Part shown: positions 1 through 64,000 of the stretch, one piece after another
Position numbering within the stretch: the stretch's first letter is position 1
How the letters are laid out: every line of letters begins with the position of its first letter
Origin: Microcoleus sp.
GTDB taxonomy: Bacteria > Cyanobacteriota > Cyanobacteriia > Cyanobacteriales > Microcoleaceae
NCBI GenBank assembly: GCA_042408215.1
Contig: JAYFMW010000030.1
Coordinates: 160,001 to 224,000, forward strand
Length of the DNA stretch: 64,000 nt
Direction: 5' to 3'
Made by a program: the position numbers and the translations under genes
The notes under the pieces: generated by a model
Databases searched by the model: none
The model's input: the letters and a program-made list of their open reading frames with translations, nothing else
Told to the model about the DNA's origin: nothing

Positions 1-1335
1 CGCTTTCATGGTGGTTATCCAATAAATGATTGGAAGCAGAATTTAGTAGATATTGTTCACCCGCAGCAAAAATGGCAGGTGAAAACTCATGATACTGATG
101 ATAAACCAAAGGGGGAGACTGGTTTTGCGCTGATTTCTTTATTGCAACCTACGATTAATTTTGGGATTTCTAGTTTATTGCCAGAAACTGATTGGGAGGA
201 AATTTGGGCTATTTGGGAAAGGGCTTTAGGCTACGGAATTGGCTGTCGTACTAGCAGCGGTTATGGAATGCCTAAGCAACGTCTCCGGGAATCGGGAGAA
301 GTTGATTGTCCCATTCCTATTCAGGGAGAAGTTCTCTATAAGGCTTGGCTGAAAGGACAGGGACAATCGCCTACATCGATCGATAAAACCCCAGAATTTC
401 GTCCTAATATTTTTCGGGGGAGTTTGCGCGGTCATGCTTTGCGAATTTTTGGGGGATTAACAAATTCAGACATGGCGGATAAGTTAGTAGAAAATTTGTT
501 TGGTGGTGTGGAAGATGGGGGAACTCAGGGATTATTAAGTTGTTTTTTTGAAACTTCGTCTCTAACACTTGGTCGGTTTACGGATGGATATGGTGAACCA
601 ACTTATGATGTAGTTGGGGAGTTACGTTGGCTATTAATGGCACCCCGTCAATTGGGTGAAACGAATCAGGAGGTACTGAAAAGGTTATTGAGGCTGTTAA
701 TGCAGTTTGCTATGCTATTTGGTGGGTTTGGGAAGTCCTGGAGGCGATCGGATCATCGCTTGTTTTATGAGGAATACTACCAGGGAAATAGTTCTAAACC
801 TTTAATTGGCTGTCACTGGCGGTGGGATAATAGATCTCTGGGAAATGCGGCTAAGGTTCGTAATTTGAATCAAGTTGCGCCGTTTCTGAATGAGGTGAGG
901 CAAATTGCTAGTGAATGGATGCATCTGAATGGAGTAGAACCTGATGAAAGTCAATATTCGGATTGGCGAGAAGCATGGCATCCTGAAAATGTGCAAATTT
1001 TTGGACGGCTGGCTGATGGCGCAGATTCTGAGGCGATTAAGTGGCTACACCAGCCTTATCAAAGAGCTAATCAGCAATTTAAGGAAGTTGAAAAGAGTAT
1101 CAAGAAATCTGATTTAGCGGGTAAAATCAGTCAAATTGGTAGACTTTGGCATCGGATGTATCCAGTGGTTATTCTGGTGGACAATCCGAACAATCCGGGG
1201 AGAAGAGTACCGAGGGCGACTGATAATTATCTAGAAATATTGACTATTTTTCCTGATGATTCTCTTAACTGTGAAGATTTTTTGAAGTTTCTCCAGTCTG
1301 AACCGGGAGGGTTTAAGAGACTTTGGCCGCAGTGA
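1..1335 (+). CDS. cmr6: Type III-B CRISPR RAMP protein, Cmr6-like with a C-terminal Cmr1-like RAMP domain (5' truncated by window edge)
   Basis: Frame is open from base 1 (RFHGGYP...VDIVHPQQ). Two G-rich loops (GIGCRTSSGYG; FGGFGKSWRR) and FRGSLRGHALRIFGG...LFGG. Directly upstream of a CRISPR array. Confidence 0.75.
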   Translation, partial: RFHGGYPINDWKQNLVDIVHPQQKWQVKTHDTDDKPKGETGFALISLLQPTINFGISSLLPETDWEEIWAIWERALGYGIGCRTSSGYGMPKQRLRESGEVDCPIPIQGEVLYKAWLKGQGQSPTSIDKTPEFRPNIFRGSLRGHALRIFGGLTNSDMADKLVENLFGGVEDGGTQGLLSCFFETSSLTLGRFTDGYGEPTYDVVGELRWLLMAPRQLGETNQEVLKRLLRLLMQFAMLFGGFGKSWRRSDHRLFYEEYYQGNSSKPLIGCHWRWDNRSLGNAAKVRNLNQVAPFLNEVRQIASEWMHLNGVEPDESQYSDWREAWHPENVQIFGRLADGADSEAIKWLHQPYQRANQQFKEVEKSIKKSDLAGKISQIGRLWHRMYPVVILVDNPNNPGRRVPRATDNYLEILTIFPDDSLNCEDFLKFLQSEPGGFKRLWPQ

Positions 1336-1339
1336 TGCC

Positions 1340-1756
1340 AAGTTCGACTAAATGGAGCGCATCTGCTTAAAATCCCTGAAAGCCTTGTGGTATAATGGTT
1401 TGCAACGATATACAGGGCTTACAAGCTTTGTCGATGCAGCTATTTTGGCTTAATTGCTCTGTTAGGTTAGAAGGTGCGTCGATCGCAGGAGAGATTGCTT
1501 TCTTGGTTTGATGAATAAATTGAAAGTATTGTGATATATAGGTTTCAGGGGATATGAGGAGTTGTGAATGGTTCATCGACACACCTCGGCAAATCTCTGA
1601 AACCCTGATTTTGGGGTTTACCTGCGTCGATGCTTTGCGGGGTATGGGTTTGAGAGTGGTAATTTTGGGATTTTTGCTATGGATCTGTGGTACATTTTAG
1701 AGGTGCGTCGATTTAAGGGCTGGAATCCACTCTGGGTATAGGCTCTGCGGCGAACT
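1340..1756 (+). promoter_or_regulatory. CRISPR leader region
   Basis: Non-coding stretch between the RAMP gene and the first repeat. Variant and degenerate repeats lie at the opposite end of the array. Confidence 0.7.
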
Positions 1757-3284
1757 CCCTACCGATGGGTTTAAATCGGATTAGTTGGAAACAAAAGAAT
1801 AGCCTGAAGAAGAGTGCGGAGAACGAACCCTACCGATGGGTTTAAATCGGATTAGTTGGAAACTTTCTGTTCCATCTGCGTATTCAAAAAATACGGTTGC
1901 CCCTACCGATGGGTTTAAATCGGATTAGTTGGAAACAAAATGTTGGTTTAGTCTAAAAATTTGGAAAAAAAAGCCCTACCGATGGGTTTAAATCGGATTA
2001 GTTGGAAACATCATTAATATGGTAGGTTCTCCATTTGGTTTATCAACTGGAACCCTACCGATGGGTTTAAATCGGATTAGTTGGAAACACTCTAACATAC
2101 AATTCAAACCAGATGAAGTGAATTCAACCCTACCGATGGGTTTAAATCGGATTAGTTGGAAACAAACCTTCTCTTTCTAAACCGTCTGGTGAAACTAACT
2201 TCCCTACCGATGGGTTTAAATCGGATTAGTTGGAAACGATTAGAGTAAAAGGGAAGGAAAAGCAAAAAATTTCAGAAGACCCTACCGATGGGTTTAAATC
2301 GGATTAGTTGGAAACAATTTACGCCTTGATTCATTGATCCGGCAGACATGGTGCCCTACCGATGGGTTTAAATCGGATTAGTTGGAAACATTAATTGTCA
2401 GCGTACCATTCGACTTTACAGCGATTCCCTACCGATGGGTTTAAATCGGATTAGTTGGAAACTTTCTTGAGCCAAAGCTGGAGCGGAAATTGCAGAAATA
2501 CCCTACCGATGGGTTTAAATCGGATTAGTTGGAAACCTGAATTGTCCACGCATTACTTTGAGCATTATAATCCCTACCGATGGGTTTAAATCGGATTAGT
2601 TGGAAACTTGGATGACCAGTATTTCCCAACGTTTGAGCATCCATACCCTACCGATGGGTTTAAATCGGATTAGTTGGAAACTCCTGGAAACACACCTCGG
2701 AAGTGAAAACCTCCGGAAGTCCCTACCGATGGGTTTAAATCGGATTAGTTGGAAACTAAAATCTGGGCGTCCGTATCCTTGTCAAAGCCTGAATCCCTAC
2801 CGATGGGTTTAAATCGGATTAGTTGGAAACGAGTTAGAAACAACGCCAGCCTGAATTCGCATCTGAGTTTTATCAGCCCTACCGATGGGTTTTAATCGGA
2901 TTAGTTGGAAACGAATTACCGTCAGATGGAGCTCCGCAAAGTTCACAAAAACCCCTACCGATGGGTTTTAATCGGATTAGTTGGAAACAACCGTGTTGCC
3001 ATCTGGAGATCGCCGCATCTCCGTATTCCCTACCGATGGGTTTTAATCGGATTAGTTGGAAACAGACCAGCCACCTTTTTTGAAGGCTTCAATTGCATTT
3101 TCCCTACCGATGGGTTTTAATCGGATTAGTTGGAAACGTCAATTAAAAAATTATAATCACCTCCCAGACTAACCCTACCGATGGGTTTTAATCGGATTAG
3201 TTGGAAACAATTCTGTAGGGGCAATTCATGAATTTTCCCTACAGAATTGCCCCTACATTGAATCCTAACGATGGGTTAAAAACC
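1757..3284 (+). CRISPR. CRISPR array: 20 full 36-nt repeats CCCTACCGATGGGTTTAAATCGGATTAGTTGGAAAC (1757-3208) plus a degenerate terminal repeat (~3263-3284)
   Basis: Repeats start at 1757, 1828, 1901, 1974, 2053, 2128, 2202, 2280, 2354, 2427, 2501, 2572, 2646, 2721, 2795, 2877, 2953, 3028, 3102, 3173. The 19 unique spacers between full repeats are 35-46 nt. Repeats end in GAAAC. Confidence 0.98.
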
Positions 3285-3522
3285 ATTAGACAACTGTCTG
3301 CGGTCGATAGGAAAGTTGATCGGCATTCTCATGGCGGAACGCGATCGCAAATTGCCTAATTTTTTTGGTTTTTCCTATTGCAATTTAGATGGATTTGGTA
3401 TACTATAGTATCATGGGAATCTGTGCGGCCATATAAGGTAGCTCTGCATTAAGTCTGAAAGAATTTCAACCACAGATGATGGCGGATGAACGCGGATGAA
3501 CGCAGATGAAGATTGGAAGTAT

Positions 3523-4785
3523 TTAAGGTTGGGATTTTTGTTGTTTCAGGAAGTAGCCGATGAGGTATAGGGAACCGCAGAGAACTGTTAAGTTTTCGTC
3601 TGCAACAGCATCGTCTAAGGCTATTGTTAAGTCGGGGAAGGTTTGACAGAGTGTTAATTCAGGACAGATAATTTGGGCGAGGGCGGCTAATTCTGCGGGT
3701 GGTGTTGAATTTTGATCGGGTACGGGTACTAAATACAGCCGATCGCCCTTTTTGAGTAATGCTTTTAATATATCATCGCTGTCTTTGGTAGCAAGAATCC
3801 CGATTACCCAGTTAATTGGTTGGTAGTTGTGAAAATTATCGACATATTCACGCAACGCAATGGCTGCGGCTGGATTGTGAGCTCCATCTATTAATATTGT
3901 CTGGTTTTTCCAAGTTGTTTGTTGGAGTCTTCCTGGCCATTGGGTTTTGGCTATACCGTTTTCGATCGCAGTTTCGGATATTTTCCATCCTTGGTTTTGC
4001 AGAGTTTGGATAGTTGCGATCGCAATTGCTGAATTCATTAGTTGAATTTTTCCCAGCAATGGCAATTCATACTTTATTGTAACAGTATTTTGATTTGACT
4101 GATATTCTGCGAATCCTTGTCCTAAATCTATAGCTGGTTTTACCCAAGTTGTTGGACAGTCTAATTCTTGGATGCGTTTCTCTATGACCATTCTAGCATC
4201 TTCTGGCAATTCTCCGATAATTGCTGGACATTTTGATTTGAGAATGCCGGCTTTTTCCCCAGCAATATCGGCGACGGTGGGGCCAAGTATTTGCCAATGT
4301 TCGAGGCTGATTGATGTGATGACGCACGCTAGGGGTGTTTCGCAAACGTTAGTCGCGTCTAATCTTCCTCCTAATCCGGTTTCTATGACTGCTATGTCTG
4401 TTTTTTTTTCGGCGAAGTACAGCCAAGCTACAGCGGTGATGATTTCAAATTGGGTGGGGGTTTCGCTGTCGTCTTGGGTGGTGGCGATGACTCGTTCGAG
4501 GTATTCTTGTAATTCTGTTGGGGAAATTGGTTTTTGATTGATGCAAATTCTTTCTGTCCAATCAATTAAATGCGGAGATGTGTAGCGCCCGACTCGATAA
4601 CCTGCTTCTGTGAGTACGGATGATAGGTAGGCGCAGACTGAACCTTTGCCATTTGTGCCGGCAATGTGGATAATGGGTACTTGTTTGTGGGGGTTGTCTA
4701 ATTTTTCTAGAAGTTGGTTGATTCTTTCGAGGCCGAGATGGACGCCGAAGTGTTGGTATGATTTAAGGATGGATTCTGCATTCAT
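3523..4785 (-). CDS. folC: Bifunctional folylpolyglutamate synthase/dihydrofolate synthase
   Basis: HIAGTNGKGS, YTSPHL, ETGLGGRLDATN and DGAHNP motifs. Confidence 0.95.
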   Translation of the reverse strand: MNAESILKSYQHFGVHLGLERINQLLEKLDNPHKQVPIIHIAGTNGKGSVCAYLSSVLTEAGYRVGRYTSPHLIDWTERICINQKPISPTELQEYLERVIATTQDDSETPTQFEIITAVAWLYFAEKKTDIAVIETGLGGRLDATNVCETPLACVITSISLEHWQILGPTVADIAGEKAGILKSKCPAIIGELPEDARMVIEKRIQELDCPTTWVKPAIDLGQGFAEYQSNQNTVTIKYELPLLGKIQLMNSAIAIATIQTLQNQGWKISETAIENGIAKTQWPGRLQQTTWKNQTILIDGAHNPAAAIALREYVDNFHNYQPINWVIGILATKDSDDILKALLKKGDRLYLVPVPDQNSTPPAELAALAQIICPELTLCQTFPDLTIALDDAVADENLTVLCGSLYLIGYFLKQQKSQP

Positions 4786-4851
4786 TGATTATTTCCCAGT
4801 CCACGTAGGTGGACTTAGTTTGTGTAGTAGCGATTTCAATCGCCGAGTTTT

Positions 4852-5844
4852 GTGAATATTATTTCTCTGTTTGCGGGTTGTGGTGGATTGGATTTGGGTT
4901 TTCGTCTAGCTGGCTTTAATCCGGTTTGGGCTAATGAGTACGATCGCACTATTTGGGACACTTATCAATTTAACCATACTGACACTCTTTTAGATGGAAG
5001 AGATATCCGAAAAATCAATTCTGATGAAATTCCCAACTGTGTTGGAATTATTGGTGGCCCTCCTTGTCAAAGTTGGAGTGCGGCTGGTGCGAAACGGGGG
5101 ATTGATGACTGTCGGGGTCAACTTTTTTGGGATTATATCCGCATTGTGCGGGACAAGCAGCCTTTGTTTTTCTTGGCTGAGAATGTCGGTGGTATCTTAG
5201 CTCCTCGAAATCGGGATGCTTTCACTTATATATTATCGCAATTTGAGCAAATTGGCTATCGGGTTTCGTACAAGTTGTTAAATGCTAGAAATTTTGGTGT
5301 TCCCCAGGACAGGAAAAGGGTGATTGTGATTGGCTATCGAGAAAGTCTGGGTTTTGGTTTTGAGTTTCCTCAACCTGGGGATGAGGTTTTGACTTTGAGA
5401 GATGCGATTTTTGACTTAAGGGCGATCGCACCTATTCCACTTAAGGGTAAATTAGATCATTATCACCCGCTTATCCCCAATCACGAATGTGCAGATTTAG
5501 GATTTTCGAGTATTTATATGTCGCGGAATCGAGTTAGAAGTTGGTCAGAACCTTCTTTTACAATTCAGGCTAGTGGCCGACACGCGCCTATTCACCCTCA
5601 AGCTAGTAAAATGATTTTAGTTGGGAAAGACCAACGCATTTTTGACCCGAATTCGCCTCAACCTTACCGCAGATTGTCTGTGAGAGAATGTGCGAGAGTT
5701 CAGACTTTCCCGAATGACTTCATTTTCAAGTACAAGTATATCATTGACGGATATAAAATGGTTGGTAATGCTGTCCCCGTGAATTTAGCTAAAGTTTTAG
5801 CGAGTAAGATTTTTGAAGATACTGTCATTGGGAATAGGGCATAG
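4852..5844 (+). CDS. DNA (cytosine-5)-methyltransferase, M.HaeIII-like (probably GGCC), orphan
   Basis: FAGCGG, GGPPCQSWS, ENV, QDRKRV and GNAV motifs. TRD segment MSRNRVRSWSEPSFTIQASGR resembles M.HaeIII as I recall it. Confidence 0.85.
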   Translation: MNIISLFAGCGGLDLGFRLAGFNPVWANEYDRTIWDTYQFNHTDTLLDGRDIRKINSDEIPNCVGIIGGPPCQSWSAAGAKRGIDDCRGQLFWDYIRIVRDKQPLFFLAENVGGILAPRNRDAFTYILSQFEQIGYRVSYKLLNARNFGVPQDRKRVIVIGYRESLGFGFEFPQPGDEVLTLRDAIFDLRAIAPIPLKGKLDHYHPLIPNHECADLGFSSIYMSRNRVRSWSEPSFTIQASGRHAPIHPQASKMILVGKDQRIFDPNSPQPYRRLSVRECARVQTFPNDFIFKYKYIIDGYKMVGNAVPVNLAKVLASKIFEDTVIGNRA

Positions 5845-5872
5845 GGCATAGGGAATTGGGAATTGGGAATTG
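5829..5872. repeat. STRR heptamer tract (GGGCATA/GGGAATT)
   Basis: Tandem heptamers seen directly. Confidence 0.85.
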
Positions 5873-5898
5873 GCACAGTTTGTTTTCCTTCTTACTTC

Positions 5899-6155
5899 AA
5901 TCCGTTAAATCCGCTAAATCCGTTACAGAATCCGTTGCCGAACTTTCTTCATCCGTTACATCCGTTACAGAATCCGTTGCCGAACTTCCTTCATCCGCTA
6001 AATCCGTTACAGAATCCGTTGCCGAACTTCCTTCATCCGCTAAATCCGTTACAGAATCCGTTGCCGAACTTCCTTCATCCGCTAAATCCGTTACAGAATC
6101 CGTTGCCGAACTTCCTTCATCCGTTACATCCGTTACAGAATCCGTTGCCGAACTT
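5899..6155. repeat. 42-bp tandem repeat, 6 copies (core ACAGAATCCGTTGCCGAACTT)
   Basis: Core at 5925, 5967, 6009, 6051, 6093, 6135. Confidence 0.95.
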
Positions 6156-7361
6156 GGTCAACTCACCGAGATTTTGCTGAATCGCACTTATCCCCCGCAG
6201 ATGAGAAAGAATCGAACCTCCATACAAAAAGCTATTCAAGCTAACTTGATAATTCTGCTGTACCGCCAAATCCAACCACAAATTGTCGATCGCATCTCCC
6301 GGCTTATAGTCAGGAATATTATGCTGATAATAAGGAAAACTGTCAATACAAGTATTGAAAAAGTTCTTGCGCCCGCAATGTTTTAAATACTGATATCGTG
6401 GCTTAAATTCTGCCCGATTTTCCAATACTGTATATATAGTATCGGCGAGAGATTCTGGGTCAAATTTGGCGTAAAGGCCCGCACCTTCGGGGAATACGGG
6501 CGAGTCGCCTCTGGCGTATTGATTGAACTCTTGGAAACAAATTACTGGAACATTGCAACTCATGGCTTCGGTGATTCCTCTGTTTTTTCCTTCGAGGAGG
6601 GAACCGAGGACAAATGCTTTTGCTCGCGAATAATAGGTGGGCATTTCGCTGTAGTAATCCACTCTCGGTACTAGGTTAATGTAGTCGCAGGGATTGGTTA
6701 AAATTGTCTCGATTTGTCGCCATTCGTTTAAGGCGAATTCGTCGAGACTGTTCATATTATTAACATCAAATTCATGGCCGGTGACAACTGTTAATTTTAT
6801 CGGTTTGTGCGGATATTTTTGGCGGTAAACTTTTAAGGCTTTGGCTATTGTGGGTAAGTTCTTTTCTTCGGAGATTCTGGCGACGGCGAGTAAGTCGATG
6901 TCTTTTTCGGGGACATTTCTGGGGGAAATTAAGTATTCGTTGATGAAGTCGGTGTCTTGTAGTGGTATGATTGGTTTGTGGGCGCGATCGGGATAAGTTT
7001 CTCGAAACCACTTTTCTCGCTGGGGGTTTTTGTATAAGCTGGAGTAAGCATCAGCTATGGGTGCCCAAGAATAGGAGATTCCGGGGGAATAGGTAAAGGC
7101 AAAAAATACTGAGGAAAGTTCGGGAAATAGTTTGTTGATGAGTTCGACTGCTTCGCTGAAGTAAATGCCTTTGATGAATTTTCCTTCGTAAAACAATGGG
7201 GGAAGTAAGACGTAAAAGCTGGCGATATCGAAGCGGTGAGGTTCATCTTCGAATATCTCCCAGCTAAAGGCGTCGAAGTCTGCATAAATCTCGGCGATTG
7301 GTTTGTTGATTTTTGGAGTGTGCAAATATGGTTTTTGTCGATCGTAGTTTCCGCGTACCAT
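6117..7361 (-). CDS. Glycosyltransferase (GT-B fold, GT4-like)
   Basis: VARISEEKNL and EGKNRGITEAMSCNVPVI (E-x7-E) motifs. Confidence 0.8.
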   Translation of the reverse strand: MVRGNYDRQKPYLHTPKINKPIAEIYADFDAFSWEIFEDEPHRFDIASFYVLLPPLFYEGKFIKGIYFSEAVELINKLFPELSSVFFAFTYSPGISYSWAPIADAYSSLYKNPQREKWFRETYPDRAHKPIIPLQDTDFINEYLISPRNVPEKDIDLLAVARISEEKNLPTIAKALKVYRQKYPHKPIKLTVVTGHEFDVNNMNSLDEFALNEWRQIETILTNPCDYINLVPRVDYYSEMPTYYSRAKAFVLGSLLEGKNRGITEAMSCNVPVICFQEFNQYARGDSPVFPEGAGLYAKFDPESLADTIYTVLENRAEFKPRYQYLKHCGRKNFFNTCIDSFPYYQHNIPDYKPGDAIDNLWLDLAVQQNYQVSLNSFLYGGSILSHLRGISAIQQNLGELTKFGNGFCNGCNG

Positions 7362-7431
7362 ATAATTTTGAGTGTGATTATTTAACTTTTTTTATTTAAC
7401 CGCAGAGGCCGCAGAGGGCGCAGAGGGTTTT

Positions 7432-8295
7432 CTATGATAATGATTCATTGTCGCCTATTGTGAGGGCGAGTTGGTAGATTTGGCGACGGGGAAGGGATGT
7501 TTGTTGGGCTAGTTGGCGGCTGGCTTGGGAACGAGTTATTCCTGCTGCGATTAATGTTTGCAATTCTGCTTTGATTGCATCTTCTGAAAATATTGGTGTG
7601 GCTGTTTGGATGCCGGCAATTATGAGGGTAAATTCTCCTTTGGGTTCGCGATTGGTGTAAAGTTCGATCGCACTTTCGATACTACCACGCCAAAACTCTT
7701 CGTGCATCTTGGTCAACTCCCTCGCTAATACAATCTGTCTGTCGTTTCCCAGAGTATTTGCTAAATCTTGTAAAGTTTGTCGCAATCGGTGGGGAGATTC
7801 GTATAAGATGATGGTGCGGAATTCTATTTGCAAAGCTTCTAAACCTTGCTGGCGTTCTTGACCTTTCGCGGGCAAGAAACCTTCAAATACAAATCTATCT
7901 GTGGGTAATCCTGATGCAGTTAGGCCGACAATGCAGGCACTGGGGCCGGGAATCGGAATTATGTTAATATTAGCATCAGCGCTAGCTTTGACTAACTCGT
8001 ATCCTGGGTCGGAGATTCCGGGCATTCCCGCATCTGTAACTAGGGCGATATTTTTACCTAAAAGCAGTTTGTCGATGAGTTCGGGGAGTCGTTGATGTCG
8101 GTTATGTTCATGATAGCTGATTTGGGGGGTTTTTACTTGAAAATGTTGCAAAAGTTTACCTGTATGGCGGGTATCTTCTGCCGCGATATAATCTACTGTT
8201 TGCAAGATGCGGATGGCGCGAAATGTCATGTCTTCGAGGTTGCCGATTGGGGTTCCTACGATGTAAAGTGTTCCTGTATTGGGATTTGCTTGCAT
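7432..8295 (-). CDS. rsmI: 16S rRNA (cytidine1402-2'-O)-methyltransferase
   Basis: LYIVGTPIGNLED, AAEDTR, DAGMPGISDPG, ESPHR and ARELTK motifs. Start set at MQANP. Confidence 0.95.
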   Translation of the reverse strand: MQANPNTGTLYIVGTPIGNLEDMTFRAIRILQTVDYIAAEDTRHTGKLLQHFQVKTPQISYHEHNRHQRLPELIDKLLLGKNIALVTDAGMPGISDPGYELVKASADANINIIPIPGPSACIVGLTASGLPTDRFVFEGFLPAKGQERQQGLEALQIEFRTIILYESPHRLRQTLQDLANTLGNDRQIVLARELTKMHEEFWRGSIESAIELYTNREPKGEFTLIIAGIQTATPIFSEDAIKAELQTLIAAGITRSQASRQLAQQTSLPRRQIYQLALTIGDNESLS

Positions 8296-8365
8296 TTTAA
8301 GATTTAGATTTTTTAACCGGAGATAGTGCACGGGCGGGACGCCCATGCCACATATTTAATAAGAT

Positions 8366-9223
8366 ATGAAAACTGGATTGTTTGTGGGATTGGCGACTTG
8401 GGATTTGGTTTATTTGGCGCAGCAGCCTCCGGGGGAAAATCAGAAAGTTGTTGCTTCTGATTGTACCATTGCTGCGGGTGGGCCGGCGGCGAATGCTGCG
8501 GTGACTTTTAGCTATTTGGGGAATGGGGCGATATGGGCTGGGGTTTTGGGCACTCACGCGATCGCCCAATTGATTCGGACAGACTTAGCAGAGTATAATG
8601 TGAGGATAATCGATTTAGCGCCAGGGCGATCGGACCCGCCACCAGTTTCTTCGATTATTGTAACTCAAGGAACCGGAGGGCGATCGGTAATTTCCATCAA
8701 TGCTACGAAATCCCAGGTTGACCCTCAAGCAATTAACCAAGATATTTTAACATCAGTTAATATTGTACTGGTTGACGGACACCAAATCCCAGCCAGCCAA
8801 GAAATTGCTCAAATTGCCAAGTCCAAGAACATTCCAATTGTACTCGATGGCGGCAGTTGGAAACCAGGATTAGAAGAAATATTGCCTTTTATAGAATGGG
8901 CTGTGTGCTCCGATAATTTTCATCCACCCAATTGCGACAACTCTGAAGAAGTGTTTGCTTATCTATCAGCAGCCGGAATTCCAAACATCGCCATCACTCG
9001 CGGCGAAAAACCAATTTTATACCTCAACAATGGCAAACATGGCAGTATAGAAATCCCTCAAATTCAAGCCAAAGACACTTTAGGCGCAGGCGATATTTTC
9101 CACGGGGCTTTCTGTCACTATATTATGGAAAATAACTTTACAGATAGTCTCACCGCAGCCACAAAAATCGCTTCCGATTCCTGCAAAAAATTCGGAACCC
9201 GCCGCTGGATGAAAAATGGTTAA
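8366..9223 (+). CDS. PfkB-family carbohydrate kinase
   Basis: GGPAANAA and DTLGAGDIFHG motifs. Confidence 0.9.
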   Translation: MKTGLFVGLATWDLVYLAQQPPGENQKVVASDCTIAAGGPAANAAVTFSYLGNGAIWAGVLGTHAIAQLIRTDLAEYNVRIIDLAPGRSDPPPVSSIIVTQGTGGRSVISINATKSQVDPQAINQDILTSVNIVLVDGHQIPASQEIAQIAKSKNIPIVLDGGSWKPGLEEILPFIEWAVCSDNFHPPNCDNSEEVFAYLSAAGIPNIAITRGEKPILYLNNGKHGSIEIPQIQAKDTLGAGDIFHGAFCHYIMENNFTDSLTAATKIASDSCKKFGTRRWMKNG

Positions 9224-9475
9224 TTTTAAATTAAAATTAACCAAAGTATCCGGGAAAAACCAATCCAAACTATAAAAATTCAACAAGCAAGTCAAAATCA
9301 TTATAGCAATCATTGTAGCATTTGTGAATTTCTCTGTTTCCTCTTCCTCTGCGCCCTCTGCGCTCTCTGCGGTTCACAAAAAAAAATATACATATTCACA
9401 AATCAAACAGGATTGCTATATTAGTAAGACAACCTCAAACCAAACCAAACAGTCCCAAAACAACATACCCGAATC

Positions 9476-10600
9476 ATGTCTGACACCCAACCCCTAACCA
9501 TCACCCTTCCCCCTTTGCGGATTACCCTGACAGAACAACAACAGGTTAATCTAGAATGGCTGACACAAAACCTACCAAATCTACTTACTCAAAGCAAAAA
9601 AGAAGTCCCCGACAACATGAAACAGTGGGTAGCAGCCAACAAACTATTAAATAAACCCGACGCAGAAATCATTCAAATCCTCATAAGTACCGGCATAGAT
9701 GCGGAAACAGCAACAGCAGAAGTTAGGGAAATATCATCTCACCCCTACTTCCAAGCAGGTACTCAGTACGTCCAGTTATTGCAGAAATTAGAATCGCAAC
9801 TTAGCATTAACAATCAATTAGCCTCCCTCTCTGCAAAATTCGGGACAATCGAACGGAAAAGCAGCCTGTCACGAGAGTATTTTTTAGAAAATTACTACGC
9901 CAAAAATACTCCGGTAATTATTACCAATATTATGCACAACTGGAAAGCATTGCAGTTGTGGACACCGGAGTATTTGCAGCAAACATATGGCGATGCAGAG
10001 GTGCAAATTCAAGCCAACCGCAACTCAGACCCGGACTACGAAATTAAGGTAGAAAATCACAAAAAAACTGTTTTGTTCCGCGAATATGTAGAGATGGTGG
10101 TCAACAGCGGCCCTAGCAATGATTACTACATGGTTGCTAACAACCAGACTCTGGAAAGAGAAGAATTTAAACCTCTATTCAACGACATTGAAATTTTTCC
10201 AGAATACCTAAATCCTACCGATACAAGTGGCAGAGTTTTCTTTTGGTTCGGCCCGAAAGGCACGATTACGCCACTACACCATGACCCAGTTAATTTAATT
10301 TTAGCTCAAGTTTCTGGTCGCAAACTAATTAAATTGATTTGTCCCCAGCAAACTCCTCTGCTTTATAATCATGTCGGGGTTTTTAGTAAGGTTGATGGCG
10401 AAAATCCCGACTATGAAAAGTATCCTCTTTACAGAGATGCGAAAATCATTGAAGTGATTTTGGAACCGGGAGAAGCTATCTTTATTCCTGTGGGTTGGTG
10501 GCACCATGTAAAATCATTAGAGGTGAGTATTTCAGTCTCGTTTACTAATTTTGTGTTTCCCAATTATTATGAATGGAAATATCCTCATATTAATTGGTAA
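9476..10600 (+). CDS. JmjC/cupin-8 domain 2OG-Fe(II) oxygenase
   Basis: FWFGPKGTITPLHHD...LEPGEAIFIPVGWWHHV (HxD...H triad). Confidence 0.88.
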   Translation: MSDTQPLTITLPPLRITLTEQQQVNLEWLTQNLPNLLTQSKKEVPDNMKQWVAANKLLNKPDAEIIQILISTGIDAETATAEVREISSHPYFQAGTQYVQLLQKLESQLSINNQLASLSAKFGTIERKSSLSREYFLENYYAKNTPVIITNIMHNWKALQLWTPEYLQQTYGDAEVQIQANRNSDPDYEIKVENHKKTVLFREYVEMVVNSGPSNDYYMVANNQTLEREEFKPLFNDIEIFPEYLNPTDTSGRVFFWFGPKGTITPLHHDPVNLILAQVSGRKLIKLICPQQTPLLYNHVGVFSKVDGENPDYEKYPLYRDAKIIEVILEPGEAIFIPVGWWHHVKSLEVSISVSFTNFVFPNYYEWKYPHINW

Positions 10601-10691
10601 TTGTTAATGTATGGTTCCCAATTATTGGTTGAGAATCATAAAAACATCCGCGTTAATCAGCGTTCATCTGCGGTTCAAAAAAAAGAAATTA

Positions 10692-11570
10692 ATGAAAAAC
10701 ATCGAAGAATTAAGCGAAATTTCGCGTTCAATAGCCGGTCGTGCAGCAGATATCCTACAATCCTATTATCGCCAGGATTCCAACACCCCTAACCTCGACA
10801 TCCAAGAGAAAAAAGATGGGCCCGTCACCGCCGCCGATGTCGCTGTCAATTCTTACATTCTCGACGAATTGCAATCGATTTTAGGCAATACAGAATTTGG
10901 CTATCTTAGTGAAGAAACTTACAAATCTTATTTAGCAACTAACGGTCAAATTCCCTTACCTCAAAGTTGGGTTTGGATTATTGACCCTTTGGATGGAACG
11001 CGGGATTTTATTGATAGGACAGGGGAATTTGCAGTTCACATTGCTTTAGCATACCAGGGAAGACCGGTATTGGCAGTTGTCGCTTGGCCGGAACAGCAAA
11101 AGATTTATTACGCGATGAAAGATGCTGGCGCTTTTGTCGAAAGTCGGGACGGTTCTGTGGTAAAATTGCAGGTATCTGGGTGTAATGTGGTGGCTGATTT
11201 ATCTATAGTAACTAGCCGCAGTCACCGGGACGATCGCTTTAATCAATTGTTACAAAAACTGCCTTGTCAGAATCAAATAGCTGTCGGTAGTATTGGCTGT
11301 AAAATTGCGACTATTGTGGAACAAAGGGCTGATGTTTATATTGCGCTTTCGGGGAAGTCTGCGCCTAAAGATTGGGATTTGGCGGCACCGGAGTTAATTT
11401 TGACGGAAGCGGGCGGTCAATTTACTCGTTTTGACGGTTATGCTTTGCAATATAACCGGGGAGATGTGAGTCAGTGGGGGGGATTGTTGGCGAGTAATGG
11501 TTGCTGTCACGGGGCTATTTGCAGGGAATCTGAGGACATTTTAGCAGGGATAGATGGGAGTTTTAAATAA
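10692..11570 (+). CDS. cysQ: 3'(2'),5'-bisphosphate nucleotidase CysQ / inositol monophosphatase family
   Basis: PVTAAD, LSEE, WIIDPLDGTRDF and WDLAA motifs. Confidence 0.85.
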   Translation: MKNIEELSEISRSIAGRAADILQSYYRQDSNTPNLDIQEKKDGPVTAADVAVNSYILDELQSILGNTEFGYLSEETYKSYLATNGQIPLPQSWVWIIDPLDGTRDFIDRTGEFAVHIALAYQGRPVLAVVAWPEQQKIYYAMKDAGAFVESRDGSVVKLQVSGCNVVADLSIVTSRSHRDDRFNQLLQKLPCQNQIAVGSIGCKIATIVEQRADVYIALSGKSAPKDWDLAAPELILTEAGGQFTRFDGYALQYNRGDVSQWGGLLASNGCCHGAICRESEDILAGIDGSFK

Positions 11571-11620
11571 GTTTTAAATAAGTACGATCGCCCTTAAATA
11601 ATTTGGTCTAAACTTACGCA

Positions 11621-11960
11621 TCAAAAGCAAAGAAACCGGGTTTTTTCCTGTTTCTGCGGGCTGTAACAAAGTATTCTCGCAAAAAACCCGGTTTCTAACT
11701 ACCCGTCAAAAGCAAAGAAACCGGGTTTTTTCCTGTTTCTGCGGGCTGTAACAAAGTATTCTCGCAAAAAACCCGGTTTCTAACTACCCGTCAAAAGCAA
11801 AGAAACCGGGTTTTTTCCTGTTTCTGCGGGCTGTAACAAAGTATTCTCGCAAAAAACCCGGTTTCTAACTACCCGTCAAAAGCAAAGAAACCGGGTTTTT
11901 TCCTGTTTCTGCGGGCTGTAACAAAGTATTCTCGCAAAAAACCCGGTTTCTGACCACCCG
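11621..11960. repeat. 85-bp tandem repeat x4, each unit with internal inverted repeat AGAAACCGGGTTTTTT / AAAAAACCCGGTTTCT
   Basis: Units start at 11621, 11706, 11791, 11876. Confidence 0.95.
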
Positions 11961-12265
11961 ATAAACCAGCCCCGATCGCAGATATGTATCAAAAATCACG
12001 AGCTGAATATTTCAGTATAATTACACTGGCGATTTTTGTTTTGTTTGTGTTAAGCTATCAACCTCGCGGTCGTGGCTCCGTAATATTACTTAATTTTTTT
12101 CCGCATCTTTATCAAAACTTTAATTAAATAGGTATTTTTAAGTAAGAATTTACAGATCTTCTCTGAAAAAGCTGTTATGGTTGTTACAACCTTCAGAAAG
12201 ATTTCGGATGCAAGTCGCGAAACAGGGAAATCATTGTCTTTTTTTTATATTTGAGTAGGTGTATT

Positions 12266-15200
12266 ATGCCAAATTTAAATACTCAAGTTTCTGGAAGTGC
12301 GATCGCCTTTATCGACAGTCAAGTTAAAGATTATCAAAGTTTGATGGCCGGGGTAAAAACGGGTACGGAAGTAGTCGTTTTGGATGGGAACCGGGATGCG
12401 ATCGCACAAATTACTGAAGTTTTAGGTCTTCGTAGCAATATTGACAGCATTCACATAGTTTCTCACGGTGCTCCGGGCAGCTTGCAATTAGGAAATGGTT
12501 GCTTGAGTGCAGGTAATTTGGAAGCTTATGCCGAGAAATTGCAGCAGTGGCGAAGTGCTTTAAATTTGGGTGCTGACATTCTGATTTACGGTTGCAATGT
12601 CGCATCAACCTCTTACCCGAAAGTCCGTCAGGGGTTGAAACCCCTGGCTCAAAGCGAAAGTCGGTTGAAACCGACTGAAAACAACCTGATTAAACAGTCC
12701 TCTTTAGAGGAATTTAGCTATGAGACGGGGGTTTCAACCCCCGGCGGAACCGATGAATACGCCATAGATGATAAACGGGCGATCGATATCAATGGTTTCG
12801 CCTTCATCCAGCGCATCGCCCACCTCACAAATACCAATGTTGCGGCTTCCAAAAACCTCACGGGAAGTGTAGCAAAGGGTGGGGACTGGGAACTGGAAGT
12901 GAGAACCGGAAAAATAGAAACACCGCTGGTATTTGAACCCGAAGTATTGGCGAATTACGAGTACGTTTTGAATACTTTTGGTGCGGCCACAAATTTTGGC
13001 GTAGGTACAAATCCGAAAGGTATTAATGTAGGTCTTTTCAACGCTGATACCTTCCCAGACTTGGTAGTAACAAACCAGGGTAACAACAACATTTCAATTT
13101 TGTTAGGGAATGGCACAGGGGGTTTTGGGACGGCTACCAACTTTGCGGTGGGTTCAAGTCCGCTTTTCGTCACATCGGGATTGTTTAACAGCGATAATTT
13201 CCCCGACTTAGCAGTAGTAAATAGTAATAATATCTCAATTCTGTTAGGAAATGGCACTGGTGGCTTCGGTGTAGCTAGCAATTTTAATGTGGGTAACACT
13301 CCCATTTCAATAGCTGTCGGGAACTTTAACCGCGACACTTTCCTCGATTTAGCAGTGGTAAACGCTAACCCTGAAGGTACTGGCAGCATCTCAATTTTGT
13401 TGGGAACAGGTACTGGCAGTTTTGGCACTGCTACTAATTTCAATGTTGGTTCGATTCCTACTGCCGTTGTGGTAGGCAATTTTAACGCTGACAGTTTCCT
13501 CGACTTAGCCGTTGCCAACAGCCTCTCTAATAATGTCTCAATTCTGTTAGGAAATGGCACGGGCGGATTTGGTGCAGCTACTAATTTTGGGGCTGGGACA
13601 AATCCCAATTCGATCGCCACTGGGGACTTTAACGGAGACAATTACCTCGACTTGGCCACCGCTAACAACGGTTCTAACAATGTCTCAATTCTATTGGGAA
13701 ATGGCGCGGGCGGCTTTGGCGCGCCCACTAATTTTAGCACGGGGACAGGACTCTCCGGCATTGTTGCGAAAGACTTTAACGGAGATGACAGACTTGACTT
13801 AGCAGTAGGAAGCACCAGCGGCGCTGCAATTTTAGTGGGCAACGGCAATGGCGGTTTTAGTGCACTCATTAACTTTGCTGCGGGGACAAATCCAACTTCC
13901 ATTATTGCCGACAACTTTAATACTGATACTCTCCCAGATTTGGCAGTAGCTAACAACGGTTCAGGTAATGTTTCGGTGCTGCTAAATACACCCAATATAG
14001 TCAATTTCGATGCAGCCACCTACAGCGGTACTGAAGGAAATGTAGACACAGTGGTTAATATTCCCGTCACCATCAGCAACGGTACTCCCGATCGCAATGT
14101 AATTGTGCCGATCGCCATTAACCCCAGTAGCACAGCCACCCAAAATTCAGACTACACCATTTCCCCTACCTCGATTACATTCCCCGCAGGTGCAACAGGT
14201 GCCGCACTCACCAAGAATGTTGCAGTTACTATCAAACCCGATAACATAGCTGAAAACGCCGAAACCGCAATTCTCAATTTTGGCACAATTACCGGTGGCG
14301 TTGCCGGTACAACAAAACAAACAACATTAACTATTGCTGCCAACGGTACTGTTTCTTATGCCATTGTTGCCGATACAGCCAGCATTCCCGAAGGCAATAG
14401 CGACACAACTCCTCTAACTTTTACTGTGACTCGCAGCGGCGACACTGGCGGGCCCAGTAGCGTAAATTATGCGATCGCCGGAACTGCTACCAACGTGAGC
14501 GATTACAACAACATCGGTGGCACTTCTGGTGCAACTACTGCTACTGGTACGATTAATTTTACAGCCGGTGAAACATCGAGAACTATTACTCTCAATGTGT
14601 TAGGCGACACCATAGTTGAACCCAATGAAACTATTGCCGTCACCCTGTCAAATCCCACAGGCTCAGGGGTAACACCGACAATTACCACTGCTACCGCTAC
14701 CACAACTATTACTAATGATGACCAAGCCGGCTTTACGGTTAGTCTAAAAGCAATATCAACTACCGAAGCTGGCGGCAAGGCAGATTTCACAGTCCAACTC
14801 AAGTCTGAACCAACTGCTAACGTTACTTTCGGCTTGAGTAGTTCCAATACAGCGGAGGGAACTGTTTCGACTAATAGCTTAACTTTCACTCCCGCTAACT
14901 ACAATCAACCGCAAACAGTAACGGTGACTGGTGTTGACGATTTGGTAGCTGATGGCGATCGAGTTTATAAAATTGTCACGGCTGCTGCTGTGAGCACAGA
15001 TGCTAATTACAATAACCTCAATCCTGATGATGTCACCGTCACCAACAGTGACAATGAAACTCCGGGAATTACGGTGAATGTGAAGGCGGGCTTAACTACG
15101 GTTGAAGATGGCAGTCAGGCTAACTTTGCTGTGGTTTTGAATACTAAACCAACTGCTAATGTGACTATTGGTTTGAACAGTGACAATGTTAAGGAAGGAA

Positions 15201-17191
15201 CTGTTTCGACTAATAGTTTAACTTTCACTCCTGCTAACTGGAATACACCTCAACAGGTGACAGTAACAGGGGTTGACGATAGCATTATTGACGGCGATAT
15301 TGACTACAAAGTTGTCACGGCGGCTGCTGTTAGTACAGATGCGAATTACAGCAATCGAGATGTAGCGGATGTTAGTATTAGCAATCAGGACAATGATACG
15401 GCTGGTATTTCTGCTAGTCCTACCGAAACGAAAGCTACAGAAGGCGGGGCGAATGGCAGTTATGGCATCAAATTAACGTCGCAGCCGATCGCCCCGGTGA
15501 CAGTCAATCTCACAACAGGTAATCAGATTCAGGCGATCGCCCCTCTGACTTTCACCCCGAATAATTGGAGTGTCGCTCAAACCGTTACGGTGAAAGCGGT
15601 TGATGATACGCTTGTGGAAGGGGCGCACAGCATTAGTATAGCTCACAATGTGAGCAGTAGTGATGCTAAGTATAACGAGATTGTGGTTCCAGGGGTGACA
15701 GTGGCGATCGTGGATAACGACACTGCACCAACACCGCCGACACCAACACCGACACCGACACCAGTCACACCGACACCAGTCACACCGACACCGACACCAG
15801 TCACGCCGACACCAATACCAGTCACGCCGACACCGACACCAGTCACGCCGACACCGACACCAGTCACGCCGACACCGACACCAGTCACGCCGACACCGAC
15901 ACCAGTCACGCCGACACCAGTCACGCCGACACCGACACCAGTCACCGCACCCCCCGATTCCACAGTTGTCACCATCCTAACCAGCTTAGTCGCCGACTTA
16001 ATCGACAAAGGAATTGCACCCGAATCAGCCCAATCTTTAGTCAAAGCCGCCCTTTCCCTCCCCGCTGAAGTAGACCTGACTAGCTTAGACCCCATCAAGG
16101 CCACCAACAACAACCAACCGGGCGGAGTCCAAGTCTTAGCCACAACAGTGAAAGTCCAAAACTTCATCACTCAAACTAGCGCTTTGATTGACGGTGCTTC
16201 CAGTGCAGCCAATACCGATATTGTCAAGGCTGTTGTCAGTTCAATTACGAATCCAATTCAATCCGGCACTGTTTTAAACCTCAGCAATGCAGCAGATTTA
16301 GAACCAATAATTCAGCAAGCAGCAGCTAAAATCCAGCAGATAGACCCCAGTTTCAACAGTCAAAAAATCACCCAAATTACCTCGCAAGCTGCGACAGTAA
16401 TGGCCACAGCAAATCAACGTATTGATAGCGCTGTCTCCAGCACAACAGCAACATCAATTCCTGAAGCATTTGCCAGTGTCCAACAAGTAGCATTGGGTCC
16501 AACAACTCAAGATTTCAAAGCTATTGGTGCGGGAACTAAGACAATTTCCCAGGTAGTTGCTGACAATACTGGTACTGCTTTAGATAGCAGAATTCAAGCA
16601 GTGATATTGCCTTTTGGGATTGCGGCTCCTCTTGTCATCGGCGATACTGATTTTGGCAGCAATTCCCCGAATCAAATTATCGGTACAAATGGCGATGATA
16701 TCCTGACTGGCGACAGCGGAAATGATGATTTGATGGGCATGAGGGGCAATGATTCCCTCGACGGCGGTATTGGGAATGACAGTCTTTTCGGCGGGAAAGG
16801 TAGCGATACTTTGCTCGGAAGTAGCGGTGATGATGCCTTGTTTGGCGGCCGCGGTGCTGACATTTTGAAGGGCGGTAATGGCAATGATATTCTTTACGGA
16901 GGTAAGGGTGATGATTTGCTGATTGGTGGTTTGGGAAATGATAGTTTGATAGGAGGAATGGGATTAGATAAATTCTTGCTTTCCACTAATTCCGGTACTG
17001 ATACAATCGCTGACTTTGAAGTCGGTAAAGACTTGTTAGTATTGGGTAACGGGCTGAGTTTATCGCAATTAGCAATTGCTCAAGATAGCGGTGCAACTTT
17101 AATCCGGTTTGCACAAACTGGGGAAATTTTAGCCTCTCTCAGCGGAGTTTCTGCTAGCAGTATTAGCGCTGGGAATTTCGGATTGATTTGA
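12266..17191 (+). CDS. Large secreted adhesin-like protein: DUF4347, FG-GAP repeats, Calx-beta-like domains, Pro-Thr linker, RTX Ca-binding repeats
   Basis: IHIVSHG..GSL and DILIYGCNVA (DUF4347); repeated FNxDxxxDLAV; (PT/PVT)n linker; GGxGxDxL repeats at the C-terminus (type I secretion substrate). Confidence 0.88.
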   Translation: MPNLNTQVSGSAIAFIDSQVKDYQSLMAGVKTGTEVVVLDGNRDAIAQITEVLGLRSNIDSIHIVSHGAPGSLQLGNGCLSAGNLEAYAEKLQQWRSALNLGADILIYGCNVASTSYPKVRQGLKPLAQSESRLKPTENNLIKQSSLEEFSYETGVSTPGGTDEYAIDDKRAIDINGFAFIQRIAHLTNTNVAASKNLTGSVAKGGDWELEVRTGKIETPLVFEPEVLANYEYVLNTFGAATNFGVGTNPKGINVGLFNADTFPDLVVTNQGNNNISILLGNGTGGFGTATNFAVGSSPLFVTSGLFNSDNFPDLAVVNSNNISILLGNGTGGFGVASNFNVGNTPISIAVGNFNRDTFLDLAVVNANPEGTGSISILLGTGTGSFGTATNFNVGSIPTAVVVGNFNADSFLDLAVANSLSNNVSILLGNGTGGFGAATNFGAGTNPNSIATGDFNGDNYLDLATANNGSNNVSILLGNGAGGFGAPTNFSTGTGLSGIVAKDFNGDDRLDLAVGSTSGAAILVGNGNGGFSALINFAAGTNPTSIIADNFNTDTLPDLAVANNGSGNVSVLLNTPNIVNFDAATYSGTEGNVDTVVNIPVTISNGTPDRNVIVPIAINPSSTATQNSDYTISPTSITFPAGATGAALTKNVAVTIKPDNIAENAETAILNFGTITGGVAGTTKQTTLTIAANGTVSYAIVADTASIPEGNSDTTPLTFTVTRSGDTGGPSSVNYAIAGTATNVSDYNNIGGTSGATTATGTINFTAGETSRTITLNVLGDTIVEPNETIAVTLSNPTGSGVTPTITTATATTTITNDDQAGFTVSLKAISTTEAGGKADFTVQLKSEPTANVTFGLSSSNTAEGTVSTNSLTFTPANYNQPQTVTVTGVDDLVADGDRVYKIVTAAAVSTDANYNNLNPDDVTVTNSDNETPGITVNVKAGLTTVEDGSQANFAVVLNTKPTANVTIGLNSDNVKEGTVSTNSLTFTPANWNTPQQVTVTGVDDSIIDGDIDYKVVTAAAVSTDANYSNRDVADVSISNQDNDTAGISASPTETKATEGGANGSYGIKLTSQPIAPVTVNLTTGNQIQAIAPLTFTPNNWSVAQTVTVKAVDDTLVEGAHSISIAHNVSSSDAKYNEIVVPGVTVAIVDNDTAPTPPTPTPTPTPVTPTPVTPTPTPVTPTPIPVTPTPTPVTPTPTPVTPTPTPVTPTPTPVTPTPVTPTPTPVTAPPDSTVVTILTSLVADLIDKGIAPESAQSLVKAALSLPAEVDLTSLDPIKATNNNQPGGVQVLATTVKVQNFITQTSALIDGASSAANTDIVKAVVSSITNPIQSGTVLNLSNAADLEPIIQQAAAKIQQIDPSFNSQKITQITSQAATVMATANQRIDSAVSSTTATSIPEAFASVQQVALGPTTQDFKAIGAGTKTISQVVADNTGTALDSRIQAVILPFGIAAPLVIGDTDFGSNSPNQIIGTNGDDILTGDSGNDDLMGMRGNDSLDGGIGNDSLFGGKGSDTLLGSSGDDALFGGRGADILKGGNGNDILYGGKGDDLLIGGLGNDSLIGGMGLDKFLLSTNSGTDTIADFEVGKDLLVLGNGLSLSQLAIAQDSGATLIRFAQTGEILASLSGVSASSISAGNFGLI
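12624..12748. repeat. REP/MITE-like palindromic element inserted in frame in the DUF4347 domain
   Basis: Terminal inverted repeats TCCGTCAGGGGTTGAAACCCC / GGGGTTTCAACCCCCGGCGGA; internal hairpin AGTCGGTTGAAACCGACT. Confidence 0.8.
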
Positions 17192-17441
17192 GATTGATTT
17201 GGATTCAAGCACTTGTTCTAATAGTCCGCATGACCCCCCTAACCCCCCTTATGTCGGGTGGGACAAGAGCATTCTTTCGTCCCCCTTCTTAAGGGTGATT
17301 TAGGGGGATCGAGACTTAAACAACAATCAGAAATACTGAGTCCTCTCTTCAATCCGCGCCGGCGGATTTTGTTTTTGTAGACGCGGTTTCAACCGCCGAA
17401 TAATCAAGGGGATAAAACCAGATTTAACCTAACCTTTCAAA

Positions 17442-18593
17442 TCAGCACCGCTGATATCGCATTCCCGGTAACTGCGAAACTAATCCCAATAATTCCAGTT
17501 GCAAAAGTATACTAGAAACTGTTCCCGCTGCTAATCCCGATACTTCCACAATTACATCAAAAGAATTCGGCCCAGATTCGATCGCACTTAACACCTTAGC
17601 CCATTCCGGCGGCAGTGGTGGCACTTGCTTTTCAACCGTCGGATTTGGTGGAAACAGCGACAACTGCTCGGCTGTGTCCAATTTTGGCATAGCTCCGAGC
17701 ATTTCCAACAACCGCTCTTCACTCAAAAGTCGATCGCTACTCGGCAGAATCGGATGAGCACCTTTACTCAGTAATTCCAAACAACCAAAGGAACGCTCAT
17801 CATCCAATCTGGCCGTCAAAACATACACATCGCGGCAAAAATCATTCGCTTGATAAGCAGTAATTAAAGCACCAGATTTCTGGGGAGCTTCTATCACTAT
17901 TGTAGCACGACTTAAGCCAGCAATTATGCGATTTCTGCGGGGAAAATTAGTTTTATTTGGTTGAGTGCCGGCCGGATATTCGCTAATTGCCAATCCCTGT
18001 TGCAAAATGCGATCGCACAACCGCTCATTTTGTTGAGGATATACAATATCTACTCCCGTCCCCATGACTGCGAAAGTCCTTCCTCCCGCCTCCAAACAGC
18101 CTGTATGGGCTTCTGTATCAATGCCATTCGCCAATCCCGAAACCACAGTAAAACCGCTTTTAGCCAAAGCCATACTAATTTTGCGAGTCCACCTTCTGCC
18201 GTATTCCGTAGGGCTACGAGTGCCAACCATTGCCACTGTCGGCGTAATTCCTTGATTCTCTTTTCTGTCAACATTACCACGATAATACAACACTGGTGGC
18301 GGACTAGGAATCTCCAATAATAAGCGGGGATAATCTGGATCTGCCGGTGTCCAGAAATAGGGATTTTTAATTAGATGTTTTTGAATAAATTGTTCAGGAT
18401 TAATTTTTTCTCGTGCTTGCAATGTTGTTTCAACTGTCTGCTTACCAAACCCATCAACTTGCGCTAAATCTCCAGCTTTTGCCGTCCAAGCCTCTGCCAA
18501 AGTATCGAAATGTTGTTGCAATCTTTGCAGTAAAATCGGCCCGATACCGTTAATCTGCGACCATGCTAACCAGTAAGCGCGTTCTTCTAGCAA
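17442..18593 (-). CDS. dprA: DNA-processing protein DprA
   Basis: VGTRSPT, VVSGLANGIDTEAH, FPRRNRIIAGLS and SGALIT motifs. Confidence 0.95.
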   Translation of the reverse strand: MLEERAYWLAWSQINGIGPILLQRLQQHFDTLAEAWTAKAGDLAQVDGFGKQTVETTLQAREKINPEQFIQKHLIKNPYFWTPADPDYPRLLLEIPSPPPVLYYRGNVDRKENQGITPTVAMVGTRSPTEYGRRWTRKISMALAKSGFTVVSGLANGIDTEAHTGCLEAGGRTFAVMGTGVDIVYPQQNERLCDRILQQGLAISEYPAGTQPNKTNFPRRNRIIAGLSRATIVIEAPQKSGALITAYQANDFCRDVYVLTARLDDERSFGCLELLSKGAHPILPSSDRLLSEERLLEMLGAMPKLDTAEQLSLFPPNPTVEKQVPPLPPEWAKVLSAIESGPNSFDVIVEVSGLAAGTVSSILLQLELLGLVSQLPGMRYQRC

Positions 18594-18763
18594 TGTGCCC
18601 TCCTGAGAATAATTTGATCTTTTTGGGTTGGATATAGTAGGAAAACGGCAATGCTGTGTCTTGTATTTCCACAGATTGAAAACTGCTATCTAGATTTTTT
18701 TTGACGAACCGCGAAGGCGCGAAGAACGCGAAGGGAATTAAGAGAAAGGTTAACAAATACTGG

Positions 18764-19417
18764 CTAAGTTTCCCAATCGACAAAACGGGCATAAATATAA
18801 GCAATGATTTCTCCTGTTACTGTCCGAAAACCTTCACTCGATTTCCACCATTCTTGGGGATTGTAATCTTGCGGTTCCGCGGCTATTATCCCAACTTTAA
18901 TTTCAGGATTCAGCACTTCTTTAAAGACGATCCAACTTCTGCGGGCGTGAGCTCCAAAAGAATAAAGATTAATTGAGTTAACTTTTAAACTGGAAGTAGA
19001 AAGCCAATCTCGAAGTGCGATCGCAGAAGCAGCGGTTCGGTGTTTTACAACACTGGCGGCTGGTACAGCTACGAGTTTATCTCGATCGAATCCTAGCACG
19101 ATACAAGTAGCGGCTGCCAGTTCCGCATAGTTTTTATATTTAGCTAAATAGTAGCCTTTACTTAAGGGCAGTCCTGTGGTAACTAATTGGCTATATCCAC
19201 CTTTTTTAAATTCGGCGATCGCACTTTCTATTGCATAATCCGGCAACCATCCTTCGACTACTAATATATCAGCTTTTATCGGTGATGTCACCGCCAAAAA
19301 AGGATGAATATTTGTGAACATTAAAAGCATTATAATTATCAACCCCAGGATAGCAATTACCCAACCTTCCCTAGTAATTGCCCACATTTCTCGACGACGG
19401 ATTAAACGAATTCTCAT
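18764..19417 (-). CDS. YdcF/DUF218 (ElyC/SanA-like) family protein
   Basis: N-terminal TM segment, VVEGWLPDY, HARRS, EIIAYIY. The longer ORF-track start runs through an STRR tract. Confidence 0.7.
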   Translation of the reverse strand: MRIRLIRRREMWAITREGWVIAILGLIIIMLLMFTNIHPFLAVTSPIKADILVVEGWLPDYAIESAIAEFKKGGYSQLVTTGLPLSKGYYLAKYKNYAELAAATCIVLGFDRDKLVAVPAASVVKHRTAASAIALRDWLSTSSLKVNSINLYSFGAHARRSWIVFKEVLNPEIKVGIIAAEPQDYNPQEWWKSSEGFRTVTGEIIAYIYARFVDWET

Positions 19418-19572
19418 TTTAACTTTTCTAGATATCGTTCGGAGGTAGAGGCAGAGTGACAAAGTGGGGAAGAGAGGAAGAGTGGGAGAGTGGAAGAGTG
19501 GGAGAGTGAGAAACAGAGAAAATTCCCAATTCCCAATTCCCAATTCCCCATTCCCCATTCCCCATTCCCAAA

Positions 19573-20220
19573 TTATTGGTTTTTCAGATACTCAAAAACG
19601 CTTTTGTCGCCGATATCTTGCGGAATTGCTTGAAAAAACTTCCGCACAGCAAATATTATAAACAAAGCCGCCCAAACTCCCAGCAAAAACTGTTCCTTAT
19701 CCGGGGACAAAAAACCGAAAATATGCCCTAAAATTAATAAAGGAACTGCGGGAGTCAAAAACTTAGTTTCTAGGCGATTGAAGCAGAAAGCTTCTTTGAA
19801 ATAAATGCCGTTTAAGGCGGCAAAAGTAAAGCCGATTCCCCACAAGGTGGCCGGGCGATCGTAAACTGCTAAAGCTAGGGGCTCACTGCTTTGTAGAGCG
19901 ACAACAATTGCTGCTACACCGCCGATCGCCCAAAATAACTGTAGCACCTTGTGCAAGGCAGTCATGTAAATATGAATAGTTGCTAAGCTGACGCCTAAAG
20001 CGAGCCAGAAACAGGCAAAAATAGGCGTTACAGCTTGCAGTGCCGTTGGGTTGTTTCCCTGTTGCAGCACCAGAGTAGTGCCGATCGCGAAACAGAGTGC
20101 CGCCACCGCTAACCCTGTGCGGTATACTATCACTCCTGTGCGATCGCTATCCGTAATCGTAAATTCGCCAAACTGTCCTTGATAGACTTCCAATTCAGGG
20201 GATTTTAGTAGTTGCGTCAC
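19573..20220 (-). CDS. DUF2301 integral membrane protein
   Basis: GQFGEFTI..DR, IHIY, KEAFCF and DIGDKSVF motifs typical of this cyanobacterial family. Confidence 0.8.
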   Translation of the reverse strand: MTQLLKSPELEVYQGQFGEFTITDSDRTGVIVYRTGLAVAALCFAIGTTLVLQQGNNPTALQAVTPIFACFWLALGVSLATIHIYMTALHKVLQLFWAIGGVAAIVVALQSSEPLALAVYDRPATLWGIGFTFAALNGIYFKEAFCFNRLETKFLTPAVPLLILGHIFGFLSPDKEQFLLGVWAALFIIFAVRKFFQAIPQDIGDKSVFEYLKNQ

Positions 20221-20301
20221 AGTTGTCTCCTATGTATCAGACACGAATGTACTTCTGTCAAGATATACTTGATAGATCAACCCGTAAAGCGAGATAAAGT
20301 T

Positions 20302-20961
20302 ATGTCTAAATTTGATAAGCCTAAATTTGACAAGCCTAGATTGGTCAAACCTCAACTTGACGAGCGCCCAAATAAAAGCAAATCTTTACCTTCAATAGCA
20401 GAACTTCATCCCATTCAGCTTGATGAAACTATTGTAGCAGGAAGAAGACCGAAACCACTAAATCACATCCAGCGTCTGCTGTCGGAAATGCCGGATTTTG
20501 ACTCCCTCGAAGCAAGAATGCCGATCGCTGCTTCTGGAAGCGCACCATTTAATCTCAAACTATTTGAACGTAAACTTAGCCAAATTCTCAATCCAAACAC
20601 TCTTGATGTCGGCGTTAAAAACTTCCTAAAATATCTCGAATACTTGAAAGAAAATATGATCGTACCCTGCCAAGTTACGGGGAGAGAAGAGTTTCGCTGG
20701 GAACAGGAATATCTGAGTAGTCCCGGCAAAAAGAAAGAATATGAAACACTCAAAAAAACTCAACCTTCATCTACTGAAATATTCCAGATTGTGCGGCTGA
20801 GAGATTCTGTTTTTCAGCACGATGGGATCATGGTGGATGTGCAGCGCCTCACTGACAAACAAACATTCATCTTACCCCTGGTAGATTTAAAAGCAATTGA
20901 TGGCAGCTCCCCAAACAATCAATTATTAGAGGATTATACACTGTGGTTTATCAACTATTAA
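20302..20961 (+). CDS. Protein with C-terminal CcbP-like (calcium-binding) domain
   Basis: VTGREEFRWE...FILPLVDL...NNQLLEDYTLWF resembles this family as I recall it. Confidence 0.55.
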   Translation: MSKFDKPKFDKPRLVKPQLDERPNKSKSLPSIAELHPIQLDETIVAGRRPKPLNHIQRLLSEMPDFDSLEARMPIAASGSAPFNLKLFERKLSQILNPNTLDVGVKNFLKYLEYLKENMIVPCQVTGREEFRWEQEYLSSPGKKKEYETLKKTQPSSTEIFQIVRLRDSVFQHDGIMVDVQRLTDKQTFILPLVDLKAIDGSSPNNQLLEDYTLWFINY

Positions 20962-21065
20962 TCAAGTGTTAGGAATGGGTCTGGGGCCTGGGGCCTTGTC
21001 ATTAGTTATTAGTAGCCTACTACAAATAACTAATGACTCATCACTAATGACTAATGACTTCTTAT

Positions 21066-21821
21066 TTAAATAGACTTAGCAAAGTGCGATCGCTCGACCT
21101 TAGCCAAAGCTTCAACTAAACTGCGAACAGCGGCGATCATCGCCACTTCGCTATTCAGTTGACTGACGGCAGAACCGACACCAATACCCGCAGCACCGGC
21201 GCCAATAGCTAGGGGTGCTGTGACGTTGGAGATGCCAGAAGCGCAAAGTACGGGCACCTGTACGGCGCGGGAAATTTCAAAGGCAGCGGCTAAAGTAGGC
21301 GCTGCTTTTTCGATTAATCCCAGGGTGCCGGCGTGAACTGGTTGAGCACTTGTACCGCCTTCTGTTTGGATGATATCAGCGCCAGCTTTGACTAATTCTG
21401 TGGCTAATTGCACCTGTTTGTCGAGGGACAAAATGTGAGGAACAGTCACAGAAAGAGTAATATTGGGAAGTAGCGATCGAGTTTGGCGAGTCAACTCCAA
21501 AACTTCCTCAGCTTCAAAGCGGCGACCTGAAGCGTAGAAAGAGTCAAAATTACCAATTTCAATCAAATCAGCACCCGCCTCTACCGCAGAGACCAACTTT
21601 TCTGGTTCTACAGCAGATACACAAATTGGCAAATTTGTCAATTTTTTTGCCATAATTACCAAATCTCGATCGGCTGCAATATCGACAAAGGTAGCACCGC
21701 CGAGCTCCGCTGCTTTGACGACAGCCGCCACTTTGGCGGCATCAAAATTATTCAAACCGCTGATAATTTTCAGGGCGCGGCCTTGCTCAAATGCGCGCTG
21801 CAATTTAGAATCTACAGTCAT
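21066..21821 (-). CDS. DUF561/Ycf23 TIM-barrel protein
   Basis: LKIISGLNNFD, EIGNFD and IQTEGG motifs. Confidence 0.85.
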   Translation of the reverse strand: MTVDSKLQRAFEQGRALKIISGLNNFDAAKVAAVVKAAELGGATFVDIAADRDLVIMAKKLTNLPICVSAVEPEKLVSAVEAGADLIEIGNFDSFYASGRRFEAEEVLELTRQTRSLLPNITLSVTVPHILSLDKQVQLATELVKAGADIIQTEGGTSAQPVHAGTLGLIEKAAPTLAAAFEISRAVQVPVLCASGISNVTAPLAIGAGAAGIGVGSAVSQLNSEVAMIAAVRSLVEALAKVERSHFAKSI

Positions 21822-22084
21822 CGTTAGTTTTCCAACTTAGAAAATTTGTTAACACCATTTTGACACGAACCATAACACTTTTTGATTTACGATCGCACGG
21901 GTTAAAAAACCCAGTCCCTGTATAACACAGCAAAAATGCTCAAGCACAATTAGTATTCAGTGCGAACAGCAGAGTCGCGATCGCCCGTAGTAGTAATTTA
22001 ATGTTGAGCTGCGCTTTCCGATTGCGGTACACTCAGATCTTGCACTTACAACAGTTGCAGATCGATCGACGGAGATAAAAACTT

Positions 22085-22729
22085 TTGGGCATAGAGCTAC
22101 GCAGCTACGTCTTTCTAGACAACTTACAGCCACAGCACGCAGCATACATCGGCACAATCGCCGCCGGATTCTTACCCCTACCGGGGGATGCGTCGCTGTG
22201 GATCGAAATCTCGCCCGGTATCGAAATTAACCGAATTACCGATGTCGCCCTCAAATCCGCCTCCGTGCGCCCCGGAGTGCAGATAGTCGAACGCTTGTAC
22301 GGCCTTCTCGAAGTGCATTCGAGTCAGCAGGGGGAAACCCGAGCTGCGGGGAAAGCGATTCTAGAATTCATCGGAGTACGCAAAGAAGAATCTATCAAAC
22401 CGCGAGTTATTTCCAGCCAAATTATTCGCAACATCGACCCCCACCAAACGCAATTAATCAACCGAAGCCGCCGCGGACAGTTACTGCTGGCGGGACAAAC
22501 GCTTTACGTCTTAGAAGTAGAACCCGCCGCTTATGCAGCACTAGCGGCAAATGAAGCCGAAAAAGGCGCATCTATTAACATCCTAGAGGTTCAGGCCGTA
22601 GGCAGTTTTGGACGGCTTTACCTCGGCGGAGCAGAACGAGATATTATAGCAGGTTCCCAGGCCGCAATTGCAGCAATTGAAAGTGTGGCAGGGCGCGACA
22701 ATCCAGCAATTTTAGGGCGCAAGGAATAG
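22085..22729 (+). CDS. ccmP: Carboxysome shell protein CcmP (tandem BMC domain)
   Basis: [35 protein letters not shown] and [10 protein letters not shown] motifs. TTG start. Confidence 0.9.
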
Positions 22730-22749
22730 CCATTTAAGGAGATGCAATT

Positions 22750-23502
22750 ATGGCAAATAAACAGCATTTGGCGCTGCTGAAACGGGGTGCTGTCACATGG
22801 ATTGAATGGAGAAATCTTCACCCAAATATCGAACCAGATCTTAGCGAAGCTAACCTAGCCGAAGCTAATCTCAGAGGTGCGAATCTTGGGCGATCGAATC
22901 TTTGCAAAATCGACCTGTTCAAAGCTAAATTAATTGCCGCCAACCTCGCCGAAGCTAACCTGAGTCTGGCAAATCTGGCGGGGTCCCAACTGCTCGAAAC
23001 TAACTTGGTTAAAGCCAATTTAACAGGAACCAACCTCCGAGAAGCAGACCTCAGAAAAGCAGATTTGAGCGGTGCAAATTTAATTGGGGCAGACATGAGC
23101 GATGCAAATCTCCAACAGGCAGATTTAGGAGATGCTAATTTAATCGGTGCGGTATTATTTAGAGCTAAGTTGACCGGGGCCAACCTCAATGGAGCCAATC
23201 TCAGTCAAGCCAATCTCACTCAAGCGGAGTTGATAGAGGCTCATCTTTACGGTGCTAATTTCTCTAAAGCTAATCTCACAGAAGCTCACCTGAATGCAGC
23301 TTATCTTTTTAGAGCAAATCTCAGTTTTGCCCAGGCTCGCGGGGCCGATTTCCGGTGGACAAATCTCGGCAAAGCTGACTTGAGCGGGGCGAATTTGACG
23401 GGGGCAAATTTGAGGGGAGCAAATTTGGCGGGAGCTAATCTGAACGAAGCTAATTTGACAGGAGCAACGATGCCTGATGGCAGCATTTTTGCCTCATCAT
23501 AA
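22750..23502 (+). CDS. Pentapeptide repeat protein
   Basis: A(N/D)Lxx repeats; C-terminal TMPDG. Confidence 0.95.
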   Translation: MANKQHLALLKRGAVTWIEWRNLHPNIEPDLSEANLAEANLRGANLGRSNLCKIDLFKAKLIAANLAEANLSLANLAGSQLLETNLVKANLTGTNLREADLRKADLSGANLIGADMSDANLQQADLGDANLIGAVLFRAKLTGANLNGANLSQANLTQAELIEAHLYGANFSKANLTEAHLNAAYLFRANLSFAQARGADFRWTNLGKADLSGANLTGANLRGANLAGANLNEANLTGATMPDGSIFASS

Positions 23503-23512
23503 GTTTGCAGTA

Positions 23513-23617
23513 CAGGACTTACACAGCTATTGTGTCTGTCATTCTGAGTGAAACGAAGCATCTCGCGAGATGCTTCGCAACGCTTGCGAATGACATATAG
23601 GCTTTGCGTAAGTCCTA
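23513..23617. repeat. CAGGACTTAC(G/A)CA...TGCGTAAGTCCT palindromic element with nested TGTCATTC...GAATGACA hairpin
   Basis: Terminal inverted repeats seen directly. Related ends at ~11612, ~30140 and ~37411. Confidence 0.7.
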
Positions 23618-23668
23618 ATTTAATTAGAGCGCTACTTACCTGGCAATTAATTTGGGCCAGCCGGCGAC

Positions 23669-24172
23669 TTAATAAAGTCCTCTAACTGGGCCCGGAGCAG
23701 TCTGTTGTTGTTGCTCTTGCTCTTGCTCTGGCTGTTGCTCTCTGACTCCCGCTGGAGTTGGGAAACAGCCGCTAGGTTGAGGTGCTAGCTGACAAGCGCT
23801 CGGCATTGCCATTACTGATGAATCGAAGGGATTTGTAGCATCCGGGCTGCGGAGAATTGGATCGCTGGAAACTTGCCGCTGCATGATTTTTCGGTAGAGG
23901 CCATCGAGGCGGCTGGCATCCCGCTCGATTTCTTTGTCGGGAAAGGCAACTACGCCGCTGGGGGAACCGATGCCTAAATAGTCGCCAAAGTAACCCTGCA
24001 AGCTGACGTTGTAGTAAAAGTCTCCAGACGCCTCAAAGAATTGTCGGTTGAAATCGTCGGCAATTGGGTGAAATCTAACTGTTTCTGCTTGAGCTGGTTT
24101 GACGGATGCCAAGGTGGCAGAAGCGACTGCAAGAATCAACATACCACTCAGGCTTTTTAACTTCTGACCCAT
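23669..24172 (-). CDS. Hypothetical secreted protein
   Basis: Signal peptide ending AQA-E; DPILRSPDATNPF motif; C-terminal PVRGLY. Confidence 0.7.
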   Translation of the reverse strand: MGQKLKSLSGMLILAVASATLASVKPAQAETVRFHPIADDFNRQFFEASGDFYYNVSLQGYFGDYLGIGSPSGVVAFPDKEIERDASRLDGLYRKIMQRQVSSDPILRSPDATNPFDSSVMAMPSACQLAPQPSGCFPTPAGVREQQPEQEQEQQQQTAPGPVRGLY

Positions 24173-24256
24173 GATATTTAAGCCTCTAAATTAATTCCGC
24201 TTCCAATATAGACTGATTATCGGCGGATTATTTTTGTTTTTGACATACTGCAAGCT

Positions 24257-24832
24257 ATGGATACTGCTGATTTAACGGTGTTGCGCGATCGACTTTTGGA
24301 TTTGTTGTGCGAATTTGCCTATCGCGAGGGAGATTTTGTGCTGTCTTCGGGGCAGAAAAGTTCCTATTACATTAACTGCAAACCTGTGACGCTGCATCCA
24401 GAAGGTGCTTTGGCGACGGGGAGGTTGCTGTTTTCGATGCTGTCAGCAGACGTGCAAGCTGTGGCGGGTTTGACTTTGGGTGCTGACCCAATTGTAACGG
24501 CGGTCAGCGTAGTTTCGGCTTTGGGCGATCGCCCGATACCAGCCCTGATTGTCAGAAAAGAAGCCAAAGGACACGGGACAATGGCATATATTGAGGGCCC
24601 AACACTGCCAGAGGGCGCGACTGTCGTGGTTTTGGAAGATGTGGTGACGACGGGTAAGTCGGCGATGCAGGCGGTGGAAAGACTGCGGGGTGCTGGTTAT
24701 AAAGTCGATCGAATTTTGGCGCTAATTGACAGAGAGCAAGGTGGGGCCGAGTTTTATCGCTCTGTTGGGTTAGATTTTGAGGCCGTGTTTACAATTAAGG
24801 ATATTCAGGAGTGGATGGCTAGCAAGAAATAG
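24257..24832 (+). CDS. pyrE: Orotate phosphoribosyltransferase
   Basis: FVLSSG, RKEAKGHG and VVLEDVVTTG motifs. Confidence 0.95.
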   Translation: MDTADLTVLRDRLLDLLCEFAYREGDFVLSSGQKSSYYINCKPVTLHPEGALATGRLLFSMLSADVQAVAGLTLGADPIVTAVSVVSALGDRPIPALIVRKEAKGHGTMAYIEGPTLPEGATVVVLEDVVTTGKSAMQAVERLRGAGYKVDRILALIDREQGGAEFYRSVGLDFEAVFTIKDIQEWMASKK

Positions 24833-25013
24833 GGGTTTGTAGTCAGGATTTCAGTGATGGAGTAAGATTAAATGAACCGCGAAGGCGCAAAGAACACGAA
24901 GGAAGAGAAAGAAGAAGATGCTGTTCTTCCTTCGCGCTCTTTGTGTCTTCGCGGTTTAATCATTCCGATGCTACCGGATTTGGTATAAAATATCAGTTTT
25001 CACCGCCCACTTA

Positions 25014-26331
25014 ATGGCTATGAAAAAAATCCGTTTTATTGACTTATTCTCAGGAATAGGCGGCCTGAGACTAGGATTTGAAGAAGCCGCTCGCGCCTTA
25101 AATATTGAAACAGAATGCGTCTTAAGCAGCGAAATTAATACCGACGCTCAATTAGTTTACCATAAAAATTTTGGCGACACACCTTTAGGCGACATCCGAC
25201 TAATTGACCAACTCCCAGAACATCAAATTTTACTAGCCGGATTTCCTTGTCAGTCTTTCTCCTATGCTGGTAAAAAAGCTGGCTTTGGAGACACCAGAGG
25301 CACGCTATTTTTTGAGATTGTGCGGCTGATTGATACTTTTAAACCTCAAGCATTTATTTTTGAGAATGTGCGGGGACTTGTCTCCCACGACTGCGGACAA
25401 ACCCTAGAAACTATAAAAGGCGAAATGACCAGCCGAGGTTATAGCTTCGATTATTTTGTACTCAACAGCTCTAACTTTAGTTTACCTCAGAACCGCGTCC
25501 GAGTTTACTTAGTCGGAGTTTTAAATGCGGCGCCACAATTTCGGTTAATTTCAGACTTAGGGCCAAAAGATTCCCATGCTTCTAACCATCAACAACTATC
25601 CTTATTTTATCCCTTAAGTAAACCTGTCACAGTTGCAGATATTTTAGAAGATAATCCAGATTCAAAATATGATTGTTCGCCAGCTTTTGTCAAGGCTTTG
25701 CAACAAATCGTTAACAATGATCTAAATCGCTTGCACGGAATGCGGCTAATAGACTATCGCGGCGGCAATTCGATTCATTCTTGGGAATTGGGTTTGCGGG
25801 GCGAGTGCAGTTTAGCAGAAATTGAATTGATGAATCTTTTTATCTTGAAAAGGCGCAATCAAGAATTTGGACATCACCAAGATGGGAAGCTTTTAACTAA
25901 AGAGCAAATAGCTATTTTTTTGCAAGCATTCGCAGCTTGATGAAATTCTGGATTCGCTGGTTAGAAAAAAGTACCTACAGCGGAATAATGAGCTTTACAA
26001 ACCTGTCTCTGGCAACTTTTCTTTTGAAGTGTACAAGTTCCTAGATCCGCACAAGATATCGATCGCTGTTGTTGCTAGCGATGCGAATAGATTAGGAGTT
26101 TATCATCATCACCGAGTTCGCAGGATTACTCCCCGCGAAGCTGCAAGGTTGCAGGGTTTTCCAGATAGTTTTGTTTTGGACGATCGCGACGATCGAGCTT
26201 ATCATCAATTGGGCAACAGTGTGAGTGTAAATGTTGTCAAAGCTGTTGCTTTAGAAGTGATAGCCGAAGGAAGTTCGGCAACGGATTCTGTAACGGATTT
26301 AACGGATGTAACGGAGGTCAATCGATTTTAG
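25014..26331 (+). pseudogene. DNA (cytosine-5)-methyltransferase, likely CGATCG-specific (M.Ssp6803I-like), split by a +1 frameshift in a T7 run (25915-25921), possibly a sequencing error
   Basis: FSGIGG, AGFPCQ, ENV and QNRVRV in the first ORF; RLQGFP and LGNSV in the second. Removing one T gives continuous ...QIAIFCKHSQLDEILDSLVRKKYL...EVYKFLDP. Confidence 0.75.
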
Positions 26332-26583
26332 ATTTTAGATTTTAGATTTTAGATTTACCCCACGTATAAATGCGGGGGCTTGAGGATTTTAGATTTGGGA
26401 TTTTGGATTGATTCCACGGATAAATCCGGGGGCTTGTACCACCTTTGAAATTATTGGTCAGGAAGAAGGACACGGCAGTGCCGTTTCTCTACAATTAATC
26501 TGGCGATGGTTACATTTTTTATCATCGAGGGCTATCGATTATTTTGGGGTAGGGAAACGGCATTGCCGTGTCCAGAGTTGCTG

Positions 26584-26796
26584 CTAGCCTCCTCCCACAA
26601 TTGTCACAATTTCCAAGCGATCGCCCTCTTGCATTTGTGTATTTTCCCAAAATTGTTTGTGCAGAATTTCCCCGTTATATTCCACAGCCACCAATCGCGG
26701 GTTTAAACCTAACTGTTCTAGCAATCTGGGGAGTGGCGTTTCCGGGGGACAATCGCGAGTTTCTCCGTTGACTTGCAGGGTAATTTGATGAGACAT
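26584..26796 (-). CDS. thiS: Sulfur carrier protein ThiS
   Basis: VAVEYNGEIL; C-terminal IVGGG. Confidence 0.95.
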   Translation of the reverse strand: MSHQITLQVNGETRDCPPETPLPRLLEQLGLNPRLVAVEYNGEILHKQFWENTQMQEGDRLEIVTIVGGG

Positions 26797-26849
26797 TTGT
26801 GATTAGTTATTGGTTCTTAGTTATGAGTTATTAGTCATTAGTCATTAGT

Positions 26850-27210
26850 TACAGCAGATTGCAGGTTTATGAAGTACACCGCGAATCGATCAATCCCCGT
26901 AGGGACACTCAAGCGTGCCCATTGGTGTCAACTTAAGCCTGAAAGCCTTGAGAAATCTCGTTTTTAGCTGAGTCTAGATCCCCCTAAATCCCCCTTAAGA
27001 AGGGGGACTTAAAGAGGCTTCCTGTCCCACACCCCCTACTCCCCTACTCCCCTTCTTAAGGGGAGTAGGGGTTGAGTAGGGGGCAAGAATGCGGGGGTAT
27101 CTAGGCTTAATGGTCAAACAGCAATCTGTGACTGGGTTTAACGTTAAGTTGACACCAATGGGCACGCTTGAGTGTCCCTACTGCACTTCATAAACCTGGG
27201 ATACGCTGTA
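26850..27210. repeat. Nested palindromic MITE/REP composite
   Basis: Outer TACAGC/GCTGTA, GTAGGGACAC/GTGTCCCTAC, inner CCCATTGGTGTCAACTTAA/TTAAGTTGACACCAATGGG. Similar copy at 51129-51455. Confidence 0.8.
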
Positions 27211-27295
27211 TTAGTTTTCGGGGCGGGTTTTGGACAAGAATTATTGTTTATCTGCACATTTACTGCGCTAAACCCGCCATGAACCACAACTCAAA

Positions 27296-28381
27296 CTACC
27301 TTTTTACTGGCAGAATATTATGAGCTTTTAGCTTCTCCATCCTCAGCAACTGCGAGATGAAAAACTGCGTCACTAAAGTAGGTTGATCCGCTTCCATAAT
27401 GGCGCGCACTACTGCTACTCTTTGCGCTCCGGCATTCAATACTTCGTCGAGGTTGTTGATATCAATTCCGCCGATCGCAAACCAAGGAATCGGTGACTTA
27501 GTTGCCGCATACCGCACGTAATCGAAACCCGCAGCCTGCTTATCAGGTTTAGTAGGAGTGGGGTAAACCGGCCCTACTCCAATATAGTCGGCCCCCTCCT
27601 CAACGGCTCGCTGCATTTCCTGGGCATTCGTCGTAGAACGTCCGATAATCCGTCCCGGACCGAGCAACCTGCGGGCCTCAACTACCGGCAAATCTTGCTG
27701 TCCTAAGTGTACGCCGTCGGCATTCGCTGCGATCGCCAAATCCACGCGATCGTTCACAATCAGCAAAGCATCGTAGCGATGGCAGATTTCGCACAGCCGA
27801 CGCACTACCGCCAGCTTCACCCCGTCGTCATCGGCGGTTTTTTCGCGATACTGCACCAAAGTCACTCCTCCTTGTAAAGCAGCTTCCACGACTCCCAACA
27901 AGTTGTCTCTGGCGGAAGTTACCAGGTATAACTGCGATCGCCATAACTGCTGGTAGCGCTGATAAGCCAGCAAATCGCTTTCGAGAGTATAAACCCGATA
28001 GCGCATCTGCTTAAAAGCCTTGCCCATATTCGGATCGTAAATTTTGCCGTACTCTTCGAGTACCCGTAGAGCTTCTTCCACCCGACAGAAATTCGCCTCC
28101 AGTAGCTGCTGAATGCTAGAACGTTGCTCTTCCTGGGGGTGACTCAGTTGCGTACCCGGGTCTTCCGGTGTATCCCTAGCACTTCGGAATTCTGCTGCGT
28201 GCCAAAAAGCCAATTCCTGGCGCAGTTGCTTGCACTCGCCAGCTAAATCGGCACTGTTGAGACCAAACCTGCACCATTCTTCAATAATTCTCAACCCTTC
28301 GCGCGCGCGATCGAGATTTGCATCTAAAATCCGGCAGAGGGCTGGCTGTGCCGGTAAAGTTCTGTTTTGTTTATCTGTCAT
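27296..28381 (-). CDS. thiE: Thiamine-phosphate synthase with N-terminal ThiD2 domain
   Basis: RILDANLDRAREGLR, QYREK, NDRVD, GVHLGQ, PTPTKP and FAIGGI motifs. Confidence 0.95.
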   Translation of the reverse strand: MTDKQNRTLPAQPALCRILDANLDRAREGLRIIEEWCRFGLNSADLAGECKQLRQELAFWHAAEFRSARDTPEDPGTQLSHPQEEQRSSIQQLLEANFCRVEEALRVLEEYGKIYDPNMGKAFKQMRYRVYTLESDLLAYQRYQQLWRSQLYLVTSARDNLLGVVEAALQGGVTLVQYREKTADDDGVKLAVVRRLCEICHRYDALLIVNDRVDLAIAANADGVHLGQQDLPVVEARRLLGPGRIIGRSTTNAQEMQRAVEEGADYIGVGPVYPTPTKPDKQAAGFDYVRYAATKSPIPWFAIGGIDINNLDEVLNAGAQRVAVVRAIMEADQPTLVTQFFISQLLRMEKLKAHNILPVKR

Positions 28382-28396
28382 AAGAAGCACCTTTAT

Positions 28397-29941
28397 AAGA
28401 AATACCCTGAAAACCCTGTGACTTTAGTCCAGGGATGAAAGGGCGTGGCAGGATTTATCCTGCCTGTTCGTAAGTTTCAATATAACATAATGTTTAACCG
28501 TCCCCGGACAAATTCTTCTAGCAATTGAGACCAAGGTAAAGATTTGTTTAGGATTAATTAACTTGTTAATTCACGATATATACTAAACCTAGTGTCACAA
28601 TAGCCAGTAAGTTAAATGTACGCAGTACAAAAAGATGTTTGGCATTTAAAAGGACTCGACAAAACCATTGTCGAACAACTCTTGAGATGGTCAAATAATC
28701 TGTTTAATGTCGGAACTTACGAAAGTCGGCAACAATACTTTAAAAACCAAAGCGTAGTTAAATATCCAGATTTATATAAAATAGCCAAGACCAACGAAAA
28801 TTACGGGTTGCTATACTCTCAAGTTGCCCAACAATCTCTTAAATCTGTCGCAGAATCTTTTACTTCTTTCCGAGCCTTAGAGAAGTTGGCAAACAAAGGA
28901 GCAATTAATCAAAAACCGAGACTACCAAGGTACAGAACCAAAGGGGGAATGTACCCCGTTTCCTATCCCGGTCAAGCCTTAAAGGTAATTGGAAATAAAA
29001 TCAGATTACCCCTGGGGAAAAAAGGAAAAGAATACTTTGGGAAAGATGCGATTTGGGTGCCGCTACCTGAACGTATCAAGAATTGCCAGATCAAAGAACT
29101 CAGGTTAATCCCTAGAAATGGTGCGGTATGGGTCGAATATGTCCACGAATCCCTGACTGAACAAGCCCCTAGTTGCAGCTTGGAAGTGACAGGGGTTCTG
29201 GGCATCGATCACGGCATCAATAACTGGTTAACTTGTGTCTCTAGCGGTAAACCTTTCATCATTGATGGACGTAGACTCAAGTCTTGGAACCAATGGTTTA
29301 ACAAAGAAAAAGCGAGAGTTCAATCAGAACACGCAATACATAAATTACCCAAAGGTTTCTCGTCAAAAAGATTGCAGCAGTTGTCGGAAATTCGCACTAG
29401 AAGGATGAGAGATGCTGTCAACAAAGCAGTTAGAAGTATTATAGATTATTGCGAAGATCACCAAATCAATGTCTTAGTCTTTGGCTGGAACAAGGCACAG
29501 AAGCAAGAGGTTAATATGGGGGTCGTGACTAATCAGAATTTTGTCCAAATACCCACTGCTAAAGTCAAAGATAGACTCCAACAAGAATGCGACTTAAGGG
29601 GATGGCGATTTGTAGAACAAGATGAATCTTACACCTCAAAATCAAGTTTTTTAGACCGAGACATTTTGCCAGTAAAAGTCTGTGAAAAACCTGACAATTG
29701 GCAACCATCGGGTAAAAGAATCAAAAGAGGATTGTACTGTTCTAGCGCTGGGTTGTTAATCAATGCAGATGTTAACGGTGCAGCTAATATCATTAGAAAG
29801 TCAAAAGTAGCCATAGACTCAATTCTTGAGCGAGTGGGTAGGGGGTTTCTGACTAACCCTTTGAGAATTAAGCTTTGGGCGGATTCATCCCCCAAAGTTT
29901 GTCCTTAAGAATCCCCGTGTCTTTAGACCGGGGAGTGTCAA
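28397..29941 (+). mobile_element. IS200/IS605-family (IS1341-type, tnpB-only) element
   Basis: Left hairpin CCCTGTGACTTTAGTCCAGGG, right end GAAT-CCCCGTGTCTTTAGACCGGGG-AGTGTCAA; preceded by TTAT. Confidence 0.8.
28616..29908 (+). CDS. tnpB: RNA-guided endonuclease TnpB
   Basis: YSQVAQQ, GIDHG, QNFVQIP, ESYTSKSSFLD and NADVNGAANI motifs. Confidence 0.92.
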   Translation: MYAVQKDVWHLKGLDKTIVEQLLRWSNNLFNVGTYESRQQYFKNQSVVKYPDLYKIAKTNENYGLLYSQVAQQSLKSVAESFTSFRALEKLANKGAINQKPRLPRYRTKGGMYPVSYPGQALKVIGNKIRLPLGKKGKEYFGKDAIWVPLPERIKNCQIKELRLIPRNGAVWVEYVHESLTEQAPSCSLEVTGVLGIDHGINNWLTCVSSGKPFIIDGRRLKSWNQWFNKEKARVQSEHAIHKLPKGFSSKRLQQLSEIRTRRMRDAVNKAVRSIIDYCEDHQINVLVFGWNKAQKQEVNMGVVTNQNFVQIPTAKVKDRLQQECDLRGWRFVEQDESYTSKSSFLDRDILPVKVCEKPDNWQPSGKRIKRGLYCSSAGLLINADVNGAANIIRKSKVAIDSILERVGRGFLTNPLRIKLWADSSPKVCP

Positions 29942-30256
29942 AATTAATCCTAGCTTTCACCCCTACATTCTCCCACGCTGTCTAGATGCTAGTAAAGTGC
30001 GATCGACCTTGAACCAATTTAATTGAGATAGTCCTGGACGCAAAAACCCGGTTTCTGACAAAAATCTTCGCTTTTTTGGAGAAATGTTGACACAGGGTTT
30101 CCGCGAGAGCTCAACCACCGGGGGTTTTTGGCCCCCGTGCGTAAGTCCTGTGAGATTAACGAAGAAACGGAGTCAATGCGGGGAATCGGAATTTTCGCGG
30201 ATTCCCCACTACGCCAGATCCGCCCAAAATTTACAGTGTTGGACGGGTGGCAGAAT

Positions 30257-31634
30257 TTAATCTTGACAACAATTCTTGACATATTCCCGAAAAACAGAAG
30301 ACAATTTAAACAAGATTTTATCCTCTTTTATCTTCCTTACTAAATACCTTTGTTGTAAAGATTGTAAACCATTAATTAAATCCATTGATGATAAATCTAA
30401 ACTCTGTCTTAAATATTCTCTGGATACAGGCAGATCGAACTTACTTAATTCTAAAACAAGTTGCTGTTCTCTAGGTGATATTCTGTTAAATAACTGGTGA
30501 AAATTATATTGCATATCCTTGGTAATAATCAAGCTCTTATCGGCTAAGAACTCAGCAACATCCCCATCAAAAATCTTTTTAATTGAAATAGCAATACTTT
30601 TTAAATAAACTGGATTACCCTCATATAAATTAATTAACTTTAACCAACTATCCTCATCTTTCAATCCTGTACCTTTCAGAATTGCCACATCATCTAAACC
30701 TGACAACTCTAAACATTTGATCGGATATAATTCCTCATCTAAACACTCCATTTCCGCACATTGCTCTTGACTAATTAAAATCACATTACTTTGATGCTCA
30801 GTTCCTGTAATCATGGTAAAAAAGTTTTGGTAATCTTGATATTCAGATTTATATTGTCCAGCAAATTGAGCCGGTAGCAAAGATATTATGAACATCATCA
30901 AGAATAATCAAACATTTTTTGTCTCTCAAAACATCTAATAATTGTTTTAACTTATCATCTATAGTTTCTTTAGCTTCTTGTTTACAAGCATTCAATAAAT
31001 CATTAACCAATAACTCTAAAGGTTTAGGAAATTTTAGGCTTCTCCAGATAATTACTTCAAATTCTTGTAGATTGAGATCGACAAACCTTTTCACTAGAGT
31101 AGTTTTACCAATTCCACTCAATCCCAATACTGAGGTTAAACGAGTATTTTGATTTAAGATCCAATTAGAAATAGTTTTAAGTTGAGATTCTCTTGCGTAA
31201 AAATTGATGATTTGAGGAGCTATGGTTAAATCGTGATAATGTGATGTAGATTGAGTATTTATATCACTTTGCTTGAGCTTATTTATTGGGCTGAGTTGAT
31301 TTGATATTTGTGTAGGACAAAAATTATTATTACTGCCATTTATATGGTAAATATTATTGGAATTGTCAGATGATTCAATATATACTCTTTCTAAGCTAGA
31401 ACGAAAATTAGTTTTTTTTATATCCTCACCCAATATTTCAGATAAAAGTTGCCATAATTCAGCACCTACATCACCTACATGATTTTTAGTGACATAGCAC
31501 TTCTGGGCGATATCATCATAGGTTTGTCTTTCCCAAGTCCCCTCAACTACAGCCCTTTGAACATCATCTAGGTGCTTTCCAGTTCGTTCAACCACTAGGC
31601 GATCGACAAATTGTAACAGTTGGTTTACATTCAT
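30257..31634 (-). pseudogene. N-terminal HTH plus NB-ARC/STAND ATPase regulator with a single +1 frameshift near 30870 (possibly a sequencing error)
   Basis: N-terminal TGKHLDDVQ..TY..IA HTH, Walker A GLSGIGKTT, Walker B LIILDD, YEGNP. Removing one base gives ...IFATGQFAGQYKSEY. Confidence 0.75.
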
Positions 31635-31865
31635 AAAAACTATACAGGGCAAAGGTTTCATCCATTATAACTTAACCGGAATCCTATTTTTTCCGATCTT
31701 TTCCGATTTTTTGCTTAATATTGTGTAACAAAACTCCCGTTTAAATCCGAGTTTTTCCGATCGCACTCCCATATTTAATTTTGCTATGCTCTTAAAACAA
31801 ACGAGCACAGGCTTAAAAAGTCGTGCTTTTTCCGTTGTTGATGATTTTTTAGGAGCATTACTAAA

Positions 31866-32075
31866 ATGACACAAGCAAAAGAAAGATTACTCACTGATAC
31901 TCACTCACAAAATGATTGTATTGTTCTTGACCTTGAAGAATTTGACTTAAGTGACTTAGATGCACTCAAAAATACAGCACTTGGTAACGTTTTGGAAAAA
32001 AATTTTTCAAAATCCAATGGCTTCATCTGCATCATACCAGACATACTAGCCATTCTTCTCATCGGTGCAGTTTGA
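31866..32075 (+). CDS. FxsA-like RiPP (triceptide) precursor peptide; C-terminus apparently scrambled by single-base insertions
   Basis: AGGAG RBS at ~31851. Leader VLDLEEFDLSDLDALKNTALGNVLEK resembles FxsA leaders. HTRHTSHSSH is encoded in the +2 frame at 32033-32062. Lies directly before the radical SAM gene. Confidence 0.75.
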   Translation: MTQAKERLLTDTHSQNDCIVLDLEEFDLSDLDALKNTALGNVLEKNFSKSNGFICIIPDILAILLIGAV

Positions 32076-32122
32076 TCAAAGTGCTCTGGGGGTAGTCAAT
32101 AACTGGCTATGTACAGAATACT

Positions 32123-32168
32123 AATTAAATGGCTACTAATTACCTCAAGCAATAGTAGCCATTTAATT
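32123..32168 (+). terminator. 16-bp perfect stem-loop between precursor and maturase genes
   Basis: AATTAAATGGCTACTA (32123-32138) / TAGTAGCCATTTAATT (32153-32168). Confidence 0.65.
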
Positions 32169-32216
32169 CTGGCATACATAATTTAAGTTTTGAACATATC
32201 ATAGATTTATGGCTGA

Positions 32217-33374
32217 GTGTCCACACCCTTACATTCGCTGGTTTGTAAAGTAGTATCCCGTTGCAACCTTAACTGTGATTATTGCTATATGTATCAGCAT
32301 AGCGATCAAAGTTGGCAACAGCAACCTTTGAAAATGTCTGAAGCAACTATTACACAATTAGGTAAGAGAATTGATGAACATACCACCAAACACCAAGTAT
32401 CAGAATTTTCTGTAATCATGCACGGTGGAGAACCTCTCTTAGCAGGGATTAGACTATCTCAAAAATTTTCAAGAGATTATTACAGAAAGATGTGCCTAAT
32501 GTTAAACTAGAGATTTGGCATGCAAACTAATGGTGTGTTGTTAAACGATGAAATCTTAGATTTCTGTGTTTCTAATAATACAACAATAGGTCTAAGTATG
32601 GATGGCGATCGAGAAGCTAACGATTTGCATCGCTTAGATCATCAAGGTAAATCTGCATTTTCCAGTTTGGAAAAGACTCTTCAATTATTAAGTAGCGATC
32701 GAGGACGGAAAATATGGGCAGGTTTTTTATGTGTGATCGATCTACATAACGATCCTGAAGCTGTATATTCTTATTTGTCACAATATAATCCTCCTTCGAT
32801 TGATTTTTTGTTACCTTTAAATCACCATGACTTAAGACCTCTTGGTAAAGAAAAATCTCTTGATGTAACTCCTTATGCAGACTGGCTACTTAAGATTTTT
32901 GATATTTGGTATCATCAAAAACCTCAAACAATCAAAATTAGGAAATTCAAGGAAATTATTTTACTAATGCTAGGATTGCAAGGAAATTCAGAAGAATGGG
33001 GTTTAAACCCTGTTGATTTTGCCGTTATTGAAACCAACGGTGATATTGAAGCCGTTGATTCTTTGAAAGTTACTTATCCCGAAGCTACCAAGTTAGGAAT
33101 GGATATATTTACCCACAGTTTTGATGAGATTTTTGACTCCCCAAAGGTTATTCAACGTCAAGAAAAGTGGCAATATTTGAGCGAAACTTGTCAAGAATGT
33201 AACTTAGTTAAAGTTTGTGGTGGTGGTTATCTTCCCCATAGATATTCTAGCGAAAATTACTTTCATAATCCATCAGTGTATTGTTCCGATCTCAAAAAAC
33301 TGATTACTACAATTCGCCGCCAAGTAATTGAAGATATGCAAACAATCAAGAAGAAAAAACTTCCTGCTGTTTAG
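32217..33374 (+). CDS. fxsB: FxsB-family radical SAM/SPASM cyclophane-forming peptide maturase; broken by ~3 single-base insertions at ~32445-32515
   Basis: KVVSRCNLNCDYCY (CX3CX2C), HGGEPLLAG, MQTNG, SMDG, DFLLP, TPYADWL, ETNGDIEAVDSLK, CQECNLVKVCGGG..HRY..NPSVYCSDL. The two ORF halves are in the same frame. Confidence 0.85.
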
Positions 33375-33408
33375 TCAAACTTCGTCTTATTAAATTAGGG
33401 TTAGTGCA

Positions 33409-35253
33409 ATGAAGATCGAACTGGATATTAATACCGTCAAAAACTTAGTTTCTCCTACGGGGGCTTCCGATCCATTAGTTAAAGTAATTTACTTAGCAGA
33501 ATATCATAGAACTTTGCTAAGGTTAAGTAATCTCTCTCAAAAACTGCAATCAGAATCACCTAAGTTAATTGATGGTTTAACCAACTTTTCTCAATCTTTT
33601 GAGTTGGTAAAATCTTTTTCTAAAAATGCCCAAAGAAAGATTTTACGCCATCCATCTTTTAGCGTTTGGTTAGATACAGCTTGGCAATTAGTTAACCGAA
33701 AAGCTCATATTCTGTTTCCAGAAATGCACATTAAGTTTCATCTGGAATCTTTCCCAAAGTTTCTTTTAGCAATGGCAAAATATGACAATATAGAAAATTT
33801 AGAGTGTTTTTTATATACCGATCATGCTGGAATTATTGCCATACCCGGAACCGGAATTTATTTACAGCATCCTCAACATCTTGCCTTTCAAAGATTGCGT
33901 TTTGTTACCACAACTAACGCTGGTTTTAATATTTATACAGATGGAAATCAAAATTTAGAGATGATTCAAAATGAAATACCTCATCTCAATAACGGCATTG
34001 AATTAAATGCTTTTGATAGCGATTTACGTTTAGGTGGTCGCTACGATTTGAATTTTGAGGAATTAACACCAACTTCCACTATTAAATGGTTATCTAGTTT
34101 AGAGGAAGCTTGGTTTTGGATAGAGAGTTGTTCAACTTTATTAGCAAGTGAAATTTTCATGGGAGTACAATCTTTAGTTCCAGTACATTCTCATGCTATA
34201 GATGTTCATAGAAGTCAGACATTTCGAGAAATACCCGGACTTTTGATTTTATCTTGGATGTCAGATACCTCAGTAATAGTAGAAGCTTTAGTCCATGAAT
34301 ATCATCATCATAAACTTAATGCTTTATTAAATTTAGAGCCAATCATTGTAGAAGGTAGTCCAGAAGAAATTTATTATTCTCCTTGGCGTGACGATCCCCG
34401 ACCTCTCAGTGGTATTTTGCAGGGAATTTATGTCTTTCAAGCTGTTTTAGAATTGTGGCATAAAATTCTGAAAACAGATATACCTGTTTTACAAGAAAAG
34501 CGTTTGCAACAAAAAGTATATTCTGCTAAGAAGCAACTGCTAACTGCACTTAAAGTTTTAACAACTAATGCAGGATTTTCTTTGATTGGTCAAGCATTGA
34601 TTGAAGCAATAGAAGAAAATATCGATCGAGTTGAACCTGAAATTTCTCAAATAGAACAACAACAAATTGACCTGAGATTAAAAGAACATCAGCAGAAATG
34701 GGAAGCGGCAAATCCTAATTTAGTCGGCACAAAAATCTTGCCAATTAAAGTATCTGTTGATTTGGCAAAAAATGACAACAATACAATATTGAATCAATCA
34801 TGTCAATGGCTAGGAATTACACCAAATATTGATTTACGTCCCTTAACTTATCTGAGACAACCATTCGATCCAATTCTTGAGACTTTAGTAGCTATTTACC
34901 ACGATCGAGGCTTAAAAGAATTAGAAGACATATTAAAAGGAACTCAGTTGGGAGATTCAATTTTATTAGATTTAATATGTGGACATACAGCTTATCTTAA
35001 TCAAGACTATCAGAAAGCAGCAGAATTTTATCAAAGTTGTATTGAGCAATATCCTAATGCTCCTTATTTTTGGCAATGTTTTATGTTTGCATTGAGACAT
35101 TTAAACCTGTTAGAAGATTACGAATTAATCTTGCTTAACATAGATAAAATTGTTGCTAATAGTTTAGAAATCAAAAAAATAATCAGGCAAAACTCAAACC
35201 CTGAAAATAAAGTTCAAATGATGGTTAAATTAGTTAAAACATTAGTTAATTAA
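33409..35253 (+). CDS. aKG-HExxH-type peptide-modifying protein with C-terminal TPR-like repeat
   Basis: EALVHEYHHHKL and YYSPWRDDPRPLSGILQG; TPR-like YQKAAEFYQSCIEQYPN. Confidence 0.85.
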   Translation: MKIELDINTVKNLVSPTGASDPLVKVIYLAEYHRTLLRLSNLSQKLQSESPKLIDGLTNFSQSFELVKSFSKNAQRKILRHPSFSVWLDTAWQLVNRKAHILFPEMHIKFHLESFPKFLLAMAKYDNIENLECFLYTDHAGIIAIPGTGIYLQHPQHLAFQRLRFVTTTNAGFNIYTDGNQNLEMIQNEIPHLNNGIELNAFDSDLRLGGRYDLNFEELTPTSTIKWLSSLEEAWFWIESCSTLLASEIFMGVQSLVPVHSHAIDVHRSQTFREIPGLLILSWMSDTSVIVEALVHEYHHHKLNALLNLEPIIVEGSPEEIYYSPWRDDPRPLSGILQGIYVFQAVLELWHKILKTDIPVLQEKRLQQKVYSAKKQLLTALKVLTTNAGFSLIGQALIEAIEENIDRVEPEISQIEQQQIDLRLKEHQQKWEAANPNLVGTKILPIKVSVDLAKNDNNTILNQSCQWLGITPNIDLRPLTYLRQPFDPILETLVAIYHDRGLKELEDILKGTQLGDSILLDLICGHTAYLNQDYQKAAEFYQSCIEQYPNAPYFWQCFMFALRHLNLLEDYELILLNIDKIVANSLEIKKIIRQNSNPENKVQMMVKLVKTLVN

Positions 35254-35260
35254 AACTTTT

Positions 35261-36232
35261 ATGAATACAGCAAGTTTGAGCAAACACTTAGTAAATAGTC
35301 CTTTTAGCAAATACTTTGAGATATTTCCTGATGGGGGACAATTACCTTCTTTTATTGCTACTGTCAAAGGGTTAAAATCGGCAACAGATTTATGGGTGCA
35401 AAAGCCCAAATGGAAATCTTTTTGTGAATTAGCTCAATATTTTGGCTTGTATTATTATGTAGATGCTTATTTTTATCGAGACATGGGAAAATTAAACAGT
35501 TTACCTCAAGAGTTATTTACTACAACTAAAGCTGTTTTTAGTAAAGAGTTTTCTGAGGAAGCTCATGTTTTTATTGCTAAGTCACAAGATGCTTTAACAA
35601 ATGCAATTGCTTCAGGATGGTATCCTTTAGTTGTCGGTCAAAGAGTAATTGAAAAACATTTACCAGACCATTATACTTTTGGAAAAGCACTAGGTTATCC
35701 TCAATGTTGTCTTGATTTTTTTCAAAAGCGAAATCATTGGAATTTTTATAATAATTACTATGAAACTTATCGCAATACGATTAACAAACCTACATATTTA
35801 TCAAATGGATTGTTACGTCATACTCCATTTTCACTAATTCCCCACATACCTTGTTCTTTTGATTGTCAAGCATCTATCCAATATGCTCAAAAAAATCGCC
35901 TTCTAATTAATGAGGAGAGCCAAGAATATTTAGAAGAAATAGAACATCATTTGCAAACACCAATTTTATGTCTGTCAGAACTTAAGATTTATCGTTTTGA
36001 AGGTAAAATTGTTGCTGAAAATATAGTCAACTATCAATCTGTAGAGGGAATATATCCTACATCACAAAATGATTGGCTATATCAAATACTTGTTAAAGGT
36101 GATACTTGTATTATTGAGGGGAATATTATTAGAGTCTACCGAGACAATTCTCAGATCAGTGCTTATTTTGCTAGAGGTGATAAACATGAAGTAGAGATTC
36201 CATTTTTGATGGATTTTTCCCAAGAGACTTAA
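35261..36232 (+). CDS. Cys-rich protein of unknown function (DUF483-like)
   Basis: GKALGYPQCC and PHIPCSFDC motifs; 7 nt after the HExxH gene. Confidence 0.55.
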   Translation: MNTASLSKHLVNSPFSKYFEIFPDGGQLPSFIATVKGLKSATDLWVQKPKWKSFCELAQYFGLYYYVDAYFYRDMGKLNSLPQELFTTTKAVFSKEFSEEAHVFIAKSQDALTNAIASGWYPLVVGQRVIEKHLPDHYTFGKALGYPQCCLDFFQKRNHWNFYNNYYETYRNTINKPTYLSNGLLRHTPFSLIPHIPCSFDCQASIQYAQKNRLLINEESQEYLEEIEHHLQTPILCLSELKIYRFEGKIVAENIVNYQSVEGIYPTSQNDWLYQILVKGDTCIIEGNIIRVYRDNSQISAYFARGDKHEVEIPFLMDFSQET

Positions 36233-36318
36233 TTGACAAAATAGGCATTCTTAAAAACATTTTAGTGAGGAGCATAGAAGATGTATACTTTAGTTTTAAT
36301 TAGACGAGGATTAATCTA

Positions 36319-37119
36319 ATGAATCTTGTAGAAAGAATTATTAACAATATTCAAGAAAAAGACTTACAATATATTCTTGATTTAGAAAAAGAGATTTTGA
36401 ATTCTAAATTAACTTTAGATCGAAATTTGTTAATAGATGTGGAGGATCAAAAAACCGCCCAACGATATTTCTATCTTTATACACTACCTATGTTAGAAGG
36501 ACTAGGATTATTAGAGCAACAGGAAAATGCTATTTTTTGGGGGACTGTGCAATTATGTTTAGATTTACATCTCAGATATGTGGATTACATCATAGATGAT
36601 GATAAAATAGACATAAGCAGATTATTAATTACGCAAAAATCTTATGATTATTTATTCCGATCGCAAATGCTACTAAATCAAAAAGGCTATTTGTGGGGTT
36701 CCGATCAAATGGCTATTTATACCCAATATTTTGACTACGAGAAGGAGGCAAATACCGAGCAATTTCATGATTTTGGTAGCCTATGGAGACGAGTATCTCC
36801 TCTATTCATTGTTTCTGGAAGTTACTTAAAATTATCTGGTAAAATAGTTGATTTTGATTTTTATTACAAACGATATATAAGTTCTTGGCTGCTCAAAGCA
36901 GATTGCTCGGATATTATTAAGGATATTAATAAACAAAAAACCCCGATTACCAACTTAGTATATAATTACGATGCTCAAATTGATAAAAATGTCATGTTAA
37001 TGGCCAACACAGTTAACTCTATTGATGTCAAACTCGATCGAGGTTTAACTCAAATAAAAAACCACATATCTAACAAACTTCCAATATGGGCAATAATTAT
37101 TGAAAGTTTGTTGTCTTAA
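36319..37119 (+). CDS. Hypothetical helical protein with isoprenoid-synthase-like Asp-rich motifs
   Basis: DYIIDDD and ADCSDIIKD motifs; GAGGA RBS. Confidence 0.5.
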   Translation: MNLVERIINNIQEKDLQYILDLEKEILNSKLTLDRNLLIDVEDQKTAQRYFYLYTLPMLEGLGLLEQQENAIFWGTVQLCLDLHLRYVDYIIDDDKIDISRLLITQKSYDYLFRSQMLLNQKGYLWGSDQMAIYTQYFDYEKEANTEQFHDFGSLWRRVSPLFIVSGSYLKLSGKIVDFDFYYKRYISSWLLKADCSDIIKDINKQKTPITNLVYNYDAQIDKNVMLMANTVNSIDVKLDRGLTQIKNHISNKLPIWAIIIESLLS

Positions 37120-37150
37120 AGTTTCCATAATATTCCTAAAGAATTACCTG

Positions 37151-37318
37151 TAATACCAATTTAATAGGTCGTTGCATATATTTCGATCCCCCTAAATCCC
37201 CCTTAATAAGGGAGTAGGGTGTGAGTAGGGGTTGACTTTGACCACCCTCTTGTCCCCCCCTTATTAAGGGGGGTTAGGGGGGATCAGATTCTATGCAGCC
37301 TCATAAAAAATTGGTATA
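37151..37318. repeat. MITE-like element with ATACCAATT/AATTGGTAT ends
   Basis: A related inverted copy lies at 56834-57002. Confidence 0.75.
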
Positions 37319-37830
37319 AGGGGGCATGGAAACCGACAAGCAAGGCGCGTCAATGCTTCGGCAGTCCAAAAGTCATATCAAATCCGTTGGCATCGGAATT
37401 ATTCATCTCTCAGGACTTACGCATTGTAACTGTGTGGCAAGGGTTTGAGATTCTTCGGTTCCCTCAGAATGACATAATTAGGTTATTAGTGCCTCCAGGA
37501 CTATCTCTCTCTTCTCTTCCTCTGCGGTCTCTGCGGTCTCTGCAGAGTTAAATCATTCCGAAACAACCGTAAACGAGATCGCTCAGACTTGTTTCATCAT
37601 GTCACCACAGGCGATACTGTCCAAGTTTTTCTCTTCAAGGTGAAGAAAACAAAGCATAATAGATCAAACTTACTGAGAGTGGAATCGTTAAACTGCACAC
37701 CACACTTCGGAGAAAAGCCGTGATGTTAGCAGAAAATAAGAGATTAACGGAGAAAAACCCCAGCAGGTCGGTGAAATTAAATTTCGATCGCCTGGGCGAA
37801 ACTCGGATCAAAGATAAATTCGGTTTATTT

Positions 37831-39552
37831 ATGCCCCTAAACTTAGAACAAAGCGATCGCAAAGTCAATCGATCGCGAAGCAAAGGTTTAAGTTCTTGGC
37901 TGATGCTCGTCTTTACCAGCGCTGCCTTTTTCTTGCCTCAACCGTCAGTGACCACCGCCCAGACTCCCCCCGCACAGCTCCTTGCTCAGGCGCAGCAGAG
38001 CGACATTAACATACTGTACGTCAGCTCGTCAGGCGGCAGTGACCAGGCGGGTAACGGGAGCGATCGAGATCCGTTCAAAACCCTTACCTACGCCTTGAGC
38101 GTCGCCCCGCCCAATACAGCAATTTTACTAGCCCCCGGTATCTACAGCGCTCAAACTGGCGAGCAATTTCCGATCGTACTCAAGCCCAGGGTGACTGTTC
38201 AGGGAAATCCCAACAATCGCGGCCAAAATATTGCGATCAAAGGCGGAGGAGAGTTTCTCAGTCCGACTTCGGCTGGTCAAAATATCGCGATTTTAGGGGC
38301 AGACGGGGCCGGACTCAGGGGGGTGACGGTGACAAATACCAATTATCGGGGTTACGGTTTGTGGATCGAATCGAGTTCTCCGATCGTTGTCAACAATACT
38401 TTTTCCGGCAGCACTCACGACGGAATTTCAGTGGTAGGGACTTCCCAGCCGACAATCAGCCAGAATTTTTTCTCGAAAAATGGAGCTAATGGCATCACAA
38501 TTTTTGGCAGTTCGAGACCAGAAGTTCGAGAGAATGTGTTTGAAAACACGGGATTTGGGGTGAATGTAGCTCAGAATGCTGCTCCTCTGTTGATTGGTAA
38601 TCAGATTACTCGCAATCAGGATGGCGTGGTGGTGCAAGCTGAGGCTAGACCGGTGCTGCGTCACAATTATATCGAGAGGAACCAGCGGGATGGAATTGTG
38701 GCGATCGCCCAATCGCTCCCGGATTTAGGAACTGTGGCGGAACCGGGAGGGAATGTAATTCGCAACAACGGCCAGCACGATGTCAACAATGCAGCCAAAG
38801 GTCAAGTGATCTCGGCTTACGGGAATCAATTGTTGAGTAACCGCACGGTGGGCGGAGTTGATGTAGGGGGAACTTTTAGCCCCCCGCCATCCATTAGCCG
38901 CCATGCTGTACAGTTAGTTACCGATCGACCCCCCAGAAGCTCCGGCCCAGAAAGTTCTCTTCCTGCTTACACTCCAGGCCCCCTAACTCCTAGGACTCAA
39001 AGAGCACCGATTTCGCCAAGAGTCCAAAATCAACGGGCACCGCGCAACATTCAGTTGCGCCCTCTTCTGACTCCCAGGAATGTCAATGCTTCGCCTGCTG
39101 CGACAGGGGCGATCGAAATTCCCGTGCCGAATCCAGATGCTCGATCGGTTCCAGAAATTTCGGTGCCGCAGCCAGTCCCTCCCAATTTTGAGAGTTCAAC
39201 TCCGGTTTCTGTCGAGGGTAGATTGCCGGTTCCGAGTCGCAACATTCCTCTGGGAAGGGGCGGCTACGTACCCACTGCTTTAGGGGGGAATTCTTTGTCC
39301 GACTCCGGGGAGAATGCGCCGTCACTCGATCGCGCCAGAGCTTTGGGTTTCCGGTATCGGGTTGTGGTAGATGCCGATAGTCAGGGCGCGAGAGCCAAGA
39401 CGCAATCTCTGGTTCCCGATGCTTTTCGCAGTTTTAGTAATGGGCGATCGGTCATCCAAGTCGGTGCTTTTCTGGAACGCGAAAAAGCTGATGAATTAGC
39501 ACAAATGCTCAGCCAAAACGGTTTGAATGTGCGAATTGAAGATATCAAATAG
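37831..39552 (+). CDS. DUF1565 / beta-helix protein with C-terminal SPOR-like domain (start uncertain, ORF open from 37720)
   Basis: LYVSS..GSD..GNGS..PFKTLTYAL, LAPGIYS..GEQFP, parallel beta-helix repeats, IQVGAF. Confidence 0.8.
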   Translation: MPLNLEQSDRKVNRSRSKGLSSWLMLVFTSAAFFLPQPSVTTAQTPPAQLLAQAQQSDINILYVSSSGGSDQAGNGSDRDPFKTLTYALSVAPPNTAILLAPGIYSAQTGEQFPIVLKPRVTVQGNPNNRGQNIAIKGGGEFLSPTSAGQNIAILGADGAGLRGVTVTNTNYRGYGLWIESSSPIVVNNTFSGSTHDGISVVGTSQPTISQNFFSKNGANGITIFGSSRPEVRENVFENTGFGVNVAQNAAPLLIGNQITRNQDGVVVQAEARPVLRHNYIERNQRDGIVAIAQSLPDLGTVAEPGGNVIRNNGQHDVNNAAKGQVISAYGNQLLSNRTVGGVDVGGTFSPPPSISRHAVQLVTDRPPRSSGPESSLPAYTPGPLTPRTQRAPISPRVQNQRAPRNIQLRPLLTPRNVNASPAATGAIEIPVPNPDARSVPEISVPQPVPPNFESSTPVSVEGRLPVPSRNIPLGRGGYVPTALGGNSLSDSGENAPSLDRARALGFRYRVVVDADSQGARAKTQSLVPDAFRSFSNGRSVIQVGAFLEREKADELAQMLSQNGLNVRIEDIK

Positions 39553-39646
39553 TTATTAGTTCTTGGGAATTGGGAATTGGGCATTGGAACTAACAACCAA
39601 CCAATAACTAATAACTAATAACTCATAACCAATAACCGTTAACCCA

Positions 39647-39696
39647 CAAATTTTGAGGGCCTAGCAACCGGATTGCAAGACCCTCAAAATTTTGTA
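39647..39696. terminator. Stem-loop downstream of the DUF1565 gene
   Basis: ACAAATTTTGAGGG ... CCCTCAAAATTTTGT imperfect inverted repeat. Confidence 0.5.
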
Positions 39697-39786
39697 ATTT
39701 GAGTTGATTCAAGTTGATTTGAGCTAAGCTGACTTGAGCAATCTACGAGTAAAGGTGGACTTTTTGAGCAACTACTTTGTTCTGAG

Positions 39787-41141
39787 TTGACACTCCTCGG
39801 CCTGAAGGCACTCTTGATTCTTGGTTCAGTCAGTCGGCTTGCCCGTTGATGTTACCACCAACGAGTAGAGGTCGTTCTGTCCCCAAGCGTTAATTTCGGT
39901 GTGCCCCACCGTATTTAGATTGATTCCTGTTTGTTTTAATCCTTTTGCTAGAATATTCAGAGCTGCATTGTGGTCACGGTCTAATACCGCCCCACATCCG
40001 CAAATATGGGTTCTAGTTGATAGCGTTTTCTTAACTAGATTCCCACAACTTGAACAATCTTGGGAAGTGTACTGAGGAGCAACAGCAACTACTGTTTTAC
40101 CGTACACTTTCCCCAAGTATTGCAACCATTGAGCAAACTGCGACCAAGCTGCATCACTAATTGATTTAGCAAGCTTATGGTTTTTCACCATATTCCGCAC
40201 CTGAAGGTTTTCGTAGGCTACGAAATCGTTAGATTTCACTACGCACAACGCCATCTTAATGGCGTTGTCTTTGCGTTGCCTACTGACTTTTAGGTGTTTC
40301 CTTCCTAACTTATTGATTGCTTTTTTGCGATTACTAGAACCTTTCTTTTTCCGAGAAACTCGTTTCTGTAACCGCTTTAAAGCTTTTTCACTTTTACGGA
40401 GATGTCGAGGATTAGAAACTGTTTCTCCGGTGCTATCAGTGTAGAAATGGTTTAAACCCACATCCAACCCTACGGCTTTGCCAGTAGGAATTGTTTCCTC
40501 TGTCCGTTCCACGTTGATACAAAACTGAGCGTAGTAGCCATCGGCACGACGAACTATCCTGATTCGCTTAATTTCACCAGGTGCATAGAAGTGCAAATCT
40601 CGACTACCAAGTAGCCTAAATGTTCCAGCGGCAAAATCATCCGTGAAAGTTAAACATCTTTTGTCGGCAGAAAGCTTCCAACCTGAAGTCTTATATTCTA
40701 CAGAACGGGTGTGTTTCTTAAACTGCGGGTAGCCCTTTTTTCCTGGCTTCTTAGTTTTACAATTTGAGAAAAAACGTTGGATAGCAAAAATGGCGCGTTC
40801 AGCAGAAGCTTGACGTGCCATCGAGTTAAGTTTTCCTGCCCATTCAAACTATGAGGCCATGATGGCGCATTGTTTGTATAGATCAACTAACTTAACTACT
40901 TGATTGTCGATCCAATATCTAAGAGTTTTGTTTCGGACAAATTGCGCTGTGCGGATCATTTCGTCGATAATCCGATATTGCTGCGATTTGCCTTTTAATT
41001 TAAACTCTAGTACAATCATGCTATTATTCTATCGTTTTTGCAGAGCATTGTATTCGCAAAGTGCATATATTTAAGAATTGTTTACACTTTATAGAAATTA
41101 AAGCCGTCCTAGAAGGACGGGGCTTTAGACCCAAATTTTTG
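39787..41141 (-). mobile_element. IS200/IS605-family tnpB-only element
   Basis: Minus strand: TTAC | CAAAAATTTGGGTCT-AAAG-CCCCGTCCTTCTAGGACGG at the left end; ...GAGTGTCAA at the right end. Confidence 0.85.
39826..41019 (-). pseudogene. tnpB: TnpB with an in-frame TAG at 40849-40851
   Basis: MIVLEFKLKGK...CAIMAS*FEWAGKLNSMARQASAER; GLDVG, AYENL, TSQDCSSCG, CGCG and DRDHNAALNI motifs. Confidence 0.85.
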
Positions 41142-41616
41142 GTAAGTATCAGCGGAGTCTATTCAGACTTCTGTGTTTGATTGCCCGATCGCACATTTCG
41201 ATTAATCCAATAGTCTCTGACTATCTCACGAATCTCGATCGCCATGTCAACCTTGAGCGTGCCAACACCCTACACCATGCAACTGTTGCCTGAGAACCAG
41301 AGCCGACGAGGACAAACACTCTAATTCCCAATTGTTGGCTCCAAGTTTTTTGTGCTGCTTGGTTATGTCCTTCATGCTCTTAAAATAGCACAAACTTCCC
41401 GCACAACAACACTTTCTTTACCAAACTTGATACTTTTTGATATTTTGAAATACTTCCGCCAAAAACATAACAACCAGCTCCCCGACTGAGCCGAAGTTGT
41501 CGGGGAGCTAAGGCGCGATCGCTATGCATCTCCTTGGTGTCGTGACCGAAGTAACGTAGCCATCAAAGGCTAAGACTGGCTATTTCTCCACAGACTGTAC
41601 TGGTTGTCCAGCGTTG

Positions 41617-42333
41617 TCAGTGTTTAGCGGATAGCCACAAAGCTTCCCAAGTTGCGGCCCCGACTATACCGTCGGCTGGTAATTGATATTGCCGCTGAGC
41701 CGCCTTGACAGCAGTTTGGGTTTCCCGGCCAAATACTCCATCCGCACTCGATCGCAAAAATCCCTTGGCCCGCAGTCGCTCTTGCAAATCCCTAACAGTT
41801 TCCCCGCGCATTCCTCTTTTCAAAACGGGAAAATTTGCAGGCGCCAATTGGGGGTTAATCTCAGAGTTGTCAACAGCAGTTGCAGGAGGGTTGACACTCG
41901 CGCTGCTTGACGCCGGAAACAGCCGATTCCAAGTATCTTGACCCACTATACCGTCAGGAGCCAGGCCGGCAGCTTCCTGAAATTTAGACACGGCCTTGGC
42001 GGTGCTTTGTGAAAAAATGCCGTCTACAGTGTCAGAGTACAATCCCAATAACTTAAGAGCAGCTTGGAGTTCGATCACTTCCGAGCCCCGACTGCCCAAT
42101 TTGAGCGCTGGGCGAGCGATCGCACCGATTTGGACGATGGGGGTGTTGCTGTTGTCGGTATCAGAGGTAGGAAGCTTTGCAGCATTAGCAGTAGGGGCGA
42201 TCGCACCAGCCAATAAACCGCACAAGCTCCAGCCCAGCAGCCGACTCGGAACCTTGCGGGCCCCCTTCCACCTTACTGTCTGGTTTCGGAGCATCAGAAA
42301 TTTGACCTTTGCAAAACTGGTGCGATCGTACAT
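41617..42333 (-). CDS. Secreted peptidoglycan-binding domain protein (2x PG_binding_1)
   Basis: Two LKxGxRGxxV..LQ..L...DG.F...T..AV..Q...L..DGIVG..TW repeats; signal-like segment. Start uncertain. Confidence 0.85.
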
Positions 42334-42349
42334 CAAATCAGGGAAAATT

Positions 42350-42457
42350 TGGGAATTGGGAATTGGGAATTGGGAATTGGGAATTGGGAATTGGGAATTG
42401 GGAATTGGGAATTGGGCATTGGGAATTGGGCATTGGGCATTGGGCATTGGGCATTCC
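42350..42457. repeat. STRR heptamer tract (GGGAATT/GGGCATT)
   Basis: Tandem heptamers. Similar tracts at ~19520-19572, ~39565 and ~49730-49808. Confidence 0.9.
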
Positions 42458-42576
42458 CAGCCCTTCCCTCTCATAAAAAAAAATTATCTCTCTGAAATAG
42501 CTGCAATTGGCAAAAAAACTGCTAGATTGCGCTAGATAAAACATTGAACCGAGTTCATCGGGTTTTCTTCAACACC

Positions 42577-44387
42577 ATGTCCGAATCAATCAACGACATC
42601 AGAACCGCCAGCCAAATAGACATCGGCAACGTCAACATTGGCAACTTCCAAGTCGGTAGCATCGGCGGCACAAAATACAACGACCTCAACGCCAACGGCC
42701 GCCCCGATCCCGGAGAAGTCCCAATTCCCAACTGGCAAATCTACCTCGATATCAACAATAACGGCAGGGCGGACTTTAACGAACCTTCCACCCTCACCAA
42801 CGGCAAAGGCAACTACATCTTTTTGACATACTCCCCGACCTAAAGGTGCGGGGATTTCTTGACGCTTCATAGCAACGCGCTCCGCAAGCGGTAGTCTTAC
42901 CGTCGCTCCACGTCCGTTTAGAGTCTCCCAATGCCCTGTGGCGACTATCTGTATTCTAGCAAAAAGCCGTCCTAGAAGGACGGGGCTTGTATCCCAGTTT
43001 TTTGGTCAATATTCCCGCAGATACATATTTGGTGAGAGAAGTCCAGCAACCGGGTTTTCAGCAAACTACGCCCAACCCAGACCCGGTAAACGTTACTTCC
43101 AACGCCTCGATCGGCAATATTAACTTTGGTAATGTCTTTTTTGTCGGTAGCATCAGCGGACTCAAATACAACGACCTCAACGCCAACAGCATCCGAGATG
43201 CGACGGACCCGCCCCTCGCCAACTGGCAAATCTACATCGACCTCAACGCTAATGGCAGATTAGACGCGAAGGAACCCAATACTTTCACAAACCCGCAAGG
43301 GAATTATACTTTTGGGAATCTTTCCCCCGGCCGCTATTTGGTGAGGGAAGTTCAGCAACCGGGATGGGCACAGACTACGCCAAATCCAGGGCCGATCGAC
43401 ATTACCGGCAATACCAACGCTGTCGGCGTCAACTTCGGCAACAATTTGCCCATCGGTAGGATCAGCGGCTTCAAGTTCAACGACCTCAACGCTAACGGGA
43501 TCGACGAACCCACAGAACCGAAAGTTGCCAACTGGCCGATTTACCTTGACCTCAACAACAATAACAGCCTAGACCCGATCGAACCTGCGACTTTAACCAA
43601 CGCCCAAGGTAATTTCTCTTTCATCAACTTGGGTCAAGGCAGCTATTTGGTCAGGGAAGTGCCACAGCCCGGTTTTCGGCAAACAACACCAAATCCGACT
43701 CCCCTGACTGTCAGCAACGGTACAAATGCCACTAACATTAGCTTTGGCAACGTGTTGGTAACGGGCAACATCAGCGGTGTCAAGTTTAACGATTTTAACG
43801 CCAACGGCCTCCTCGATCCGGGGGAACCGCCGATCGCCAATACCCAAGTTTACATTGACCTGAATAACAACAGCAGTTTAGACCCAGGGGAAGCGAGTAC
43901 CTTCAGCGACGTTCAAGGCAATTACAGCTTCCGCAACGTTCCGGTGGGGAGTTACGTGCTCAGGGAAGTAACGCCTCCTGGTTCCATTCAAACTACCCCG
44001 CCTGCTGTTGTGACTGTCTCGACGGGAAATCGGGCTAGCAGTATTGATTTGCTGACGGGTGATGCTGAGGGTAAGTCGGCTAAATCCTTAAGTAGGGACC
44101 CGCTGACCGATGCCAGTAACTACGGGGGTGAGGTGTCTGCAACCAGCAAATTTGAGGCAGATAGCTTGCTTTGGAGTGAGGGTCGTGGTAATGATCAAAT
44201 TAATGATTTTTTGGTCGATCGACCTTTGACGAATTTAGCCAACATTCTTCTTAACTTTGGGCAACAAAATATCGGTTTGGAGACTAATGCAGAAAGCAGC
44301 GATTTTGTCAAGACAAATTTATTAATTAATTCGGCGATCGCTCTGTTCCCTAGCAGAACAAGTGTCGGAGACTTCGCCCTTGTTTAA
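42577..44387 (+). pseudogene. SdrD B-like (Cna-B) repeat surface protein interrupted by a 182-bp IS605 mini-element
   Basis: Repeated GxKYNDLNANG..D..E..I.NWQIYLD.N.NG...G.Y.F....G.YLVREV. Removing 42823-43004 restores ...GNYIF|VNIPADTYLVREV. Confidence 0.85.
42823..43004 (-). mobile_element. Non-autonomous IS200/IS605 derivative (left-end hairpin plus tnpB-3'/omegaRNA-like right end)
   Basis: Shares AAGCCGTCCTAGAAGGACGGGGCTT with the left end at 41101-41125. Right end CCCCGCACCTTTAGGTCGGGG-AGTATGTCAA. No target-site duplication. Confidence 0.85.
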
Positions 44388-44936
44388 GATGCAACGACAC
44401 CGCCGGCAATGAATCCCAAACTGCGGGGATTGACCAGGGAAGAGCGGGCGATCGCGTGATACCCTATTGTTGTGAATCCCCCAGCACTCAAACCAGAGTT
44501 CCAGTAAGCCCAAAGCTGGCTTGATTTTTGATCGAAGAGGGGGGAACAAAATTCAGAGGCACTACCATCTCTGTTTTTAGGAACTATTAGACCATCCCTC
44601 CAGGTGCGATCGGCCTCGTGCCCTGGTCGAGAGTCACGGAGGTACAGTTAGTCTTAGGGTTTTTCATTTCTCAAAAAAGCAAGTGTCCAGCGGAAGAAGA
44701 ACGAGGCGCGCAAGTCGAAGATATTGTGCTCAAAATACCACCGTTCTTCAAAACCTGATATACTTGCCTGCGATAAAGCTTAAGGCATTTTTGTGTCAGG
44801 TGGGACACAATACATTGAATGCAGACCTATGTAAAATCGAATAGCGGTTGTCAGCTATCAGCAAAAGCTCTCAGCAATTGACAAACCCATACAATAGTCT
44901 GTAATTTACGTGGATTTAGGTGTGAAGGAGAAAATC

Positions 44937-47522
44937 ATGGCAGCAACAGATACTACTCAAGAACGCATTGCCCAGCAACTACAGCCAGTTCTAGTTGGGA
45001 ATACTGGCCCGGCAATTCTAGGAATCAAGTTCAATGACCTGAACGGAGATGGCATCAGACAGGGAAATGAACCGGGTCTGGCGAATATCCCCATCCTCCT
45101 CGAATCAGCAACCAGCACCAACGGTGTATTTAATGCTGGTACTGGGGAAGTCTCAACCACTACGGACGTTAACGGCGCCTTCTCATTCATAAATCTTGTC
45201 CCTGGCAATTACGTACTCACGGAAACCGCAATACCTGCTGGTTTCCGTGCTAGTACCCCCAACCCCCTCGCTGTCAATGTCGCCAACAGAAATGTCAACG
45301 TTTTGTTTGGAAACACCGCAGTTATAGGTAGCCGGATTGTAGGATGCAAATACTTAGACATAGATGCCGACGGCTTTCGAGATGGGAATGAACCGGGCAT
45401 TAAAAATGTCAGAATATATCTGGATTTAAATGGCAACGGCCAACGCGATGCAGCGGAACCCAACACCTTAACAGACAAAAATGGTGGATGGGCGTTTAAT
45501 GTAACACCCGGAACCTACAAAGTTCGGGAAGAACGGATCAGGCCGCAAATTCCTGCCGATCCGAACAGAATAGAAACTAATGCTACGAACGCAGAACCCT
45601 TAGAAACACAAGATTTTCCCCAAAGCACTCCCCCAGGCAACATTCCCGTACTGGACGTGACGGTAGCCGCCGGTCAAACCTTTGCCTGCGCTCAAGTTGG
45701 CGATACTCCGCTCTATCAAATTGAAGTTAACAAATTTCAAGACATCGATCGCAGCGGCACGCGAAATGTTGTCGGTGGAGTCATAGAACCCCCCATTGCT
45801 CGAGTACCCTTCATTTTAGATTTGAACGGGAACGGTCGCTGGGATTCAGGGTCTGAGCCGATCGCCATCACTGATGCAAACGGAGTAGTTACCTTCAAGG
45901 ATTTGCGGGCTGGCAATTATTCAGTGTTGGAAACTTTTCCAACTGTACTACCGGCAGAAGTAGGTGGCGGAGCCCCAGGCAACCTCAATGCCCCAGTAGC
46001 AACCACTCCCAACCCCACTCTGGTCTCGGCACCAGGGCCGCAGGCGCGATTCCAGGGTACGATCAGCAAAGAGCAACCGCTGTTAGTAGTAGACACAACC
46101 TATACACTGAAAGCAAACGACCCTAAATTCGTAGACACCAACCTCGACGGCGTTCAACAAACAGGTGAAAGATCTATTGCGGTGACAGGTGAGCGGCCGA
46201 TTTTTGCAGCGCCAACTGCAACTTTACCAGCGCGCAACCCCCAACCATCACTTACCTTTTCTCCTGTTGGAGCTACTCAGGGTGTTGGCAGTAATGCTGG
46301 TGTGGGCAACACTCGACCGAACATCAATGTCTTCAAATACAATGACTCAAATGCAAACGGTCGCTTTGAACCAACTCAGGGTGAATTGCCAATTAGCGGT
46401 GTCACCGTCTTCCTCGATGCCAACAATAGTGGGACTCCCGACGCTGGAGAACAGCAAATCCAGACAAATAACCTGGGTAGAGCAGCTTTTACCAACTTGG
46501 CATCTGGCAACTATGTCGTCCGGGAAGTTGTACCCTCTGGTTTCTCGGCTTCCACTCCCGCTAGCGTCAATGTGACCCTCAACACTCAGGATGCCAACGT
46601 TACCTTTGCCAACACACCCAACAGCAACATCACCGGTTGCAAATTTGAAGACTTTAACCAGAACGGTTATCGAGATGGCAATGAACCAGCCATTCCTAAT
46701 GTCACCATTTTTCTAGATACCAATAGCGATGGTCAGTTGCAAGCAACAGAACCCACTACTACTAGCGATCAGTTTGGTACCTTTAGATTCAACAATTTAG
46801 CCCCCGGCACTTACAAGATTCGAGAAGTAACACCTCCTGGTTATTTCCAAACGACTCAACCTGTGGATGTTGTTCTCGGTGCGAATCAAACATTTACTTG
46901 CGCTTTGGTGGGCAACTCTCGGTTCTATGACCTTAAAGTTCCTAAATTCCGAGACGACAACCGCAACGGTATACAAGACGGAAGCGAACCGCCCCTAGTT
47001 GGCATTCCGTTCACCTTGGATTTGAACAAAAACGGCCGCTACGATACTGCGACAGAACCGCTGGTGAGAACTGATGCTGCTGGTATTGCTCTGTTTCCTA
47101 ATTTGTCCCCTGGCACCTACTCGGTTTTGGAAGTCTTCGATGCGAGCGTTCAGAATCCGTTCCCGATCCCAACTGGGCCGAACCCGGTTAGCTTTGACGT
47201 GCCTGGCCCTAACGCAGTCCCTACGCAGACAGGAGTTGTGTCGGCAAAAAGTATTTCTAGCGTCGATTTGCTGACTGGCGATACGGCTACGGCTACGGCT
47301 ACGGCTACTGCTGATCCTCTGACTGACGGTGGCAGTTCACTCGATGCTACGGTTCAAGCCAGCAGCGTCGATAGCTTGATCGCACCTCAGAGTGCAGCTA
47401 TGAGCTTTGTTGACCTTAACAAGTTTAAGGACTCGCTAAGTTCGCTGACTACAGTAACGACAACAGATAACTCTCTCGATAAATTACTGTTAGGTGCTCC
47501 TGCTACGACTCCGCTGTTTTAA
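44937..47522 (+). CDS. SdrD B-like (Cna-B) repeat surface protein
   Basis: AAGGAG RBS; multiple KF.D.N.NG..D..EP...V.I.LD.N.NG..D..EP...T...G.F.F.NL.PG.Y.VRE repeats. Confidence 0.85.
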   Translation: MAATDTTQERIAQQLQPVLVGNTGPAILGIKFNDLNGDGIRQGNEPGLANIPILLESATSTNGVFNAGTGEVSTTTDVNGAFSFINLVPGNYVLTETAIPAGFRASTPNPLAVNVANRNVNVLFGNTAVIGSRIVGCKYLDIDADGFRDGNEPGIKNVRIYLDLNGNGQRDAAEPNTLTDKNGGWAFNVTPGTYKVREERIRPQIPADPNRIETNATNAEPLETQDFPQSTPPGNIPVLDVTVAAGQTFACAQVGDTPLYQIEVNKFQDIDRSGTRNVVGGVIEPPIARVPFILDLNGNGRWDSGSEPIAITDANGVVTFKDLRAGNYSVLETFPTVLPAEVGGGAPGNLNAPVATTPNPTLVSAPGPQARFQGTISKEQPLLVVDTTYTLKANDPKFVDTNLDGVQQTGERSIAVTGERPIFAAPTATLPARNPQPSLTFSPVGATQGVGSNAGVGNTRPNINVFKYNDSNANGRFEPTQGELPISGVTVFLDANNSGTPDAGEQQIQTNNLGRAAFTNLASGNYVVREVVPSGFSASTPASVNVTLNTQDANVTFANTPNSNITGCKFEDFNQNGYRDGNEPAIPNVTIFLDTNSDGQLQATEPTTTSDQFGTFRFNNLAPGTYKIREVTPPGYFQTTQPVDVVLGANQTFTCALVGNSRFYDLKVPKFRDDNRNGIQDGSEPPLVGIPFTLDLNKNGRYDTATEPLVRTDAAGIALFPNLSPGTYSVLEVFDASVQNPFPIPTGPNPVSFDVPGPNAVPTQTGVVSAKSISSVDLLTGDTATATATATADPLTDGGSSLDATVQASSVDSLIAPQSAAMSFVDLNKFKDSLSSLTTVTTTDNSLDKLLLGAPATTPLF

Positions 47523-47577
47523 TGTTAACTTGGGTCTCTAGTTCGAGACTCAACAATTAGCAGTTAGGTTGTTTTTA

Positions 47578-47988
47578 AAGAAACCCACCCTCCACAACCA
47601 TAGGTTATAGGGCGGGTTTATTTATCTCTTGAATTCCCCGAAATATTTTTCGTGAAACCCGCCCCTACAACTAATAGATACCGAGGGGAGTAGGGCGGGT
47701 TTTACCGACAATCTTTGAGGATAATTCACAAGTTAAATAAACCCGCCCCCCGCAACCATAGGTTATAGGGCGGGTTTATTTATCTTTTGAATTCCCCGAA
47801 ATATTTTTCGTGAAACCCGCCCCTACAACTAATAGATACCGAGGGGAGTAGGGGCGGGTTTTACCGACAATCTTTGAGGATAATTCACAAGTTAAATAAA
47901 CCCGCCCCCCGCATTCAGAGACTCGGAGGGCGGGTTTATTTATCTCTTGAATTCCCCGAAATATTTTTCGTGAAACCCGCCCCTACAA
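47578..47988. repeat. REP-like cluster (AAACCCGCCCC / GGGCGGGTTT) in ~173-bp repeating units
   Basis: Near-identical blocks with inverted AAACCCGCCCCTAC/GTAGGGGCGGGTTT motifs. Confidence 0.8.
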
Positions 47989-48147
47989 CAAATATTTCTG
48001 CTTTGATTGACTTATTAATCCAAAAATGGTAAGAAATTAAGACTGTCTGCTGACTGATGATTTTTGTATCAACCAACGCCGATCGCCTATCTGTAAAGAG
48101 CTACTATAGTTGCAGCCGAAGTTAACTAGAGTTTAAGAAGAACTAGC

Positions 48148-49413
48148 TTGTCTCAACTCCCCATTGCTTTAGAGTTCCCAGCAAATGTCTGGAAGCTGAA
48201 TAACGGGTTAACCGTCATTCACCAGCGCCTGAAGGCCACACCTGTGGTCGCACTAGACGTGTGGGTAAAGGCGGGCGCAACGCTGGAGCCGGATTCGTGG
48301 TCGGGAATGGCTCACTTTCTCGAACATATGATATTTAAAGGGACTGATGCGATCGCCCCCGGAGAATTTGACCAGGTAATCGAAAATCGCGGCGGTGTCG
48401 CTAATGCAGCTACAAGTCACGACTACGCCCATTTTTATGTCACGGCGGCGGCCGATTATTTAGCAGAAACTACTCAGCCATTAGCAGAATTGCTGCTGCG
48501 TGCTTCGATTCCCGATCGGGAATTCGATCGCGAACGAGCTGTGGTGCTAGAAGAAATCCGTCAAGCTCAAGACAATCCCGATTGGCTCGGTTTCCAAGCA
48601 ATGATGGAAACAGTTTATCAGCGTCATCCCTACAGGCGATCGGTACTGGGCACAGAAGAGCTGCTGATGTCGCGAACACCTCACGAAATGCGCTGTTTCC
48701 ATCGCTCTCATTATCAGCCAGAAAATATGACTGTGGTGATCGTTGGCCCAATTGAGGAAGAACAGGCTAGGGAAGTGACTGGTAAAGCTTTTGAGCTGTT
48801 TTCTGACCGGTGGGATTGTCCCAAGTTGGAGGCCCAAGCAGAAGCGCCTCTGGTGGGAATTCGCCGTCAGGTACTCCACCTCCCCAGATTGGAACAAGCG
48901 CGGCTGACGATGGCTTGGACGGGGCCGGGAGTTGAACAGTTGGAAAGTGCTTGCGGCTTGGATTTGCTGTCGGTGTTGCTCGCTGACGGGCGATCGTCTC
49001 GTTTAGTCCGGGAACTGCGGGAAGAACTACAATTGGTACAGGCGATCGAGAGCTCTTTCTCGCTACAACGGGAATCGAGTTTATTTACCATCAGTGCTGT
49101 TTTGGAAGCGGAGGATGTCGAACAGGTGGAATCTCTGATTTGCGATCGCATCTGGGAATTGCAGTCTGAGCCGGTTTCTGAGGTAGAATTGCGACGCTGT
49201 AAGCGCTTGCTGTGCAACGATTTTGCTTTCTCGATCGAAACACCAGGACAACTAGCAGGTCTTTATGGGTATTATAATACGATCGCCAATGCCGAATTAG
49301 CCCTCAGCTATCCAACCAAAATTCAGGCCTTCGATCCATCCAACCTCCAGCGTTTAGCTCAACAATATCTTTCTCCCCGACACTATGCCGCTGTGGTGCT
49401 AAAACCAATTTAG
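48148..49413 (+). CDS. M16 family metallopeptidase (catalytic subunit)
   Basis: GMAHFLEHMIFKG (HxxEH); ERAVVLEE; SSRLVRELRE. Confidence 0.92.
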   Translation: MSQLPIALEFPANVWKLNNGLTVIHQRLKATPVVALDVWVKAGATLEPDSWSGMAHFLEHMIFKGTDAIAPGEFDQVIENRGGVANAATSHDYAHFYVTAAADYLAETTQPLAELLLRASIPDREFDRERAVVLEEIRQAQDNPDWLGFQAMMETVYQRHPYRRSVLGTEELLMSRTPHEMRCFHRSHYQPENMTVVIVGPIEEEQAREVTGKAFELFSDRWDCPKLEAQAEAPLVGIRRQVLHLPRLEQARLTMAWTGPGVEQLESACGLDLLSVLLADGRSSRLVRELREELQLVQAIESSFSLQRESSLFTISAVLEAEDVEQVESLICDRIWELQSEPVSEVELRRCKRLLCNDFAFSIETPGQLAGLYGYYNTIANAELALSYPTKIQAFDPSNLQRLAQQYLSPRHYAAVVLKPI

Positions 49414-49517
49414 TCAGTAGTCGGTAGTCAGTAGTCATTAGTCATTGGTTATTAGTTATTGGTTATTTGCGGCGCCCTGAGCGTAGTCGAAGGGTTATTG
49501 GTTATTTGCTACCAATT

Positions 49518-49720
49518 CCCATTGGTGTCAACTTAACTTCAAATCAGGAGTCTCTCTTGTTTGTACCGAAGCTTCGATCCCCCCTAACCCCCCTTAATAA
49601 GGGGAGTAGGGGGTGGGACAAGAAAATTTCTCTTTCGTCCCCCTTATTAAGGGGATTTAAGGGGATCTAGACTTTGCATAAAAGCGACATTTATTATGGG
49701 TTTCAGTCTTAAGTTGACAC
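49518..49720. repeat. CCCATTGGTGTCAACTTAA...TTAAGTTGACAC MITE-like element
   Basis: Same terminal inverted repeats as the inner element at ~26.9 kb and ~51.2 kb. Confidence 0.75.
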
Positions 49721-49821
49721 TAACAACCAATTCCCCATTCCCCATTCCCCATTCCCCATTCCCAATTCCCCATTCCCCATTCCCCATTCCCCATTCCCAA
49801 TTCCCAATTAAATAATTCACA

Positions 49822-51090
49822 ATGAAAAATGAAATCCAGCGCACAGTTTTAGACAATGGTATTGTTGTTTTGGCAGCAGAAAACCCCGCAGCAGATATTA
49901 TTGCAGCTAGGATATTCCTACGGGCTGGTAGCCGCTGGGTACAGCCAGAACAAGCTGGATTATGTCACTTGCTGTCGGCGGTAATCACTAAGGGAACCGA
50001 TCGACTTTCTTCCCTAGAAATTGCCGAACGTGTAGAATCGGTGGGAGCGAGGTTGGGTACCGATTCAACTTCAGACTATTTTTTAGTGAGTTTGAAGACG
50101 GTTTCAGCCGACTTTACGGAGATGTTGGAGTTGGCGAGTCAATTGATGCGATCGCCCACTTTCCCGGAAGCAGAAGTAGAACTAGAACGCCGCATCGCCA
50201 TATCAGCAATTCGTTCGCAACAAGAACAACCATTTTCGATCGCCTTTGAGCAATTGCGGCACGCGATGTACCAGGAACACCCCTACGCTTTCTCTCCCTT
50301 GGGCACGGAAGCTACCATGTCAAACCTGAGTAGAAGCGAGATCGAACAGTTTCACCAAACCTATTTCCGCCCGGATAATGTAGTTATTTCTGTAGCCGGG
50401 AGAATATCAACGGAAGATGCGATCGCCCTGGTCGATCGCATTTTTGGCGACTGGAAAGCCCCAGAAACACCGCTGCCCACTTTAAGTTTACCCCCCCTCA
50501 CACCCCACCCCAAATCGACCGTAAAATCGCAAGAAACCCAGCAAGCAGTGATTATGTTGGGCTACCTTGCACCGGCAGTAAAAGATGCTGACTACGCAGC
50601 GCTGAAGTTGCTCAATACTTATTTGGGAAACGGTTTGTCGAGTCGATTGTTTGTGGAATTGCGGGAAAAGCGAGGCTTGGCTTACGATGTTTCCTCGCTC
50701 TATGCGACGCGCTTGGATGCGGCGCAGTTTGTGGTGTACATGGGTACTGCGCCAGAAAATACGGCGACTGCTTTTGAAGGATTGCGTACAGAGGTCGATC
50801 GACTTGCTAATATTCAACTTGACGAGGAGGAATTGCAAGCTTGCAAGAATAAAATGCTCGGTCAATATGCTTTAGGAAAACAGACTAATTCCCAAATTGC
50901 TCAAGTTGTAGGCTGGTACGAAACCTTGGGATTGGGAATTAAATTTGACGAACAGTTTCAAGCAGAAATTGCGGCAGTTACGGCTTCAGAAGCTAGGGAA
51001 GCTGCTCATAAATTCTTTATCGAACCCTATGTTTCTTTGGTGGGCCCGGAGGCGGCGATTACAGAGTTTGGGCTGGCGGCTGTTTGTTGA
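49822..51090 (+). CDS. M16 family peptidase-like subunit lacking HxxEH
   Basis: HLLSAVITKGT replaces HxxEH; LSSRLFVELREKRGLAY. Confidence 0.88.
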   Translation: MKNEIQRTVLDNGIVVLAAENPAADIIAARIFLRAGSRWVQPEQAGLCHLLSAVITKGTDRLSSLEIAERVESVGARLGTDSTSDYFLVSLKTVSADFTEMLELASQLMRSPTFPEAEVELERRIAISAIRSQQEQPFSIAFEQLRHAMYQEHPYAFSPLGTEATMSNLSRSEIEQFHQTYFRPDNVVISVAGRISTEDAIALVDRIFGDWKAPETPLPTLSLPPLTPHPKSTVKSQETQQAVIMLGYLAPAVKDADYAALKLLNTYLGNGLSSRLFVELREKRGLAYDVSSLYATRLDAAQFVVYMGTAPENTATAFEGLRTEVDRLANIQLDEEELQACKNKMLGQYALGKQTNSQIAQVVGWYETLGLGIKFDEQFQAEIAAVTASEAREAAHKFFIEPYVSLVGPEAAITEFGLAAVC

Positions 51091-51128
51091 GGTTGTTTGT
51101 AGAAGAGGGGCGATCGCTTTACGGCACT

Positions 51129-51455
51129 TACAGCGGAAACCGCTGTTATGAGGTACACCCACTTATCGTTCAATCCTCCTAGGGACACGGCAATGCCCAT
51201 TGGTGTCAACTTAACTTCTAACCCAGTCAGAGAATGCTGTTTGACTATTAAGGCCAGATCCCCCCTAGCCCCCCTTAAGAAGGGGGGGACAGGAGTCTTC
51301 TCAAAGTCACCCCCTACTCCCCTTCTTAAGGGGGATTTAGGGGGATCTAGACTCGGCTGTGAACGAGATTTCTCAAGGCTTTCAGGCTTAAGTTGACACC
51401 AATGGGCACCCGAAAAGTGTCCCTACCGTGTTTCATAACAGCGGGAACTGCTGTA
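51129..51455. repeat. Nested palindromic MITE/REP composite (second copy, inner part inverted)
   Basis: Same layered inverted repeats as 26850-27210. Confidence 0.8.
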
Positions 51456-51619
51456 TCAACGAAGCAGACTATTTTTGCTGCCCTAATCTCGACTGAAAAC
51501 AGACAACCTTAACAGATTTTTTACTGTTGACATAACGGTTGCGTTCAACGGCGGTACAAAGTTTTGAGTCATCCCCAAAGTATGGATTCCGTGCGTTACA
51601 ACGCAGAGTTTTGTTGCTC

Positions 51620-51829
51620 TTTCTAGAAACGATTGAGATTAAGTTAGCCCTCAGTCTTAATCTCAAAGAACGTCGGCAAAGATTGATGACACAGGCAGAG
51701 TTGGCTGAGAAAATCAACTCCAGCCAACCTCCTATTGCAAAGGCTGAAAATGGCGAAGATTCGGTTTCCATTGAACTCTTAATACGCGCAATCTTGGCAA
51801 CAGGTGCAACGCCTCAATATCTAGGGTAA
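51620..51829 (+). pseudogene. XRE-family HTH fragment (antitoxin-like), 5' truncated
   Basis: MTQAELAEKINSSQPPIAKAENG..SVSIELLIR. No credible start upstream. Confidence 0.6.
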
Positions 51830-51909
51830 ATTATTGCTAACTCACCCACAATACTATAGCCTTATTTTCTTTGATAAAAATCCAAGTGCAGGTAATTGTT
51901 AGGCTGAGG

Positions 51910-52740
51910 TTAATTTGGATTTTCAGCACTCAGGAGTGGAGCATACATCATTAAAGCGGAATTCTCTGTAATAAATTCTTCCCTCAGTAGTTGATTTGTA
52001 TTTGGGTCGCGTAGTTGCCGAATAAGTTGATTCTGACGCATATACCGCCCTGCGATCGGACCACTTATGAGATGATTCTTCTCCAAAATCTCGTAGCTAC
52101 AGAGACTTTCAACATTAGAACGGATCTCTCCACACAAATGCTCATCCGTTAACCATAAACACAACTGGTAATTATGAGTTGTTTTATTCTCAATTTGCAG
52201 GTCAATATAGTTATAGGACAGCGTTGCTCCGCTACCAAAGGGAAGAGTACGATTCACATCAGGAAAAACATCGTAGCTATGTCTCCAACGTTCTTTGATG
52301 GATAGAGGAGAATGTAATGTCATCCAATAAATTAAGTTGGCTAATTGACATAATCCACCACCATAACCAGCTTTCACAGTGCCATTATCTAAAGTCATTC
52401 CCAACTCAAAGCCTCTTTGCTTTGTGGGATTGCCTACCAAATACCAAAAAGAAAAGACCTCTCCCGGTTTAATCACCAAACCATTGATCGGTGCGATCGC
52501 TAAACGTAAATTTGTGACTTTATTATATTGCAGCCACATTTCTACATTTTGTAACTGGCGCATGAGAATTGACTGATGGGTAAAAATTTGAACAGGCAAA
52601 GGTTCAGAAATAATCTGGGTAGCAAACTTTATATTAGAGAAATACCACTCAAATCGACGCTTGAAAATATAGAAATATCGTCCTAGGTATAATCTCAACT
52701 TACTACGTTTTACGGGTAACTGAAAGAGATGGTTTTGCAT
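51910..52740 (-). CDS. VanW family protein
   Basis: NLRLA, IKPGEVFSFW, GGGLCQ, ERWRHS and YIDLQIEN motifs. Confidence 0.88.
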   Translation of the reverse strand: MQNHLFQLPVKRSKLRLYLGRYFYIFKRRFEWYFSNIKFATQIISEPLPVQIFTHQSILMRQLQNVEMWLQYNKVTNLRLAIAPINGLVIKPGEVFSFWYLVGNPTKQRGFELGMTLDNGTVKAGYGGGLCQLANLIYWMTLHSPLSIKERWRHSYDVFPDVNRTLPFGSGATLSYNYIDLQIENKTTHNYQLCLWLTDEHLCGEIRSNVESLCSYEILEKNHLISGPIAGRYMRQNQLIRQLRDPNTNQLLREEFITENSALMMYAPLLSAENPN

Positions 52741-53031
52741 AGCGCTCCTAGAAGGTTTAAGTATCCTAACTGCCAAGAATAACGATATATAGCCTTTCTC
52801 AGAAAGATGAGGTACGACTGGGCATAGGGCATGGGGCATGGGGCATAGGGCATAGGGTTCCGTGGGCATACCTCACTTTTTTGAGAACCGCTATATCAAT
52901 GTTACGGACATAATCTAGATAGGGCGTGAGGTTCTCTAGAGTCATGTTTAAAGTCGTCCAGGACTGTGAGTGACAAAGGTGCCACCACGAACGAAAAAAC
53001 TCGATCGGACTTAAATTGAACGTTTTCGGTT

Positions 53032-53071
53032 CCCGATCGGTCTAAATTATATACAGACCCGATCGGTCTAA
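53032..53071 (+). promoter_or_regulatory. Candidate operator: two copies of CCCGATCGGTCTAA just upstream of the efflux operon
   Basis: Direct repeats at 53032 and 53058, each near-palindromic. Confidence 0.45.
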
Positions 53072-53076
53072 CTTAT

Positions 53077-54897
53077 ATGTACTTAGTAAATCACCTTCAG
53101 ATAAAAAAAGGACTGACTCCGTGGGTAAGCGGGCTGCTCGCCGCCGGACTGCTCGCCGGAGCAGGCTATATAGCTTATGACCAACTCACGGTCAAATCCA
53201 GCCGCGAAACCAAACGCAAGGAAAAAACCGTTGCTGTACAAAGAGTAAATCTGCCGATCGCCATTTCAGCAAACGGGACAATAGCACCCGAACGGAGCGT
53301 TAACCTCAGCCCCAAAACATCAGGAGTGCTCAAAAGTTTGCTCGTCAAGGAAGGAGACAGCGTTGAACAAGGGCAGATTCTCGCCTACATGGATGACTCC
53401 AACCTCCAAGGACAGTTGACCCAAAATCGCGGACAACTCGCCTCAGCCGAAGCAAACCTGCAAAAATTACTCAACGGTAATCGAGCCCAAGATATTGCAG
53501 CAGCAAAAGCACAAGTCGCCGAACAACAAGCAAATCTGGAAAAATTGCTCAACGGTAATCGCAGCCAGGATATTGCTGTCGCCGCTTCACAACTAGCAGA
53601 ACAACAAGCAAATCTCCAAAAATTGCTCAACGGTAATCGCAGCCAGGATATTGCTGTCGCCGCTTCACAATTAGCAGAACAACAAGCAACTCTGGAAAAA
53701 TTGCTCAACGGTAATCGCCCCGAAGATATCGCCCAAGCTCAAGCTAAACTCAGGGATGCTGAATACGCCAAAAAACAAGCAGAAGAAGACTTTCAGAGAA
53801 ATCAGGAACTCTACACAGCCGGAGCCATTGCTCTCCAAATTGTGAATACTTCTCGCACCGCGCGCGATCGAGCTCAAACTCAAGTTAGGCAAGCTGAACA
53901 AGCTGTAGCTTTGTTACAAGCTGGTTCCCGCCCGGAAGATATCGCGAGCGCCACTTCCGCAGTCGAGCAAAAACAGCAAGCTTTGGCCCTGTTGCGATCG
54001 GGTGCTCGCCCGGAAGACATCGCCCAAGCCCAAGCAGCCGTAGCACAAAAACAGCAAGCTTTGGCTGGAGTGCGATCGGGTGCTCGCCCGGAAGACATCG
54101 CCCAAGCCCAAGCAGCAGTCGAGCAAAAACAGCAAGCTTTGGCGCTAATTCAAGCCGGTGCTCGCCCGGAAGACATCGCGATCGCCCGCGCCCAAGTTCT
54201 CGCAGCCAAAGGGAGCCTCCAAACCGTACAAGCGCTGATTAACGATACGAAGATTCGCGCTCCTTTCAGCGGTATTGTGACTCGGAAATATGCAGATCCG
54301 GGCGCTTTTGTCACTCCCACAACGGCAGGTAGTGCAGTTTCTTCAGCGACTTCTTCTTCGATTTTATCTTTAGCTTCCAAAAATCAGGTTGTGGCTAATG
54401 TCGCAGAAAGCAATATTGCCCAAATCCGGCTAGGCCAAAATGCGTCTATTCAAGCTGATGCTTATACGGGAAAGACTTTTACAGGTAAAGTTAGCCAAAT
54501 TTCGCCTCAGTCGATCGTCCAGCAAAATGTTACCAGTTTCGAGGTAAAAACTTCTATTGTTGATGATGAAAAAAAAATGCTGCGATCGGGAATGAATGTG
54601 AATGTGGAGTTTAAAGCGGGTGAATTGAAAGATGTTTTGGTTGTACCCACTGCGGCAATTGTTCGTCAACAAAAAGAAACGGGGGTGTTTGTGGCGGTTG
54701 GAGAAGATGGGAAGCCTGTGTTTGTGCCCATTAAGACGGGGATGACAGTTGATGATAAGACAGAAGTGCGATCGGGCTTAAAGGGAAATGAAAAAGTTTT
54801 TATTAGTTTACCGCCAGGATTGCGGCAGAAATCTCAAAATCCATCGTCGGGTGGAATTCCGGGTTTGCAACCGGGGGGTGGAAGTCGCTTGCGTTAG
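53077..54897 (+). CDS. Efflux periplasmic adaptor subunit (MacA/HlyD-like) with expanded coiled-coil repeats
   Basis: N-terminal TM, VKEGDSVEQGQ lipoyl motif, repeated G(N/A)R(S/P)(Q/E)DIA, IRAPFSG. Confidence 0.9.
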   Translation: MYLVNHLQIKKGLTPWVSGLLAAGLLAGAGYIAYDQLTVKSSRETKRKEKTVAVQRVNLPIAISANGTIAPERSVNLSPKTSGVLKSLLVKEGDSVEQGQILAYMDDSNLQGQLTQNRGQLASAEANLQKLLNGNRAQDIAAAKAQVAEQQANLEKLLNGNRSQDIAVAASQLAEQQANLQKLLNGNRSQDIAVAASQLAEQQATLEKLLNGNRPEDIAQAQAKLRDAEYAKKQAEEDFQRNQELYTAGAIALQIVNTSRTARDRAQTQVRQAEQAVALLQAGSRPEDIASATSAVEQKQQALALLRSGARPEDIAQAQAAVAQKQQALAGVRSGARPEDIAQAQAAVEQKQQALALIQAGARPEDIAIARAQVLAAKGSLQTVQALINDTKIRAPFSGIVTRKYADPGAFVTPTTAGSAVSSATSSSILSLASKNQVVANVAESNIAQIRLGQNASIQADAYTGKTFTGKVSQISPQSIVQQNVTSFEVKTSIVDDEKKMLRSGMNVNVEFKAGELKDVLVVPTAAIVRQQKETGVFVAVGEDGKPVFVPIKTGMTVDDKTEVRSGLKGNEKVFISLPPGLRQKSQNPSSGGIPGLQPGGGSRLR

Positions 54898-55047
54898 TGG
54901 GAAGAATGAAGAAAAGCACCACAGGGATTTCGACATTTGTTTGTATCAGAATTATCGCTCTCTTTCTTCTCTCCCTCTGTGTTCTCTGCGCTCTCTGCGG
55001 TAAAAAAAAAATATTAATACTCGCCAATTAGCCATTACCTTTACCTA

Positions 55048-56313
55048 ATGAAATTAAAGACTCCCCCAGTGATTAATAAAATCTCAAATGTTCAAATTGT
55101 ATTCATGGCGACAGAGGCGCTGTGGAATAACAAATTGCGTACCAGTTTGACGATGCTGGGCGTAATTATTGGCATATCTTCTGTCATTACCATTACTTCG
55201 GTGGGACAGGGGGTACAAAAGTCTACAGAGGAACAGTTGAAGGCTTTGGGTACTGATGTGCTGTTGGTTTTATCTGGTGCTTCGCGATCGGGTGGTGTGA
55301 GTCAGGGTAGTGGTTCTGCTTCTACTGTGACTTGGGATGATGCTAGGGCGATCGGCAAACAAGCACCCGCTGTTAAGGCGATTTCGGCTTATTTGCAGCG
55401 AAGCGTGCAAGTTGTTTATGGCGGACAAAATTCATTTACTGCTATTTTGGGAACGGATTTAAATTATCCCGATGTGAAGAAAATTCAACCTCAAGAAGGA
55501 CGGTTTTTTAATGAGGATGAATTGAATGCTGCTGAGCCAGTGGTTGTCCTTGGTTCTAAGGTGCGAGACGACCTTTTTGGAGTCGGCGCTAATGCCCTAT
55601 CGGCTGATGTTCGTATTCAGGGAGGGCGCTACAAGGTCATTGGAGTGATGGAACCCAAGGGGTCTGTAGGGGGTACCGATCAGGACGATCGAGTGTATAT
55701 TCCCCTCAAAAATATGTCGGCTCGGATTGTGGGTAGAAATTCTTTGGCTGGAATTGCAATCTCTGGTTTTTGGTTGCAAACTAGCGGCGAATCGGATTTG
55801 GCCGATGCTCAATTTCAAGTAGAAAATATCCTGCGTTTGCGCCACAATATTTATCCGCCGCAACCGGATGATTTTCGAGTGATTAATCAAGTTGATATTG
55901 TTAATACTTTTAGCAATGTGGTAGGTTTGTTTACAGTTATGGTGGGAGCGATCGCCGGAATTTCTCTGGTAGTTGGCGGCATTGGTATTGCTAATATTAT
56001 GTTGGTGTCTGTTGTGGAGCGCACTAAGGAAATTGGGATTCGGAAAGCGGTAGGTGCTACTAATGCAGCTATTCTGATTCAATTTATGGCTGAATCGGTT
56101 TTGGTTTCGACGGTGGGGGGTACGGCGGGTATTGGTTTGGGAATTGCGATCGCCTTTGGAGCCTCGACAGCGTTCAAATTTCCGTTTGTGGTTTCTGTAT
56201 GGTCTATCGCTGCGGGTTTTGGGCTATCCTTTACTGTAGGGTTATTGGCTGGGGTGCTTCCGGCGAGGAATGCGGCTCGCTTAGATCCGATCGCAGCTTT
56301 GCGAAATGATTGA
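55048..56313 (+). CDS. ABC transporter permease (MacB/FtsX-like)
   Basis: RTSLTMLGVIIG, VGGIGIANIMLVSVVERTKEIGIRKAVGA, PARNAARLDPIAALR. Confidence 0.92.
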   Translation: MKLKTPPVINKISNVQIVFMATEALWNNKLRTSLTMLGVIIGISSVITITSVGQGVQKSTEEQLKALGTDVLLVLSGASRSGGVSQGSGSASTVTWDDARAIGKQAPAVKAISAYLQRSVQVVYGGQNSFTAILGTDLNYPDVKKIQPQEGRFFNEDELNAAEPVVVLGSKVRDDLFGVGANALSADVRIQGGRYKVIGVMEPKGSVGGTDQDDRVYIPLKNMSARIVGRNSLAGIAISGFWLQTSGESDLADAQFQVENILRLRHNIYPPQPDDFRVINQVDIVNTFSNVVGLFTVMVGAIAGISLVVGGIGIANIMLVSVVERTKEIGIRKAVGATNAAILIQFMAESVLVSTVGGTAGIGLGIAIAFGASTAFKFPFVVSVWSIAAGFGLSFTVGLLAGVLPARNAARLDPIAALRND

Positions 56314-56500
56314 AGTTATTGAATTTGGACCCGCTTAACCCCTCTTTCCCGCGCGATCGCGTCCTCCGCAGACTCGAACTGAGAAAATCTCTTGCTTTGG
56401 GTACCTGATACCAATTATGATAAATCCTGGACGCAATTAGAAATAATCTACTTTAGTTCCAATATAACCCGAAAAACTCTTTATCCAACAGGCAATTTCC

Positions 56501-56836
56501 ATGTTAGAAGCATTGGTATTGGCAACAGTATTTTGCGGATTTTTTGGTATCATCTTGAAAAAAAACCTGATCATGAAAATCGTCTGCATGGATGTCATGA
56601 GTACAGGAGTAATCGCCTATTACGTGGTGGTAGCAGCGCGAGATGGCTGGCTGACACCAATTATTGCAAAAGGCAAAATTGTCCCCTACGCCGATCCGGT
56701 TCCCCAGGCGGTAATCTTAACGGCGATCGTGATCGGCTTTTCAATTCAAGCCTTAATGCTGGTAGGTGTGATGAAGCTGGCACGGGATAATCCGACATTG
56801 GAATGTAACGAAATCGAGATGAATAACACGCCTTAA
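56501..56836 (+). CDS. mrpC: Mrp Na+/H+ antiporter subunit C
   Basis: DPVPQAVILTAIVIG motif. Confidence 0.9.
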   Translation: MLEALVLATVFCGFFGIILKKNLIMKIVCMDVMSTGVIAYYVVVAARDGWLTPIIAKGKIVPYADPVPQAVILTAIVIGFSIQALMLVGVMKLARDNPTLECNEIEMNNTP

Positions 56837-57002
56837 TACCAATTTTTTATGAGGTTGCATAGAATCCGATCCCCCATAAAGAGGGCGGGCACGGGGGCAC
56901 CGCCCCTACAAGGGGGGGACAAGATTCTTCTCAAAGTCCCCCTACAACCAGGGGGATTTAGGGGGATCGAGATATGTGCAACGACCCATTAAATTGGTAT
57001 TA
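56834..57002. repeat. MITE-like element between mrpC and mrpD with nested REP
   Basis: TAATACCAATT...AATTGGTATTA ends; inverted relative of 37151-37318. Confidence 0.75.
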
Positions 57003-57055
57003 ATACTCCCCGCTCTTCCAGAGATGGGGTTTCCCAAACTACCGAAACTTATCTG

Positions 57056-58486
57056 ATGAATATCCTGACGATCGCCTGGATTACATTTCCGTTTTTTATC
57101 GGGTTTATCATTTATTTGGTTCCCAAGCTTGACAAGTATCTCGCAATATTAGGAGCGTTCGTATCTGCTACTTTTGCAGCCGAGCTTTTTGTGATACCAT
57201 CAGCGGTGACGCTGGAGTTACTAAATAATTTCAGTGTTACTTTGCTAGTCGATAGCTTGAGCGGCTATTTTATCTTAACCAATGCCCTAGTCACGGCAGC
57301 AGTTGTTATCTACTGTTGGCCCACAGATAAGAAGGCATTTTTTTACGCACAGATTCTGATGGTGCATGGCAGTCTGAATGCAGCTTTTGCTTCTACGGAT
57401 TTTATCAGTTTATATGTCGGTTTAGAGGTGAGCGGCATTGCGGCGTTTCTGTTGATTGCCTATCCTCGCAGCGATCGATCGATTTGGGTAGCTTTACGCT
57501 ATCTATTTATTAGCAACACGGCAATGTTGTTTTATCTAATCGGTGCCGTGCTGGTTTATAAGGCAAGTTATTCCTTTAGTTTTGCCGGATTGGCTAAAGC
57601 ACCCCCAGAGGCGATCGCTCTGATTTTTATGGGACTTTTGGTGAAAGGAGGTGTGTTTGTATCGGGGTTGTGGCTGCCGCTAACTCACTCGGAATCAGAA
57701 ACTCCGGTGTCGGCTTTGCTGTCGGGGATTGTCGTCAAAGCGGGCGTATATCCCCTTGTGCGCTGTGCCTTGATGGTGGACGAGGTGGCTCCTATCGTCC
57801 AGATTTTCGGAGTCGGGGCGGCGTTTATGGGCGTGTTCTATGCCATCTTTGAAAAGGATACTAAACGGATGCTGGCGTTTAGTACAATTTCGCAACTAGG
57901 CTGGATGCTTGCTGTACCCCAAGTGGCAGGGCTTTATGCTTTAGCGCACGGTTTGGTGAAATCGGCGCTGTTTCTAATTGCCGGTGCTTTACCGAGTCGC
58001 AATTTTCAGGATCTCAAACAAAAGCCGATCGATACCAAAATCTGGATAGCCTTAGTTATCGCTAGTTTATCAATCTCTGGATTTCCGTTTTTGGTTGGCT
58101 TTGGCGCGAAGATGTTGACGCTGAAAAATTTGCTACCTTGGCAAACGATCGCCATGAATGTGGCAGCAGTAGGAACTGCTATCCTATTTGCTAAATTCAT
58201 CTTTCTACCTCGTGGCGGACAAACAGCAGCCAAACCCGGTTTTTGGCCTGCGGTGTTGCTGTTACTAGGTGGGCTGATTGCAGCGAATGCCTTTTATGTT
58301 GAGGCTTATACGCTGGAAAATATGCTAAAGGCGATCGGCACCATCGGTGTTGGTTGGTTAGCCTATTTCTTGATTTTTCAACGCACGGCAATCAAACTGC
58401 CGCGTATGCTTGAACAATTCGATCATTTGGTCGGTTTTATGAGCTTGATTTCGCTTCTACTATTCTGGATGGCTTTACCCAAATGA
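57056..58486 (+). CDS. mrpD: Mrp Na+/H+ antiporter subunit D
   Basis: DFISLYVGLE, WLPLTH, SALLSGIVVKAG, KRMLAFSTISQLG and HGLVK motifs. Confidence 0.9.
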   Translation: MNILTIAWITFPFFIGFIIYLVPKLDKYLAILGAFVSATFAAELFVIPSAVTLELLNNFSVTLLVDSLSGYFILTNALVTAAVVIYCWPTDKKAFFYAQILMVHGSLNAAFASTDFISLYVGLEVSGIAAFLLIAYPRSDRSIWVALRYLFISNTAMLFYLIGAVLVYKASYSFSFAGLAKAPPEAIALIFMGLLVKGGVFVSGLWLPLTHSESETPVSALLSGIVVKAGVYPLVRCALMVDEVAPIVQIFGVGAAFMGVFYAIFEKDTKRMLAFSTISQLGWMLAVPQVAGLYALAHGLVKSALFLIAGALPSRNFQDLKQKPIDTKIWIALVIASLSISGFPFLVGFGAKMLTLKNLLPWQTIAMNVAAVGTAILFAKFIFLPRGGQTAAKPGFWPAVLLLLGGLIAANAFYVEAYTLENMLKAIGTIGVGWLAYFLIFQRTAIKLPRMLEQFDHLVGFMSLISLLLFWMALPK

Positions 58487-58866
58487 TTGGACATCTGATA
58501 TTAAGACTTACCATCTGGTTTCTACTGACTGCTGATTTTAGTTTGGCAAATATTGCGATCGGCATTGTCATCGCTTTGGTATTACCGCGCAGCTACTCAC
58601 CCCCGGAACCCTTAAAGGAGTGGTTCGATGTCTTTCGTAAAATCTTGATGGCGATTCCGATCGCTTATATAGAAGCATTTGAACTGATCTTCCGTCCCCA
58701 CAGACACGAAGATATAGTTATGGAAAAAGTGCCAAATCACCGATCGCCATTGTTGATATTCCTAGATGTGTTCTTGATTACTTTTACACCGAAAACAATT
58801 GTTGTGAAGTACCACGATGAGGGTTTTTACGAAGTACATCTGGTGCGTCGGACTTCCAGTAATTAG
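58483..58866 (+). CDS. mrpE: Mrp antiporter subunit E
   Basis: ITFTPKT motif; ATGA overlap with mrpD. Confidence 0.85.
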   Translation: MIGHLILRLTIWFLLTADFSLANIAIGIVIALVLPRSYSPPEPLKEWFDVFRKILMAIPIAYIEAFELIFRPHRHEDIVMEKVPNHRSPLLIFLDVFLITFTPKTIVVKYHDEGFYEVHLVRRTSSN

Positions 58867-58973
58867 CTGATGTTTTTTGAGGATTTTTTTTACCGCAGAG
58901 GGCGCAGAGGGCGCAGAGGAAGAGAAGAGGGAAATTTCTAGTTTTTATGGGGCTAAGTTAGGAGGGTAGATAA

Positions 58974-59237
58974 TTGCAGAACTTGAACAACTTGATTTTG
59001 ATTTTGATGATTTTGGCTCTGCTCATACCGATGTATGAGGTATGGAAAGATGATGATATCTGGCAGACAATGTTGGCTTTTGCTAGTATTTCAACTAAGG
59101 CGGCAATCATTGCTCTGGTTATATCTGTCTGGCGCGATGATTGGATGATCGGTGTGGTAGCGGCGATTATCCTGAGTGTGGGTAATGCTGGATTGATGTT
59201 GTTGGCACAAATAATTAAACGTATTAGTGACGCATGA
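58974..59237 (+). CDS. mrpF: Mrp antiporter subunit F-like
   Basis: Small 3-TM protein in the operon position; AGGAGG RBS with TTG start. Confidence 0.7.
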   Translation: MQNLNNLILILMILALLIPMYEVWKDDDIWQTMLAFASISTKAAIIALVISVWRDDWMIGVVAAIILSVGNAGLMLLAQIIKRISDA

Positions 59238-59521
59238 TTGTAATAGATGTTTTGAGTTATACCTGCATTGGTATAGGAATTTTCTTCTGGTTTTGGGGTA
59301 CTTCTTATCTCCTGGGGAAGCGATCGGTTTTATATAAACTGCACAGTCTTTCGGTAGCAGATACGCTGGGTTCGATGTTGATTGTTGTTGGATTGTTACT
59401 GAAAATACCCAGTAAATGGCCTCTGTTAATTCTTGCCCTCATTTGCTTAGCAATATGGAATACAATGCTGGGATATGTATTAGCCTATTGTTCCAATGCA
59501 GGGAGTAACTATGAACGATAA
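59234..59521 (+). CDS. mrpG: Mrp antiporter subunit G
   Basis: KLHSLSVADTLG motif. Confidence 0.85.
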   Translation: MIVIDVLSYTCIGIGIFFWFWGTSYLLGKRSVLYKLHSLSVADTLGSMLIVVGLLLKIPSKWPLLILALICLAIWNTMLGYVLAYCSNAGSNYER

Positions 59522-60098
59522 CAGCTATATTTATGTCCTCGTTGCTCTGCTCCCGTTAGCTGCTGGTATGCTGGTGTTTCAGGTCAATCCATACCACGCA
59601 TTGCTGCTGCGAGGTGTATTGGGGGCGATCGCCGCCTTGGTGTATACAATATTAGGCGCGGGGGATGTGGGCTTAACCGAAGCGTTGATGGGTACCCTAC
59701 TGGCGATTACACTTTATGCAGTGACGGTGCGTTCATCCCTGGTGCTGCGTCTGGGTGTCATCGAAAACGCGATCGGAGATGATGCTGTCTCAGACGAGAA
59801 AAGTGCAGGTCATTTTAAGCAAGTAATAGATGACATTCGTGCAGTTTTTAAGAAACGCCATATGCGTCTGGAAGTGGTTCCCTATGCGACTGCACAAGCA
59901 TTAGAGCGGGCGCTGATGGAAAAAGAAGTTCATGCTGTTTGTTCCCCACAAAACCAACAGGAATACAGCGGCGAAGTGCCACCTTATCACACTGCAATTA
60001 GAGTTCGGCGCGTCTATGATATCATGCAAACCGAACTTGCATCACCGGGGACAACCCTAACCTATGTGAATACACCAGACCTAGAGGAGAAGCATTGA
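59511..60098 (+). CDS. DUF4040 Mrp subunit (MrpB-like N-terminal part)
   Basis: LGAGDVGLTEALMG motif; operon position. Confidence 0.8.
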   Translation: MNDNSYIYVLVALLPLAAGMLVFQVNPYHALLLRGVLGAIAALVYTILGAGDVGLTEALMGTLLAITLYAVTVRSSLVLRLGVIENAIGDDAVSDEKSAGHFKQVIDDIRAVFKKRHMRLEVVPYATAQALERALMEKEVHAVCSPQNQQEYSGEVPPYHTAIRVRRVYDIMQTELASPGTTLTYVNTPDLEEKH

Positions 60099-60763
60099 TG
60101 AAATGGGTTTACATTGTAGCTGGAATAGCGCTGTTTGTGAAAATGCTGCTTGTCGCTAATCCAACAGCAGACTTATCGCAGCCAAGTTCCATCGTCGAAT
60201 TGGTTGTCCAAGATAGTGGAGTATCCAATGCGGTTTCCGGTATCATTTTGCGGAACCGGCTGTACGATACCATTTTTGAAGTTGTGGTATTTACGATCGC
60301 CATTTTGGGCGCAAGTTATCTACTGGCCAATGAAAAGCCGTCCTGCGCGATTTATCAATTTACCGATCGACCATCGATTATTTTGGCGCGATTGGGAGCG
60401 ACGATTGCCGCGTTGGTGGGTGTAGAATTAGCAATTCGCGGGCATTTAAGTCCCGGCGGTGGTTTTGCAGCCGGTGTAGCGGGCGGAACCGCGATCGGAC
60501 TCATCGCCATTACCTCATCACCCCAAGCGATGCAAGACATATACAAAAAGTGGCACGCGGCGACTTGGGAGAAGGTTTCCGTACTGGTTTTTATTGTACT
60601 CTCAGTAATCACTCTTTCTGGATATGAGTTGCCCCACGGAGAGTTAGGCACACTTTTAAGCGGCGGAATTCTCCCCTTACTCAATATCCTGGTTGCAGTC
60701 AAAGTCACCTTGGGTTCCTGGGCAGTAATGTTAGTATTTATCCGTTATCGCGGATTGTTGTGA
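60098..60763 (+). CDS. mrpB: Mrp antiporter subunit B
   Basis: NRLYDTIFE and GHLSPGGGFAAG motifs. Confidence 0.88.
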   Translation: MKWVYIVAGIALFVKMLLVANPTADLSQPSSIVELVVQDSGVSNAVSGIILRNRLYDTIFEVVVFTIAILGASYLLANEKPSCAIYQFTDRPSIILARLGATIAALVGVELAIRGHLSPGGGFAAGVAGGTAIGLIAITSSPQAMQDIYKKWHAATWEKVSVLVFIVLSVITLSGYELPHGELGTLLSGGILPLLNILVAVKVTLGSWAVMLVFIRYRGLL

Positions 60764-60871
60764 TCCATATATCAATATTCCGATCTCAAATTGACAGAGA
60801 TCGGATTGAGTCATCCCTCTCTTATCTTACTCTGCGCCCTCTGCGCCCTCTGCGGTAAAAAAAATCCCAAT

Positions 60872-61492
60872 TTACACTAAACAAGCTCCAAAAATCTGAT
60901 TTGCAGTCAAGTTCAAATCGGGAAAAGTTTGCGATAAAATTCTGTCATTATCTCTAAACTTGAGAACTTGATATTCACCATCAACCAAATTACACACAGA
61001 AATTGTCGGTTGTTTAGGATTGCCAATAAAACTACGTCCGCCCAACGCAGCATAATCCACAATCCAATATTCAGCGATACCCATCTCCTCATAATCAGCA
61101 TATTTCAAATAGTAATCATCGCGCCAATTGGTTGACACAACCTCGATCGCCAAAGGTATCGATGCACCCAAACTGAGGATAGACTGTTTTTTCCACAATG
61201 TTTCGTTTACCAGATTTGCACGATTCAGCACCAGCACATCAGGGAAATAACCAGAATCTTTTTCAGGAGGTCTAACTATCACTTGGCGGGGGATACCGTA
61301 GGGAAATCCCAGACGTTTAATCTCAAAAGGAATTTCGATGCCAAGAAAGCTGATAACTTCCTCGTGTTCGCCTACTGGTTGTGCCATCTCAACAATATTT
61401 CCATTATGCAATTCGTAGCGTACCGCCGAATTTTCAGGTAGCCACTCCACAAATTCCTCGAAGTTTACGAGTTTGGGTAAAGCTAGAGTCAT
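60872..61492 (-). CDS. Uma2 family endonuclease
   Basis: RYELHNG, PDV, IEVVS, KYADYEEMGIAEYWIVD. Confidence 0.92.
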   Translation of the reverse strand: MTLALPKLVNFEEFVEWLPENSAVRYELHNGNIVEMAQPVGEHEEVISFLGIEIPFEIKRLGFPYGIPRQVIVRPPEKDSGYFPDVLVLNRANLVNETLWKKQSILSLGASIPLAIEVVSTNWRDDYYLKYADYEEMGIAEYWIVDYAALGGRSFIGNPKQPTISVCNLVDGEYQVLKFRDNDRILSQTFPDLNLTANQIFGACLV

Positions 61493-61528
61493 AGGTTTTA
61501 AGAATTACCGATAATATAAATTATAACT

Positions 61529-62986
61529 CTATCCCTCTGCGGTTACAAATTCCCAATCTGCTAGCAGTGCTAGATTCAAACAATTTAAGACACTGGATTT
61601 GATTGGACGTTTTTCATCCCAAAATACGATCGCCGAATAAAACTTAATTGCAGCCGGTGAATTCAAAAGCTCAAAAGTTTGACGTGCAACTCCCTCGTCG
61701 TCAAAGCCGAGAAAGTAAACAGTATCATCGAAAATCACAGGTTTATCAGCTATTTCACCGATTAACCTAAACTCCAATTTTTTATAAAGCCCGCCGATCG
61801 CAATTTTCCAAGGTTTGAAGGTATAATCCCCAACTCCGAAAATAGCAAATCGAGGACTATTTTGATAAATTTTGCTTTTTCTATTATCTAGATATTGCCC
61901 ACTTTTCTCCAGATATTTCCAGGTTTTGGGAGCTATATTTTTGATATTTTCGGTTGATTCCCCGATGAATTTTTGAGTAATTAGCATATAGCTATCGGTA
62001 GCATTAATTCGATTTTGAGCAACACCAGATCCTTTGAGCAGCGGAAACAGATAAGTTTCCTCAATATCAGCAACTTCTCCCAATTTATTTACAAAATCAT
62101 TGTCAATTTTCCGAAACTCCATCACATTCGCACAGTCATGTTTTACACCCGATCGCCATTTTGTCCCTGAATCCACCGCATATAGATCGCTCACTTGACT
62201 AAAAGCATCTATATCCTTAACCAGCAGATTGTTGTGATATCCAATTCTGTGACAGTCTGAACTTTCTAAACTGCTAAATACATCACAGAAGTAGTTTTGC
62301 GAATCAGCATCAAATTTGCAGAATAACAGACAAGCATCAACATTTGCATCAAAATACTTTTTAGCATCTATTGTGTAAGTCGCACAGTCAGCAATATTGA
62401 GTTTTTGAGAGTGAAGGTAATTCAATAACTTTCTAGCAGTGGAATTCTTGCAAAGCATCGCCAGATCAGCATCGCGCTTTTGTAGCCATTGCACTACCTG
62501 AATCAGCATCCATTCTGAGATATCAAAATTACTCTTACCTGTGAGAGCATCTAAGCCGATGTGATTTTGAAAGTTGTTTTTTTTAGGTAAATTTTCGCTG
62601 CGAATAGTTCCTTGTTGTGAGTTTGTCACCCAAGGAAAATTGCCTAGTACAAGCAGTCTATCTGTGTATTGATTAACTAACGATTCCCAATCAAATTGAA
62701 AGAAATCTCCCTGGAAAATATCGCATCTCTCATCCTGAAATAATTGCTTATTTAGTCTGATTTCTGTTAAGTAATTTTGATTTATTTCAACCCCGATAAT
62801 CTTGGCTGCGGATGGAAAAGAATGTGCAGCAGCTTGAATAAAATTACCGACACCGCACGTTGGCTCAATTATGGTGCCAGGATTGACATTAAGTTCTACT
62901 AATTTGCGGCACACCATCTCGGCTAATGCCGGCGGTGTCTGAAAATCGCCGTATTCTAGTTTTGTTTTGCGATCGTGGGAACTCAT
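61529..62986 (-). CDS. Gamma-class N6-adenine DNA methyltransferase-like protein, orphan
   Basis: GDFQTP, EPTCGVGNF (motif I), GVEIN, GDFF and GNFPW (motif IV variant). Confidence 0.75.
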   Translation of the reverse strand: MSSHDRKTKLEYGDFQTPPALAEMVCRKLVELNVNPGTIIEPTCGVGNFIQAAAHSFPSAAKIIGVEINQNYLTEIRLNKQLFQDERCDIFQGDFFQFDWESLVNQYTDRLLVLGNFPWVTNSQQGTIRSENLPKKNNFQNHIGLDALTGKSNFDISEWMLIQVVQWLQKRDADLAMLCKNSTARKLLNYLHSQKLNIADCATYTIDAKKYFDANVDACLLFCKFDADSQNYFCDVFSSLESSDCHRIGYHNNLLVKDIDAFSQVSDLYAVDSGTKWRSGVKHDCANVMEFRKIDNDFVNKLGEVADIEETYLFPLLKGSGVAQNRINATDSYMLITQKFIGESTENIKNIAPKTWKYLEKSGQYLDNRKSKIYQNSPRFAIFGVGDYTFKPWKIAIGGLYKKLEFRLIGEIADKPVIFDDTVYFLGFDDEGVARQTFELLNSPAAIKFYSAIVFWDEKRPIKSSVLNCLNLALLADWEFVTAEG

Positions 62987-63020
62987 CAAGTTTGCATATA
63001 ACTTTATTACTCCACCAGAT

Positions 63021-63545
63021 TTACCCCTGCAAATTCACCTGCTCAACCACATCCAAAGGTAGTTCTAGCACCTCTGCAATTTGTTCATCGCTCAATCCAA
63101 ACTGCCGTAATTTACCAACAGCTTCAATCCTAGCTTTATTCTTAACGCGCTGAAAGTCAGAAGTTTGATGCTGACTTTCGTTTTGGGTAGAAATGGGTTG
63201 ATCTGAACTAACGTTTATGCAGCCAATTATATTACTATTAATACTTCTAATACTTTTACTTCTATCGCCAAAAGAAATAGTCAGATTACCTTGACGTTCT
63301 AGGACTGATTTAAGATTTTTTTTATCCACTGGTTCATCAAACACATCAGATAACATTTGCAAAAGCTCATAACCGACATCCTTAGCGTGACCCGCTGAAC
63401 AACCGCAATTTTCTGCAATATCAGGATACTTTTGGCGCTTCAACGTTCCCTCGATAATTTCGCGCTGCAAGTCATTGAGATGTTGGCCTGTCTTGGCGTA
63501 GACAACTTTGTCCACAAATTGCAATACCTCGTGAACTTGCATCAT
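63021..63545 (-). CDS. HTH protein homologous to the N-terminal domain of the 30257-31634 regulator
   Basis: VLQFVDKVVYAKTGQHLNDLQ...KY.DIA...KDVGYELLQMLS aligns by eye with LLQFVDRLVVERTGKHLDDVQ...TY.DIA...GDVGAELWQLLS. Confidence 0.8.
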   Translation of the reverse strand: MMQVHEVLQFVDKVVYAKTGQHLNDLQREIIEGTLKRQKYPDIAENCGCSAGHAKDVGYELLQMLSDVFDEPVDKKNLKSVLERQGNLTISFGDRSKSIRSINSNIIGCINVSSDQPISTQNESQHQTSDFQRVKNKARIEAVGKLRQFGLSDEQIAEVLELPLDVVEQVNLQG

Positions 63546-63711
63546 TCGGGATGTGGGAGGACATTAGTTATTATAGCCGACTTAATCCGTCTTTTTCATT
63601 CTTTTTCCGCCTTTTACAAAAATTTACTAAAATCCGTCTTTTTCCGCTTTTCAATTGGTACAGCATGGGAAAAAATAAAATTTGAATAAATTTAATCTAG
63701 AATGCTGTAAT

Positions 63712-64000
63712 ATGTTTGCTGAAAAGCATAAATTTGAGTATGAGCATTTGCTTAAAAGGCTCGGTTCTATTGGGGCTGTGGGTGGATGGATCAGAGAATA
63801 TGTCGATCTGCACGGTTTTATAATTTTACAGGGCTTAGAATACGAGTTTTATGATTTGAGTTCTGCAAAGCTCTTTTTTACAAAGCTTTCCTCTCATATT
63901 GGTACTTTAGTGCCTCATAATTTTGGTCAATCTGATTTTGTATGGGAAATCAAGCCTAAATCATCAAATTCTATAATTAAGACTTTTTCTGAACATAACA
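63712..64000 (+). CDS. Probable TauD/TfdA-family 2OG-dependent dioxygenase (3' truncated by window edge; not in ORF track)
   Basis: Open from ATG 63712 to the end: ...HGFIILQGL...IGTLVPHN...VWEIKP...TFSEHN. Confidence 0.55.
   Translation, partial: MFAEKHKFEYEHLLKRLGSIGAVGGWIREYVDLHGFIILQGLEYEFYDLSSAKLFFTKLSSHIGTLVPHNFGQSDFVWEIKPKSSNSIIKTFSEHN

Follow-up and report, generated by a model that had tools for sequence, protein, structure and literature searches.

A mobile triceptide-type RiPP cassette, making a His-crosslinked peptide that is then prenylated and optionally tailored by a DUF483 protein, is the reading that we favour, with a probability of about 0.6, for positions 30257–37119 of the DNA studied here. 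The window, i.e. the whole stretch analysed, comprises 64,000 nt of the forward strand of Microcoleus sp. (assembly GCA_042408215.1, contig JAYFMW010000030.1, positions 160,001–224,000). There are precedents for triceptides, His cyclophanes and HExxH hydroxylases; the novelty lies in the stable association of these elements with two enzyme families that have yet to be characterised. An earlier sequence-only reading of the same DNA had proposed a His-crosslinked, perhaps prenylated and possibly undescribed peptide. Intact His-triplet precursors and the prenyltransferase-type fold of the last gene point the same way, with the chemistry predicted from the families, and no prenylated triceptide was found in the open-access literature.

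Organization and conservation of the cassette

The island consists of a divergent regulator followed by five co-oriented genes, for a precursor, a radical SAM enzyme, an HExxH protein, a DUF483 protein and an Asp-rich helical protein, in the order originally described. The block is indeed AT-rich and poor in perfect HIP1 sites. Its GC content is 32.5% compared with 45.1% for the genome, a value as low being reached by none of 1058 tiles of 6.9 kb, and it contains no perfect HIP1 site where 4.75 are expected (30 of the 1058 tiles also have none); the whole interval from 27941 to 37853 is without any HIP1 site. Between the precursor and the radical SAM gene lies a perfect 16-bp inverted repeat (32123–32168, plus strand), which could possibly form an RNA stem-loop favouring the precursor transcript. 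A promoter scan of the island gave results at chance level, and a search against PHROGs returned one weak match, to a family of unknown function. As had been remarked, neither the ORF list nor the profile searches reveal a dedicated protease or transporter among the island ORFs; leader removal and export would use genes outside the island.

The divergent gene (30257–31661, minus strand) encodes an NB-ARC (STAND) protein whose frame is interrupted near 30870 by a single additional base; its relatives are single ORFs of 455–470 aa. The NB-ARC part of the proposed HTH-NB-ARC architecture is supported by a profile match at E 1.3e-9, whereas the N-terminal HTH is not (best E 0.027; an intact relative yields no match at 1e-3). 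In 9 of 11 loci an NB-ARC gene lies at the corresponding place, and the protein is probably a regulator.

The complete set of five co-oriented genes, unbroken and in the same order, is found in 7 of 11 genome loci, from Microcoleus and Trichodesmium, and in a distant locus with a GC content of 52% (L029). In Microcystis the cassette genes have adjacent accession numbers. Among 79 genomes of the genus, the last gene is present in 12, the DUF483 gene in 10 (two of them remnants) and the precursor in 11; each of these three is single-copy, and where several occur they are all on one contig. The island is patchy (12 of 79 genomes) and found at several chromosomal sites. Fusion of the HExxH protein to the last gene is seen in 3 of 48 representatives and to DUF483 in both of the two long matches. 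The possibility that the last two genes never accompany fxsB and HExxH genes elsewhere is contradicted, because each is fused to an HExxH hydroxylase in other organisms. Co-occurrence and fusions therefore tie both to the FxsB/HExxH pathway, in agreement with their proposed role as extra tailoring enzymes, for which the chemistry is conjectural.

Precursor and core maturation enzymes

The precursor gene (31866–32095, plus strand) is frameshifted in the window; its intact homologues are 71–81 aa long. It encodes an acidic leader, a His-triplet core and a Trp-Gly-stop end. The core contains four His codons at three-codon spacing (32033–32062, plus strand), H-x-x repeats predicted to be the cyclophane motifs, and the Trp codon beside the end of the gene (32087–32089, plus strand) is the predicted prenyl acceptor. 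His57, Ser59 and Ser62 are invariant in 13 aligned precursors, as is the Trp (13/13). Intact precursors have a His at every third residue and end with Trp or Trp-Gly, the latter in 7 of 20; runs of three to five His/Tyr residues at period 3 are found in all 14 loci (L017–L019, L029, L043–L051 and L053). Trp is the last or second-last residue in all 11 precursors from loci with the last gene, and in none of the seven His-containing precursors from DUF483 loci without it. Ten of these 11 Trp-ending precursors are close kin.

The radical SAM/SPASM gene (32209–33374, plus strand), also frameshifted here, belongs to the FxsB family of cyclophane synthases, as proposed. Read through one TAG, it scores 427 bits against TIGR04269 (cut-off 370), similar to the 423.5 bits of the intact L044 homologue; it matches the ChlB structure 9gm3 at E 1.4e-86, and the CxxxCxxC motif and SPASM cysteines are present. 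The adjacent HExxH gene (33409–35253, plus strand), intact and with its HExxH motif at residues 296–300, reaches 109.9 bits against TIGR04267 (cut-off 40) and matches the ChlH structure 8s5f at E 1.4e-11, which assigns it to the aKG-HExxH beta-hydroxylases. The HExxH half of its earlier description as HExxH-TPR stands, while the C-terminal TPR-like region stays below the TPR profile cut-off. Other HExxH enzymes also cut the peptide backbone (PMC12636437).

FxsB maturases and aKG-HExxH proteins work together in known triceptide systems, such as ChlA/ChlBH and the His-modifying HaaB, YhhB, HtkB and ScaB (PMC11499958, PMC11002830, PMC12636437). The cassette resembles these in both profile and structure matches and in the tandem His aromatic-x-x motifs of its precursor. 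Different from them, the radical SAM and HExxH proteins are separate, the latter has a TPR-like tail, and two extra genes follow. The L044 radical SAM protein is below the cut-off of the YhhB equivalog NF041707 (392.6 versus 445 bits). Nor is the precursor of the FxSxx-COOH type: the broken window ORF scores 13.3 bits against TIGR04268 (cut-off 28), and the intact L044 and L051 precursors give no match. In the motifs, X3 is mostly Ser, a further difference from the known systems.

The DUF483 protein

The intact DUF483 gene (35261–36232, plus strand) was correctly recognized as Cys-rich and DUF483-like: it scores 31.7 bits against PF04467 (cut-off 25), 34 of 36 aligned members match this profile at E 0.1, and the ESM Atlas places the protein in DUF483 clusters. 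Four invariant cysteines, C149, C150, C198 and C202, together with the invariant H195, probably form a metal site. No function has been assigned to DUF483 in the open-access literature searched.

Across bacteria and phages, DUF483 genes are found together with genes for radical SAM enzymes and for precursors that contain His. A radical SAM gene is present in 17 of 27 metagenome loci and in 70 of 75 phage loci; four of the 27 metagenome loci (L031–L034, with several kb of flank) have neither a radical SAM nor an HExxH gene. DUF483 genes also occur in HxsB/HxsC loci, and one fragment, without context, is found on a Streptomyces plasmid.

The N-terminal domain of the DUF483 model resembles PG1857 (2guk; Z 7.2–7.8) and, weakly, NleE (4r29). 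For the latter, Z is 5.0 with an rmsd of 3.9 over 122 residues, a match that ranks second among 48,161 chains (next Z 3.6) and is within the range of chance folds. The SAM ligands of NleE are Arg107, Glu191 and Tyr212 (PMC4239114). In the register of the structure alignment, residues 39 and 154 of DUF483 fall on Arg107 and Tyr212; a Lys or Arg at 39 is kept in 35 of 36 aligned rows and 40 of 40 phage clusters, and an aromatic residue (Phe/Tyr) at 154 in 31 of 36 and 40 of 40, while no counterpart of Glu191 could be placed. When the motif blocks are chosen after the fact, 2 of 722 decoys reach the joint motif score of NleE. With a phage-only profile, 18 of 1282 decoys reach its best joint score, the second block prefers an off-register window, and NleE ranks 16th of 1283 by HMM. 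When profiles of DUF483 and NleE were compared with each other, the result was 5%, over an off-register stretch; with single sequences this test is uninformative, because the true fold relatives IspB and the last gene gave only 0.6%. Foldseek returned nothing for the DUF483 model at E 0.001 in the PDB or the viral library, the C-terminal half being barely covered, and PDB sequence searches with alignments of both accessory families yielded chance matches only. Unlike NleE, DUF483 has its own Cys4-His site and an extra C-terminal domain, lacks a significant profile match to it, and is accompanied by cognate precursor cores without Cys (0 of 14 loci), NleE being a cysteine methyltransferase.

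We tentatively propose that DUF483 has the NleE fold and acts as a metal-binding, SAM-dependent transferase of methyl or aminocarboxypropyl groups, a proposal that may well turn out otherwise. Its frequent fusion to a separate class I methyltransferase counts against it. A less likely role is that of a non-catalytic, zinc-stabilised adaptor presenting His-triplet peptides to partner enzymes. Such an adaptor would suit the fusion partners of DUF483 (HExxH proteins, often class I methyltransferases, a glycosyltransferase and, per InterPro, radical SAM domains), the presence of two or three paralogous genes at several loci, and a best fold match to a functionally uncharacterised protein. It would not account for the basic and aromatic residues kept at the NleE ligand positions throughout the phage clusters, nor for the loss of DUF483 in three genus relatives in which the other enzymes remain intact.

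The isoprenoid-synthase-fold protein

The Asp-rich helical protein encoded by the last gene (36319–37119, plus strand; intact) has a class I isoprenoid-synthase fold. By VIA, its model (pLDDT 90) aligns best with MoeN5 and a trans-prenyl synthase (Z 17.3, rmsd 3.6–3.8, 236–255 residues aligned), while Foldseek returned no row at E 0.001. The all-helical, prenyltransferase-type fold gives substance to the earlier description, as do the aspartates D89, D93, D195 and D202, which are invariant in 53 rows and belong to two facing Asp-rich motifs. No Pfam or NCBIfam profile matches the family, which has 48 representatives at 50% identity. The ESM Atlas assigns it to unnamed clusters, the nearest named one having 21% polyprenyl synthase members, and no relatives were found in the plasmids or viral contigs searched.

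The protein probably acts on a peptide. The characterised trans-IDS-like peptide prenyltransferases all act on Trp (PMC13290415), and, as with ComQ, PalQ, StheQ and the P-domain of ChrPC, the all-helical fold is here accompanied by a neighbouring peptide that ends in Trp. The Asp motifs are also comparable, being D89/D93 and D200/D204 in PalQ and D89/D93 and D195/D198/D202 in the window protein; the register relative to PalQ, StheQ and ComQ was set by motif spacing, not by superposition. Unlike those enzymes, the family is linked to a cyclophane pathway. PalQ and StheQ carry a Gln three residues ahead of their second Asp motif, and in ComQ-type enzymes an Asn begins the pseudo-SARM; PalQ activity is lost on Ala-extended peptides (PMC10853753, PMC13290415, bioRxiv 10.64898/2026.08.29.745113), a point against our reading where precursors end in Trp-Gly. 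Leu and Ala take the place of this Gln/Asn: Leu191 is found in 50 of 53 rows, and position 194 is Ala (the commonest), His, Gly or Ser; an alternative register gives Asp195.

The invariant C-terminal Trp is, by a modest preference, our candidate for the prenyl acceptor, which the sequence-only reading did not name. Prenylation elsewhere (at a His ring nitrogen, a new beta-hydroxyl or the C-terminal carboxylate), or on Trp at a position other than C3, seems unlikely to us. The missing ComQ/PalQ indole-recognition residues would be explained in this way, and the last gene does fuse with the hydroxylase and has as joint-best structural match MoeN5, which is not known to be a Trp prenyltransferase. 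On the side of Trp are its invariance, its tracking with the last gene (11/11 versus 0/7) and its use by all known peptide-acting members of the fold.

Would the enzyme instead be a prenyl-diphosphate or terpene synthase making a free isoprenoid, leaving the peptide untouched? We think this improbable. Chain-elongating trans-prenyl diphosphate synthases carry DDxxD twice and an Arg pair after the first motif, and terpene cyclases an Arg-Tyr pair near the C-terminus. Most fold matches of the last gene are chain-elongating synthases, and its four invariant aspartates lie in two motifs. However, the second Asp of each motif is replaced (Tyr90 and Ala194), no Arg is conserved at 94–103 after the first motif where IspB has its Arg pair, and the window protein is without the cyclase-type pair. 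A partner for a free isoprenoid might be the histidine phosphatase of an ancestral six-gene cassette: its gene is intact directly upstream in the relative L050, and at the same position the window retains a scar, the first 25 bases of the deleted gene (36281–36305, plus strand). The phosphatase is missing from most copies, the cassette has no second prenyltransferase for such a product, and three proteins of the family are fused to HExxH, all of which argues against a free isoprenoid product.

Integrity of the window copy

Of the six island genes, three are interrupted in the window, namely the regulator (near 30870) and, within 32003–32512, the precursor and the radical SAM gene. The earlier text mentions only a 'corrected precursor' and does not state the breakage of three genes. 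We discarded three single-frame interpretations of the precursor, one of them the in-frame 69-aa ORF at 31866, as frameshift artefacts. The breaks are most probably assembly errors. Compared with L018, there are eight single-base gains and one loss packed into 0.5 kb, intergenic sites included, whereas control alignments (~14.6 kb) show three gains and six losses; the extra bases are absent from close copies in three independent runs, and the three downstream genes are intact. A decaying pseudo-cluster without a product, as three broken genes might suggest, is accordingly unlikely, even though true decay does occur in relatives, where window positions 34828–36092 are deleted in two genomes and 31044–35500 in one.

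Relation to other peptide and phage systems

In E. coli, a modified HxS protein of the HXS system (HxsABCD) keeps phage DNA from entering the cell (PMC13128918). The cassette shares with HXS (TIGR03977/TIGR03978) its H-x-S repeats, radical SAM modification and the occurrence of DUF483 genes in HxsB/HxsC loci, and differs in its maturases, short precursor and prenyltransferase-like gene. Minviopeptin is an ADP-ribosylated triceptide with a PasB-like maturase (PMC12912966); its cluster too contains additional tailoring enzymes, among them a non-heme iron oxygenase, while the accessory families here are others and the maturase is not PasB-like. In the 'rSAM module' of the Thermus phages Cumys and phiMa, for which DNA modification was proposed and no peptide substrate named (bioRxiv 10.1101/2024.08.14.607894), DUF483 likewise adjoins a radical SAM gene, and methyltransferase or radical SAM fusions were noted, whereas here the context is that of a peptide precursor. 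An anti-phage effector role for the peptide, activated through the NB-ARC sensor, as the HxS-like repeats, the patchy mobile island and the DUF483 link to HXS might hint, is quite improbable given the FxsB-type maturase (HxsB scores at best 28 bits against a cut-off of 370, with no HxsC or HxsD among the matches listed), the short precursor (71–74 aa) in which no peptidoglycan-binding domain was found, and PADLOC matches limited to generic viperin and one weak NTPase.

Proposed pathway and implications

In the pathway that we propose, the precursor would be made from a strong first cistron. The FxsB-type enzyme would join His ring carbon 2 to the beta-carbon two residues on in each H-x-x, giving two to four small cyclophanes, by analogy with HaaB, YhhB and HtkB. 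The HExxH enzyme would then beta-hydroxylate cyclised core residues in the manner of ChlH, and the last gene product, as its fold and motifs suggest, would transfer a prenyl group from a Mg-bound prenyl diphosphate to the peptide, with the C-terminal Trp as the likeliest site of alkylation, yielding a lipopeptide. DUF483, given its pathway link, may add an optional tailoring step on the His motifs. The product could conceivably be a membrane-associated, metal-binding or signalling lipopeptide.

A more far-reaching picture, about which we are doubtful, has the product as a prenylated, hydroxylated poly-His cyclophane, the first lipidated triceptide, made by a new isoprenoid-synthase-fold prenyltransferase family. 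DUF483 would in this picture be a widespread metal-containing SAM transferase acting on His-triplet peptides and proteins, related to the so far orphan NleE fold and present in cells and phages alike. In diphthamide and betaine lipids an aminocarboxypropyl group is transferred first and methylated next, and, if the picture were true, the frequent fusion of DUF483 to a second methyltransferase would fit the same sequence of steps.

A short cognate substrate accompanies DUF483 in Microcoleus anatoxicus PTRS2, Microcoleus sp. LEGE 07076 and Microcystis aeruginosa NIES-3807, which makes the function of DUF483 testable, and natural variants that carry DUF483, lack it or have the phosphatase instead could serve directly as controls. 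The family of the last gene would provide a new catalyst for attaching lipids to peptides. The hosts are cyanobacteria that are common in river mats and blooms.

Composition and gene content of the island

The GC content of window positions 30257–37119 is 32.5%, against 45.1% for the 7.36-Mb genome and lower than in any of 1058 tiles of equal length. The stretch has no perfect HIP1 site, with 4.75 expected, as is likewise the case for 30 of the 1058 tiles. The AT-rich block almost free of HIP1 sites described in the sequence-only reading is thereby borne out, and its ORFs lie where that reading had placed them. In profile searches the island ORFs matched NB-ARC, the FxsB family of radical SAM/SPASM proteins (as two separate pieces), aKG-HExxH (109.9 bits; cut-off 40) and DUF483 (31.7 bits; cut-off 25), and no family was returned for the last ORF. 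For the proposed HTH-NB-ARC regulator, the NB-ARC part was recovered and the HTH part was left without profile support. The search of the island ORFs also turned up no protease or transporter, as had been claimed; maturation and export would be carried out by genes elsewhere. The relatives carrying genes of the island are titled Microcoleus, Trichodesmium and Oscillatoriales.

An IS200/IS605-type TnpB gene (28616–29908) lies between a thiamine-phosphate-synthase-like gene and the island; since the flanks in locus L018 are joined without window 28399–29941, the TnpB region is a separate insertion. At the right edge of the island lies a MITE-like imperfect inverted repeat (37153–37317) with 60-base arms and many copies across the genus. 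A 22-base inverted repeat (91%; 30138–30159 and 37402–37423) brackets the island; these could be two dispersed repeats that pair by chance. Between the regulator and the precursor, three imperfect 16-base direct repeats (31680–31765) are a possible operator. The ORF pair at 39826–41019, which we take to be transposase-like, looks split by a frameshift.

Conservation and mobility of the cassette

Eleven genome loci with the last gene were identified, and in 7 of them all five genes are intact and in the same order. Two others share one deletion that removed the end of the HExxH gene and most of DUF483, one has a histidine phosphatase in place of DUF483, and one contig begins within the last gene. 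Among 79 genomes of the genus, the last gene was found in 12, DUF483 in 10 (two of them remnants) and the precursor in 11, and an even draw of 401 cyanobacterial genomes, counting that of the window, gave two last genes and three DUF483 genes. The order is complete in the distant locus L029 (52% GC), with precursor, FxsB (440.7 bits), HExxH, DUF483 and last gene (E 1.7e-26), followed by two more DUF483 paralogues and a methyltransferase; a RelA/SpoT-domain gene (L029:8789–9865) closes this cluster. Another locus, L020, matches from the radical SAM gene onward, and in Microcystis aeruginosa NIES-3807 the accession numbers of the two accessory proteins are adjacent. The accessory genes thus do co-occur with fxsB and HExxH genes elsewhere.

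The cassette adjoins at least three different chromosomal neighbours, presumably thiE, thrB and rplJ/rplL, and no integrase was found within it. Ahead of the last gene, the window still has 25 bases from the start of the phosphatase gene, and L050, a locus of this genus, has a degenerate DUF483 start ahead of its phosphatase; these reciprocal scars reveal a six-gene ancestor in this genus. Judged from its sequence contexts, the cassette is both conserved and mobile. Histidine-phosphatase genes in or near cassettes were seen at L050:8407–8925 and in the distant DUF483/FxsB loci L037 and L041. In a relic island (L006, contig G006:C4), a deletion corresponding to window 31044–35500 fuses the regulator to the middle of DUF483, and the last gene is intact without precursor or maturases.

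Interrupted genes in the window copy

In the window copy the regulator, the precursor and the radical SAM gene are each interrupted, and the three downstream genes are intact. Relative to five related genomes, single extra bases occur near 30870 and at about ten sites in 32003–32512, two of them intergenic. Among the matches listed, 11 single bases in 32003–32512 are missing from contigs of sequencing runs X1 and X2, which have one base extra, and run X4 agrees at 10 of these 11 sites; run X7 leaves the region without cover. Against L018, window 32007–32510 has 8 gains and 1 loss, compared with 3 gains and 6 losses over about 14.6 kb (summed ranges) of control alignments elsewhere in the window. 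The interruptions could be read as decay of the window copy, which such dense gains fit less well than an assembly error; a local consensus error is probable on this sequence comparison. With read-through of one TAG, the radical SAM gene reaches 427 bits (cut-off 370). As the window copy is broken, intact proteins were taken from relatives.

Precursor and core maturation enzymes

Intact precursor homologues, 71–81 residues long, combine an acidic leader with a variable core, and 13 aligned precursors all share His57, Ser59, Ser62 and the terminal Trp. In 14 of 14 loci the core has three to five His or Tyr at a period of three and no Cys. The window's own pieces place the four His codons at 32033–32062 and the final Trp-Gly-stop at 32087–32095. 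The closest solved relative of the radical SAM enzyme is ChlB (E 1.4e-86), and the HExxH protein aligns with ChlH (E 1.4e-11). Passages on HaaB, YhhB and HtkB describe His C2 being joined to the β-carbon of residue 3 (PMC11499958, PMC11002830), and a passage on ChlH describes hydroxylation of His and Asp only on the pre-cyclised peptide (PMC12636437). By analogy, the radical SAM step would form His cyclophanes as HaaB, YhhB and HtkB do (probability roughly 0.9), and the HExxH step would probably be a ChlH-like β-hydroxylation of the peptide.

The last gene as a candidate peptide prenyltransferase

The family of the last gene (36319–37119, forward strand) comprises 48 proteins in a profile search of 1.84 billion representatives, and a Pfam scan of 16 of them gave no real family. 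Its model is all-helical (pLDDT 90). The 37 Foldseek matches listed are prenyl synthases or prenyltransferases throughout, none at E 0.001, and VIA gave Z 17.3 for both MoeN5 and solanesyl synthase. Across 53 rows, D89, D93, D195 and D202 are invariant and R158, S160, D198 and T208 almost invariant. The lack of the Arg pair found after the first Asp motif of IspB speaks against chain elongation. In 3 of the 48 proteins, the last gene is fused to an N-terminal HExxH domain that scores above its cut-off.

Trp is last or second-last in the precursors of all 11 loci with the last gene (L029, L043–L051 and L053, ten of them close kin), as against none of seven His-containing precursors from loci with DUF483 and without the last gene (L021, L022, L024, L026, L028, L038 and L039, of which L026 and L039 end soon after DUF483); two of the seven have Trp third from the end. 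Four more precursors ending in Trp come from contigs too short to include the position of the last gene. PalQ is described as attaching a prenyl group to Trp at the C-terminus, with its Asp motifs at residues 89/93 and 200/204 (PMC10853753), and a passage of a 2026 review has all characterised enzymes of its class acting on Trp (PMC13290415). Peptide prenylation by the last gene is likely, and Trp is slightly favoured as its acceptor. Two differences count against a close likeness. Leu191 and Ala194 stand in the positions of the Gln ahead of the second motif (Q197 in PalQ, PMC10853753; Q212 in StheQ) and of N215 in StheQ (StheQ residues from bioRxiv 10.64898/2026.08.29.745113); and 7 of 20 precursors end in Trp-Gly, whereas PalQ is described as rejecting Ala extensions (PMC10853753). 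On this comparison, the last gene would work like ComQ/PalQ enzymes while standing outside their family, and the acceptor and position of prenylation may differ from theirs.

DUF483 as a possible transferase

By script count, 27 metagenome DUF483 loci, several of them short contigs, include a radical SAM gene in 17 and an HExxH gene in 15; neither was seen in L031–L034. FxsB-type partners occur in some of these loci, others have HxsB/HxsC-type partners together with HxsA3-like precursors, and His motifs occur in 12 of 12 precursors spotted by eye or pattern. Both long DUF483 homologues found are HExxH-DUF483 fusions. From viral contigs, 80 of 83 DUF483 loci were kept, 75 with a motif-bearing ORF; a radical SAM motif lies near DUF483 in 70 of the 75, and a crude pattern placed a methyltransferase-like motif within the same ORF in 48. 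Eight viral DUF483 ORFs were scanned, with methyltransferase matches in six (several below cut-off) and a glycosyltransferase match in one.

Several locus types were observed. In many phages (viral loci L082–L161), a radical SAM gene and His-rich proteins adjoin DUF483, whose ORF frequently includes a class I methyltransferase as well. A second cassette type (L035, L037–L041) has two FxsB/YhhB-like radical SAM genes, two or three HExxH genes and two DUF483 paralogues, with glycosyltransferase-61 and methyltransferase genes close by; in L038 and L039 the precursor is tandem-duplicated and has H-x-x and Y-x-S motifs. L021, L022, L024 and L028 combine HxsA3-like precursors, HxsC-like radical SAM genes (HxsB in some) and DUF483, and L021 also contains an A24 peptidase.

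C149, C150, C198 and C202 are invariant in 36 DUF483 rows and H195 is kept in 30, a set that suggests a putative metal site. The DUF483 model (pLDDT 88) aligns with 2guk, a protein of unassigned function, at Z 7.2–7.8, and its residues 8–162 align with NleE chain residues 60–220 at Z 5.0, the next row being at Z 3.6 or lower. NleE is a cysteine methyltransferase in which, according to a passage of its report, SAM is held by Arg107, Glu191 and Tyr212 (PMC4239114). Lys/Arg39 of DUF483 has the local pattern found around NleE Arg107, and Phe/Tyr154 falls on Tyr212 at offset 58, as set by the end of the structure alignment. Four of 1000 shuffles and two of 722 real decoys reached the joint motif score, for blocks picked with the NleE motifs already in view. 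In 40 phage clusters outside the block choice, position 39 is Lys/Arg and position 154 aromatic in 40 of 40. A phage-only profile gave weaker support: the first block still falls on Arg107, the second favours an off-register window, and the best joint score is reached by 18 of 1282 decoys, NleE ranking 16 of 1283. Homology to NleE stands at a little over even odds, and a SAM-dependent transfer step by DUF483 is a tentative proposal, just short of even. That DUF483 is so often fused with a second methyltransferase is consistent with an adaptor role or, by analogy, with aminocarboxypropyl transfer followed by methylation.

Product and implications

Of all the steps in the proposed mechanism, what the product does is the least secure. 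A lipid tail on a rigid, hydroxylated core rich in His would suit a peptide that associates with the membrane and either binds metal or takes part in signalling. A role against phages is possible, as a modified His-x-Ser protein is described, in part of one report, as stopping phage DNA entry in E. coli (PMC13128918); however, the Hxs maturases are absent from the cassette, and PADLOC gave generic matches only.

In the open-access literature searched, 'triceptide' and 'prenyltransferase' appear jointly only in two reviews, one of which has the terms in separate sections, and Microcoleus is named in no RiPP, radical SAM or cyclophane paper among the best 20 of 64 matches listed, main texts being covered. 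The whole word DUF483 occurs there only in a work on Thermus phages (bioRxiv 10.1101/2024.08.14.607894), a passage of which ties it to radical SAM and methyltransferase domains and suggests DNA modification. A passage on minviopeptin states that triceptide clusters may hold further tailoring enzymes (PMC12912966).

The sequence-only reading of an FxsB/HExxH pathway with two extra tailoring genes is supported, and has been sharpened by linkage, fusions and His-motif precursors. The observed families, folds, conserved residues, linkage and fusions of the cassette point to a triceptide pathway of a known core class, its chemistry being predicted from sequence. DUF483 and the last gene would thus be two uncharacterised tailoring families within the known triceptide class, for which a cheap and clear test is possible.

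Follow-up and report, generated by a model that had tools for sequence, protein, structure and literature searches.

A probable five-gene peptide-modification cassette in Microcoleus, its precursor core apparently obscured by spurious single-base insertions

Genes and features of the locus

In the window (the whole stretch of DNA that was analyzed, 64,000 nucleotides), a short precursor peptide gene is followed on the same strand by genes for an FxsB-type radical SAM/SPASM enzyme (here the maturase), an HExxH protein, a DUF483 protein, and a 266-aa protein with an isoprenoid-synthase fold (Table 1). We consider it probable that these form a five-gene peptide-modification cassette and that spurious single-base insertions affect the precursor core and the 5' part of the maturase gene in this assembly. 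The stem-loop between the precursor and maturase genes could possibly stabilize the precursor message. Two TnpB-like transposon genes, recognized by eye, flank the cassette (28616-29908 on the plus strand and 39826-41019 on the minus strand), and the second of them is split.

Table 1. Features of the cassette and its surroundings (positions in the window)
Feature	Position	Strand	Remarks
Divergent NB-ARC protein	30257..31661	-	One extra base near 30870 splits the gene here
Precursor peptide gene	31866..32095	+	74 aa in relatives; five extra bases here, near 32003-32007, 32030-32032, 32063, 32068, and 32086
Acidic leader, annotated frame	31866..32002	+	89-98% identity in 10 same-genus genomes
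Motifs 1-3 (HTR, HTS, HSS) and His of motif 4	32033..32062	+	+2 frame; register from homologs
Motif 5 (Phe-x-x) and spacer	32071..32085	+	+1 frame; supported by relatives
Terminal Trp-Gly and TAG stop	32087..32095	+	+2 frame; Trp end as in homologs
16-bp stem-loop between precursor and maturase	32123..32168	+	-18.3 kcal/mol as RNA, no shuffle control
FxsB-type radical SAM/SPASM cyclophane synthase	32209..33374	+	Split by five extra bases (~32221 twice, 32445, 32485-32490, 32510); single ORF of 386-393 aa in relatives
alphaKG-HExxH beta-hydroxylase domain protein	33409..35253	+	614 aa; HEYHH at residue 296; weak C-terminal TPR
DUF483 protein	35261..36232	+	323 aa
Isoprenoid-synthase-fold protein (class I), unnamed family	36319..37119	+	266 aa; candidate peptide (Trp) prenyltransferase

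A hydrophobic tail closes the annotated precursor ORF (31866-32075, 69 aa), and this frameshifted ORF is stored unchanged in the protein collection (P0096). The original prediction placed a hidden His-x-x core in the other frames, and both of its 10-mers read as it gave them (IFQNPMASSA at 32002-32031 in the +1 frame and HTRHTSHSSH at 32033-32062 in the +2 frame). It joined them by removing three single bases, which gave three tandem motifs and an end at the TGA at 32073-32075. The hidden core held up, but its end did not: His repeats are present in the homologs described below, yet none of the 25 intact ones ends in the proposed way, and two more extra bases (near 32068 and 32086) carry the gene to the TAG at 32093-32095. 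The three bases themselves (near 32003, 32030, and 32063) are extra relative to all six 74-aa-type relatives among the 10 aligned and relative to contigs from public runs, but the gene holds five in all. The first of them lies in the T run at 32003-32007 instead of the A run at 31996-32002, since a relative keeps seven A's and Asn precedes Phe across the precursor family. Removal of five bases reduces the 230 bases to 225, the length of the gene in the 74-aa relatives. As read from the corrected sequence, the core shows five tandem aromatic-x-x motifs (His, His, His, His, and Phe), the fourth starting with the His at 32060 and the fifth with the Phe at 32071, followed by a final Trp-Gly. Four His residues at i, i+3, i+6, and i+9 occur 97 times in the 14.7 million six-frame positions of the genome, and about 0.0015 such spacings are expected by chance in 230 bp read in three frames; a spacing this rare indicates that the His-repeat core is not a chance occurrence. 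No Pfam domain was found on the 74-aa peptide, and a comparison of the precursor profile with solved chains gave nothing below an E value of 0.26.

We looked for the precursor in other genomes by its leader, its DNA, and its profile. The leader search covered 79 same-genus genomes, including the window's own, and found 10 further carriers (10/78), in all of which the precursor is intact (71 aa in four and 74 aa in six). At the DNA level, four relatives among the 61 genomes searched match across the whole 1.7 kb at 86-94% identity. The profile search returned 27 proteins among 145 candidates, of which 25 are intact and have 23 distinct cores; the other two, P0095 and the shifted ORF of the window itself, were excluded from the homolog counts. 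Of 144 family genomes, 12 gave a match with the precursor profile. Named members of the family come from Microcoleus, Microcystis, and a Trichodesmium MAG. The cores were anchored on S-[HY]-S-S-[HY], which makes the anchor positions circular and leaves three other register positions informative; these are aromatic in 18/23, 23/23, and 23/23 distinct cores, with Phe in 10, Tyr in 7, and His in 6 at the last of them, and motif 1 is missing from five. Across the nine off-register positions, aromatic residues fill 1 of 207 cells; because all these counts come from kin sequences, they describe a pattern and are not a statistical test. Moreover, 22 of the 23 cores end in Trp or Trp-x, the Trp lying outside the cyclophane register. 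P0100 has a similar core without the Trp.

The register in homologs and the FxsB-type neighbor agree with the proposal that the His-x-x core follows the aromatic-x-x pattern of cyclophane-synthase substrates, and the lack of an FxSxx tail was correctly foreseen, the cores ending in Trp or Trp-x. The FxsA-type leader survives as a weak likeness: of five precursors from relatives, model TIGR04268 matched one, in its leader and with 13.4 bits where the cutoff is 28, and with this score and no C-terminal FxSxx, membership in the FxsA precursor family was rejected. The earlier interpretation as a whole was therefore supported in part. What sets the locus apart, its conserved terminal Trp and its tailoring genes, escaped it.

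The gene order precursor, maturase, HExxH-TPR, DUF483, and 266-aa gene is complete, at differing genomic sites, in five of the seven same-genus relatives for which long stretches were available. One of the remaining two has a deletion over the end of the HExxH gene and DUF483, and in the other a histidine-phosphatase-family gene replaces DUF483 (G019, L029:5702-6220, minus strand). The full set is also found in loci L034 and L041. An Anaerolineae locus (L044) has a Trp-less precursor, maturase, HExxH, DUF483, and a phosphatase-family gene after DUF483 (8921-9505, plus strand), in a genome without a 266-aa homolog; the phosphatase-family gene is possibly a further tailoring gene or an alternative one. 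The locus sets from the leader search and from the other searches overlap, and their counts were not summed. The NB-ARC gene lies beside the cassette in all seven same-genus relatives, as one ORF of 447-460 aa in six of them, and its product is possibly a regulator. In more distant records, from Proteobacteria and Bacteroidota (L046, L047, L048, and L049), FxsB/YhhB-like maturases occur with HExxH genes and one or two DUF483-like genes, and His/Ser/Thr-rich precursors were seen at L046:138-386 and L048:2537-2752.

Extra bases over the precursor and maturase genes

Compared with all six 74-aa-type relatives, the window has 12 extra bases at 11 places within 32003-32510 (near 32003, 32030, 32063, 32068, 32086, 32111, 32204, 32221 [two], 32445, 32485, and 32510) and one missing base (near 32140). 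Five of the extra bases fall in the precursor gene and seven further downstream, and the radical SAM gene is broken too, into two ORFs (32217-32510 and 32520-33374) that align in succession to a single model. Contigs from four public runs, which come from strains other than the window's (0.55-0.59 of words shared), lack the bases at 32003, 32029, 32063, 32083, and 32111 where they cover them, among the matches listed. The bases near 32003, 32030, and 32063 are absent from contigs of runs X1, X2, and X5, while run X7 spans only the first; the base near 32083-32086 is extra both in the alignment with relatives and among the listed run-contig matches. As a control, we matched 16 genes to ORFs of relatives. 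Three had a net shift, namely NB-ARC, the maturase, and a single gene among the 11 from outside the cassette. Over 3.6 kb, the three genes 3' of the maturase contain no indel. Elsewhere in the window, a DNA cytosine-methyltransferase-like gene, recognized by eye from its motifs (25014-26331, plus strand), is apparently split into two ORFs.

Insertion-heavy patches are typical of a poorly polished long-read consensus, and a patch this dense points to a local consensus or sequencing error; we regard the extra bases as very probably such an artifact. Were they real, the precursor and maturase would be pseudogenes in the window's strain and the locus another case of cassette decay, a reading that we find improbable. 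Natural decay does occur: G003 and G030 carry a deletion spanning the end of HExxH and DUF483, and G006 (L139:9161-11564) has lost precursor, maturase, and HExxH while keeping a fused NB-ARC/DUF483 remnant and an intact 266-aa gene. Furthermore, the first frameshift recurs in P0095, a different allele, within this T run, and among the public runs none from the same strain was found. Against decay stand the ratio of 12 extra bases to one missing base in about 510 bp, the position of most of them outside homopolymer runs, the lack of nonsense changes wherever the frame agrees with that of relatives, and the intactness of the three downstream genes. The artifact reading is adopted in what follows.

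Enzyme families and the predicted pathway

The maturases of intact relatives score 429.8 and 423.5 bits with the FxsB model TIGR04269, above its cutoff of 370, compared with 111 and 304 for the two pieces in the window. A maturase above the cyclophane-synthase cutoff, found next to a leader-core precursor with aromatic-x-x motifs, argues for a triceptide-type pathway (a three-residue cyclophane RiPP), with the cross-link in the product predicted. The best solved relative is ChlB (E value = 4.6e-84). Membership in the YhhB family was rejected, the scores with NF041707 being 394.6 and 392.6 against a cutoff of 445. In the enzymes described in PMC11499958, His C2 is linked to C-beta on HTK, HAA, and HNR motifs, and the residue just after the DFxLP motif sets specificity, Asp going with a basic residue 3 and His with a small one; eight of the nine enzymes that we examined have Leu there.

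The HExxH protein scores 109.9 with TIGR04267 (cutoff, 40), retains the HExxH motif, and matches ChlH (E value = 1.4e-11), which is described as hydroxylating His and Asp on a cyclized peptide (PMC12636437). Some HExxH enzymes are reported to cleave the backbone instead or additionally. The N-terminal half of the DUF483 protein is most similar in fold to an uncharacterized protein (Z = 9.4, rmsd = 3.0, 109 aligned), and it also matches a cysteine methyltransferase of the SAM-dependent fold at a middling score (Z = 6.5, rmsd = 3.8, 117 aligned), so that a methyltransferase-like fold is only a lead. Full-length DUF483 homologs in other genera were not found in 401 phylum genomes beyond one weak match, nor were any found in plasmids, and among the literature matches listed for DUF483 no title concerns RiPPs. 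Viral contigs often carry DUF483-like genes, with 83 matches of which 80 were retained (L058-L137). None of these 80 loci has a radical SAM, HExxH, or 266-aa gene at an E value of 1e-5, which indicates that DUF483 has no general link to this pathway. In another cyanobacterium (L052:1282-3307, minus strand), a DUF483-like gene stands behind a radical SAM gene of another kind and thereby provides a second example of such a pairing.

The 266-aa protein and its alignment gave nothing significant against solved structures, Pfam, and NCBIfam, and none of 35 family members matched the polyprenyl-synthase Pfam model at an E value of 0.1; 38 homologs were found among 1.84 billion representatives. Its predicted model (pLDDT = 92) is closest to trans-prenyltransferases (Z = 17.4, rmsd = 3.5, 254 aligned), the top fold matches being chain-elongating synthases, and the top Foldseek rows are all prenyl synthases, none at an E value of 0.001 or lower. 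Asp89/Asp93 and Asp195/Asp202 are invariant in 35 sequences. In the first Asp-rich motif (DDxxD), the first and last Asp (D89 and D93, which match Mg ligands in StheQ as described in bioRxiv 2026.08.29.745113) are kept and the second is replaced, the second motif reads x-Asp-Cys-x-Asp-x-x-x-Asp, and a WRRVSP motif is specific to the family. Ala, Ser, Gly, or His precedes D195, and no Gln is conserved one turn earlier; because the Asn-Asp of the ComQ-type pseudo-SARM (NDxxx) and its upstream Gln are absent, we did not file the protein as a ComQ-family member.

The 266-aa gene is linked to the cassette. It is present in nine of the 10 leader-carrying genus genomes and in two without a leader match (one at a contig edge and one a deletion remnant), and it lies downstream of DUF483 in four of five metagenome loci that are too short to show a precursor. 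In one metagenome locus (L055:401-1516, plus strand), a RelA/SpoT-domain gene stands between DUF483 and the isoprenoid-synthase-fold gene. P0019 (686 aa) is a natural fusion of an HExxH hydroxylase homolog (E value = 4e-66) with an isoprenoid-synthase-fold domain; a search for longer fused forms of the 266-aa protein returned none and was insensitive, since P0019 exists. According to the review PMC13290415, the characterized trans-IDS-like peptide prenyltransferases all target Trp, and the known enzymes of this fold are described as acting on Trp at or near the C terminus (PMC10853753; bioRxiv 2026.08.29.745113; PMC13290415). The adjacent peptide here likewise has Trp at or next to its C terminus in 22 of 23 cores, the ComQ/PalQ-type arrangement, and in the Anaerolineae cassette both the terminal Trp and the 266-aa gene are absent. 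This link rests on related cyanobacteria and on one negative genome of unstated completeness; a search of 401 genomes of that genome's phylum, run without a positive control, found no 266-aa homolog. When the 266-aa protein and the precursor core were modeled as a complex, the score was 0.00, which counts neither for nor against binding.

We infer every chemical step of the pathway from characterized systems. The FxsB-type enzyme would bind the acidic leader of the precursor and, by analogy with HaaB, YhhB, HtkB, ChlB, and MicB, would join the ring of motif residue 1 (His C2, or Phe/Tyr) to the C-beta of residue 3, so that as many as five three-residue cyclophanes would lie next to one another. 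The HExxH enzyme would next beta-hydroxylate residues of the cyclized core, as ChlH/YhhC do. The isoprenoid-synthase-fold protein may add a prenyl chain to the terminal Trp, working like ComQ, PalQ, and StheQ; this is the activity that we find most plausible for it, at a little less than an even call. DUF483 would make a further modification, methylation being our best guess and an unlikely one. Leader removal and export would need genes elsewhere, since no protease or exporter lies within the cassette. Such a pathway would yield a rigid peptide, possibly with a lipid attached, that has candidate roles in antagonism, signaling, or metal binding. That every step applies, so that five contiguous His/Tyr/Phe cyclophanes form a rigid rod that is hydroxylated, prenylated on Trp by a motif-distinct new family, and modified by DUF483, seems to us somewhat doubtful.

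What is new is that a triceptide-type maturase shares its cassette with an HExxH hydroxylase, with a DUF483 protein, and with an isoprenoid-synthase-fold protein of an unnamed family. In the literature searched, we found neither this cassette nor a prenylated triceptide described, and the supplements of Sugiyama 2022, Morishita 2024, and Ruel 2025 may list the cluster among ~3900 putative pathways. If the full reading is true, it would combine cyclophane and lipidation chemistry in one RiPP, a lipidated five-ring triceptide of mat-forming freshwater cyanobacteria, and would give first functions to two uncharacterized enzyme families: a prenyltransferase family for a cyclized peptide and a first role for DUF483. 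It would also add a Leu variant of the cyclophane-synthase specificity site. An assembly problem very probably concealed the substrate of this uncharacterized pathway, and the intact copies in relatives make the pathway testable by coexpression.

Alternatives and known systems

Within a triceptide-type pathway, the activity of the 266-aa protein and the reach of the maturase can each be read differently. The 266-aa protein might prenylate His or another residue, make or cyclize a prenyl diphosphate, or only bind the peptide, a substantial if lesser possibility: its motifs are unlike those of ComQ/StheQ, its best fold matches are prenyl-diphosphate synthases and MoeN5, and its gene is intact in G006 without a precursor. 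The conservation of the terminal Trp outside the cyclophane register, the fusion to a peptide-modifying HExxH domain, and the fixed place of the gene in the cassette speak for Trp instead. As for the maturase, it could modify only some motifs or oxidize Ser-containing ones instead of cross-linking them, given Leu in place of the Asp or His of HtkB/HaaB at the residue-3 position and given that Ser overoxidation is a reported side reaction (PMC12186529). We consider this rather unlikely, as MicB is described as a single enzyme that cross-links YSK, HAS, and FTK in one peptide (PMC12912966) and MscB as linking Phe to Ser (PMC11002830). A different kind of system altogether would be an HXS-like anti-phage system (HxsA-D) whose His-x-Ser repeats bind incoming DNA. 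HXS is described as having five such repeats and radical SAM maturation (PMC13128918), the cores here are rich in His-x-Ser with weak HxsA matches (13.8-19.1 bits), and the cassette is patchy (10/78 genomes), sits at differing sites, and has an NB-ARC neighbor. The HxsA cutoffs of 55-122 are not approached, however, the HxsB model reaches 75 bits against 370, no match in the genome exceeds the HxsB cutoff, and HXS membership was rejected on these scores. Motifs 4 and 5 often have Phe/Tyr first and a residue other than Ser third, and PADLOC matches only a generic radical SAM and NTPase. Moreover, the maturase family differs, there is one radical SAM enzyme and not two, and the short 74-aa peptide has no effector or Pfam domain, whereas HxsA has a signal peptide and a peptidoglycan-binding domain. 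These differences make an HXS-like system extremely unlikely, and we retain the triceptide-type pathway.

Among known triceptide systems, ChlA/ChlBH and YhhA/B/C resemble the cassette in having the closest solved maturase (ChlB), a matching hydroxylase (ChlH), and His/Tyr-x-x motifs, and in both, hydroxylation is described as following cyclization. The cassette differs from them in its five uninterrupted Ser-rich motifs, its separate HExxH-TPR protein, and its two extra tailoring genes; its maturases score below the YhhB cutoff and carry Leu where ChlB and HtkB have Asp. With FxsA/FxsB it shares a maturase above the FxsB cutoff and a weakly FxsA-like acidic leader, but it has a multimotif core and an off-register terminal Trp in place of the FxSxx-COOH tail, and its precursor stays below the FxsA cutoff. 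HtkA has an HTK-type motif like the first one here, and HaaB and HtkB are His-modifying FxsB relatives. The 266-aa protein resembles ComQ, PalQ, StheQ, and ChrPC, as these are described, in its isoprenoid-synthase fold, the Asp pair of a first motif whose second Asp is replaced, and an adjacent short peptide with Trp last or second to last. It departs from them in a second motif without their Asn/Gln, in its family-specific WRRVSP, and in its partner, which is a cyclophane precursor here and a quorum-sensing or NHLP peptide in the described systems.
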